A DNA stretch of 64,000 nucleotides from Eledone cirrhosa (GCA_964016885.1 OZ024756.1:40920001-40984000), one strand, 5' to 3'; positions 1-64,000 are shown, counted from the first letter of the stretch. Notes: generated from the letters alone by a model not told the origin. Program-made: numbers and translations.

Positions 1-578
1 TCAATTGAATAAATAGAGGGTCGTAACTAAATGCCACAAAGCATTTTATCTGACTCTCTAACAACTCTGCCAATTCAGCACCATTTTTTTTTTTTTTGAG
101 CAATGTAAAATAAAGTGAAATAAAGTTCAAGAACAAAACACACTAATCAATCAAAGAATGGAACCTTCAGCCTTGTAGTTGCAAATCCATCACTGTAACA
201 AGCTGTGATGACTACACAATAATAGTATCAGAATAATAATAACAGCAGCAGCAATAGTAACAAAACCACCTACTTTGAAAATAAATAGCAACTACAACAA
301 TTTAACCATTTTGCTATAAATATAAGGCCATAGAAACTGAGTGAGCAATGTTAATGACTGACATCCCTGCAGGGCAGATTCTGTAATTGCCTTTTATGTA
401 GAGAGTGTTCTTGTCAATAGAGAACAGAAGGTAGTTTTCCAATACTTTACTATGGTGACAGATAAATACAGTTCTAAACCAGTGAATACACAAGAGTGAA
501 AGGAAGAAGAGAGTTGGTCAGAGAAACAGTTAATAAGAAAATTGTTTGTTCATGAAATAAGCAATCATTATTAATGCT

Positions 579-765
579 GGGCGGTGGATTGGCAGTATCA
601 GTAGAGAGTCGGACGCCATGCTTTCCAGCATAGTTACGTCCCTTTACGGTCTGAGTTCAAATCCCACCGAGGTCAACTTTGCCTTTCATCCTTACGGGGT
701 TGATAAAATAAAGTACCAGTAATACACTGGGATAATTGCTGGCCTTGTGCCAAAAGTAGAAACAG
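579..765 (+). mobile_element. tRNA-derived SINE, family A (full-length copy)
   Basis: A-box-like TGGCAGTATCAGTAG and B-box GAGTTCAAATCC, then the core GAGGTCAACTTTGCCTTTCATCCTTACGGGGTTGATAAAATAAAGTACCAG. Flanked by a near-perfect TSD (TTATTAATGCT 568-578 / TTATTACTGCT 766-776). More than ten related copies occur in the window. Confidence 0.9.
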
Positions 766-779
766 TTATTACTGCTGTA

Positions 780-962
780 GTCTACTAATGCTTTGCTATA
801 TTTATTCCAACTTTTTACTTTCTGAGCTCAAATCCCATAGATGTCAACTTTGCCTTTCCTCATTCTGGGGTCAATAAAATAAAGTACCAGTCAAGCACTG
901 GTGGTCAATATAATTGACTTTCCCCTCCTCATAAATTGCAGGCCTTCTGCCTAAATTAGAAA
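780..962 (+). mobile_element. older SINE family A copy
   Basis: Diverged copy of the same core (CTGAGCTCAAATCCC...GTCAACTTTGCCTTT...AAAATAAAGTACCAG...GGCCTTCTGCCTAAATTAGAAA). Confidence 0.75.
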
Positions 963-1854
963 TCATTATTAAAGTTGTAGTCACTGATAGCTTTGCCCAC
1001 TGGCAGTCATATTCTATGGGTTGGACAGATCTGCAATATTACCTCTTCTATTCTATCCTGCTGTGGTGGTCTGTAGTTCCCACCACAACTCTCAATTTCT
1101 TTCCTTCTTGGGGGTTCATGAATCTCTAAGGAACAGGGATAATGATGATCATGTGATTGCGATATTGATGGCCAAATGTCTAACAAAATATATCATCCAT
1201 ATGTTTCAATAAATTTTTTAAATAATCAAAATTTGGAGGGATTTAGTAAAATAACTAATTTCTCCATTATCAACCCTGTGTTTACCCTCCACCTGGGCTC
1301 CTGGGCAAAATAATAAATAGTTGCATAAACAGTTCAAAAGTAATGATTGCAAATAAACTAATGGGCAGAATCAACACAAGGTGCAGTAAATGTGTTTACT
1401 CACCCTTCATCTAGATTTACATAATGCCCATCATCCCTATCAGTATCAGCTGTGCAGGGGTCATGCCAAATTTGGTTATTTGAATTGCTACTTCCTCAAC
1501 ACTTTTACCAGTTTCATTGACCAAATCACACTCTGTCTGCATAAAGCTAAACTTGTTGAAATTCTTGCACACTCTCATCCACAGAATAAATATCAATAAT
1601 TTCCTCAACTGTAAAGACTTTAGATCTTGCTCAGTTATCAAATCAAGTTTTGAGTTCATCACACGCTCGTTTCATTGCAAAAAAAAAAAGACTTTTTTTT
1701 TTTAAATTAAAAACAAAAGTAAACAACAGCTACAGGGGACACCATTAACAATAAGTCATAAACACATGTAACTACAAAGCTGCAGCATGATCGCTTGTAT
1801 TTTTTTAGTATTTTATCTTCCTTTTCTGTGTGTTGTTCATTACCTTTTTAACAG

Positions 1855-2160
1855 GAACTTGGTAGAGAGATTACATTTAGGCTATTACCGCTATAGTGGG
1901 AATATGGTGCAACAGACTGCACAGGTAGAGACATGTAATTCATATTATGGCTGATTGTTGAGTGAAAAAGTATCAAGAGTTCTAAAGGGAAGGAAAATGT
2001 GTAGGAAGTAGGCCAAGGATGAGATGGGGAGAAATGGTTAAATCTTATCTCAAAACACTGAACTTCACAAAGGAGATTACAAAAGAACGCAACAAGGTGT
2101 GAAATTTATTGGAGACGACTTGGCCAACCTATGGAAAAATGGACATAAAAATGATGATGA
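1855..2160 (+). mobile_element. 3' end relic of an RTE-clade LINE
   Basis: Degenerate reading includes EGKCVGSRPRMRWGEMVKSYLKTL, resembling the RTE C-terminal GRPR..W motif. Ends in the tail ATGGAAAAATGGACATAAAAATGATGATG shared with family B SINEs. Confidence 0.6.
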
Positions 2161-2259
2161 CAATAATTATATAAATATAGACACAAACAAACACATTTTT
2201 GTAGTTTTGATAGAACATATATGTACATATATAGCTATATAGCTCTCTCACTCTCTGTA

Positions 2260-2320
<61 letters not shown>

Positions 2321-2395
2321 TATATATATATATATATATATACATATACATACACATATATATATATATCTCATCATCATCATTATCATCATCAA
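2260..2395. repeat. (TA)n/(CAT)n microsatellite
   Basis: Direct reading. Confidence 0.95.
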
Positions 2396-3114
2396 ACCCA
2401 CAACTTTTGCCTAACACCATCTAACCATGTAAGTTTCCTGAGTGAAAACATCCTGTTTGCTATGAGAAGCTGAAAGAGAGACTGTTAGCAATCCAATTAG
2501 AGTGATCAGAGCTAAATTTATCAGAGTTGTTATTTCTGTTTTAATATCTTCCAAATTTACTGCAGTATCAACTGATTAAAGTAATATTGGTTAGAAAAAC
2601 AAAACCTATTCAATCTCAACTCAATATTCTCAAACATAATTTAAAAGATTTCCTCTCAACTTCTTTTAATGTCTATGTTTATTTATTTCCTTTATTCTGC
2701 CTTTTCTTTTTCAGCCATTTTGATTTCTTTATATTCCTCTCTTTAACAATTCAGTTTTGTTAAATTATCAGGAAGAATTGTGCAATTAAGAAATTCACTT
2801 TTGCAACATAGTTTTGGTACAATATGACAACATGACACATTGGACATGTGTCACCTACTGACAGCCTCTGGCTGACCAAAGCTTGTGAGGGAAACTTGGT
2901 AGATAGTGACTATGTGGAAGCCCATTAAAAGGACAGTCACTGTTTCAGCGTGGTAGATTTAAATGGTCAGTGAGGGTAACCCTGTCATATCTGGCCTATA
3001 CCTTTAGTGGAGGCCATACTATTGTAATCATTCTAAATAAGTTTTTCTTCATTTCCACCAAGCTCACAGATTCTTCCTTCTCTGAGCAAGCCATGAAAAA
3101 ATATTTTAAAACGA

Positions 3115-3400
3115 AATCATCATTGTCATCACATTTAACGTCTATTTTCCATGTTTACATGAGTTAGATGGGTTGTTACTTATTGAAGCTAGACAGGTCA
3201 GGTGACCACATCCTGTTCATATGTTCCATTTTTAGATCGGTTTCTATGGCTTTCTAATGCCAACCACTTTACAACGAGAACTGGAAGTATTTTTCACGGT
3301 GCCAGTACAACCATCTTATAGGATGAACTGGGTACGTTTTGCCATGGTGCCAGCACTGCCACCTTACAGGATGGACTGTGTGCTTTTTTTATACTCTTCT
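3115..3400 (-). mobile_element. SINE family B-related fragment with RTE-type tail
   Basis: CATCATTG...TTTAACGTCTATTTTCCATG tail on the minus strand. Similar to 59255-59560. Confidence 0.6.
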
Positions 3401-3676
3401 ACCAGAAGACTTAGACAGTGTTACACCTTGATGTGTATATATGGCTGCCAACTTCATGAATTTGTTTTACTGCATCAAATACAATCTATGTATATTACTA
3501 TTTACAAGCTCTGCTGGTTGAGTACAGGCCCATTGCCAAACTTCAGTGATGGGGTGAGGGGAGGGGCCAAAACACATTCTGGGTGGGTAATCGAATTTGT
3601 AAAAGAATAAGCCAGAATTTCAAATAACATTATCACTGTAATTTGTTTTAAATCTGTGGGTTCACCATTAAAAATT

Positions 3677-6600
3677 AGGGAGGGAGGGCCACAACAGCCC
3701 TCATCGTGGGTAGGGGAGGGAGGGCCACAACAGCCCTCATCGTGGGTAGGGGAGGGAGGGCCACAACAGCCCTCATCATGGGTAGGGGAGGGAGGGCCAC
3801 AACAGCCCTCATCATGTGTAGGGGAGGGAGGACCACAACAACCCTCATCATGTGTAGGGGAGGGAGGACCACAACAGCCCTCATCATGTGTAGGGGAGGG
3901 AGGACCACAACAGCCCTCATCATGTGTAGGGGAGGGAGGGCCACAACAGCCCTCATCATGTGTAGGGGAGGGAGGGCCACAACAGCCCTCATCATGTGTA
4001 GGGGAGGGCCACAACAGCCCTCATCATGGGTAGGGGAGGGAGGGCCACAACAGCCCTCATCACGGGGAGGGGAGGGAGGGCCACAACAACCCTCATCATG
4101 TGTAGGGGAGGGAGGGCCACAACAGCCCTCATCCTGTGTAGGGGAGGGAGGGCCACAACAACCCTCATCATGTGTAGGGGAGGGCCACAACAGCCCTCAT
4201 CATGGGTAGGGGAGGGAGGGCCACAACAACCCTCATCATGTGTAGGGGAGGGCCACAACAGCCCTCATCATGGGTAGGGGAGGGAGGGCCACAACAGCCC
4301 TCATCATGTGTAGGGGAGGGAGGACCACAACAGCCCTCATCCTGTGTAGGGGAGGGAGGGCCACAACAGCCCTCATCATGTGTAGGGGAGGGAGGACCAC
4401 AACAGCCCTCATCATGTGTAGGGGAGGGAGGACCACAACAGCCCTCATCCTGTGTAGGGGAGGGAGGACCACAACAGCCCTCATCATGTGTAGGGGAGGG
4501 AGGACCACAACAGCCCTCATCATGTGTAGGGGAGGGAGGGCCACAACAGCCCTCATCATGTGTAGGGGAGGGAGGGCCACAACAGCCCTCATCATGTGTA
4601 GGGGAGGGCCACAACAGCCCTCATCATGGGTAGGGGAGGGAGGGCCACAACAGCCCTCATCACGGGGAGGGGAGGGAGGGCCACAACAACCCTCATCATG
4701 TGTAGGGGAGGGAGGGCCACAACAGCCCTCATCCTGTGTAGGGGAGGGAGGGCCACAACAACCCTCATCATGTGTAGGGGAGGGCCACAACAGCCCTCAT
4801 CATGGGTAGGGGAGGGAGGGCCACAACAACCCTCATCATGTGTAGGGGAGGGCCACAACAGCCCTCATCATGGGTAGGGGAGGGAGGGCCACAACAGCCC
4901 TCATCATGTGTAGGGGAGGGAGGACCACAACAGCCCTCATCCTGTGTAGGGGAGGGAGGGCCACAACAGCCCTCATCATGTGTAGGGGAGGGAGGACCAC
5001 AACAGCCCTCATCATGTGTAGGGGAGGGAGGACCACAACAGCCCTCATCCTGTGTAGGGGAGGGAGGACCACGACAGCCCTCATCCTGTGTAGGGGAGGG
5101 AGGACCACAACAGCCCTCATCATGTGTAGGGGAGGGAGGACCACAACAGCCCTCATCATGTGTAGGGGAGGGAGGGCCACAACAACCCTCATCATGTGTA
5201 GGGGAGGGAGGACCACAACAGCCCTCATCATGTGTAGAGGAGGGAGGACCACAACAGCCCTCATCATGTGTAGAGGAGGGAGGACCACAACAACCCTCAT
5301 CATGTGTAGGGGAGGGAGGACCACAACAGCCCTCATCATGTGTAGGGGAGGGAGGACCACAACAGCCCTCATCCTGTGTAGGGGAGGGAGGACCACAACA
5401 GCCCTCATCATGTGTAGGGGAGGGAGGACCACAACAGCCCTCATCATGTGTAGGGGAGGGAGGGCCACAACAACCCGCATCATGTGTAGGGGAGGGAGGA
5501 CCACAACAGCCCTCATCATGTGTAGAGGAGGGAGGACCACAACAGCCCTCATCATGTGTAGAGGAGGGAGGACCACAACAACCCTCATCATGTGTAGGGG
5601 AGGGAGGACCACAACAGCCCTCATCATGTGTAGGGGAGGGAGGACCACAACAGCCCTCATCCTGTGTAGGGGAGGGAGGACCACAACAACCCTCATCATG
5701 TGTAGGGGAGGGAGGACCACAACAGCCCTCATCCTGTGTAGGGGAGGGAGGACCACAACAGCCCTCATCCTGTGTAGGGGAGGGAGGACCACAACAGCCC
5801 TCATCATGGGTAGGGGAGGGAGGACCACAACAACCCTCATCATGTGTAGGGGAGGGAGGACCACAACAGCCCTCATCCTGTGTAGGGGAGGGAGGGCCAC
5901 AACAACCCTCATCATGTGTAGGGGAGGGAGGACCACAACAGCCCTCATCCTGTGTAGGGGAGGGAGGGCCACAACAGCCCTCATCATGTGTAGGGGAGGG
6001 AGGGCCACAACAGCCCTCATCCTGTGTAGGGGAGGGAGGACCACAACAACCCTCATCATGTGTAGGGGAGGGAGGACCACAACAGCCCTCATCCTGTGTA
6101 GGGGAGGGAGGACCACAACAGCCCTCATCATGTGTAGGGGAGGGAGGACCACAACAGCCCTCATCATGTGTAGGGGAGGGAGGACCACAACAGCCCTCAT
6201 CCTGTGTAGGGGAGGGAGGGCCACAACAGCCCTCATCATGTGTAGGGGAGGGAGGACCACAACAGCCCTCATCATGTGTAGGGGAGGGAGGACCACAACA
6301 GCCCTCATCCTGTGTAGGGGAGGGAGGGCCACAACAGCCCTCATCATGTGTAGAGGAGGGAGGACCACAACAGCCCTCATCCTGTGTAGGGGAGGGAGGG
6401 CCACAACAACCCTCATCATGTGTAGGGGAGGGAGGGCCACAACAGCCCTCATCATGTGTAGGGGAGGGAGGACCACAACAGCCCTCATCCTGTGTAGGGG
6501 AGGGAGGACCACAACAGCCCTCATCCTGTGTAGGGGAGGGAGGACCACAACAGCCCTCATCATGTGGAGGGGAGGGAGGACCACAACAGCCCTCATCATG

Positions 6601-9081
6601 TGTAGGGGAGGGAGGACCACAACAGCCCTCATCCTGTGTAGGGGAGGGAGGACCACAACAGCCCTCATCATGTGTAGGGGAGGGAGGGCCACAACAACCC
6701 TCATCATGTGTAGGGGAGGGAGGACCACAACAGCCCTCATCATGTGTAGGGGAGGGAGGACCACAACTGCCCTCATCATGTGTAGGGGAGGGAGGACCAC
6801 AACAGCCCTCATCATGTGTAGGGGAGGGAGGACCACAACAGCCCTCATCATGTGTAGGGGAGGGAGGACCACAACAGCCCTCATCCTGTGTAGGGGAGGG
6901 AGGACCACAACAGCCCTCATCCTGTGTAGGGGAGGGAGGACCACAACAGCCCTCATCTTGTGTAGGGGAGGGAGGGCCACAACAGCCCTCATCATGGGTA
7001 GGGGAGGGAGGGCCACAACAACCCTCATCATGTGTAGGGGAGGGAGGACCACAACAGCCCTCATCATGTGTAGGGGAGGGAGGACCACAACAGCCCTCAT
7101 CATGTGTAGGGGAGGGAGGACCACAACAGCCCTCATCATGTGTAGGGGAGGGAGGACCACAACAGCCCTCATCATGTGTAGGGGAGGGAGGACCACAACA
7201 GCCCTCATCCTGTGTAGGGGAGGGAGGACCACAACAGCCCTCATCATGTGTAGGGGAGGGAGGACCACAACAGCCCTCATCATGTGTAGGGGAGGGAGGG
7301 CCACAACAGCCCTCATCATGGGTAGGGGAGGGAGGACCACAACAGCCCTCATCATGTGTAGGGGAGGGAGGACCACAACAACCCTCATCATGTGTAGGGC
7401 AGGGAGGACCACAACAGCCCTCATCATGTGTAGGGGAGGGAGGGCCACAACAACCCTCATCCTGTGTAGGGGAGGGAGGACCACAACAGCCCTCATCATG
7501 TGTAGGGGAGGGAGGACCACAACAACCCTCATCATGTGTAGGGGAGGGAGGACCACAACAACCCTCATCATGTGTAGGGGAGGGAGGGCCACGACAGCCC
7601 TCATCATGTGTAGGGGAGGGAGGACCACAACAGCCCTCATCCTGTGTAGGGGAGGGAGGACCACAACAACCCTCATCATGTGTAGGGGAGGGAGGGCCAC
7701 AACAGCCCTCATCATGTGTAGGGGAGGGAGGACCACAACAGCCCTCATCATGTGTAGGGGAGGGAGGACCACAACAGCCCTCATCATGTGTAGGGGAGGG
7801 AGGACGACAACAGCCCTCATCATGTGTAGGGGAGGGAGGACCACAACAGCCCTCATCATGTGTAGGGGAGGGAGGGCCACAACAGCCCTCATCATGTGTA
7901 GGGGAGGGAGGACCACAACAACCCTCATCATGTGTAGGGGAGGGAGGACCACAACAGCCCTCATCCTGTGTAGGGGAGGGAGGACCACAACAACCCTCAT
8001 CATGTGTAGGGGAGGGAGGACCACAACAGCCCTCATCATGTGTAGGGGAGGGAGGACCACAACAGCCCTCATCCTGTGTAGGGGAGGGAGGACCACAACA
8101 ACCCTCATCATGTGTAGGGGAGGGAGGACCACAACAGCCCTCATCCTGTGTAGGGGAGGGAGGACCACAACAACCCTCATCATGTGTAGGGGAGGGAGGA
8201 CCACAACAGCCCTCATCATGTGTAGGGGAGGGAGGACCACAACAGCCCTCATCATGTGTAGGGGAGGGAGGACCACAACAACCCTCATCATGTGTAGGGG
8301 AGGGAGGACCACAACAGCCCTCATCCTGTGTAGGGGAGGGAGGACCACAACAACCCTCATCATGTGTAGGGGAGGGAGGACCACAACAGCCCTCATCCTG
8401 TGTAGGGGAGGGAGGACCACAACAACCCTCATCATGTGTAGGGGAGGGAGGACCACAACAGCCCTCATCCTGTGTAGGGGAGGGAGGACCACAACAACCC
8501 TCATCATGTGTAGGGGAGGGAGGACCACAACAACCCTCATCATGTGTAGGGGAGGGAGGACCACAACAACCCTCATCATGTGTAGGGGAGGGAGGACCAC
8601 AACAGCCCTCATCCTGTGTAGGGGAGGGAGGGCCACAACAGCCCTCATCATGTGTAGGGGAGGGAGGACCACAACAGCCCTCATCATGTGTAGGGGAGGG
8701 AGGGCCACAACAGCCCTCATCATGTGTAGGGGAGGGAGGACCACAACAGCCCTCATCCTGTGTAGGGGAGGGAGGACCACAACAACCCTCATCATGTGTA
8801 GGGGAGGGAGGACCACAACAGCCCTCATCCTGTGTAGGGGAGGGAGGGCCACAACAGCCCTCATCATGTGTAGGGGAGGGAGGACCACAACAGCCCTCAT
8901 CATGTGTAGGGGAGGGAGGGCCACAACAGCCCTCATCATGTGTAGGGGAGGGAGGACCACAACAGCCCTCATCATGTGTAGGGGAGGGAGGACCACAACA
9001 GCCCTCATCCTGTGTAGGGGAGGGAGGACCACAACAGCCCTCATCATGTGTAGGGGAGGGAGGACCACAACAGCCCTCATC
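3677..9081. repeat. G-rich 36-bp minisatellite, ~150 copies
   Basis: Unit GTAGGGGAGGGAGG(G/A)CCACAACA(G/A)CCCTCATC(A/C)TGT. 32-bp deletion variants occur only left of ~4860. There is an exact 600-bp higher-order duplication. Confidence 0.98.
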
Positions 9082-9159
9082 TTCTCCACTTGGATTCAAT
9101 GAAAACCACAAATTATATTGCAGCTCAGAACAATTCAACTCCATTTCCTACATACAGAC

Positions 9160-11665
9160 AAATATATACATACATGTATACACATATACATACATGTATA
9201 CACATATACATACATGTATACACATATACATACATGTATACACATATACATACATGTATACACATATACATACAACATGTATACACATATACATACATGT
9301 ATACACATATACATACATGTATACACATATACATACATGTATACACATATACATACATGTATACACATATACATACAACATGTATACACATATACATACA
9401 TGTATACACATATACATACATGTATACACATATACATACATGTATACACATATACATACATGTATACACATATACATACAACATGTATACACATATACAT
9501 ACATGTATACACATATACATACATGTATACACATATACATACATGTATACACATATACATACATGTATACACATATACATACAACATGTATACACATATA
9601 CATACATGTATACACATATACATACATGTATACACATATACATACATGTATACACATATACATACAACATGTATACACATATACATACATGTATACACAT
9701 ATACATACATGTATACACATATACATACATGTATACACATATACATACAACATATATACACATATACATACAACCTGTATACACATATACATACAACATG
9801 TATACACATATACATACAACCTGTATACACATATACATACAACATGTATACACATATACATTCAACATATATACACATATACATACAACATGTATACACA
9901 TATACATTCAACATATATACACATATACATACATGTATACACATATACATACAACCTGTATACACATATACATACAACATATATACACATATACATACAT
10001 GTATACACATATACATTCAACATATATACACATATACATACATGTATACACATATACATACAACCTGTATACACATATACATACAACCTGTATACACATA
10101 TACATACATATATACACATATACATACATGTATACACATATACATACAACATGTATACACATATACATACATGTATACACATATACATACAACATGTATA
10201 CACATATACATACAACATGTATACACATATACATACAACCTGTATACACACATACATACAACATATATACACATATACATACAACATGTATACACATATA
10301 CATACAACATATATACACATATACATACAACATGTATACACATATACATACAACGTGTATACACATATACATACAACATGTATACACATATACATACAAC
10401 CTGTATACACACATACATTCAACATGTATACACATATACATACAACATGTATACACATATACATACAACATGTATACACATATACATACAACATGTATAC
10501 ACATATACATACAACATGTATACACATATACATACAACATGTATACACATATACATACAACATGTATACACATATACATACAACATATATACACATATAC
10601 ATACAACATATATACACATATACATACAACATGTATACACATATACATACATGTATACACATATACATACAACATGTATACACATATACATACAACATGT
10701 ATACACATATACATACAACATGTATACACATATACATACAACATGTATACACATATACATACATGTATACACATATACATACAACATGTATACACATATA
10801 CATACATGTATACACATATACATACAACATGTATACACATATACATACAACCTGTATACACATATACATACAACTTGTATACACATATACATACATGTAT
10901 ACACATATACATACAACATGTATACACATATACATACAACATGTATACACATATACATACAACATGTATACACATATACATACAACCTGTATACACATAT
11001 ACATACAACATATATACACATATACATACATGTATACACATATACATACAACATGTATACACATATACATACAACTTGTATACACATATACATACAACAT
11101 GTATACACATATACATACAACATGTATACACATATACATACAACATGTATACACATATACATACAACATGTATACACATATACATACAACATATATACAC
11201 ATATACATACAACATATATACACATATACATACAACCTGTATACACATATACATACAACCTGTATACACATATACATACAACATGTATACACATATACAT
11301 ACAACATGTATACACATATACATACAACATGTATACACATATACATACAACATATATACACATATACATACAACATATATACACATATACATACAACATA
11401 TATACACATATACATACAACCTGTATACACATATACATACAACCTGTATACACATATACATACATGTATACACATATACATACAACATGTATACACATAT
11501 ACATACATGTATACACATATACATACAACATATATACACATATACATACAACATATATACACATATACATACAACATATATACACATATACATACATGTA
11601 TACACATATACATACAACATATATACACATATACATACAACATATATACACATATACATACAACA
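9160..11665. repeat. 20/23-bp AC-rich minisatellite
   Basis: Unit CATGTATACACATATACATA, with or without CAA; ~2.5 kb. Confidence 0.98.
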
Positions 11666-12184
11666 GCACACAATCAAACTGTTGCTCATCCCTTTCTTCC
11701 CTTCACATTCATACTTATAGATTAATTCACCAAACACACACAAACACATACACACAACAGGCTAGAACATACATACATGTACCCACACATTATATACTCA
11801 TAATATATGACTACATTCTAAGCACCTTCAGAAGTACAAGTGGCTGATGTAGTGGGTGTCTCTGGTTGTTTTTCATGGCAATACCTTTACCATTTGGTCC
11901 ACAGGGATGAGGTGAGATATATCACCCAGACTAGGGTGTAGTGTTTCATGCTTCTTCTCTCCCCCTTTGTCTTTCATTAGGTGAACACACATAACAATGG
12001 ACAGATGTCTGTTATAAATTTTCTTGTGCAACCTCTGCTTAAGTGTAAAATACTATTTGATGAAGCCATCTCCCTCTCTCTATATATGTGTGTGTGTGTG
12101 TGACAGCTCACACCTATGCAGGTTTAGCTGGCCTCCTCCAAGGTATATCTCGTTGGAGGTGTCTTGGGTGATTTAATGACGGGA

Positions 12185-12340
12185 CCCCAGTCCCTATCAT
12201 CTCATTTCTACAGCTGAGTAAACTGGAGCAACGTGAAATAAAGTGTCTTGCTCAAGGAAACAACACATCACCGGTCCAAGAATTGAACTCACAACCTTTT
12301 GATTGCAAGCCCAATGCTCTAACCACTAAGCCATGTGCCT
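12185..12340 (-). mobile_element. SINE family B 5' part (tRNA head + CORE-like segment)
   Basis: The minus strand reads GGCACATGGCTTAGTGGTTAGAGCATTGG...GAGTTCAATTC...GTTGTTTCCTTGAGCAAGACACTTTATTTCAC. Matches 26852-27010. Confidence 0.85.
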
Positions 12341-12353
12341 TTACATGTATTAG

Positions 12354-12377
12354 TGTGTGTGTGTGTGTGTGTGCGTG

Positions 12378-12445
<68 letters not shown>

Positions 12446-12450
12446 TGTGT
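12354..12450. repeat. (GT)n/(GCGT)n microsatellite
   Basis: Direct reading. Confidence 0.95.
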
Positions 12451-12748
12451 GAATTGTAATTACAAAAGAGTGAACCCTCAATATGAAAACATGGAGTATT
12501 TCATGGCTTAATATACATGGCAATGAAGCATGTTTTCATCAATACACATGGCTGATGGTGCACACAAGATTAATTGGATGCCATCATAGAACTGTGAGTA
12601 TCGAAGAAAGTATACACTTAGCTGCCATCTATTGTATATATGTATATATACATATATAGAGAGAGGTGTGTGTCGGGTTCAATTGGAGGTAACCACAGTA
12701 AGTAAAGTACTCAATACATAGCAGAGTATAAATATTTAATATAGAAAT

Positions 12749-12800
12749 GGCTTCTACAGGAATAGAACTGTTTCATTCAAAGGAAATCATCAGGAAAGCC
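12749..12800 (-). ncRNA. type I hammerhead ribozyme (intact catalytic core)
   Basis: Reads GGCUUUC-CUGAUGA-UUUCCUUUGAAU-GAA-ACAG-UUCUAUUC-CUGU-A-GAAGCC. Stem I is GGCUU(U)C/GAAGCC, stem II UUC/GAA and stem III ACAG/CUGU, with a GUA triplet. The stem II closing pair is a U-U mismatch. Confidence 0.75.
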
Positions 12801-12990
12801 GATTGCTAATGTGATATGGTGGTATTTATACATTTTCTGTTGGTAGGGGGGGGGGTGTATGTGATTGGGATATGTGTATGTATGTATATGTATATATATA
12901 TCCATCAGCCAATGACCTCCACACATCCCAATCACCACCCTCCCCTACCAACAGGAAATGTATAAATACCACCATATCACATTGACAGTC

Positions 12991-13042
12991 GACTTTCCTA
13001 ATGATTTCCTTTGAATGAAACAGTTCTAGTCCTGTAGAAGCC
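12991..13042 (+). ncRNA. hammerhead ribozyme copy, core mutated (probably inactive)
   Basis: Reads GACUUUC-CUAAUGA-...-GAAACAG...CUGUA-GAAGCC, with G5->A in the CUGANGA box. Confidence 0.65.
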
Positions 13043-13631
13043 ATTTCTATATTAAATATATAATGTGATAAATGTAGAACCTCTTTTTCTTCAAATAGAA
13101 TTTATCAAAGTTTGAGCAAACTATGCGTATATATGTGTATGTTGTGAGTGTACGTATAAGTGTGTATGTGTGTTTTGTATGTGAGTGTCTATATGTGCAT
13201 GTGTGTTTGCACACACGTAAATGTGTTTTTTAAGACAAAGACATAACCAAAAGGTGCAACCAGTCGTTGGGTTGCCACTCTTGATGCTTTATAGTCAACC
13301 ATATAGGGCTGAGTTTTAAAGGAAATCCTGACAGTTACTTTGAAGTTTTGCCTTTAATCCAAATATTTTCTGGTCTGCTCTGGTCTCTTCCCACCCTCAT
13401 TACTGAGGATTTATCTTGGACAATCTATATGTCCATGAATCTCATCAGGAAAAAAATGATGTCGGTAGATTCTGAATCCTCACCCAACCAGCATTTTCTG
13501 TGACTCTATATGAAAACTGTTTCATCGTTTCTTAATTCAAACATTGAGTTTTGATGTTATAAAGAAGTGTACTTAACAAGCCTAAACTTTGTAGCACTCT
13601 ATTCAAAAGCAATAATATGTCTTGAAATTTT

Positions 13632-13637
13632 TTTATT
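13632..13637 (-). terminator. candidate polyadenylation signal AATAAA of the IQ gene
   Basis: AATAAA ~36 nt after the TAG at 13673. The hexamer is common in AT-rich DNA, so it is weak evidence alone. Confidence 0.35.
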
Positions 13638-13672
13638 TCTTATGGGTGCTGCTGCTGCTTATTCTAGTACAT

Positions 13673-13705
13673 CTACGTTTTTGACGTCTTCCTTTTTTTG
13701 TTAGC
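13673..13705 (-). CDS. putative terminal coding exon of the IQ-motif gene (ANKKRKTSKT*)
   Basis: Acceptor CTTATTTTCTGTTGGCAG with an upstream CTAAAC branch-like motif. Phase 0 matches the upstream donor. Basic residues continue the IQ helix. Confidence 0.55.
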   Translation of the reverse strand, partial: ANKKRKTSKT

Positions 13706-15601
13706 CTGCCAACAGAAAATAAGTTTAGAAAATTTTCTGCAATATTTTGACAGATTCAGCTGTGAGAATCAGGTTACCAACATATAAATACTCTGAAATG
13801 ACCAGACCAGTCGCAATGCTTTTTGTTGAAACTTCAAAGATCCTAATGAATCAAAGACAACTGATAAGGCCCAATTAGTTATCTACTTTATGGTAAAATC
13901 TTGACCAATGCTAATCTTGCTAACCCCATACATGGCTTTAGTGGCTCTCACTAGCCAGTCATGTATATGTGATTTAGTTACCCCCTACCAATCACAACAT
14001 GAAGAATGATTTGTTCTTAGCTAATAACCACTCCTACAGTTGCTTCACTAGAATTATGGCACATTGGTTCTTTGTTCTGACACAAACCCTAATGACATTG
14101 TCTCCAAGAGGCTGGTGCTATGATAAAAGGCACATGATAGAGCATGGAATGGTGAGATGCAGACCTTGTCCAACCTGGGAGGCTGGTACACCCACTTCAG
14201 TACTGATTTAATTGAAATATATAAAATGTATAATTAGTGAGATTTGTGTTATTGTCCATCTAGAACGGTCTACAAATCAAAGCTAATTTACTACACTCTC
14301 ATGTCCTTTGTAAAACATCAGATAAATGTTGCAGAATGGTGAGTACATTACCTTTGGGGATAGCAAAAGAGATGACTGAAAGAGTCAGTCTAACTTGCTG
14401 AGACAAATTCTTGTGAATGGTTATTTCCATCATGATCGAGATAGGTAAGGAGGTGATTTGGGGACCTAAGATGCCAGATATTTTCACCCTATGGATCCAA
14501 TAGTTGGCACTTAACTTGTGCTCTTCAGCATGTTGGCCAATGGAAATTGGGTCTAATGTTTAAATATATTCAATGGGTTTAATAAAATGGTTTGAAAATT
14601 GTTTATTTAAATTTGTCTAGAGTTCTACTCCAAGTGAGATCATATTTTCTTTAACTTAGTGTCTATTCCATTACATTTCTACACAGAATTAGTGTCTTTT
14701 CCAAACTGCACTCTGTCATTTCATATGTGAATATTGTGAATAAGGTTGGATTTATGTGGGTGAACACATTTTCTATTTTGTATACAAATAAGTAACCTAC
14801 TATAATCAGTTAGAATTACAAAACCATTCCATACAAAATGTTAGAAAACCAAAAGTTCTAAGACAGTCAAAAAGACTTTTGTATGCTTCTATAAATATTA
14901 AACATTGATACAAAAATATATTATAAAATTACATCTGTATATATACAGCATTTAGTTAACCAAGACTGCATAAATGTGTATATAAATGTACATAATTTTA
15001 TTATACATACAGAAGTAACTTTATAATATATATACTGTATAGATGTGACTGACACTTGTATAGAAATTTACATATAAACAAACAATGTTTACATGTCTAT
15101 ATATGAAAACTGTGTAAATTTATATAAACCAAGACTACGTAAATGTGTATATATATAATTTATACATTTTTTCGGCATATAGACTTGTAAACAGGCCATT
15201 TTTACATGTCAATATACTAAAAGTGTTACATATGCATTTACAGTGTTTGTTACCTCTATACTGTATATATATACATATAATCACTTAATCATATACTTTG
15301 GTTGTTTAACACACAATAAATATGTGAATTAACTAAAATATATATCTCAAGAGATTTCTGAGTATCATCCTATCATCAATGGGTAAACATAAGTCCACCA
15401 ATACATGTATCAAGGATGGGTTCAATTTCAAATGATTTCTCTGAAAAAAATAATGGAATTTCAAACAACCCAACTATGATTTTAAAAGAAAAAATTACAA
15501 TTTAATTATGAGTCAATAAAAACTGTTTTAGACTGCATCATTAACCAGTAATCTTTAACTGAAAACAATAACAAGGAACAATAAAAGAAAAAGCAGTTTA
15601 C

Positions 15602-15692
15602 CTTTAAATCTTTTCGTGTTTTGTACCCTTTATAATTAGCTTGTATTTTTGTGGCAGCATCATCGAACGGTTCCTCTTCCATTGCCTCAATT
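15602..15692 (-). CDS. exon encoding an IQ calmodulin-binding motif (IEAMEEEPFDDAATKIQANYKGYKTRKDLK)
   Basis: Acceptor TTGTTTTTATTTTAATAG and donor AAG|GTAAAC. The open frame matches IQxxx[RK]Gxxx[RK] with the AATKIQA context of neuromodulin, neurogranin, Sp17 and igloo-type motifs. In-frame ATG at 15682. Confidence 0.85.
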
Positions 15693-15786
15693 CTATTAAA
15701 ATAAAAACAATTGTAATCAATGATTATTCAGTACCTTACAACTGTTTTATATCATAGAAACTTCAGTGTAAAAATTGATGGTGATT

Positions 15787-16170
15787 AGAGTATATATATG
15801 TTGCGTAGAGTATATAAAATATTGTGTAGAGTATATAGATGTTGTGTAGAGTATATAGCTGCTGTGTAGAGTATATAGATGTTGTATAGAATATATATAT
15901 GTTGTGTAGAGTATATAGCTGCTGTGTAGAATATATATATGTTGCGTAGAGTATATAAAATATTGTGTAAAGTATATAGATGTTGTGTAGAGTATATAGC
16001 TGCTGTGTAGAGTATATAGATGTTGTGTAGAGTATATAGTTGTTGTGTAGAGTATATAGCTGCTGTGTAGAATATATATATATGTTGTGTAGAGTATATA
16101 GTTGTTGTGTAGAGTATATATATGTTGCGTAGAGTATATAAAATATTGTGTAGAGTATATAGATGTTGTG
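15787..16170. repeat. ~21-bp minisatellite
   Basis: Unit GTAGAGTATATAG(A/C/T)TG(T/C)TGT, ~18 copies. Confidence 0.95.
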
Positions 16171-16880
16171 TCAGATGAATTCTAGGTCAGAAGAAAGACC
16201 CAACATGAAATATATGAAAGAATATGTGAAACCATTGAGGAAGTCAGTAACTTTTGCAGTTGTTGTTTAACAGAATATCTTCAAACAGATTAAAAGATTA
16301 GTTTTATAAATAAATATGATAGCAAGAGTAAGTTTTCTTAGCTTATTTTAAAAGTTATGTTAAGGTTTAAGATAACAGTGGATCAGTTTATATGCTGTCA
16401 GTATAACTTCATGATAAACATGTTCTTGATTGGAGAAATAGTTTATCCATGACTAAATATGATGACAGGTAATTTTATTAATTTCAGTTTTCTGTTAGCT
16501 ATTCCCTGTTTAGTACAGTTGTATGTAGGGATGGACATGTAAATCCTGATGTACTATTGAGCATTTTTGTATCTGACACAGCCCATCCCCTCATCACATC
16601 TGAACACAGATGATTTGTGTGTGTTGAGAGTGCGTGAAAGAGAGGGGGGAGAAAGAGATATAGAGAAAGAATAAACTCCAGCACTGGACTAGTACTTTTT
16701 TTATCAACCCTGAAAGGATAAAAGGCAAAGATGACCATGGTAGGATGAGAGCTCAGAGAGCCAGTACAAATACTGAAAACTGCCAATTCAACACTTCTCA
16801 GTACAGTTAATCCTCACTGTATAATGTTAAGTTATGAAACATAGCAAACATTTTAAATCACTGTCCTCACAACTTTACTT

Positions 16881-16961
<81 letters not shown>

Positions 16962-17124
16962 GTGGCTGTTGGCTGCCATTTTCTGGTCCTATGTTTGTTG
17001 TACCCGACTTTGAATGTTATTATCATTTATAGCAATTCTGTGTTTGGATTTCAACACATCATCATCATTGTTCAACTACAGATGTCTACAATACTCCCCA
17101 ACCCATTACTACTCTCATTATCAG

Positions 17125-17428
17125 GTGGTGGATTGGAAGTATCAGTAGAGGGTCGGACGTCATGTTTTGACGCATAGAATTACGGCCCTTTCCATTCTGA
17201 GTTCAAATCCCGCTGAGGTCAAAACATGACGTCCGACCCTCTACCGATACTTCCAATCCACCACTTATTTATTAACATTTATTCATTTATTATTATTATC
17301 TTTATTAGAGTTCTGAGTTCAAATCCCGCTGAGGTCAACTTTGCCTTTCATCCTTACGGGGTCGATAAAATAAAGTACCAGTAATACACTGAAATAATTG
17401 CTGGCCTTGTGCCAAAAGTAGAAACAAT
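17125..17428 (+). mobile_element. SINE family A copy with internal fold-back inversion
   Basis: The head (17125-17171) recurs inverted at 17218-17264. The SINE body resumes at ~17311. Confidence 0.85.
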
Positions 17429-17616
17429 TATCATGCAGTTATCAGTTGGAGAGATTTACAAAACAACATCTGTAATTCTTCGTCTGTCTCTACTATGGCT
17501 TCCTTTAACTATCAACTCACAGTACTTTACTCTACTCCTTCACTTAAATCTACTTCTATTGTATTTCTATTCTGGAATACTTTCTCCACACACAGCCAAT
17601 TGTTGCTTCCAGCTGC

Positions 17617-17918
17617 AACCGGGTGCAGTCTGCGACTAACCCAGGTTCTGCTGCACGTCGGGGGCTGAGGAGGCCAAACTCTTCAAGTACCGGTCGCTCT
17701 CCGACAGGTTCGCGGTTGTACCCTTGGCAGTGAAGACTTCTGGTGTCCTCGGCCCTAGGGCTACCTCCCTACTCACCACCATAGGCGCTGAGCTGGCCAA
17801 TCGCAGGTGTGAGCCCCGTGAGCTGGAATGGCTTTTCCAGTGCGTCTCCCTTGCCGTCCTCTGGGGAAACGTCCTCTCCATTCTGTCTGCTGGGGTTGAG
17901 GGGTGGCCACTAATATGA
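17617..17918 (+). mobile_element. 3' fragment of a CRE-clade non-LTR retrotransposon (restriction-like endonuclease C-terminus)
   Basis: GC- and CpG-rich island translating PGSAA/AEEAKLFKYRSLSDRFAVVPLAVKTSGVLGPRA...WLFQCVSLAVLWGNVLSIL. This fits the CRE pattern AE..K..KY..L...F.P.A.ET.G..G...QR.S.A..RGN. One frameshift near 17660. Confidence 0.8.
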
Positions 17919-19764
17919 TTTTATCAGTCAGATGTTTTTAGACCCTCACATGGGCAATACTCCACTGATTTCTTTCTAGTTCTTACAAATCTGATACATT
18001 TATTGCCAATGTTTCACTTCCATACACTACATTCTTTAAACACATGCCTCATATGACTTGTCTTTTATATAGAGAAATAAACTCTTTTGTTAGTTTTTTG
18101 TTTAAATTTGATAAAAGAATTTTCTACAATTACTCAAGTCCTCAATGATTAGTAATTATTGAACTTTTGTACTAATTAAGATGTGTTTATTTTAGAGCAA
18201 GTTTTTCCTAAATATTTCCTTCATTCACTAATTAGTTTCATCTGGAAAGTACAACTATGTATACAACATCAGTACTAAAGAAGTTGTATATATTTCCAGA
18301 AACTTCTTGGTTTTATCTAACCCGAGAGAGATGATAATTCTGACCAGAGGTCATTAGCTCATCAAATCAATGTTTTTTATTGAATCTTTCAAATATTCAA
18401 ACAAGAATTCCAATTCCAGTAGCTTCTAGCATTCACATCAAGTTAAACTCTGGTCAGAGGATAGGAAATTGACTGTAAGGCATGAAGATGAGTAGTTATA
18501 ATGATAGACTACTAGCTCCATGACTGTAACTTATAAATACTAAATAGCCAGTTTAATACTAAATAGCCAATTTATAAACTTAAACATCAGAACTACGAGT
18601 TGTTGGCTTTAGAATTGGCATTAGCTGTTAATATGTTAATTTTTAGAATCATCTAATTTAGGTTACTGTAAAGAAATAGATATATAGAGATAGAAAAAAA
18701 TAGAAAATGGACAAAATACAGTGCTGACATACCAGTAATGTAGTCACAATTTGTATAACTGGAGAGATCTTTTACTATTCTGTGGTTTTATTGGCTAAAA
18801 TATTTAGGGCTGTGGTTATTATGCTTTAATTTCAATTTAAGTTGCTATTATGGTATCTAACCAAACCTTGTCTCAATGTTCTGTGAAATTTCTGCTCTAA
18901 CAGTTTCACCTTAGTGTCTTAATTCACTTAAAAAGATTTAGTTTGAAGTTTGAAGCAATAAAATAGAAAATGTTATGAAATGTCTCTTTCTTGAGAATCT
19001 TTTTTATAATTGAATGGGAAACTGGTTTGGCCAATAAATCAAAGAATAATTTCTCTCTCAAGAGAATAACAACTAGAATATTAAATTCTATCTTGCTTTA
19101 TAGAAAATAAATCTTTTCATTTCAGATCAACATTTAAAAATAAAAGATTAATAAGAATGTAAAAACAAACTGTAGAAAAAGAGCCAGTGGTGACATTATG
19201 TATGAGCCTGTAACATTTATGTATTAAGTGACATTATGTATGTAGAAGTTGTAGAGCCACAGTGGTGACATACAGCATTTCTTGGGCATTTTAAACCTAG
19301 CAGAGCCCATTCCCTCCCCAGGCCTGAACACAGCTGATTTCTTCCAGAGAAGGAGAGTGATAGCAAGGAAGAGAGAAATAGATATAGAGGAAGAATTGCC
19401 TCCACCCTCCCCAGTATTGGACTGGTACTTTTTTATCCACTTCAAAAGGATGAAAGGCATAGTTGACCTTGGTGGGATTTGAAGACAGTCAGAACAAATA
19501 CCACAAATCATTCAATATTCTTCTTTACTATAGTAATGTTAGTTTAACTCATATTTACTGGGTGTGGTAAAAATAAGATACACCATGAATTGGCTCTTTG
19601 AAAATACATTCTAATGTTGTTGCTATAGTTACTATAGATTAAGAATTATTGTATTTTTGTAAACAAAAATGGGAAATGGCAGAATGTCTCTATCCCTATT
19701 TTTATGATAAATATTTCATCAAATGAAAATGGGGAAAAATATTTTTTCTTTTTTTAAAGTCAAG

Positions 19765-19960
19765 GCGGGGGCAGTGTCCATGACTTACTTAGGGGCATTT
19801 AAAACTAATGGAGAGAGGGGCAGTGTTCATGACCCTTTTAGGAGCCTCTGTGGCTGATAGAGGAAGGGGCAGTGTTCATGACCCTTTTAGGGGCCTCTGT
19901 GGCTGATAGAGGGAGGGGCAGTGTCCATGACCTTTTTAGGGGACATCTGAGGCTGATGGC
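19765..19960. repeat. ~49-bp tandem repeat, 4 copies
   Basis: GGGGCAGTGT(T/C)CATGACCCTTTTAGGGGCCTCTGTGGCTGATAGAGG variants. Confidence 0.85.
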
Positions 19961-20847
19961 AAGGAAGGAGAAAAGTTCAATTAAACTGAAAACCTGGTCT
20001 GAATACTTGTAATAGAATGGACTCTGCTAAAGGCAGCCATGAGTCAGGTGGGCAAATAGAAATGTCCCAAAGTATTGAGAGGGGAAGAGAGAGAGAGAGG
20101 GAGAGAGAGTTACAGATCTCTCAGGTGAGCCAAGGACCTACATCTTGCTTATATATGGTCCCACTCTCTACCAAGTGCTTATATAGACTGGGAGCCTCTC
20201 TACCAAGTACTCAGATAAGTCGGGTCCTTGCATCTCGCTTACATATGTTCATCACACACTACAGAGTACGCATTGGACCATGAGCTTACAACTTGCTTAC
20301 ATAGCTTCCCACGTTCACCCTTGGGATAACTATTAAATGAAAGAATAAAATGCAAAATTGGCCTTAGTCGAATTTGAACTCAGAACACAGAGAGCCAGAA
20401 CAAATGCTGTATAACATTTTGTCTTACACTCTAACAATTCTGCTTTAGAATTTGAGAAAGTCTGCTGTATTTTTGTTGTTTCTAACTAGAAACCATTGTG
20501 TTGTTAGACTATGTAGAAATTTAGTTTCCTATTTAAGTCTTTGGTCTAAAATAGATCTCATTAATTCTATGTGAAAAGAAAAACAAATCATTAATACAAG
20601 AATCTTTTTTTTTTTTTAAAGTGAAAAGAAAAGAAAAACAAAACAATTTCAGCCGATCAGACATTCCTGTGTCTTTTACAGATAAATGTTTTTGAAAGGT
20701 CACTAACCAACAGCCAAACAATATTTCTAAAGTGCAGAACTTTTATATCAGCAAGATAATCACTACAGCCGAGAAATCCATGTTTTTTTTTTGGCATTTA
20801 CTTATTTTTCTTTAACCCTATGCTAAAGAAAAATGTTGACTCCAATA

Positions 20848-20880
<33 letters not shown>

Positions 20881-22052
20881 GGGGGGAGAAAGAGAAGGAG
20901 AGTGAAAGTGTGAGAGAGAAGGAGAGAGAAGGAGAGAGAAGGAGAGAGAAGGAGAGAGAAGGAGAGAGAAGGAGAGAGAAAATTTTGGACATTTTTAGAT
21001 TGTGAGTGGGCTGGTTCCCAGGCAGAACTAAGATGATATTGCTTTGATAACAACTGGGTGTAGGCTCAAATATAAAACCATTCTTGCCATATTCACAAAA
21101 TAAAGCAGCTATTGTTGTTGATGAAATTATTGTGCTAAGGTCATCAATGTAGTAGGAGTTTAAAGCAGAAGATAAAACTACTCCACTAGTTGTATTTAAG
21201 TCATTTAATAAACTGAATATGGTCATGATAAAGTTAAAATACCAATGGTGACTAACAGAGAATTGCCACTGAAAATAGAGTAAGAAAATAGTAAAAAGCC
21301 AACTGTATTGTTTCATGCTAATTTTAACTCTTTTATTACCATATTTCTAATGAAATACAATGTCTGCATGTTTCAAATGATTTTGAAAATAATCAAATCC
21401 TGTAAGGTGATTGTGTTGGTGACAAGACAAAAAAACTCCAGTCTAACCTGTAAGGTGGTCAGGTTGGTTACACAATGAAAAAGCATCCACTCCACCTTGT
21501 TAGATCATCATTTTGGTGCCACAATAAAAAGCAGCCAGTCCACACTGGCCCTTGGGTGTCTTTAATGGACTCCATTCTGTTACTCTCCCATTTCAGTAAA
21601 CCTCCCTCTACCTTCCTTCCATCAGTCTCAGATGTCTTGAAAAGGGACATGGACACAGGCCCTTCCCTTCTTAATAAATGGTAGAAAACTACCTTGATTC
21701 ATTCAACACCACCACAACATATAAACTAAACTCAAATAAACAACACATTATTGTATTTCAGCTATTACACTCCATACAAATACTAGCTATAATAACTTAT
21801 GACAATTTGTCATAAATACTCACTTTTTACAAGATTGCATCACTACAATAATCTTTACTTCTTTAAACATACATATATATTAATATACTATTATGAACAT
21901 TCACTTATTATATACATTCTTGCTTAAAACCACACAATTCCACATTCCCTGTTTCAGTGTAATTCAATGCCCAGCCAGATTTGGCATTAAACACTTCCCC
22001 CAATCCCTCCTGCTTATCCCTCAGTCAGTAACCTACAATTATTCAAACTCAC

Positions 22053-22151
22053 ATTTCTGAGATATTTTATGGTTTGAAGAAAAAGGCTAATCTCATTTTT
22101 TAAAAGCCCTCCAAAGTGGGCATTTACTTTCTTAATAATAAATTCAATACT
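22053..22151 (-). CDS. candidate 99-nt exon (SIEFIIKKVNAHFGGLLKNEISLFLQTIKYLRN)
   Basis: Long pyrimidine tract plus CAG acceptor, AAT|GTGAGT donor and a single open frame (phase 0-0). No recognisable domain. Confidence 0.35.
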
Positions 22152-23028
22152 CTGAGCAATTATAAACAGAAAAGAAAAAACAAAGTAACAGTATATCTCC
22201 AATTAAGTTTCACATATTGTTTCCAAACCAGGGTTAATAAACTAAAGGAATTTTTGTATCTTAAAAAAAAAAAATATATTCATTTTTTTCCCAAGAAAAA
22301 TCAGACTTTATCAAAGCTTGTACATAAGTAACAATAGCTTTAGGGTTCATATGGAATCAATTATGTGTGTATTGTAAGGTTTCAAAGATATATTTCACTT
22401 CCATCACTTTCAATCTAGAAAAGTAGATTTGCAGCTGGTTGAATCAGCAGGAAGTAGAAGGTTGTTGTTTCACATCCCACCACCTGTGCTCTATAGTGTT
22501 TATGGTTTGTAAACCTAGATAGATTTATTCCTAGATGTTTCAGCCATCATTCTCAACTGAGTATAATTTGATAGCAGCAAAGGTTTGTCTCCTCATGAAC
22601 CATGCCCTCACTCCTGTTTTATGGGCTCCTGTAGTTTTGAGCAGAGTGACAGCCTCTCAACCCTTGCATCTTTGACCCAGCAGACATGATAGTTGCACCC
22701 ATGACTCAAACATGACCCAAATATGATAACTGGAGGCCGAGAGGGCTGCTACTATCTAATTTGTAGTAAAAAAGCCATATTATTTTGAAGGCAATCTTTA
22801 TCTGTCTTTTTACAATACTATTATAGAGTATATACAACTTTTATAACTCTAACATTGCTATCTATTGGGTCACCACACCCTGTTGAATGTTGCCACTGTT
22901 GGTTCATTATTGCTTATTAATCATCAAGCTAGATCTATTTAGAAGTCATTCCACTATCAACTAGTTGAGGATTCCTCTTATAGCAGTACAACAATACAAA
23001 AACTTGTTTCTCAATGTTATTTAATAAT

Positions 23029-23209
23029 GGTGGATTGGCAGTATCGGTAGAGGGTCGGACGCCATGCTTTCCAGCATAGTTACGTCCCTTTACGATCTGA
23101 GTTCAAATCCCGCCGAGGTTGACTTTGCCTTTCATCCTTACGGGGTCGATAAAATAAAGTATCAGTAATGCACTGGGTAATTGCTGGCCTTGTGCCTAAA
23201 GTAGAAACA
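23029..23209 (+). mobile_element. young SINE family A copy
   Basis: Near-identical to 579-765; flanked by GTTATTTAATAAT. Confidence 0.9.
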
Positions 23210-23222
23210 GTTATTTAATAAT

Positions 23223-23438
23223 GGTTTCGTATATAGGCACAAGGCCAGTAATTTTGGGAGAGGGGAAAGTTGATTAAATCGATTCCAGTGTGTGACTGGT
23301 ACTTTATTTTATCGACCCCGTAAGGATGAAAGGCAAAGTTAACCTCGGCGGGATTTGAACTCAGATCATAAAGGGCCATAACTCTATGCTGCAAAGCATG
23401 GCATCCGACCCTCTACCGATACTGCCAATCCACCGCCC
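23223..23438 (-). mobile_element. young SINE family A copy (longer subtype), inverted relative to its neighbour
   Basis: Reverse complement of the family A consensus; right flank AATGTTATTTAATAAT. Confidence 0.9.
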
Positions 23439-23972
23439 TAATGTTATTTAATAATAACAATGAGTAAGTACAACTCACTTCTGTACAGTTCACTTCTGAG
23501 TGCTGTGTATTAACTGTATATTCAACATGTGTTTCATTAGCATACAGAAGAACCATTTACACTACAGCCCTAACTTAGCCATAACCCTGACCTTAAACAT
23601 AACACTAACTCTAACCCTAACACTAACAGACATCAGGGGTAAAATTTGAGGTTTTGTTTCTTGGTTATAGAGGAATAAATATCTGTGCCATGAAGCTAGT
23701 GCCATACAAATCACACAAATGTTGAACTTATATGGCTGTTAGACAAGTACTCTAACAATTCAATTAACTGCAACACAAACACATTACAAACATGCAGTTT
23801 TAGAGAAAGAGATAATTCCAATAATTATAGCTAATCAAGATATGCTAGTTATGAAATATTCTTTAGATCTCATTTTAAATGACATTTTACCAGCTCACGA
23901 TTAAATGGAATTTCCACACAACCATCCACTCATTCGATAATTTTAGTGGCTTCTTTCTGTTTCCTTCTTGCT

Positions 23973-24098
23973 TTCATCTGTCCACTTTTACTAACATAAT
24001 TGTTGCTTTAGTGGACAAGGGTTAAAGATACTCAGTTCATCTGTCCACTTTTACTAACATAATTGTTGCTTTAGTGGACAAGGGTTAAAGATACTCAG
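23973..24098. repeat. perfect 63-bp tandem duplication
   Basis: TTCATCTGTCCACT...AGTGGACAAGGGTTAAAGATACTCAG occurs twice. Confidence 0.95.
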
Positions 24099-24604
24099 AA
24101 TGTAACTATTGAAAGTGGGTAAATTATTAATTTTAAATGATATTCAAATTATTTTCTTATTTTGTTGATGAATTATGTTTCAAAACAGAAACTTATTACA
24201 CTAATTAGCAATGATGCCCTGAAAATTTGATTTGAGTAGAATTTTGGGAGGGCATTTAAGAAATCTAAATGGGCACTGTGTTCTGTTGCTATATAGAATA
24301 GAGAATCCAGCAGGATATGTTGGTTGGATGTTTCCACCACTTGTCCTGATATGAATACCCAAGGCTATTGCACCATCTGCCACCCACCCTCTCTGCTCTG
24401 TGGACATTGCTTAGAAAACACCAATTGACCATAACAATATTTTGAAACAAGTAAATATCATTCCACCATTCTCAGAGCTGTGAAATCATTGACTACAAAA
24501 TCTGTTAATTGAATTAGTGAAGTCTTTGTTACTAACACAAAACAATTTGTAATTATTCTAGAAATGAACTCGTCCCATCTGGGGATTAAAGCAATTATTC
24601 TATT

Positions 24605-24685
24605 ATAAAAGGAAAACTTTAAATATCTTGGATCTCATATCCTGGACTTACAAAAAACTTTAACATCAGGAAAGCTTTCTAAGGC
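24605..24685 (+). mobile_element. RTE-like reverse transcriptase relic
   Basis: ENFKYLGSHI, then (frameshifted) FNIRKA, matching the FKYLGS thumb-region motif. Confidence 0.6.
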
Positions 24686-26289
24686 TATTTTGTCTGGTGA
24701 AGCAGGGGTTAGCCTTGCAGGGACACTAGTAGTGCTGGTACCACAATGAAAAACTTGCAGTACACAAGCCAAAAACAGCACAAGTGAGCAGGATGTCATC
24801 ACCTGACCTGTCTGGCCTTATAACAGTGACAACACATCTAACCCATGTAAGTGTGGAAACTAAACATTAAACAGTCGTGATAATGGTGGTAGTATTGATA
24901 ATGGTGGTGGTCGTGCTGCTGATAATGATGATCTACCTAATAATCAAGTAAGGACACAACCAAGCTACTTCAAACCATTATCTACTAATTATCTCTCTTT
25001 ACTGAAATATCGCCAGAATCTTGGGAACATAATCGATATGGAATGCTTTCTACATATTTTGTGAAATTTCAGAAAAAATTAAAACAGGAGGGGAAAAAAA
25101 ACAAAACCCCATTAATTATAGACAGAGCATAGGAAACTATAACAATTAGATAAAAATATCAAGTTGATAACTGGACTAGTTTTTATTTTCTTGTGTGTGT
25201 GTATGTGTGTGTTGGTGTGTGTATGTGTTGATGTGTGTATGTGTTGATGTGTGTGTGTGTTGGTGTTGGTATTGGTGTGTTGGTATGTGTTGGTGTGTGT
25301 GTGTTGGTGCATTGGTGTGTGCTGGTGTGTTGGTGTTGGTGTTGTTGTTGTTGATGATGATGATGATGATGATGATATAGTGCTAAATAAAATTTAAATA
25401 AAAAGAATAAATCAATTTTTAAAATTATTTTAAATTGCATTATTTTGACTGAAATGGACATATTGAAATAGGAAATTATACTTTACAATTTAAAGAGTAA
25501 ATTAAATCTATTTTTATATACGGTGTGTGTATAACTAATTGTTGCCATTCCTTATTTTGTCTGCTGTTTATATATATTTTTTTTAAATTTAATTTATTAT
25601 TTTTTTTGTTATTTTTCATATATAACAATTGAACAGACTATCCATTTCCAAGGGGACAATTAAATGGTGGGTTTTTATTGAGGGAACCAAATTGAAGCAT
25701 CTAATATAAAAATGTTACACAGTATTTATTTGGTTGGGAATATTTTAGAAACATAATTTCAATATTTCTACAGACTTGATAGAACAATCATTCCATACTT
25801 GGTAGACGTATTCCAGATGCATCTTACCCAATCTGTTACACAAACTGGCATTACAAGTGCAATACCACCTTAATGACAGCAAGGTGGTTGATAAGGTAGA
25901 GATGCAGTTGTTAGTTCGTCTTATGTTACTGTCTTTCTGTGTACCTTTTCTACTTATTTGCGCACATGCACACAAGTAGATGTATATTTATGATTAAGTT
26001 TCTGTCAGCTTCTCCATACTGGCATAAAATGACCAAAACCCTTTTAAGCAGTTTTTCTACAGTTGAGTAGATAGGAGTGGGTGTCAGATATTTAGGAAGG
26101 CCATCTTTGACTCACTGAGCCATTGACTGCTGTACTTGCTGAACCCCTCACTTTTATGCAGGCCCTGGGAATAAATACCTACTTCTCTTTCAATTTTCAG
26201 GCATAAATAAAACAAATAATTAAAAAAAAAGAATTCCTTCTGATTACAATTTTCAGAAATGAAATGAAATGAAATGAAAGGGTACTTAC

Positions 26290-26324
26290 GAGAATTTTTT
26301 TTCAGGAACAGTTTCTGCTTGTGA
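26290..26324 (-). CDS. candidate 35-nt exon (SQAETVPEKKF/S)
   Basis: Acceptor TGTCTTTTCTGTCTAATTTTAG and donor CTC|GTAAGT. Phase 0->2 is compatible with the IQ exon. Confidence 0.35.
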
Positions 26325-26405
26325 CTAAAATTAGACAGAAAAGACATTTCTTTAAAAGAAGAAGATTTTATATTTGTTCTTTTCAAAATAATACAAACTT
26401 CAAAG

Positions 26406-26442
<37 letters not shown>

Positions 26443-26704
26443 AAAGAATAGAGGTGTAACACACAAGTTATTATATATTGGTAAACAGAATAGAAAATGC
26501 TGACAAATTGTTTACAGTGAAAAATAGTTTAATTAGGAATAAATGAGAATTACTAATTGTATTGGCTAGTATTCAGTTTTGGTTTTAAGTTTTACCGGTT
26601 GTGCATTTCTAAATGCTTTTCAAAAATAATTTTGAGATAGAACGTCCGGCAAAACTTAAAACTAAAACTGAATACTAACCAATACAATTACTAATTCTCA
26701 TTTT

Positions 26705-27215
<511 letters not shown>

Positions 27216-27722
27216 CATGTATATATGTGTATGTGTGTGTGTGTATATATATATATATATAGAGAGAGAGAGGGGGGATGAGAGAAGAAAGTATGGAATA
27301 CATTAAGTGGAGTTGAAATAATTTCAAAAATTATTATAAGCCTAAAAGTTCTTTGCTCTGTTATTTCAAATCTCATGTTTCCACTTATCAAGCTGTCTGA
27401 TAAGTGGAAATACAAAACTGGAAGTAACAACACAAAGAATTATAGTCTTAGAACTATTACTACTACTACTAATGGCAGTAGTGATGATGATGATGATAAT
27501 AATAATAATTGTTTCTACTTTTGGCACAAGGCCAGCAATTACCCAGTGCATTGCTGGTACTTTATTTTATCGACCCTGTAAGGATGAAAGGCAATAATAT
27601 ATATACCAGCATAGAAAACGGATGTAAAATGATAATGATTATATATATAGTTGAACAAATAAAACAAGGATGCAAAAATACAAAATCTTATTAGGTTCAT
27701 GCTTAGAGGAAGTGGAGGAGAG

Positions 27723-27756
27723 TTCTACATTTCGGACAGGAGTCCTTCATCAGGAA
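27723..27756 (-). ncRNA. minimal type I hammerhead ribozyme (Penelope-type), probably decayed
   Basis: Reads UUC-CUGAUGA-A-GGAC-UCCU-GUCC-GAAA-UG-UA-GAA, with a perfect 4-bp stem II. GAAAUGUA likely derives from palindromic GAAACGUA. Confidence 0.65.
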
Positions 27757-27839
27757 AAGGAGAGTTCAGATAGGGAGATAGCAGATAGGTACATGAAGAT
27801 TTGGAAAATATACATATGTGGAAGTTTGGAAAAGATTGA

Positions 27840-28300
27840 GGCAACAAAGTAGAAAGCTCATCAGAATAATTCCCATGAAAATATTTATAAAAAATGGCAA
27901 AGAGAGGCAACATTTCAACAGTGAGATAATGATTGAGGTTGACATGATAAGTCAGGACTAATAATGTTGAAGATTCTTCTTTGGATCTTATCCAGACTCT
28001 CAAGGTGTACAACAGAAGAACCAGACCAGATGGGGAAACAGTACTCAATACAAAGTTGAATGGTAGATTTCTAAAAATAGAAGATATCATCCCACCCACA
28101 CCGTTAACATTTGACTGTCTGTTCAATCAAAACTAATATTAATTTTTCTATATAAAAGTGAAATAGGATATAGACTGTTGTTTGCCAGTGACATTATAAA
28201 TACAACTGATCTATTCTGATAGGAGCTAATGATAGCAAGGACATCAATTATACATGTAAATTGGTAAAGGAGTAAATGAAATTGTAACACTAACTGTGGG
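27840..28300 (-). mobile_element. internally deleted CR1/L2/Jockey-like LINE relic
   Basis: NRQSNVNGVGGMISSIFRNLPF resembles the APE DR...GGGV motif. IFYKYFHGNYSDELSTLLP resembles the post-RT C-terminal motif of these LINEs. Confidence 0.6.
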
Positions 28301-29824
28301 GAGATAGGGAGAACAGTGTATGAGTGTGTTGGTGTGGAGGTTGGAGCCATGGAAGGCAGCAAAAACACATCAAAAACAATAACACATTTAGATTATAAGT
28401 ATTTATAATCATCAATAATATATATGATTACAGTGAATCATAATAGTAAAATAACAGACAACAGGTGGTATTTCATAGTGAGATATGTGGTGGTATTTCA
28501 TAGTAAGAAATATGGTGGTATTTCATAGTGAGATATGTGGTCGTATTTCGTTCTGACTCCACCACAATGATGATGATGATGAGGGTGATGATGATGATAC
28601 TTTGGTACATTTCAAACTTTTCACACATTCACCACCACCCCACACAACCACATGTACCCCCCCCCCCAGCCACATGTACACACACCACACACACATCACC
28701 ATCACCCCATACACACCCACACACAGCCACATGTACACACACATCTACATGCACCCCACACAGCCACATGTACACTTCCCCCCACACACACCGACATGTG
28801 TACCCCCCACCCACCCACACACAGACACCCACATGTGTACTTAGATCTACATACAGAGAAGGTAGCAACCTACTTGTTGAGTAAGTCTGTATGTTTTGTT
28901 TGTAAAGAGTAGTTGGTGTGTAGTCAATGATAGTGACAAGATAGACTGTCTCCTGTAGCGGAACTGAGGGGAGCTTATAGCAGAGGGTGAATGGAGGAGT
29001 GAATGGAGGAGTGAATGGATGGAGAATGGAGGGAGAATGGATGGAGGAGTGAATGAATGGAAGCTCACCTGCCACTTATTTGTTGGTGAACTATATTGTA
29101 TTTTGTTTGTACCTGACACATGTCTGACACATGTCTGATACATGTATGACACATGTATGGCAATCATATGTATGCCACATGTAGGATACATATGACATGT
29201 ATGACATGTATGATACATGTCTGATGCATGTATGGCAATTATGACATGATGATGAGGATGAGATAATATTGTAGACACAGCTAAAAGATAGGATGGTCAC
29301 GACTGGAATGCCTTTGCTTATAAATCTGCTCAATTATGGTTGGTCTGGGGTTAAACAATGACATAAGTTATCATAAAAGATATTATTCTGAGGTCAACTA
29401 ATTATAAAACATGTAAGGTAGACATCTATCTAATTAATACATCTAAAGTCATATCCAATCTAATCCAGGGCCTTCTTCTATTGGAGAAACCCCTCTCTGG
29501 TTGACCCCAATCACACACACACACTCAAGTTTTTATTCTAGACTGACTCACATGAAAATATAACCAGTGATGGGTGGACAGTTAAATAATGTAGTAATTA
29601 GATAAGATTCAGGTGTCTGGTCTATTACTGAAACCTTACCAGTATTTGAGGACCACAACATCCCCACACTAGCCCCCTTCTCAGCAATTAGCAAGCGGAA
29701 AGAGGGAACCTTAGTAAACTAGTAAAGCATAGAAAGAACAAAAATGGCAGTGAAGGTTGGGTGGGGGAGAAAAAGAAACCAAAGGCTATATAAAGAAAAT
29801 TGAAGGTTATAATTATATTGGCTG

Positions 29825-29963
29825 CAATGATGATGATGATGCCAATAATGATAGCCATGATGATGATGATGCCAATAATGATAGCCATGATGATGATGAT
29901 GCCAATAATGATAGCCATGATGATGATGATGCCAATAATGATAGCCATGATGATGATGATGAT
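29825..29963. repeat. 30-bp minisatellite built on (GAT)n
   Basis: GATGATGATGATGCCAATAATGATAGCCAT x4. Confidence 0.95.
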
Positions 29964-30362
29964 AAGAAGGAGGAGGGGAGGAGAAGAAGAGGCAGAGGAG
30001 ATGAAGTAAGAAAATGAAGACTTTTTTTGTTTTTAATGGTCTTATAAGAGTCCTAATCACTGAGTCTTTGGCAGTAAAAATAATGCTATGTTATTAATTA
30101 TTTTAATGAGAGAGTGTATTGCAAAATAAGCACAGATTTGTTTCCCCATTGAACTTTTACTTAAGACAGTGATAATGCCAGGGAGAGCAAGCCCTGCTGT
30201 GTGTGGGGTCCTTCATCAACACAATTACTAGGTATAAATATTTTAATTTTAACAGAGACTCAACAGTCAATGTAATCCTTTTGATAACAACCCACCTGAG
30301 ACTATCTCCTGGGTCTATCATACAAAACTGTTTATTTTAAAGTATTTATATTTTTATTAAGA

Positions 30363-30515
30363 AGGCAGTGAATTGTCAGAGTTGTTAGATCAGATTAAAT
30401 ACTTTGGAATATTCATTCCAGCTGTTCTGCACTCTTGAGTTCAAATCCTGCTGAGGTCAACTTTGCCTTTCATCCTTTTGAGATCAATAAATAAAATATC
30501 CTGTACTAGGGTTGA
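30363..30515 (+). mobile_element. old SINE family A copy
   Basis: GAGTTCAAATCCTGCTGAGGTCAACTTTGCCTTTCATCC. Confidence 0.75.
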
Positions 30516-31409
30516 TTCTTCTTCTGTAATTCTTTCTAACTTCCTCTCTCTCAATTTCTTTCTCCTTCTCTGGAAGAAAGCAGCAGTGTTCAGACCTGGA
30601 AAATGATGGCCTTTGCCAGGTTTAAAATGCCCAAGGCACGTTATATGTCACAATGGATTCCTATGACTCCATCAGGAGTTATAGGTACACACACACACAC
30701 ACACATACACACACACGCATGCACACATATATTTATAGTAAAACCTTCCATCATAATTTTATGAAAGAAATTTTTGTCAAGTAATATTCAAAACATCAAT
30801 TTAATAAAAGTTAGTTATTTTACTAAATCCCTCCAATAACTCTAGCTTAAGTGGAGCAACAGAGTGTTGGAACAAATCCTACAAAGCATTCCATCCAACA
30901 TTCTAACAACTCTGCCAATTTGCTGCCCCATCTTTTAAAAGGAGATTGTCAAAAAAAAACAAAAAAAAATGAAGAACTCATTTAAGTTTCGAAGAGCAAA
31001 TACTTCTGTAATGAGGATAGAAGTGATGAAAGAACAAAATAAAACAAAAAAAAACATGACCAATCCAAGAACAAAAAAAATTGTTTTTGACTAAGTTTAT
31101 CAAGTCACTTTAAGCAATTTGCATTTCAGCATTTTCTCCATGTTTAATCCCTACTTACACTAACCAGAATTCCTTCAGTAAACCTGAAACCCAAAACATA
31201 ACTTGGAAATGTTTTTCAGTTCTTTTTCTAAAACCAGACTAACTAGAAAATTGCATGAAACCATGTAAATGATACTATTTCTGAATAAGATTCTTCACTC
31301 TGGCAGTCTGTCCTACTTTAAAGCTTGCTCAGTTTTCAGTCAGTCCAGAAGCCACAAATGGAATCAACTGGAGTCAAAGATAATAAAATCTTCTCACTTT
31401 CAGCAACAT

Positions 31410-31925
31410 CAGTCTCAGACAGGTATAGTTGGGAGGGAGGACAGCCTTACACTAATCTATTACCTTCTTTATGAGGCCAACATGATGACAGTGGTGGTGG
31501 TGGTGGAGGTGTTCTTGGTGGTGGAGATGGTGTTCACTTCAGTCTCAGACAGGTATTCTTGGGAGGGAGGGGGAGGATAGCACAGCCATACACTAATCTA
31601 TTACCTTCTTTATGAGGCCAACATGATGACAGTGGTGGTGGTGGTGGAGGTGTTCTTGGTGGTGGAGATGGTGTTCACTTCAGTCTCAGACAGGTATTCT
31701 TGGGAGGGAGGGGGAGGATAGCACAGCCATACACTAATCTGTTACTTTCTTTATGAGGCCAACATGATGACAGTGGTGTTGGTGGTGGAGGTGTTCTTGG
31801 TGGTGGAGATGGTGTTCACTTCAGTCTCAGACAGGTATTCTTGGGAGGGAGGGGGAGGATAGCACAGCCATACACTAATCTGTTACTTTCTTTATGAGGC
31901 CAACATGATGACAGTGGTGTTGGTG
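31410..31925. repeat. 141-bp tandem repeat, ~3.7 copies
   Basis: CAGTCTCAGACAGGTA recurs at 31410, 31540, 31681 and 31822. Confidence 0.95.
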
Positions 31926-32169
31926 TTGCTGCTGAAAGTGGTGTCGTTGGTGGTAGAGGTGTTGTTGATAATAAAAAGATTTGTAATATAAACTTATTAA
32001 GTTAGTGTTTGGAGCATTACTTAAAAATTGTAACAAAATTATGATGGAAAGTTTTTAGATAAATATAAACACTTTAAAACAAACAGCTCTGTGTCATAGA
32101 ACCAGAGGCAGTTTCAAGCAGTTTGGTAGCAAAAAGGTTGAAAAAAATTGCAAACAAAATATAACTTAC

Positions 32170-32237
32170 ATAATAATCCGTATTGTATTGGAGATCTGTT
32201 AAGTTAGCAGATGATGCTACAGGATCATGGCCTGTCT
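32170..32237 (-). CDS. candidate 68-nt exon (xTGHDPVASSANLTDLQYNTDYY)
   Basis: Strong acceptor TTTATTTTTATATTTCAG, donor TAT|GTAAGT and only one open frame (phase 1->0). LTDLQYNTDY resembles the FN3 L..L.P.T.Y motif. Confidence 0.5.
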
Positions 32238-33958
32238 CTGAAATATAAAAATAAATAATATATTAAATATGTTGTCACATAATACTTTCAACTTTATATT
32301 GCTAATATTCTTGAATAAAGAATAAACATTGTATTTCCTTCTAATATAAATACAAGATTTTGTGCTTATTAAAAGAGACCAACTTCTTAACATAAAAAAA
32401 GTATTTCTTATTCATCTCATGTTATTACATCCCATGTATAATATTATATTATTATATCCTATATAAAACAGTTATACAAATGTTATACTTTTTAATTTAT
32501 GCATTAAAACAAATTACATCATAAGAAATATAAACTAGCTGTAAATTAAAAAGTGATGTTATTAAATATACATAACATAACATTTCATTTCATCCAAATT
32601 TATCATTTAAATGAGATTTATATAACAAGAATATTTAACTAAAAACACAACAACTTCCATATAATATTATATTCAAATTTTGATATAAAACCCTGATAAC
32701 AGATTGAGTCATGAGAGGTATCCCTATAGATTTTATTTTTGTGTAGTGTAGTGTGTGTGTGCTTCATCGACAAGTTAGTTTTACAGAATCCATCCTTCAC
32801 TGAGCAATTAATCATAGCCAAATTTATTGGCTTGAAACCTTCAATTTTTAATAAGGAAATGGCAAATTATGTTCTTTCCTTTCTGGGGAACATTAATCAT
32901 GTAAAAGAAATCAAATCAGTAGTTGATATGAGATCAGCAACTCTGCTCACAAATAGTTGTTAACCTCACTTATTTCTATTCCACAGTGCCAATTAAATTA
33001 TATTTACTACAAGTGTCAATAGTATTTTTTCATGTCATAACAAAGGCATTAAAAAAATACAGACTAGCTGTAAGAGGAAATTACCCTTTTGCTGGGAAAG
33101 CAGAGAAAATAGGAAAAATATGCTGCTTTTAAAAGATTGTTGATTTTTCTATATTAACTTTAGTATACAATATCATTCCTGTATTTCCCCCATCCTCAGT
33201 GCCAATAAACAACACTTCTTTATGACAACAGACAAGGAAAATAGTCAATCCTATCCCTCACCTTCTTTTTATTTGTCTAAGATTTCTGGTGTTATATTAA
33301 ATTAAGGATTTCAGCTGTTTGTAGTTCTGGAGTTGTGAAATGTTTTGGAACTCTTTAGTAGGGTTTGTTGTTTAAGAATAGGACACTATTTGATACTGGG
33401 GTACATTGTTAGCAAGTTGGTGGAAGTAGTTGTGGTTTTGTGTAACATGAGCCAGCCCTGTTTAAGTAGGCCTGTAGGTGGTCAGTTGAAGAATTAAATA
33501 CAGCCAAAAGGCTTTAAGCATCTTGCTCAAGGACACAACACACCACCTGATCCACGATTCAGCTCACAACCTTACAATTGTGAGCTGAACATTCTAACCA
33601 CTATACCATGTGCCTTCACTAATATATACATTACATATTGTGCTGAATAAGACCTGCCCCACCCTTGCAAGCAGGGAAAAGCAGACGTAAAATGATGATG
33701 ATGATGATGATATATGCACACACACACACACACACATTAATATATATTACAACAAAAATTATCTATTATTCGACCTGTTCCATGTGCCTTCACTAATATA
33801 TTATAAACACACACATATAACAAAAATGATCTATCAGTTGGCCTGTTCCATGTGACCTATTTCATAAAGTGTTGTTAATATATTGCTTAAAAGACTAGCA
33901 ATATATTTCATATGTTGAGTGTAGAACTAATCAATGTTTAGAGCAGAGTAGTTTGTAG

Positions 33959-34200
<242 letters not shown>

Positions 34201-34584
34201 TGCATAACTACATGCATACATAGGATGGGCTTCTTCGGTTTCTGTCTACCAAATTCTCCTCACAAGATATTGGTTCACCTGAGGCCAAAGTAGAAGACAC
34301 TTGCTTAAGGTTCCATGCAGCAAGACTGAGCCCAGAACCAATAAGGAATGGATTAAATTAGAAATGAAGATTTCTTCAAACCCACTACACACAGATTACG
34401 ACCCATATAGTAACTTTGTCACAGTTCATTCCATTCTTTATTGGCTAAATTGATGTTGACCTCCCTCATCCTCTATTGACCCCCAACTCCACCAAACTCC
34501 TCTCAATCACATCTCTTTTTATTGCTTTCATAACAATTCTTCTATTCTGTCACTTCTATTTACATCCAATGATTCACTTGATAA

Positions 34585-35722
34585 CACCACCACCCCACCA
34601 CCACCACCACCACTGTTGCCACCACCACCACCACCGCTTTTGTCACCACCATCCCACCACTGTTGCCACCATCACCACCACCACCACCCCATCACCACCA
34701 CCACCGCTGTTGTCACCACCATCACCACCACCACCACCGCTGTTGCCACCACCATCCCACCACTGTTGCAACCACCACCACCGATCCTACCACCACCACC
34801 ACCGCTGTTGCCACCACCACCACCACCACTGTTGCCACCATCAGCACCACCACCACCACTGTTGCCACCATCACCACCACCACCACCACTGTTGCCACCA
34901 TCACCACCACCACCACCACTGTTGCCACCACCATCACCACCACCACCACCGCTGTTGCCACCACCATCACCACCACCACCACCACTGTTGCCACCATCAC
35001 CACCACCACCACCACTGTTGCCACCACCATCACCACCACCACCACCGCTTTTGTCACCACCATCCCACCACTGTTGCCACCATCACCACCACCACCACCC
35101 CATCACCACCACCACCGCTGTTGTCACCACCATCACCACCACCACCACCGCTGTTGCCACCACCATCCCACCACTGTTGCAACCACCACCACCGATCCTA
35201 CCACCACCACCACCGCTGTTGCCACCACCACCACCACTGTTGCCACCATCAGCACCACCACCACCACTGTTGCCACCATCACCACCACCACCACCACTGT
35301 TGCCACCATCACCACCACCACCACCACTGTTGCCACCACCATCACCACCACCACCACCGCTGTTGCCACCACCATCACCACCACCACCACTGTTGCCACC
35401 ACCATCACCACCACCACCACCACCACCATCACCGCTGTTGCCACCACCATCACCACCACCACCACCACTGTTGCCACCACCATCACCACCACCACCACCA
35501 CTGTTGCCACCACCATCACCACCACCACCACTGTTGCCACCACCATCACCACCACCGCTGTTGCCACAACCATCACCACCGCTGTTGCCACAACCATCAC
35601 CACCGATCCTACCACCACCACCACCGATCCTACCACCACCACCACCGCTGTTGCCACAACCATCACCACCACCACCACCGATCCTACCACCACCACCACC
35701 ACCGCTGTTGCCACAACCATTA
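34585..35722. repeat. (CAC)n-derived compound minisatellite with a ~420-bp internal duplication
   Basis: CACCAC runs punctuated by TGTTGC. The marker CCGCTTTTGTCACC recurs at ~34634 and ~35045. Confidence 0.95.
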
Positions 35723-36094
35723 CCGAGAGATGTTATACTGAGAGATGCAGGTTTGATTTCCATTTTTAGTTTGGCTCACCAATCTTCATCCATCTCTCTA
35801 ACCAATGTGCCTATGTCATACGACAACAACAAGATTCCCATTTAATATGTTTTTATCCTGTTTGACTGTAGCATATCTTATTATGTCTGAACTCTGTCTA
35901 AAGTATAAACTTATCTAAGGATTTCCCATTGTTCTAATACATTAAAACACATTCATTTGTGAATCAGACATCTTCTATGTCATAAAGATGTTTTTTTCTT
36001 CATTTACATACACAATATGAAAGTGTATGTGTGTATGTACATGTGCGTGTATGCATATGTGTGTGTGTACATTTGCGTATATATATCTATATAT

Positions 36095-36300
36095 ATCATC
36101 ATCATCACTGTTTTATGTCCGTTCTTCCATGCTAGCATGGGTTAGACAGGTTGTCCTGTTGTGGGCAGTGTCCGGTCGGCTGACCTTGTCTTGCTCATAC
36201 GGGAACTGAGTCTGGCTTGATTTTTACAGCTGGATGCTCTTCCTAACACCAACCTCATTTACAGTGAGTGTTGGGAGCTTTTTTGCCATGGCACCTCCAC
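36095..36300 (-). mobile_element. SINE family B 3' half
   Basis: Reverse complement of the 27050-27181 segment. Confidence 0.75.
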
Positions 36301-36378
36301 GACCACTTTGCAATGGGAGGGGGTGGGAGCATATTGTCTATATGCTTCAGCTTCGACTTGTACCCGAGGGGGGTCGGG

Positions 36379-36423
<45 letters not shown>

Positions 36424-37429
36424 TCTATATTTGTGTGTGTGAGAGCTTATATAAAAGTATACATTTCAGTCAACTGGCCTTTATCCAAATGATTCAACTT
36501 GCTGTACCTTTGTGACTGTACTGGCTGGCTAACAACTGTAGCAGTATCTCAGACAGGATAGACTATCCACATTCTTCAACTAACATGTCTACTTCCTTTA
36601 GCTGTATTGAAGCTTGTAGGTCAATTACCAACATTTGTTAACCCTTTTAAATTGGTTATAAATTTCTATTTTAACTGACAACTTTTTTTGGGGGGGGGGG
36701 GGGGGGGGGGGGGTGCTTATATTTAAAAGGATGTATGTTATAAATTTCTATTTTAAGTGACAATTATTGAGGCTTATATCTAGAGGTTTGATATAAATTT
36801 GTATTTTAACGAACAATTTATAGAGGCTTGTATTTAAAATAATTTTTTTAATTTCTGTTTTAATCGGCAATTTATTAGGGGTTTATATTTAAAAGTTTGT
36901 ATATTTTTTCCTTGGTATAAAATAACATTGACATTTTCACATTAGTGGGTGATCAAGATACTACTCCTTCCACCAAGTTTTCTTATTTTTCTATTCAAAA
37001 TAGTGCAAAGTATTCCATCATATTGCTAATCTCAAAACGAGGATGTCCTGCCATTTACTTTCCAAGAAAAAAAATGGTGGTTTATTGTTGTAAAGGGCTA
37101 AAAAAATATATTTATTTTTTTATCTAATATGATATAACATTTTAAATATATTGGTTAACAACACATATTTACACACACTACACATAATCTACACACTACA
37201 CATAATCTACACACATATGTAGAAACATTCAGAAATAATAAATCTCCAGTTAAAATAATGAGTAAAACTCTCCTATTTCTTCAGCAAGAAAGTTTTAAAT
37301 GTCATCTCATCTAGAATGAAGTAGTTCCAGGAAGCAGCCATTTTATACCATCAATATGAACAAAAGGAACACAGACAATAATTCTAATTGATTTTTAATG
37401 TATTATTATTTCTTGGGATTATTGTAAAA

Positions 37430-37990
37430 CCATCACTACCATCAACAACACCAATACTATACTCAGCATCACCACTACCAACATCATCATCACTACCATC
37501 AACAACACCAATACTATACTCAGCATCATCACTACCAACATCCTCATCACTACCATCAACAACACCAATACTATACTCAGCATCACCACTACCAACATCA
37601 TCATCACTACCATCAACAACACCAATACTATACTCAGCATCATCACTACCAACATCCTCATCACTACCATCAACAACACCAATACTATACTCAGCATCAC
37701 CACTACCAACATCATCATCACTACCATCAACAACACCAATACTATACTCAGCATCACCACTACCAACATCATCATCACTACCATCAACAACACCAATACT
37801 ATACTCAGCATCATCACTACCAACATCATCACCACTACCATCAACAACACCAATACTATACTCAGCATCACCACTACCATTATCACTGCCATCATCATCA
37901 CCATCATCACTACCATCATTACCATCACTATCGTGAACAGCATCACCACTACCATCAACACTAGCATCCTTACCATCACCATCACTACCA
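37430..37990. repeat. 60-bp minisatellite, ~7.5 copies, with degenerate tail
   Basis: CATCACTACCATCAACAACACCAATACTATACTCAGCATCACCACTACCAACATCATCAT. Confidence 0.95.
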
Positions 37991-38094
37991 TTAAATGATG
38001 ATGATGTTATTACTGAAAACTTTAAGGGCTGCAGGAACCTTACTGCTGCTGTTTAATTCAGATAGTCCTATTGTTTTACAGTGAGACTAATTAA

Positions 38095-39996
38095 TGTGGA
38101 ACCTGCTGAGTATTCCACAATCACGTGTACTCTTAACGTGGTTTGCAGGGAGATTCAGCTTGAAACAGTGTGTGATAAATACAACTGATGTTGGCAAGCT
38201 GAGTGAACTGGAACAACATAATATATAGGGTGGTGTTATACAACAGTGAACTATAACAACATAATATATAGGGTGGTGTTATACAACACAGTGAACTAGA
38301 ACAACATAATATATAGGGTGGTGTTATACAACACAGTGAACTGGAACAACATAATATATAGGGTGGTGTTATACAACACAGTGAACTGGAACAACATAAT
38401 ATATAGGGTGGTGTTATACAACACAGTGAACTGGAACAACATAATATATAGTGTGGTGTTATACAACAGTGAACTGGAACAACATAATATATAGTGTGGT
38501 GTTATACAACAGTGAACTATAACAACATAATATATAGTGTGGTGTTATACAACAGTGAACTATAACAACATAATATATAGTGTGGTGTTATACAACACAG
38601 TGAACTATAACAACATAATATATAGTGTGGTGTTATACAACAGTGAACTATAACAACATAATATATAGTGTGGTGTTATACAACAGTGAACTAGAACAAC
38701 ATAATATATAGTGTGGTGTTATACAACAGTGAACTAGAACAACATAATATATAGTGTGGTGTTATACAACAGTGAACTGGAACAACATAATATATAGTGT
38801 GGTGTTATACAACAGTGAACTATAACAACATAATATATAGTGTGGTGTTATACAACAGTGAACTATAACAACATAATATATAGTGTGGTGTTATACAACA
38901 GTGAACTAGAACAACATAATATATAGTGTGGTGTTATACAACACAGTGAACTAGAACAACATAATATATAGGGTGGTGTTATACAACACAGTGAACTGGA
39001 ACAACATAATATATAGGGTGGTGTTATACAACACAGTGAACTGGAACAACATAATATATAGTGTGGTGTTATACAACAGTGAACTATAACAACATAATAT
39101 ATAGTGTGGTGTTATACAACACAGTGAACTGGAACAACATAATATATAGTATGGTGTTATACAACAGTGAACTATAACAACATAATATATAGGGTGGTGT
39201 TATACAACACAGTGAACTAGAACAACATAATATATAGTGTGGTGTTATACAACACAGTGAACTAGAACAACATAATATATAGGGTGGTGTTATACAACAC
39301 AGTGAACTGGAACAACATAATATATAGTGTGGTGTTATACAACAGTGAACTAGAACAACATAATATATAGTGTGGTGTTATACAACACAGTGAACTAGAA
39401 CAACATAATATATAGGGTGGTGTTATACAACACAGTGAACTAGAACAACATAATATATAGTGTGGTGTTATACAACACAGTGAACTAGAACAACATAATA
39501 TATAGGGTGGTGTTATACAACACAGTGAACTAGAACAACATAATATATAGTGTGGTGTTATACAACACAGTGAACTAGAACAACATAATATATAGGGTGG
39601 TGTTATACAACACAGTGAACTGGAACAACATAATATATAGGGTGGTGTTATACAACACAGTGAACTGGAACAACATAATATATAGTGTGGTGTTATACAA
39701 CAGTGAACTATAACAACATAATATATAGTGTGGTGTTATACAACACAGTGAACTGGAACAACATAATATATAGTATGGTGTTATACAACAGTGAACTATA
39801 ACAACATAATATATAGGGTGGTGTTATACAACACAGTGAACTAGAACAACATAATATATAGGGTGGTGTTATACAACACAGTGAACTAGAACAACATTAT
39901 AGTGTGGTGTTCGTGTATACAAGGCACTGCCAGGAATTAACCACAATCTTACGATTGTAAGCCAAACAGTCTAACCACTAAACCACACTCCCTCAC
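38095..39996 (-). mobile_element. SINE family B-related copy split by an internally expanded minisatellite
   Basis: tRNA-like head at ~39920-39996 (CTTACGATTGTAAGCC...CTAACCACTAAACCAC). The body resumes left of 38200 (AGCTGAGTGAACTGG). Confidence 0.7.
38202..39910. repeat. 43/45-bp minisatellite, ~39 copies
   Basis: AGTGAACT(GG/AG/AT)AACAACATAATATATAG(G/T)GTGGTGTTATACAAC(AC). Confidence 0.98.
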
Positions 39997-42900
39997 ACTG
40001 GGCACCATACAGGTGGTAAATAGAAAAGCTGTGAAGAAGGCATGTTTGTCACATGCATGAGGCCTAAGCTTCAGTTCCATACAGCAACATTGGAAGTACA
40101 GCTGCTGTGAAGACATCAATAATGTATTGAAAATCTGCCAATCTATATTCATACTACAAAGATAGAGTCATTAGTGAAGTGTAGCATCTTTCCTTTGTTG
40201 CAAGCTGAGTAGAATTGAAAGCCTCCTAATCAAAGCACAAACCTGATGGGTTAGTTGTGCAGGGTGTATAAAATTGTAAATTCTATACAGGGAATATTAG
40301 ATGTTGTCATATTTTAAAGGCATCTCAAAATATTATAAATCTCCTTTTCCATGAAAAACAAAACAAAAGTATTAACCAGAACATGAAATTTTCTTTCTTT
40401 TTATAAAACAACGTGCTTAACTTTAAATATTTTCTAATGAAGTGACTCTTGCCAATAAAGTCAACTACAAGTTTCTTTGAAGTCTAACAATTATCCTAGA
40501 TTTCTTTTTGTCTGTTTTCAATGACTCTACAGCAAACTACTTCCAGCCTGGAACTGAAAATAGGATATGTCTTGTTTTTACAAAATGTAACTAATATTAG
40601 CTTTTGAAGAATGAAAGAGAAGAGAATGTGTTGTCTCTATGACGTGTATAACATTATGGCAAGATTATCTTTCTATGGAGTTAGTATTTTATTTTACAAT
40701 CTTTCTTTTTTTTAACATTCATTTATGATATTGAATGCAGGCAGTAATCATTCTAACACTATAGAGGTGTTCAAAATGGTGTTGATGGTAGTGTTCACAA
40801 TATTGTTGCTTACTATTTTTGTGATAGGAGCTGGTGGTTGTGATAAGAATTTAAGAAAAGAAAAACCATATAAAATTTAAAAATTTTCATAAGCTTTAAA
40901 ATATCAAGTACAACTGAATTACTTTGCAGTTACCAAATTTATAATTATTAATTCTGAGATAAATTTATCTGAACTAATTAATTTATGGCAGTAGTAGTTC
41001 ATAAGCAGATTGTCTCATGTAATATATTGGGATAAAACATTTGGATATCAGCCAAACACTGAAGCAGTTGGAAGAACTCAGTTCTATCTTATGAAAGGAT
41101 AGGCCAGAATTGACGAATTAAGTGCAAAATATTTCTTCCACATTTTCTTTTTATCAGAAGGTTAGATAGTGTTGAAGTAGCAAGCCCCTGCCTAATTCTA
41201 CTGTTAAACAGCTTAGATATAGATACTTCACTCCCTGCAGTAGATTCTACCTTTTAGATAATCTCAATTTAACATTGCAAAGCTAACAAAATCTTTGCTA
41301 ATTCTACAGTGTTCAGTAGATTGTGGAATGAAGAGTATTTCTCCATAGTTATGGCTATGTAAAGATTACTATTACTATTCAGAGTTCAGTGTGTTGTACA
41401 TGAGCAGTGCAGTAATGTTGACATGATACAAAACAGGTTACAAAGCCTTTTACTTGATAGACTGACATTCTATTAAGTTGGACAGTTGCAAGTCTCAGTG
41501 AAAAATATATTACTACAGAGAGAGCAGGCTACACAATGAGTAATTCTTTTGTCAGTATTTCATAACAGTTATGTAATTAAACTAAAATACTGTAACAGTA
41601 AAAGGAAAAGACGTTCAATAAAACCTAAATAGATGTGTGCACTCCTAAACAACATTTAACTCTCCTGTCTATTGTGTGTGTGAGTGTATGAGCATGTGTC
41701 TGTATGTGTGCTTATATATGCACACATACAGACACACAGAGACACATGCTCACACTTTATATATATATATATAAAGAGATAGTTGTACAAGTAAATCATA
41801 AGCTTTTACCTTATATCATATTATATAACTCACTGGCGCCAATGATGATAATGAGACATCATCATCATCATTCTATATTAGTTTTCCAAGCTGGCATGGG
41901 TTAGAAGATCATTACAGTCTGAGTCAGTTCGTATTCGAACTATAGAAGTTATTAAGTCCTCAACAAGATTAAAGAGCCCTCTCTAACTGAGGTTTTACAG
42001 AGTGGAGCAATTGCATTTATCGCGGTCCCATCACTAGAGACGCCACCTTGTTCCCTAACAACCTAACAAATATTTCCACACTACATAGTTTCCATTCTTT
42101 CAAGGGCAAACATGAATTTGATAAGGAAGAGATGACCAAGTGGTAGAAAGTGGGTGTCAGTGATGGGTATCAACAGGGGTGATAGTAGGAGGGAGTAGTA
42201 AATATCAGCTAGGGATGAAGGTAGAGGGTGAGGGTACTGAATGTGGACAGAGCCTAAGCCATCTATCATTACCCAGGCATCAACAATGGGAGTTAGGTGA
42301 AGGGTTGATGGGTGATGGTGAAAGAGGAGCAGACTGATAACAGGTATAATGAGAAGTATAGCAAGCTCTAGAAGAGAGTGTAATGATGTAGGCAATAGAT
42401 GTGAGAGAGAGAAAGGGAGGAAAGTGTGGGTGTTGTGTTGTTTCTGGGCAGATTGTCATTTAAAGAGTCAAATTCACACATGACATGAACATAACCAGTT
42501 TGATGGTTTGAAGTGTACAAGCAATGAAATGAATCTATGAAATATAAGAATTGATAACTAAGAAAATAATCTATTTACCTCTCCTGCTTTTCTATCTATT
42601 GACATTCATATAAACAGACACATACATACAGATAAACAAACACACATTAAAAACTAACAACAAAACTCTGCTATACATTGAACCAAAGTCAGTACTAAGA
42701 TAGAATTTATCAGGGAATAATTTGATAAAGAATCCTCAAGATTTGAACAATGACATCTTGTTGTAAGAGATACAGAATATGTAAATATACAATGGAAATG
42801 GTTTTAAATGAAAAATATTCCATAAAACTAATGTAAATATTGTAATCTTTTAGATGAAAATCTTAAAATGTAGGCAAGTCAAAAGAAGAATTATCAATAA

Positions 42901-43459
42901 TGTTTCTTAAAGTTTTAAAGATGCATTCAATGTATAGCTGCAACACCAAATCTAAACTATTTTAATTACTTTAGAATATAAAGAAATGTTGCTTTTCAAT
43001 AATAAAATAATATGTGTATATATGAACATATCACAATTTTCAATTTTATTCTAGCTGATAGAAGATGCTGTCACTTTTTGAAAGAATGAGAATAAAAATT
43101 TAAAATGTATGCTATAGCATTTGAAAATAATGCTATTGTAGAGTGTAAAACTACATGAAATAATGAAATCATAGTCCTGAAAGTAATGCCATAAAAGTTC
43201 ATGGTTTAGAAACAATAAAAAAAATAAAGAATTATGTGATGATATGAAACTAAAAGTAAAATAAAACTTTATGCAAAGGACATATTTAATTTATGAAAAG
43301 GACATTATTAATTTTAGGTTAATCATGCCATTTTTTTTTCTCTGTAAACTTTGATGATAAAAAACAAAACAAAATAAAGTTGATTACTGTCTAGAAGCAA
43401 TAAACCATGAATTAAATTGGAGGTGAGCAATGAAATATTGTATTTGTAATTAATAATTA

Positions 43460-43670
43460 CTTCTAATTTAGGTACAGAATTTGTGGTGTGGGTAAAGTTG
43501 ATAACATCGACTCCCAGTACATGAGTGGTACTTTATTTTATCAACCCCTTCCCTAGAACGATGAAAGGCAAAGTTGACCTCAACATAATTTGAACTTAGA
43601 ATATAAAGAACCAGAAAAAATATTGCTAAGCATTTGTCCAATGTTCTAAGAACTCTGTCAATCCACCACT
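43460..43670 (-). mobile_element. old SINE family A copy
   Basis: GGTACTTTATTTTATCAACCCC...GATGAAAGGCAAAGTTGACCTC...TTTGAACT. Confidence 0.75.
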
Positions 43671-44667
43671 CTCTTAGTATCAATAACAAGATTAAAACAG
43701 CTAAACTAACCCTTGCATAATCATGTTTGTCAAGAAATACACAGCTCTAAGTTTCAATTATTCTGAAATAATTGAAATATGTGAAAGTGCGTTAATTCAA
43801 ATGTTTATAGTATCTTTACTTGTGAAAACTTGCAATATTACAGTCAAGATGTTAATGTTTCATGCGATGCAGTCATAGTATTGTATAATACTTCTTAAAA
43901 ATGACTTGCCAATGTGGTTTGTTAATTCAAATGTTTATAGTATCTTTACTAATACACAGATTGTTGTGAACATTTTAAACTTTTAACATGATGCTGTCAT
44001 AATGCTGTTTTCTATTTTTCAAGAATGTCATGTTAGTATGGTTTCTGTTAAGAGTTAAGGTCTGTGCTTCATGCATAATCTAATGAAAGGCTTTCACATA
44101 AAATTATGATGAAATGTTTCCAATTTAAATATGAATATTTTCAAGCAGTTGATTTAGTATGATAGAGCAAGGGGTTAAACTGGCAATCTAAACAGAGTAA
44201 AATAGTATTTAGTTGTATTTCTCAGCAGATGATATTTTTCTGGTGGGCTGTGGTAGAGAAGTATGCTTGCTGTGAGGTAGAATTACAAGAAACCATTAGC
44301 TCTGACTGTTTAAATGGGGCACATAGGAACTAAGGTGTGAAGTGAGATTTAAGAGATTGTGATAGCACTAAGAAGTTCTTCGGTTGGTTGGGGTGGGGGG
44401 CAGATAATACTGTGTATGATAATATCAAACATGTTCAGAGAAATATAGTGTGCTATGTGTGTGCACACGCATGTTTGTATGAGAGAATGAGAGGGGGAGG
44501 AGAGAGGTAAATAGAGAGTGAGGGAAAGAGGGAGAGCGAGAGAGATTCTTCTCTCCAATACTAGTTTTGCAGAATTAATTTTTTCAATTTCAATCAATAA
44601 CTGCAATACTTGAAATTACTTTTTACTATTGATATTTTTACACAGAAAAGATTATTAAAAATGTCAT

Positions 44668-44700
<33 letters not shown>

Positions 44701-44701
44701 C

Positions 44702-44742
<41 letters not shown>

Positions 44743-46254
44743 AAAGCAAGGATTTAGGCAGAATTTATATTCTTATTAGTCTTATGCATGTTTTTACGAA
44801 TGTAATGAAGTGTAAAGATAGAATTAGTGAAAGACTCAGTTAAGTAAGATTCCAGTGGAAGTAAATAAATATTAATTAATTCCATATCATTTGTTTCATC
44901 AGAGATGTTTAAAAAAATACATAAAATACACATAAAATTTAGGAGAGGCAAGTTTCCTAGGAGACAATGTCTGTCCATCAAAATTTCATATTGATAAATG
45001 GAGTATATATCATCATTATCATCATTGTTTAACGTCCATCTTCTACGCTACCATGCATAGGACGGGTTGACCCTTAGGGAGAGAATCAGGTCAGAGGACC
45101 ATGTTTAGCTCACCCAGGGCAGATTTTGGCTTGGTTTCTGCAGCTGGATGCCCTTCCTAAAAGATATACATATGTGTGCATGTGTGTGTTGATTGAATTT
45201 TGGAGAATGAACAACCTACATCTTTGGTTTTCATATCACCATCTGTATATGGGTTGGAAGGATTCATCATATTTGTCAAAGTTCTGAAAACCTCCCTATT
45301 GTTGGTGACCTACATAATAAATGCACCCAGTACAGACTGTAAAATAGTTAGCGATGATAAGGGCATCCAGCCATAGAAAACCTGCCAAACAAAGGGTCAG
45401 AGGAATCCTTCAACTTTGACAAAGACATAACAATGTCCCTCCCTACTGCTGGTATCATGATAGCAAGTACTTAGTAGAGTGGTAGGGTATGGGATTATAT
45501 GTGAGATCTGCAGCCTGAGAGGTCAGTAGCTCCGCTGGAGTACTGACTCAGTCTGTGACACCTCATCCTTGCTAGCAGGGAAGCTGGACATTTGATGATG
45601 ATGATGATGATCTTAATTGTTAATATGTTTCTAGTGAGGTGCAGAAAGATGAGTACTACTTCCATAAATGATAAACCTTTAGACAATGGAAGGAAATGGC
45701 TAAAAAAAAATTATAAATATAGGAAAAAATGAAAAACAAAAAAATGATAAATTGTATTTTTATCTTTATTTCTTTTTCATTTATGTAATCTCCCAAAGAA
45801 AATGAAAGGCGTAACTTTATATGAAAATGTATATTTAATAGGTCATGGCCAAAGTTGACTACAATATAAGCAATGCAAAAGACATTTATTTTAAAACCCA
45901 ACTCAATTAGAACTTTAGCTTTTACTAAGAAATATTATATAGAGCATGTTATTTCCTACAAAGGAATAACTAATAAATAATATTTCAGACCCTTAACATC
46001 AGTTCATCATTATGTATGAATATAAGTTCATCATCATCATTATTACCTCCACTTTCTCATGCTGGCATGGGCTGGACTGGATGTTTTACAAGAAAATTCC
46101 CAACCGATGCTGTCCCTTTTCGCTACCTCTTATGGCATGCAGGGATATGGGGTGCTTATTCTAAAAACCAAGACCTAAAAGGGCTAAGGATGTAGTCTCT
46201 CTTCTTTCGTCTAAAGATGGAAAAATATTTAAATTTAAGTTTAATTTGAAATAA

Positions 46255-46434
46255 TTGTTTCTACATTTGGCACAAGGCCAGCAATTATCCCAGTGTATTA
46301 CTGGTGCTTTATTTTATCAACCCCATAAGGATGAAAGGCAAAGTTAACCTTAGCAGGATTTGAACTCAGACCATAAAGGGATGTAACTATGCTGGAAAGC
46401 ATGTCCGAGCCTCTACCGATACTTCCAATTCACC
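46255..46434 (-). mobile_element. SINE family A copy
   Basis: Reverse complement of 579-765. Confidence 0.88.
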
Positions 46435-48494
46435 AAAATGTTTGAGAATTTGTTTGAAGCTGGTAGCATCATATCTATTAAAGTAAATGTTATAGTATAG
46501 TTTACTTTTTATAATATTCATTGCAATGGCATAGCTAAAGAGTGTGTGCCACTGAAGCAGTCCTTGAGTTGGCCTCCCAACCCTATATTCAAACCTCAAA
46601 GTACCTCCTCATATAAAAGTGTTGGTTAAGGCAGACCCCCCTCCATGTCTCTTGACTCCCATATTAGTCATGCTACTGCTTCATTGACTCTTTCCAGCAG
46701 GTTGAAAAGACAAACATCTTTAACACCAAATACCTATAATGTTTTTACTTCTGGAATCAGAGCCAATAAAGAAATTTCTATGAAGTAGCTTGACCTGCTA
46801 GACATAGCAGCCAGATGTCATTAAATCATACCCTACCATCTTTGAGAAAAGAAGAACACATTTGATAGTGCAGTCCTATATATACAGATAGAGATGGGAT
46901 GATTATGGCTGGAATAAGTTGATCATAGAACTGCTTGGCCAAGGTTGGCCTAGTGTTAAACATTATTGGCAGCACTTTAAGATAAAATGTAATTCCTCTT
47001 CTCTTAATATTTGTTATATAACAGATGTCTTCCTATAGTATTTTAGCATCTCTGCCAATTTTTCATTGCAGCCAACATTTCTCATCAAAGAATGTTAAGT
47101 ATTAAAAGAATCTTTCCTTACAAATGAAAACTCTACATTTAATGCTGGATTTCTTTCTTTCTTTGTAATCAAGAGACAAAAGAAACACTGCATGAATGAA
47201 TATTTTTGCAAGACCCCCCCCCCCCGCACACACACGCACACACATATATATAGAGAGAAGTAAAATCCTGACCGTGGTGCCAAGCAGTTTCGGCTTGTGT
47301 GTGTATATGTGTGTATATGTGTGTAACTAAACCATAAATATATACAGTAAACAGAAAATAACAAGCACTACTAGGCACTGAACATATATTATGAAGAGTA
47401 CTTTCAATACAAGAGAAGCAACACAGCGTGTATCTAAGGCATACAATAATGCATTGACAACATGCAATCATAATAATATTAATAATAATAAAATAATTAT
47501 TTCTACATTTGGCACAAAGCCAGCAATTTGAAGGGAGGGGGAAAGCTGGTTACATCAACCCCAGTACTTAAGTAGTACTTTATTTTATCAACCCCAGAAG
47601 GAGAAAAGGCAAGTTTGACCACAATGTGGCAAGAAGTATAACTGAAGTCCCAGGTCAAGTCCATTGTGTAATCTCAATTCCTTTATGTTATTAATGAGAA
47701 AGACACAACCATCATACCACTTCCCCTCTAACTATAATTAGAAGGCTTTGTGTTGCGACAAAAGTAACCAATAACAGCTGAAGCAGAAGGAACCAATAAT
47801 TCTATTCTCAATTGGGAATAAAGAAAAATCCTTTTAAAGGCCAGACCTGAAAGCAAGTAATAAAATAGAACTAGAAGTTAATCTTTTAGTTTAATATCAT
47901 AGTTATTAGAGATGGCTGGGCAAAAGTTTTGTTATAAAGAAGAGCATCAGACAATGAAATGTTAATTTCCTGAGGACAGTATTAAATATACATGTGATAA
48001 ATAGTGATAGCAATGAAATTGATTTACCCTTTCCAACGATCACATTAAATGAAAATGTAATTGCAAGGGGTGAAGTGGCACAAACCTTTTCTAAGGCTTA
48101 CACTGTCCCCATTTAATGAAATTATAGAAAATATCTACACTAACAAAACTCTGATAGAAATTTCATAGGATTTTAACAAAAGATGCATGGACAAGGATTA
48201 AAATAAGCTTGTTTATCATATTTTGGTTTTGAATATATATCATGAAAGGATGAGCATGTAGGTAACTTCTCTGTATATAGCTTATTGATTGCAGGGAAGG
48301 GGCAGTGATTGAATCAAACCCAATAATATCAACTCTATCATCTTAATCCTTTTGTGGCTGAGACTATATTTCTAATGAAATATACTGCATTTCATTTAAT
48401 TAATGAAGAATTTGGGGGAATATATTAAAATATTAATTATGTCATTATTAAGATGGTATTCCCAACATACTTTTACAACAGGTTCTTTTATAAC

Positions 48495-49500
48495 ATATGT
48501 AGTGTCCAAGTAGTCATTACATATATCATAATGTGTAGTGTCTGAAAAGTTATTACATATATCATAACATATATAGTGTCTATTACATATACCATACCAT
48601 ATATAGTGTCTATTACATATATCATAACATATATAGTGTCTATTACATATATCATACCATATATAGTGTCTATTACATATACCATATATAGTGTCTATTA
48701 CATATATCATAACATATATAGTGTCTATTACATATATCATAACATATATAGTGTCTATTACATATATCATACCATATATAGTGTCTATTACATATACCAT
48801 ATATAGTGTCTATTACATATATCATACCATATATAGTGTCTATTACATATATCATACCATATATAGTGTCTATTACATATATCATACCATATATAGTGTC
48901 TATTACATATATCATAACATATATAGTGTCTATTACATATATCATAACATATATAGTGTCTATTACATATCATACCATATATAGTGTCTATTACATATAC
49001 CATACCATATATAGTGTCTATTACATATATCATAACATATATAGTGTCTATTACATATATCATACCATATATAGTGTCTATTACATATACCATACCATAT
49101 ATAGTGTCTATTACATATACCATACCATATATAGTGTCTATTACATATACCATACCATATATAGTGTCTATTACATATATCATACCATATATAGTGTCTA
49201 TTACATATACCATACCATATATAGTGTCTATTACATATATCATACCATATATAGTGTCTATTACATATATCATACCATATATAGTGTCTATTACATATAC
49301 CATACCATATATAGTGTCTATTACATTTACCATACCATATAGTGTCTATTACATATATCATACCATATATAGTGTCTATTACATATACCATACCATATAT
49401 AGTGTCTATTACATATACCATACCATATATAGTGTCTATTACATATACCATACCATATATAGTGTCTATTACATATATCATACCATATATAGTGTCTAAG
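48495..49500. repeat. 30-bp AT-rich minisatellite, ~33 copies
   Basis: TTACATATA(T/C)CATA(C/A)CATATATAGTGTCTA, with 25- and 28-bp deletion variants. Confidence 0.98.
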
Positions 49501-52500
49501 TAGTTATTATATGTAGTATATCAATTAAAAGCTAACATAGTAGAGAATGAACTAATTTATCAAAATGAACTCCAGGAATTCTCCCTTCTTCTCTGCCTTT
49601 TATATTGAGGCATGGTATAGTATCATAAATACCTACTTTCTGGTCCCATCTATCATGTAAGAATAGATATTAGAGGAAAAAATCAAATAATATAAAAATC
49701 TAGAAAGACATAATCCTTATAAGATATAAATTTTTTATGGAATTAAAGATACCTGAGAAAAATAAAAATATTTTAATGAGATTTCTTTCAAAGTGGTTGT
49801 CTTTAGATTCACAATATTAGTTGTATTACAGTCGAATCATTGGGCCAGTGCTGTTGTTTTAGTATAAGCTTCAACTTCTACATCTCATTGTTATCTCATA
49901 CAAACTAGTAGAGTTAAAGAGTGCAAGAAGTTGCTTCAGCAGATAGATTGCTGTCTGTCTTAAAATAGATTTTCTGCATTGTCAGTGCATTTTAGAAGAG
50001 GTGAAGAATCAAAGAAATCTTTCAAAGAAGCTAAAGAATATCTTCAATGACATTTTGATTTATAAGGAAGTATTCAGAGTTGATTAAGCAAAAACACCTT
50101 TAAAAAATCATTAAAAATAAATTTTAAATTTGAAAGCTATTTCATTTGTAATTTATTTATATATTCATTTAATTCATAAAACATATTCATCATAAAACTG
50201 AATAAATTTTCTCTTTAAATTGAACTACATTTGCTATACATTGGATAATTTAGCAATTTATAGCAGACATAGTTGAAATTATAGATTATTATTTACATAT
50301 TAGGTTGTTTTTACATCACAGGAAGCCACACACAGAGTTAACAGATCATTTATATGATGGAATCAAATACTTAAACTGAGAGACTATCAAGATGTAAGGA
50401 GTTGAGTCTATAGCCACAGATTACATCACTTTACATGTTCAATTCCGTGCATTTATGCCACAAAATTGAGTTGTGGTGAGATCAATCTATAGCCACAAAT
50501 TGCATCCCATTGCATGTTCAACACCCTGCCAAGAACTCACCAGAGCATGCTGCCCTAAAATCTCTGTATTTCTCACTGTATTCAAAGACATAAAATATCT
50601 CTCAACCCCAATCTTAGGAAATATTGCCCTTAACCCTAATTGTAGTCAATAGTTTTTTAACAAACACCAATATTTTGTTAAAATGGACTAAGATTAACAT
50701 TATATACATATATGAATTAATATTCTACTGATGCAATTAAGGTAGGACATATAACTCTATAAGAACTTAATGTAGTATTGCTATGAATATGACATTAAGT
50801 GATCAAAAACTCCAGAGTCAGATATAAAATATTGAACAATCAATTAGTGAGTATGGTGGTAAACTTTTTGTTTATTTTACACTTTAAAATGATTGCAAAA
50901 CTAACTACATGTCTTATTTGTTTTCACTGTTCAATATTATATATATATATAGAGAGAGAGAGAGAGGGAGAGGGGGGAATAGTAAGCATTGATTATGTGG
51001 CAAATATCGCTACTAAAACATTTAATATAAATTTTTAAAAACAAAATCGATTGACTTTAAAAAACAGTTAAAAGTTTCTTTAATCATGGCAAGAGTTGTG
51101 GTTGGCAGATTTTGTCAGCAATGGAAAGATCAATAGAAACATTTTTTCTTTGTTCTTATGTGATGATCAACTCCTTTTCTTTATTTTTATGACCTTTATT
51201 AATAAATGAAAATGTAAAGCTCAAGAAATTGTAGACTATTTGGACACGAAGGCATGATTATCTGACCCAATATGGCCAGCGATAGGAAGTAGTTGGGGTC
51301 AACCAGAGAGATGTTCCTCCAACAGAAGTGAGAAGGCCCTGGATTTAAAATAAGAGTTAGAAGATTATATCAGCTTACTGAGAAGTTTCAGTCAACAGTT
51401 GATATTAAATATGAAAGTGTTAAATCAAATTAAACTACAACCAAACAAGTTTATATTTGATTATCTGGTGAAACATTTTACATGGTTCACTGCAGTCTCA
51501 CTAGTTTGTCTCCTGAGTTAGTTCAACAGAAGAATGAAGGATAAAAACAGATGAATTGAACCTTGCTTGCAGATTATGGACACTAGAGATAAAACTGTTA
51601 ATAATAGAATAGCACTTTTCTCTTCTTTGAGTTTCTTTTCATCAAAACTCATATTAAAAATGTTTAATGCTACATTTATCTGTGTTAATAACACAAGCAA
51701 TAGAAAATTCAAAAAGTATTTTTTAAATGGAAAAATAAATTAAATTTTGCATTTTTGAAGAAAGATTTGATAGTGTACACATGAAAGCATGACTACTATG
51801 ATAAAAGAGAGGGGGGGGGGAAAGGACCTCCCATCTTCATAACTTAAATATTAAGAATTTTTTTAATTTTATTTTAGTCAGTTTCTTTCATAATAGTAGA
51901 AAAACAGAAATAAAAACAAGCTATCATAATGAAATAGCAACCAAATTCAATGTCTGAATTTATGTTGTTAAGAGGAATCACATGTAAAGGAGGGAAATGA
52001 TTAAATCTTATTCTGAAGGAAAACTAAAATTTCAGGAAGATCTTGCCAAAAATATAAAAAAGTCATGTAGCAAACAATGAAAGAAAAGGTGAAGAAAAAA
52101 TGGGTTTGGTTATTTCCAGTGTCTTCAACAATAAAACTATATATATATATATATGTGCGTGTGTAGATATTTATATACAACACAATCCTATTTACATGAA
52201 TATACCATTATGAAGCAGGTAAAAATAACAAAACCCAGTAGAAAAACAATAAAAGATAAGAAGACTAAATACAAGTTTTGGAGTTTTTATTATAATTTCT
52301 CTTTGTGAAGAAGTGAATCACAAGTGAACAACTAAATTAATCAATAAACAATTAATAAGATACATTTATTATTCAATCTGAGTGGCTTAAAGAAACAATA
52401 GTGATTGGGGTGGTGGAGAGAGTTGAATACATTAAACTAATACAATTTACTGAATTGTTCTGATCAAGTTTGGGCCATAGTGAACAATATTATATTATAT

Positions 52501-54208
52501 TGTTCACAGTGGCCCAAATTATATATATATGGTTGCAGTTTATTGAAATTAGCAAATTACCTCATATCACTTAAGAAAACCTGATGAACTTTTGATTGTG
52601 AAACTTAGTATTTATAGCAATTTTGAAGGTTTTAGTTTTGTATTGTGTTTATCCAAATTAGAATGGGTATACTGCATCCCTGTGTGTTGAGCCCCAAAAG
52701 CGGTCATGTAGTTGTTCAATTTTGTTTCAACCTAAATACATTCAAGGCACCTTCTGCTCCTTCCATCACTTCTATATTAAATACTGCTTCCTGCTGGTAC
52801 TCCATCACTATCCATGTTTCCCTCCAATAAACACAAGCTTTTCATCTACAGCAAAATATTTGATAATTCAATAATTGGTTGTGCCCCCTTTGACTCACTA
52901 AACTAGGACAATGAGTACTTTGACTGTGACCCTACAGACAATGAAACATTGTCACAAGCCTACTACTAAATTTGAGTAACTATAAATATATATATTTCTT
53001 CAGTTTTCAAAGAACTGTGAAATTATATCAAAACATTTTCTCAGAAGAAGAAGCAAATCAAATTTAGAATATCCTAGATGAGGACAAACGTGGGTGTGCA
53101 GGGATACTTCCTGTGACAAGGACACCAAACACTTAGCAAACAGCATCCTGTCTTCAACTATTATCCTTAACAATTCAAGTATTAGATACAGAAAGTATTA
53201 GATACAGAAAGTTCACTACTGGCTGTGGGGGTCAGAAATAGTTATGTGGTACTATTACTACAACAACAACTAAAACTACAGCTGCCTCTTACAATCAGAA
53301 ATCCCTTGGTAGTATATACCATGTTGTTGTAAAAGGTTTTAGGTGGCCATGTTGTCACAAGCAGACACAGATATCCTCTTGAGCTTCCTTCACTTGATCC
53401 AGTAGAACATCCAGGATCTAGGATGTGACATAAGGAAAGAGGGATGCACCAGTACTGAGCTGGGATGGTACTTTCTTTATTGACCCTGAAAGGATGGAAG
53501 TCAAACTGAACCTCAGTGGGGTTTGAACTCAGAGCACAAAATAAATATCCAGCTTTCTAACAACTGCCAAATCAACTGTCTTTATCAATAACTACTACTA
53601 CTACTACTATTACTAAATAGAAAAGCTTCATATCTCCTCCTCTTTAATAGAAATGTAGGATTTTGTGTTTATTAAAAAAGAAAATCAATATTACGTTTGG
53701 CTGTAAACGTTTGTGAAAACTGAATTTATTTAATAAAAAGACATCTCATTAATGTAGAGGTTTAACTTTAGAAATAGTAATTGTTCATTACAGGAATCAA
53801 TTATTGTTACTTGGTTTTCATTAATGTTCTAACAAATATTCAAGGTGATAATTGTTTGAATCATTCGAGTATGAGACAAAAGACCTCACACTGTAATTTA
53901 ACTATGACTCTTACATTCTCATACCAAATCTGCTTCTTTCATCCTTCTAGCTTCAATAAAGTACCAGTCAACTATTGAAATTGGATTATTGATTATTTCC
54001 AACCCCCAAAATATCTGGATTTGAGCCTCTGTTAAGAAATATTATCTGATAAAAGACGAGCAGAGTAAAGCAAAATTGGTAGACTCTGGCCTAAATATGT
54101 TATATGTGTTTATGTTGTCTGTTCAGAGTTCACCAAAGTTTTATTCTTTCCCCTCTCCATGAAATCATGTGTAATTTCTCCCTCAGCACATCCAACGAAG
54201 CATGGTTG

Positions 54209-54252
<44 letters not shown>

Positions 54253-54974
54253 TTCCAATGTAGCATGGTATCTATTCAATTATTTGCTTTTCCATAATAA
54301 ACATGTAAGTAAATATATTATATATTTAATTTGAATTAGAGAGGTTGTCACACCCTGACACAACTAAAGGGTCATCTCAACTCTTTTTTTGCATGGTTTC
54401 TACAGCAGGATCCCCTTCTTGCCACCAACCACCTTATATACACACATCATGTATCATTAGAGCTAGTTGAACATTTTAAAATACCAAGAAAGATAGTAAT
54501 GCTCTTATCAACCTAGGAAAGTAAATTTGAAATATAACCTTTAAATAATTTCAAATAGTATTTGCACTTTGTTAGGTCTTGATAACCCCTTTCTAACATT
54601 TAGTGTTTTATTACCTTCTTCATGGAATAATTATCATTTGCTAACAATCCAAAGTTATTAGACCCCATGAAAGTTGCTAGTTTTGATGTGAACTAAATTA
54701 AACCTAATATTCTATTATTGCTAGTTCATTTTTTTAATTATTTTTTGATAGCTGAAGTTGTTTAGCACCAGGTGGCTCTGACTGAGTGGACATACACTTA
54801 AAGGTTTCTCAGCTGTTATCCACATTGTCCTATTTTCAGAACTAGAGTTCCTTGTTTATCTAGAGTCATATTATTTCATGTGTCCTTCTGATTTTAAACA
54901 TGGCAGAATGTAATTTAAGGAAGCTTTGGCTACTATTTCTACTTGGTTGAGTGATTGAGTCTGTCCCAAGCCCA

Positions 54975-55237
54975 GAGGCTGGATAGCCCAGTGCTTATTC
55001 CCGTTTTCATTGGCATCATGTAACTGAGAGCACATGACTTTCCCCTGGACAGGATACTAGTTCATTGCAAGGTTAACTCCTAACTACTGTCAGTACTCAT
55101 TTTTCAGCTGAATGTACTGGAACATGAAATTAAATGTTTTGCTCAAGAACACAATGCACCACTTGGTCCAAGAATCCAACCTATGACACTATGACTGTAA
55201 GTCCAACACCCTAACCACTAGGCCACATGCCTTCACA
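54975..55237 (-). mobile_element. SINE with family B head and a different 3' body
   Basis: CAGCTGAATGTACTGGAAC...TTGCTCAAGAACACAA...CCCTAACCACTAGGCCACATGCC. Confidence 0.75.
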
Positions 55238-55939
55238 CTGACTTGTGATAATTGAAACAATCTACCTTTATAGGTCATGTATTTCAAGTAATAAAAAAAC
55301 AACCCTAAATATTACAATATTTCTATTTTAGAAAATACACAACTAAAAGATTTTATAATAAATAAAACAGCACAGTTATGCTGGGAATTGCTATTTGATT
55401 ATCTAGCATCTGTGACCAACATATATACAATATCATCAGATATTTAATATTTCTTTAAATATGATCTGACCTATCAAGCAAATGAATTAAGAGTGTTAGA
55501 AATGATTTCACTAATACAATGCTTACTGTTCTGTGATTCAAGTCCTTGTTAAGGTCATTTCATCTCTTTGTGATTGGTCAAATACATAGCAGTAATAGCC
55601 TGGGGTAAAAATCGTCAATGTAACAATATCATATACATTCTTAGAAACTTTAGATAAATTCCCAATTCAAGAAGGATTTCATTATATGTGATATATTTTC
55701 ACAGTCTAGATAACATAATTGTTTCTACTTTTGGCACAAGGCCAGCAATTATCAGTGTATTACTGGTACTTTATTTTATAATACAGGTCTGTATGAGCAA
55801 GACACCATCTCCTGACTCGTCTCATAATACAATGAACCATCTAACCCATGCACACGGGGAAAATGGATGGTAAATGATGATGATGGTGATTTGAAATAAA
55901 TGTTTGAACATTTTTAAGTGTACAAATTTTCAACTGACC

Positions 55940-56286
55940 AAACCTTTTCAATACCTACCAAACCACAAGAAACCACTCCTGGTTCTATGATACAAAGTTG
56001 TTTATTTTAAAGTGTTTGTATTTATCTAAAAACCTTTCATCATAATTTTGTGTAGGAATCTTGGTTATGTTCCAGATCACCTAAAGCAACCACTGTTTCT
56101 TTAATACAAAGCTGTTTATTTTAAAGTGTTTATAGTTATCTAAAAACCTTCCATCGTCATTTTTTATTAAGTTACATTCCAAACACCAGCTTAATAATGA
56201 GAAAATGAATTATATTACAAAACCCTTGTAAATCCTTAATTATTTTCTGCTGTCTTTCATTAGAAATATAGTAACAAAAGTGTTAA
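55940..56286. mobile_element. non-autonomous TTAA-ended (piggyBac-like) MITE with internal duplication
   Basis: Shares AAAACCTTCCATCATAATTTT and CCAAACACCAGCTTAATAATGA blocks with copies at ~30740, 32000-32140, 58487-58717 and 59670-59833. Ends AAAAGTGTTAA. Confidence 0.55.
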
Positions 56287-56767
56287 GAGTAAAATGCTTA
56301 GAAAAAACCTGAAAAAATTCCTTCTGTAGTGTCAATTATATTAGTGAGTTTAGGGCAAAATTGTTGTGAGCAGCATACCTGACAAAGTCAAGGTCCTTAT
56401 AAATGTATAGATGAAAATAAAACATCTACTACTATGATTCCTTTTCATTGTTAAATATAATTGCAAGAGAATATAGGTCAGAAGCTATAGAATATAGGCA
56501 GATGGAGTTGAATGTGTTTAGTTTACATATGTTTCAAATACAACAGTAAGCAAACAGATCGATAGCTATGCTTTCCTGAATTCACCATTGTTGTTAAATA
56601 ATATATGAAAGCAACTCAGATTAAAAAAAACAAATACTTGGAGAAAAATTAACAACTGAGGGAAATTAAAACATTTGAAGCCTTATAATGATATGTATTA
56701 AAATATATATCAAATTTACAGATAAGTATTTCATTCAATAATGAAAATGTGCCATTTTAAAACATGT

Positions 56768-56811
<44 letters not shown>

Positions 56812-57419
56812 CAATATGACAAGCTAGTCCCTTTGTCTAGTAAAAGTTAAACGATTTATCTGATGAGAGTGGCAGAGTGTCTTGATGTATATGATGTATG
56901 TATGTATATGTATGTGTGTGTGTGTGTGTGTGTACACGTGTGTGAGTACATAAATAAGTGTGTGTATGTGTATACATATATTTGTGAGTGTTTGTGTGTG
57001 TGTGTATATATATATACATACATGTGTGTGAGTACATATCTAAATGTATGTATATATATCATCATCATTGTTTAACATCAGCTTTCTCTGCTAGCAAGGG
57101 TTGGATGGGTCTACATAAACCAAGTCAATATTGAAGTGGAGCTATTGACCTCCCAGACAGGCTGAGAGGTCTACACCCTGCTTATGTATGGTCATATGTT
57201 CTATCGAGTGCACAAGAGAGGTTGTCATGTATTTTGACACAACCTGAAGAATCCTCTCAACCCTTTGTTTGGCAAGCTTTCTTTGGCTGGATTGCCCTTC
57301 CTATCACCAACATGTACTGGGTTCTTTTATATAACACACACACACGCATGTGTACTTATAGTTCCACCATATCATTCCCCCACCATGTCATGTTATGTCA
57401 AACTGGAACTGTGCTCCAG

Positions 57420-58330
57420 CCCCAGATCCGTTCTGTGAATTATAACAAATTATTTCTTAGAAACTCCAAATGTCTTCCATGTTGTCTTCATCTTCCCCTC
57501 CATCTTACTTCTTGTACACAACCCTTCAGCTAGTACTTCTTTGGATTTACATCTAGTTGAATGATATTTCATTTTCCTTACCTTTCTTATCCAGATTGTT
57601 TTATATCTCTGGGTTCATCTAACTCTTAAATATGTGTTTAGTGACACATATTTATGCTGAGTGGTACATTTTTCACTGGAGAAAACTTTAACCTTAACAA
57701 CCTTCTGTCCCATTTCTGGATGAGTATCAACTATATCTGGCTTGTATGTTTATCTGAGTGGTAGGTGCTGGTATGGTTCCTACAGTCAGTGTTGTGAATG
57801 GTTAGACCCATTTGGATTGCAGAACTCCAAGAGTTTTGATTCCTTTTCATTACATTTACTATAGTCTCCATCTATATTAGAATATACATCATGGGGTTAC
57901 CAAATATGGACATTAAAGTCCCGAGTCATGATAATGAGGTTGCTGTTGCTGTCATGTTATCAAGATAGTCTACAAAAGGGTATCAGAGAAATGGTCCACC
58001 TTCTGCTCATCTGATAGTCCCAATTGATGTGTACATGCACAGATCACCATTGTTGTTGTGGTGGTGTCTATGGCTAGTCTAAGCTTAGTTGTTCTCTTAC
58101 ATACTCTGCTTTATCTATTTCTCTGCCAACAATATATTTACTTCCCTAACTTCAGTGCCTTTAGTCAGCCTGAAGAATTTGTACGCGTGTTTCTTGCTTG
58201 TGATGAGTCTGACTGAGACTCTCCACCATCCTACTTCTTGTCCAGAACTCACATTCAGTTGCCTCCACTCTAGCCTCTCTACCATCTCTCCAAACATACC
58301 TTTCATCATGTCAACATTTACAAGGGCAGC
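57420..58330 (-). mobile_element. degenerate RTE-like LINE relic
   Basis: QEVGWWRVSVRLITSKKHAYK resembles the RTE linker WW..V...I..K..A.K. An EGKMKTTW-like 3' motif lies near 57490. Confidence 0.45.
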
Positions 58331-58486
58331 CCTGAAATTTTACACCTGGTAAAGAAAGAAGAGTTTCTGGGGATATTTGGATTGTCTGGTGTCTCTTATC
58401 TGCACCTGAAAGGAAGACATGGGTGCAATTGTTCGATGACACAAGCTCTTTCTACATTTCAATGAATTTCTTCTTCGATATAGACT

Positions 58487-58717
58487 TTAACCTTCTCATC
58501 ATATTTTTAATGAAAAATATTGTCTAGGATTTTTTAATAATTTTTAAAATAAAAAAAGAATTAGTGGGATTTGGTAACGTAACTAAGTTTCTCATTATTT
58601 ATCTGGTGTTTGGAACATTTTGATGGAAGTTCTTTATTTTTTGAGAAATTTAAACAAGAGGTTTTTCTATCCAAGAAACAGGACCAGTTTCAGGTGGTTT
58701 GGTATGAAGAGAGTTAA
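58487..58717. mobile_element. TTAA-flanked MITE, same family, opposite orientation
   Basis: Begins TTAACCTT and ends AGAGAGTTAA. Internal blocks are the reverse complement of 55940-56286. Confidence 0.6.
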
Positions 58718-59254
58718 ACTGCAACCATACATACAGTCTTCAAACAAATTTTGTATTCATAAAAACTAAATTTTAAACTTTACAATAACAACCTTCAGTA
58801 TTAAATCATGTTCACTTTTTGTTTAAGAGAATCTTACTTAAAATTTGATGTCTCTATCCAAACTTAGTGCAAACTGCTACATAAGATAGCCCAACCTCTT
58901 TCTCTCATCAAGATAGCCCAACCTCTTTCTCTCATCAGTCTTAATGCTTCTGTATTAAATATTAAATTAAAAATATAAAAGTATCAGCTGTAGTAAACAG
59001 ATTACATTAATTAGCAATGATAAATATTTTCAATATAGGAACCACACTATGGTTAACTGTTAAATTCAATACAAACTTATTTGTATATGTCCTGTCAATT
59101 TGGTGTGGATTATTTTTGGAGATGAAATAGTTAAGTAGATAAAGTGCTGACATGTTAAATTTATTTCCCAATTTTGTTTGGCATATTTTACTGTTTCCTG
59201 TGTTGAAACACTTTTGCTGTAAAATAATATTGGCAGTTTATAGAAACATCCATC

Positions 59255-59560
59255 ATCATTATCCTCGTCACCGTTTAACATCCATTTTTCATGCTTACAA
59301 GGGTTAGATAGGTTGTCACATTCTGAAGCTTGAATAATCAGGTGACCACATCTTGCTCATACATTCCATTTTGGGCTTGGTTTCTATGGCTGAATGTCCT
59401 TCCTAATGCCAACTACTTTACAGAGTGAACTGGGTGCTTTTTGGTGTGGCACAAGCACTACCACTTTATGGGATGGACTGAGTGATTTTTTTATTATGGT
59501 ACCAGCACCTCACAGGATAGACAGGATGCTTTTTGAAATGGCACCAGCACCACCTCATTA
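59255..59560 (-). mobile_element. SINE family B-related fragment with RTE-type tail
   Basis: Homologous to 3115-3400. Confidence 0.65.
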
Positions 59561-62500
59561 CAAAATTAGGGTGCTCATTATGTCCTTGACCAAGCTGAGG
59601 AGGCAGGGATGGAAGTGGGGGAGCAAGTTACATGTTACTTGCTGAAGGAAGCCTGTTTGTTTTATATTTAGATTAAAACCTATCACGATTTTATGTAAGA
59701 ATCTTTTGTTAAGTAATGTTTCAAACATCAGCTTAACAATGAAAATATTTCTCCAAATATTTCATTATTTTCAAAATTTATTGAAACACGGTGGTGGTGT
59801 AGTTCATTAGAAATATAGTAACAAAAGGGTTTAGCTTTTAGTTCTTGTAATACCAATGCTCTGAGACATGCTTGTGTATTGCTATAAAATTCTGAAATGC
59901 TAAAACTAAGAACAATATAACTTCCTGTATGTTTTGAAGGAGGGGGGGGGGTCTGTAATAAAAAACAATGTATCAAGAAGGCTGATATGAACAAACATAA
60001 CTGTTGTTTTAGTGGTTATATATGGCTGGTTTGAATGCTAAAGGGTTAACCATTAAAATATTTTGATTGTGAAATAGCTGCCAGATAACACCATTTTAAT
60101 TTTCATTTAGAAAAAGGCTAGTACTTTTTTTTATAGCACTGTCTATGTGCAAACAAAACATTGTTGAGGTAGTTTTCTTTGTTACAAAAATTACAAATTT
60201 GCAAACATTTTCACATTAAGCCTTCTTATATAAACAAAGCATTGTTATTGTTACTATTAAAAGAAGAATATCTAATGTTTATAGGTTTAAAAAGTTAGTC
60301 AGGTAAATGTTTTCTAGTTGCTTTCATTTGAATTTCTTAAATAAAATATATTTTATTATTGTCAATCATTTAAGGAAAGAATTCATGCATGAGAGAATCA
60401 ACCAAATAATATAAATACTTGCTATGTTTTCCTTTATATCCTGATCATAATTTATAATGAAATATTCTGAGGTTTTTTAGGTGTTTTTTTTTCTTCATAT
60501 GTAAAAGAGTTGACCCATTTTAAAGAAAACATACTTGTATACTTGGTAACTTAAATGTAGAGGTGGGAACTTGAGATAGTGCAGAAAAAAATTATAAAGT
60601 AATCAAGTTTTGAAAGTATTTTGTAAAATAAACAGCTTGAGAAAAGACTTCTAAATAAAAGAAAAAACATATTAGAGAGCAAAAAGTAAAGTAACTAAAA
60701 GGCTGTTTTAATTGATTGTTAATTGGACAATGTAAAGACCTGTATTGAAATGGTGCAAATTTACATCTAGTTTCCCATGTAAACAATTGTAATTAATAAA
60801 AAGAAAGAACTATTCTGAGGCCTAGATAAATTTCAGAAGCCAAATCGATAAGCAAATGTTTGTGTGTCACGCCTATCTTAACAAATCAATATTTACGTAA
60901 CCCACATTACTAAGTCAACAAACTTCGGTACAAGATATCAATCATCTTTAATAAATAAATAATTATTGACCAGTTAATGACCAGTATTATTTCACATGTC
61001 CACTTTGTTCAGGCAGCAAATATTTATTGTTACAAATAAAATATTTAGAGGTGTTATCTATACTTCTTAGAAATATTTCAACTGTAATCATTGGCATGTT
61101 AAACATTGTTATTTAATAGTAATAAAACATATTATAATGGTAGCTTTCTAATAATCCATATTAAATGTTTACTTTGACACTAATTTGTTTGAGCAGCAGA
61201 CAATATCTGGATACTGCAGCATATTATTTATGTATTCTCACGGCAACCATTTATCCCATATCATAGTGATCATAGTGACATTTCAACCAAATGCCAAAAC
61301 ACACAATGTCCTTCCTAATCATTTGATTAGTTTCCTCCCAATATAATTCTAATATTTCTTGTGTGGGGGCTGGGGAAAGATAGAGGACATTTCTTGGAAC
61401 ATTCAAATAAGTACCTGATAGTATTATAACATGAATAAAGAATATTTAGTAAACTGATTATAAAAGAATTAAGTAAAGTCTCTCTTGCTGAATCAGATGG
61501 TCATATTAAATAACTATGTCTGTATAAATATAATCCCACATGTCCCTTTCCATGTGTGTGTGTGTGGTGTTAGGAAGAGCATCCTGCTGTATAAACCATA
61601 CCAAACAAATGGCTGGGGGGTTTCTTCAGTTGTGTCGAGGATATGACAACCTCCCTAATGTTGGTACCACAATAAAATGCACCCAGTGATTGGTGACAGG
61701 AAGGGCATTCAGCCATAGAAGCCATATTAAACTGCAATGTATGTAAGCTAAATGTGGCTCCCAGCCCATCTAGGAGGACATTAGCTCCACATAAGTATTG
61801 ATTTGGTCTGTGATGACTCATCCAACCCATGCCATCTTGGAAAATGGACATTGAATAATATGAAAAAAGAAAATAATTATATATTTTTCCAACAGTGTAT
61901 AGTTGATAATACAACTATGCCTAATATGAGCAAGGATCTGCTCCTTCAAGCTAACCAATATACTATACAATTTACCAATATCATAATGTATAATATAAAT
62001 ATCCTTATGTAAATCAAGAATATTTCACAAGAGTCCAAAGTTCACCATCACCATATATAACTTCAACTAGCTTGCAAGCTGGTAGGCCTATTGATCTTTA
62101 ATACTTCAAAGATTAATAAGATTATAAGTAACCCCACAATATGCCTAATATACAATTCTCCATAGCATAGTTCTGTTGGAAAGTTAGAGAAGCATGTGCA
62201 GGTGAACAAATCAATCAACATTTGATAAATTAAGCTTGGTAGTGATGGCAGCTACTTTGGTGCTATTTTTGTCTTTCTCCAAATGGTTTATGAAGCATCA
62301 TTGATGTCAATTCACAACAAGCCAAAGAAAACAAATGATGTTTTGGTTACCGGTGTTGGTAAATCCTTGTTAACTTCTTACTAGTTATCATAAATGTATT
62401 ACAAAACTAATAAATATATTAATCATAATTAAACAGCTGCCACAAACAATCAAGTATAACTTGGTAGTTCACTGAGGGTTTTAGGTGTTGATGATGTCAC

Positions 62501-63264
62501 AAGCAGACACAGACACCCTCTCAACAACTCGCTCACTTAATCTAATGAAATATCCAGGATGTGACAGCTGGAGTGAGAGAGGGCTGTACCAGCAGTGGGC
62601 TGGTACTTTCATTATTAACCCCAAAATCATGAAAGACAAAGTTAACCTCAGCAGGATTCAATTTGAGAGTGTAGATACCCAACACAATTACCCCAAACTC
62701 TGATGACTCTGTTACATCAATCAGCTTATATTAGTCATAGTACTTGGATATATTTATTTATTAAATGTGTAAATGTAAGTTAGTGTTCTGGTGAGGACAG
62801 AGACCAAGCTGTTAAATTTCACTCTATAACCTAACCTTTTAGGGGTAAAAGATGGGGCAATTTTTTCCATGGTTTTTCTCATGAGCCAGGAAATATAATA
62901 TATATATTTAATTAACTAACTCTTTACTTACCAACATCCCAAATATATATACATTTATACACACATATGTGTATATATGTGCATATACATATTTATGCAA
63001 ATGGTTATATGTGTTGCTTTTTGGTACTGGTGGTGAGTACAAACACAAATATTAAAAAGTATATGATACCTAACTATATATTGTAGAGTAACAAGTGTAT
63101 GTACAGCATACTCACACATACGTGTATGTATATGTATATGATTGTGTACATATAATTATACATAAAAGTGCCCCAATTATGTGAGATATTTTCCACAATT
63201 CTTATGTATATGTTAACTAATTTATTGAGCATGTATTTGTCATTTATTACATCTGTTAACAAAT

Positions 63265-63510
63265 AATATTTACATCTGTTTTTATATAATATTTACATCT
63301 GCTAATATATAATATTTACATCTGTTTTTATATAATATTTACATCTGCTAATATATAATATTTACATCTATTTCTATATAATATATACATCTATTTCTAT
63401 ATAATATATACATCTGTTTCTATATAATATATACATCTGTTTCTATATAATATTTAGATCTGTTTCTATATAATATATACATCTGTTTCTATATAATATA
63501 TACATCTGTT
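63265..63510. repeat. 23-bp minisatellite
   Basis: ATATAATAT(T/A)TACATCTGTTTCT, ~10 copies. Confidence 0.95.
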
Positions 63511-64000
63511 AAGAAGTAGTATTTACATGTGTTACATAAGTAATCTAGTCGTACTGCAGCAGTGCTGTAAGTGTTCATTTAGACACCAAGATCTATAACT
63601 CATTACTTCTATTGATTCTTTCACTTCACTAGAAAACAATAAGTTGCAAAGGAAGTAGAAAATATCTTTTACGGAAAGATAGCAATCAATAGCTGGCCAG
63701 CTTTGTTAGGGGTTAGGGAAAGATTACAAACAATAGTTGGCTATCTCTGTAGAGTTAAAAGGTTAGGGTTGAGGTTAGTGAAAGACAACAGTCAGAAGTT
63801 GGTCAGCTTCAATAGAATTATGGGGTTATAAGCATGAATAAAAACCAAAAACAACTTGCTTCCCTCCTATTAGTTTCACAGGGAATCCATTTAATTATTA
63901 CTAATTGAAAAAAAGAAATACTCAATCATTATCATCATCATCACTGTTTAATGTCTATTTTCCATGCCTGTATGTTTGTCACATACTGAGATTAGACAAG

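Follow-up and report, generated by a model that had tools for sequence, protein, structure and literature searches.

A minus-strand IQ exon of Eledone cirrhosa most likely belongs to a multi-IQ Sp17 (SPA17) gene

The pairing of an IQ helix with calmodulin is textbook knowledge. Three domains are described in vertebrate Sp17 (SPA17): one resembling RIIalpha that binds AKAPs, a central one, and one at the C-terminus that binds calmodulin (PMC11276731, PMC2753635). Its extended docking/dimerization (D/D) domain spans residues 1-75. The protein assembles into dimers and tetramers and, when paired with ROPN1L in a heterodimer, binds AKAP18 tightly (PMC8339350). Dimerization, AKAP binding and a location in cilia and flagella are known for SPA17 in vertebrates (PMC8339350, PMC11276731, PMC2753635). 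The other described proteins with which the present locus can be compared are the calpacitins. Neurogranin and neuromodulin have a PKC-site Ser and a central Arg at set positions of the IQ motif (PMC3589724), PEP-19 has an acidic sequence with hydrophobic anchors at -16, -14 and -12 and a Pro at -9 (PMC5122967), igloo has been grouped with the calpacitins (PMC9618489), and GAP-43 and BASP1 bind calmodulin and are acidic proteins acylated at the N-terminus (PMC7494789).

At the Eledone cirrhosa locus described here, an exon first read as part of a minimal calpacitin-like gene (exon A) is very probably an internal exon, carrying the first of seven IQ motifs in a predicted 563-aa protein from a 261-kb Sp17 (SPA17) gene. 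It lies between an RIIa exon and a middle exon on one side and four further IQ exons on the other, all on the same strand and in the order expected from a homologue.

Exon A and the IQ exons downstream

The window is a stretch of 64,000 nt (G000:C17:40920001-40984000), part of a 3.0-Gb genome; positions without a prefix are counted within it. The initial annotation had proposed a hidden spliced gene on the minus strand, in which an ATG at 15682 opens an IQ exon joined to a short terminal exon (exon B) to encode a microprotein of 37 aa.

15602..15692, minus strand: exon A, 91 nt, phase 2 in and phase 0 out, first IQ of the gene

The minus-strand translation from 15682 to 15602 reads as claimed, 27 codons followed by an AAG|GTAAAC donor, and the IQ motif that it contains exceeds chance, scoring 28.4 bits with Pfam IQ (cut-off 20.3 bits, E 1e-6). 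Within the window, the IQ pattern matches the minus strand at exon A alone, and its single match on the plus strand does not resemble an IQ. The proposed start codon has a good context (G at -3 and +4), but it lies 10 nt within an exon that has an acceptor of its own at 15692 (TAG|AATTG) and a frame open to that acceptor. The acceptor is a good one (score 4.8, rank 16 among 901 AGs in the intron before it), and with the frame open to it, exon A has the appearance of an internal exon with phase-2 entry. These and all later splice-site scores come from a generic, self-written matrix that was not trained on the Eledone cirrhosa genome. Three read runs (one sample, one study, possibly the assembly's own, and so not independent support) matched 14958-15780 with zero differences and contained a share of 1.00, all or nearly all, of 256 sampled words from 13200-15720. 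The same runs gave no coverage of 13548-14069, the part in which exon B and its A7 run lie.

We searched 430 kb around the window with the IQ profile and found seven motifs, all on the minus strand. Six of them lie beyond exon A, in four downstream exons, all phase 0/0:

C17:40891685-40891608, minus strand: second IQ exon, 25 of 26 residues identical to Argonauta
C17:40867461-40866994, minus strand: two-IQ exon, 90% identical to Argonauta
C17:40850086-40849925, minus strand: IQ5 exon, 162 nt, phase 0/0, four of four PEP-19 anchors, absent from the Argonauta model
From C17:40843458, minus strand: last two-IQ exon, 44% identical to Argonauta

The locus holds 7 of the 57 IQ matches listed genome-wide (150 of 264 candidates scored), all over the Pfam cut-off, on the minus strand and within 93 kb. 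The phase-0 donor of exon A fits the next IQ exon at C17:40891685, and the two would meet exactly where the first IQ meets the second in the Argonauta hians protein GAB1603184.1 (P0155; Ahia01_000599000, 510 aa, RIIa plus IQ). This protein, itself an unnamed gene prediction (hypothetical protein), has the same exon order as the Eledone gene. The IQ5 exon may be a cassette. A poly-histidine tract stands before IQ3 (C17:40867461 onward, minus strand) and is present in Argonauta as well.

By exon, identity to GAB1603184.1 is 46/51 (90%) for the RIIa exon, 16/23 for the middle exon, 14/30 for exon A and 25/26 for the next IQ exon. Exon A aligns ungapped at the position of the first Argonauta IQ, yet its similarity is much lower than the 90-96% of the RIIa exon and the next IQ exon, and the Argonauta first IQ has a long acidic linker, unlike exon A. 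The Argonauta first-IQ segment even matches IQ6 (E 0.004) better than exon A (E 0.3); all five of its genome matches fall in the Sp17 locus, so that no better copy was found elsewhere. The same low identity, together with an undetectable bivalve-type linker exon (see below), could mean that exon A is a decaying, unused exon left after its upstream partner was lost. With an intact IQ well above the Pfam cut-off, an intact acceptor and donor and no stop, we regard such decay as scarcely credible. We consider it well supported that exon A belongs to the Sp17 gene; the splice route into it is less firmly backed.

Other features of this region were noted in passing. The intron after exon A contains two large minisatellites, a 36-mer in about 151 copies (3678-9081) and a 23-mer in about 114 copies (9158-11665), both of which produce long spurious ORFs. 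Fragments resembling LINE reverse transcriptase or Tc1/mariner transposase ORFs were seen by eye at 17640-17915 (plus strand) and at C17:40919291-40919854, 40787350-40789168, 40822434-40823506 and 40851072-40851650. An acidic, tandem-repeat ORF of 225 codons between exon A and the next IQ exon (C17:40916394-40915720, minus strand) was considered as an exon and set aside, being without convincing splice sites. A DCX-IQ gene, suggested by doublecortin-domain IQ proteins in five of six rows of a search, was also rejected: none of seven DCX matches lies on C17.

RIIa and middle exons and the route into exon A

Upstream on the same strand, two further exons are recognizable by homology:

C17:41104200-41104047, minus strand: RIIa exon, 154 coding nt, phase-1 GC donor, outside the window
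32170..32237, minus strand: Sp17 middle exon, 68 nt, phase 1 in and phase 0 out, second half of the extended docking/dimerization region

When the genome was searched for RIIa, six matches were obtained, five above cut-off; one of them is on C17, on the minus strand, 152 kb upstream of the middle exon. This exon scores 51 bits with Pfam RIIa; its best three matches among solved structures are SPA17 (E 3e-16 to 8e-13), followed by RSP7 and PKA-RIIalpha (E 2e-7 to 3e-7). Judged by eye, the other four matches over cut-off look PKA-RI-like (C4), PKA-RII-like (C1, C20) and like another D/D protein (C26), which leaves the C17 exon as the sole SPA17-type RIIa found. A protein search with the exon returned two proteins among 47 candidates, GAB1603184.1 and the Logan-derived product P0156 (129 aa), and the latter leaves coding sequence at the same point as the Eledone RIIa donor. 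A metagenome scan added seven distant RIIa relatives with 49-63% identity. Further upstream, two divergent plus-strand neighbours were observed, a HIT zinc-finger ORF that stays below cut-off with 21.9 bits (L039:6919-7431) and a small methyltransferase ORF (L040:4691-5407; Pfam MTS, 40.4 bits).

The middle exon first came to light when one IQ-search protein matched 32238-32155 by its non-IQ part. It is matched in tblastn by Sp17-type proteins (eight of nine such queries), and the segment that follows RIIa in the Sp17-type N-terminus is present in 10 fetched proteins. While homology establishes its identity, its splicing is suggested by the sites themselves: the acceptor ranks second among the 901 AGs, and the donor is GTAAGT. 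At the end of the RIIa exon stands G|GCAAG, a GC donor in phase 1, and a join to the window exon at 32237 would complete a codon for Glu. The donor at C17:41104047 is otherwise of strong consensus, and the intron between the two exons is likely a GC-AG intron; its length of 152 kb was counted against the model.

A direct join of the middle exon to the first AG of exon A brings phase 0 to phase 2, and the frame stops after 75 residues. The gene model therefore needs a 35-nt exon, some other linker or the poor distal AG at 15685. We enumerated the open phase-0-to-2 candidates in the 16.5-kb intron and found 782 with any AG/GT, of which five have good sites at both ends. Among these five, one alone gives, together with exon A, 42 codons, the length of Argonauta segment 75-116:

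26290..26324, minus strand: candidate linker exon, 35 nt, phase 0 in and phase 2 out, putative in-frame bridge from the middle exon to exon A

Its similarity to Argonauta is weak, with 0 of 12 residues identical ungapped. Among 8636 random open 12-mers, 82 do equally well, and slightly better alignments come from a few candidates whose splice sites are bad. The 35 nt are single-copy DNA in a genome search. The IQ-bearing linker exon of bivalves and snails was not found here by exon enumeration, HMM or local alignment, and the enumeration list included the 35-nt candidate, at low score. Splicing of the whole chain, above all through this linker, is proposed from sequence.

Exon A could also sit in the same Sp17 gene by another route, through the distal AG 15685, through a different linker (29718-29552 or 20329-20319), or as an often-skipped cassette. 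Four more good-site phase-0-to-2 candidates exist, and the distal AG joins the middle exon to exon A directly in frame, in phase 0. That AG is a poor one, a GAG with a score of -1.6 and rank 206 of 901, and the other candidates miss the Argonauta length. When the linker and exon A are skipped together, the frame stays open at 521 aa, and exon A could for this reason be a cassette. Taken together, we judge these other routes unlikely.

With this linker, the RIIa, middle, linker, A and downstream exons give an open frame of about 563 aa with seven IQs, of which 328 of 484 aligned residues are identical to GAB1603184.1; the C-terminal residues of the Argonauta model are unlike those of Eledone. 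The gene spans 261,378 bases. The exon positions, their homology, the splice-site motifs, the phases and the open joined frame are read directly from the DNA, and they support the earlier claim of a real spliced gene at this place. With its GC-AG first intron, the 35-nt candidate exon and the 152-kb intron, the gene is easy to mis-model, which gives the present model some value for annotation.

Exon B and possible short products of the locus

We then examined the terminal exon that had been proposed for the microprotein, and its surroundings.

13673..13705, minus strand: exon B, possible alternative terminal exon, 10 codons and TAG
13632..13637, minus strand: AATAAA hexamer about 35 nt past the exon B stop, possible intronic polyadenylation signal

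Exon B is present as described, 33 nt after a pyrimidine tract and CAG, with TAG at its end; the A7 run lies at 13693-13699, and the adjacent frame yields the longer acidic tail that had been given for a run of eight A. A phase-0 join of exon A to exon B would hold when checked in the sequence. The use of this join is another matter. In the 43.9-kb intron from exon A to the next homologous exon, 32 of 2209 AGs, exon B included, score at least as well as the exon B acceptor, and between exons A and B the acceptors at 15473 and 15440 (besides 15558) outscore it. Only two of the 32, one of them exon B, have a frame of at least 8 codons and an AATAAA at most 100 nt past the stop, and exon B is among the top two of the 32 in purine content. 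Exon B is single-copy DNA by genome search; a short dispersed repeat, matched by many unrelated contigs, occupies 14933-15290 between exons A and B.

With the upstream exons spliced ahead of it, exon B would terminate an Sp17 of 126 aa and not a 37-aa peptide, since the RIIa, middle, linker, A and B exons join in an open frame of 126 aa. Exon B could accordingly be a real alternative last exon, formed by intronic polyadenylation, in a compact single-IQ Sp17 compatible with the seven-IQ gene. The layout of this form would be near that of the vertebrate Sp17 chains (147 and 151 aa), and it is perhaps a testis or cilia form. Besides the open frame and this likeness, the AATAAA past the stop, in a combination that only two of the 32 equal acceptors offer, speaks for it. 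Against it stand the ordinary acceptor, one of 32 and lower in score than 15473 and 15440, a tail without a homologue among the top-scoring IQ motifs inspected, and the fact that the supporting features were chosen after the exon had been seen. We are inclined to doubt this compact form.

The 37-aa product itself would require an internal promoter and a non-coding first exon leading into exon A, translation from ATG 15682 and an end in exon B. In its favour are the context of the ATG, the AATAAA near exon B and the phase-2 acceptor of exon A, which misfits the middle exon directly. However, two unproven events are required; exon A occupies the slot of the Argonauta first IQ, for which a linker of exactly the right length exists; the motif is without the PKC Ser and the central Arg; and a Met start drops the -16 and -14 anchors of PEP-19. 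A search for proteins of 23-74 aa that have three words in common with the query, a weak test, gave none. Long in-frame coding exons, the RIIa and middle exons, most likely lie upstream on the same strand, and this is what was to count against the microprotein. We hold it to be very improbable, though the locus may have a minor short isoform. The preferred reading remains that exon A is internal to the seven-IQ gene.

A candidate alternative first exon and comparison with Sp17 and calpacitins

The search of the first intron revealed one more candidate coding exon.

C17:41018998-41016469, minus strand: acidic Met-Gly-Cys exon in intron 1, 843 codons, 25% Asp+Glu, phase-1 donor like that of the RIIa exon

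The ORF has 846 codons, with the phase-1 donor placed three codons short of the stop; among the 843 other phase-1 positions that it contains, only 2 have donors of that level. Joined to the middle exon and onward, it gives an open frame of 1355 aa. Homologues show a comparable arrangement: isoforms X1 (RIIa) and X2 (Met-Gly start) of Rhopilema have their last 417 residues in common and diverge at the RIIa/middle junction, and proteins of the snails Lymnaea and Biomphalaria have Met-Gly starts joined to the same middle segment. The Met-Gly leaders of homologues are 17-60 residues long, and the Eledone exon is far longer. It gave no Pfam family over cut-off and no Atlas match; the full ORF has no exact counterpart in the database, and blastp against 171 collected proteins found no match to the exon. 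We conclude that it is likely an alternative first exon and somewhat favour its being spliced to the middle exon, although the ORF could be a nested single-exon gene. Because the first-exon swap is seen in the jellyfish gene and in two snails, it may be an old animal device.

Myristoylation follows the rule Met-Gly-x-x-x-Ser, which the start of this exon meets only loosely, with Ser at 4 and Gly at 6. If used, the exon would be myristoylated and palmitoylated, tethering the IQ array to membranes, and the 1355-aa product would be a GAP-43/igloo-like protein, possibly neuronal. Given the likeness to GAP-43 and BASP1 and the grouping of igloo with calpacitins, a lipid-anchored isoform of the Sp17 gene is plausible but unproven. 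In the form with the RIIa exon, by analogy with the family, the N-terminal RIIa-type domain would dimerize, alone or with a ROPN1L-type partner, and the dimer would dock, in cilia or the flagellum of sperm, on the helix of an AKAP. The tail, long and disordered, may hold several calmodulins at low calcium, to be released or retuned as calcium rises, so that the protein would act as a tethered calmodulin reservoir. The IQ contributed by exon A would be plain and basic, lacking the PKC switch of neurogranin, and IQ5-IQ7, with a PEP-19-type acidic anchor, are predicted to speed calcium exchange on the calmodulin C-lobe. Only tentatively, and with less than even confidence in the reading as a whole, neuronal role included, do we suggest a calmodulin-buffer gene with two addresses, in which the RIIa exon directs the product to AKAPs in cilia or sperm and the Met-Gly-Cys exon to membranes.

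The initial annotation had placed exon A with the calpacitins and igloo. In kind this kinship stands, as IQ5, IQ6 and IQ7, which are outside the window, have four of four PEP-19 anchor positions and IQ3 three of four; exon A itself, with one of four, is the least calpacitin-like of the acid-flanked IQ motifs of the gene. A start at Met 15682 would omit the -16 and -14 positions altogether. Exon A has Asn at the position of the PKC serine (IQ+3) and Lys at that of the central Arg (IQ+5), and not one of the seven IQs has Ser at +3. Since Lys at +5 is frequent among Sp17-type homologues, where 41 of 109 motifs have it, it does not rule out calmodulin binding. Exon A matches the neuromodulin IQ of PDB 4E53 weakly (E 0.1), and the Argonauta orthologue matches PEP-19 at E 5e-4. 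These results suggest that the gene works partly like a calpacitin, via motifs outside the window, all binding being predicted from sequence.

A HMMER search gave 963 proteins at E <= 0.001, and the best 150 of the 963 all have at least four matched stretches; no single-IQ relative is among these 150, where multi-IQ proteins crowd them out. Clusters of RIIa plus multi-IQ proteins were seen in molluscs, flatworms and nematodes (scores 0.91, 0.89 and 0.89, with recognition below the 2300 mark, and hence a lead only). Such proteins are already in databases under uninformative, automatic names, and the flagged exon itself matters little beside them. In PMC11202624, Sp17 is merely a sex-related candidate in the giant clam, with no match in the supplement, and SPA17 is unmentioned in bioRxiv 2025.05.19.654877. 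We found no paper linking Sp17 with igloo or describing the first-exon swap in a literature search whose coverage was thin for subscription journals and nil for bioRxiv supplements. If the two-address reading is true, one gene sends PEP-19-type calmodulin modulators to AKAP sites or membranes, and the swap could connect Sp17 with the way in which GAP-43-like proteins of invertebrates arose. The Met-Gly-Cys exon, if a real alternative start, would make the gene a candidate cephalopod equivalent of GAP-43/neurogranin.

The traits of SPA17 are found together at this locus. The RIIa-type domain is nearer to SPA17 than to PKA-RII, the conserved part of the extended D/D that comes behind the core helices (about residues 52-75) is present at 32237-32170, and the C-terminal IQ motif, putatively calmodulin-binding, is present in seven copies over the Pfam cut-off. 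Given the 35-nt exon that we infer, the RIIa, middle and IQ parts join in an open frame and are colinear with a one-chain homologue. Vertebrate SPA17/Sp17 (PDB 7MY4, 9FQR, 8J07) has in common with this gene the N-terminal extended D/D domain of RIIa type, the middle segment and the C-terminal IQ (PMC8339350, PMC11276731), but its chains have one IQ, whereas the Eledone gene has seven IQs, about 563 aa and probably a second first exon. The proteins of Mytilus (XP_052061000), Haliotis (XP_067676888), Rhopilema (LOC135684955), Lymnaea (CAL1537237) and Biomphalaria (XP_055866575) have the N-terminus and the middle segment of the Sp17 type, behind which acidic-IQ units recur, and in some of their isoforms a Met-Gly start replaces RIIa at this junction. 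Bivalve and snail forms mostly differ in an extra IQ-bearing segment after the middle exon, which was not found in Eledone. We conclude that the gene is a SPA17 orthologue of the multi-IQ kind known from other invertebrates. With the calpacitins (neurogranin, neuromodulin/GAP-43, PEP-19 and Drosophila igloo) it shares an IQ preceded by acidic residues, and igloo and Sp17 presumably belong to one PANTHER family. It departs from the small stand-alone single-IQ product of the calpacitins, as exon A lies among the coding exons of a seven-IQ gene, and to our knowledge neurogranin, GAP-43 and PEP-19 are without the RIIa domain that the Eledone gene has.
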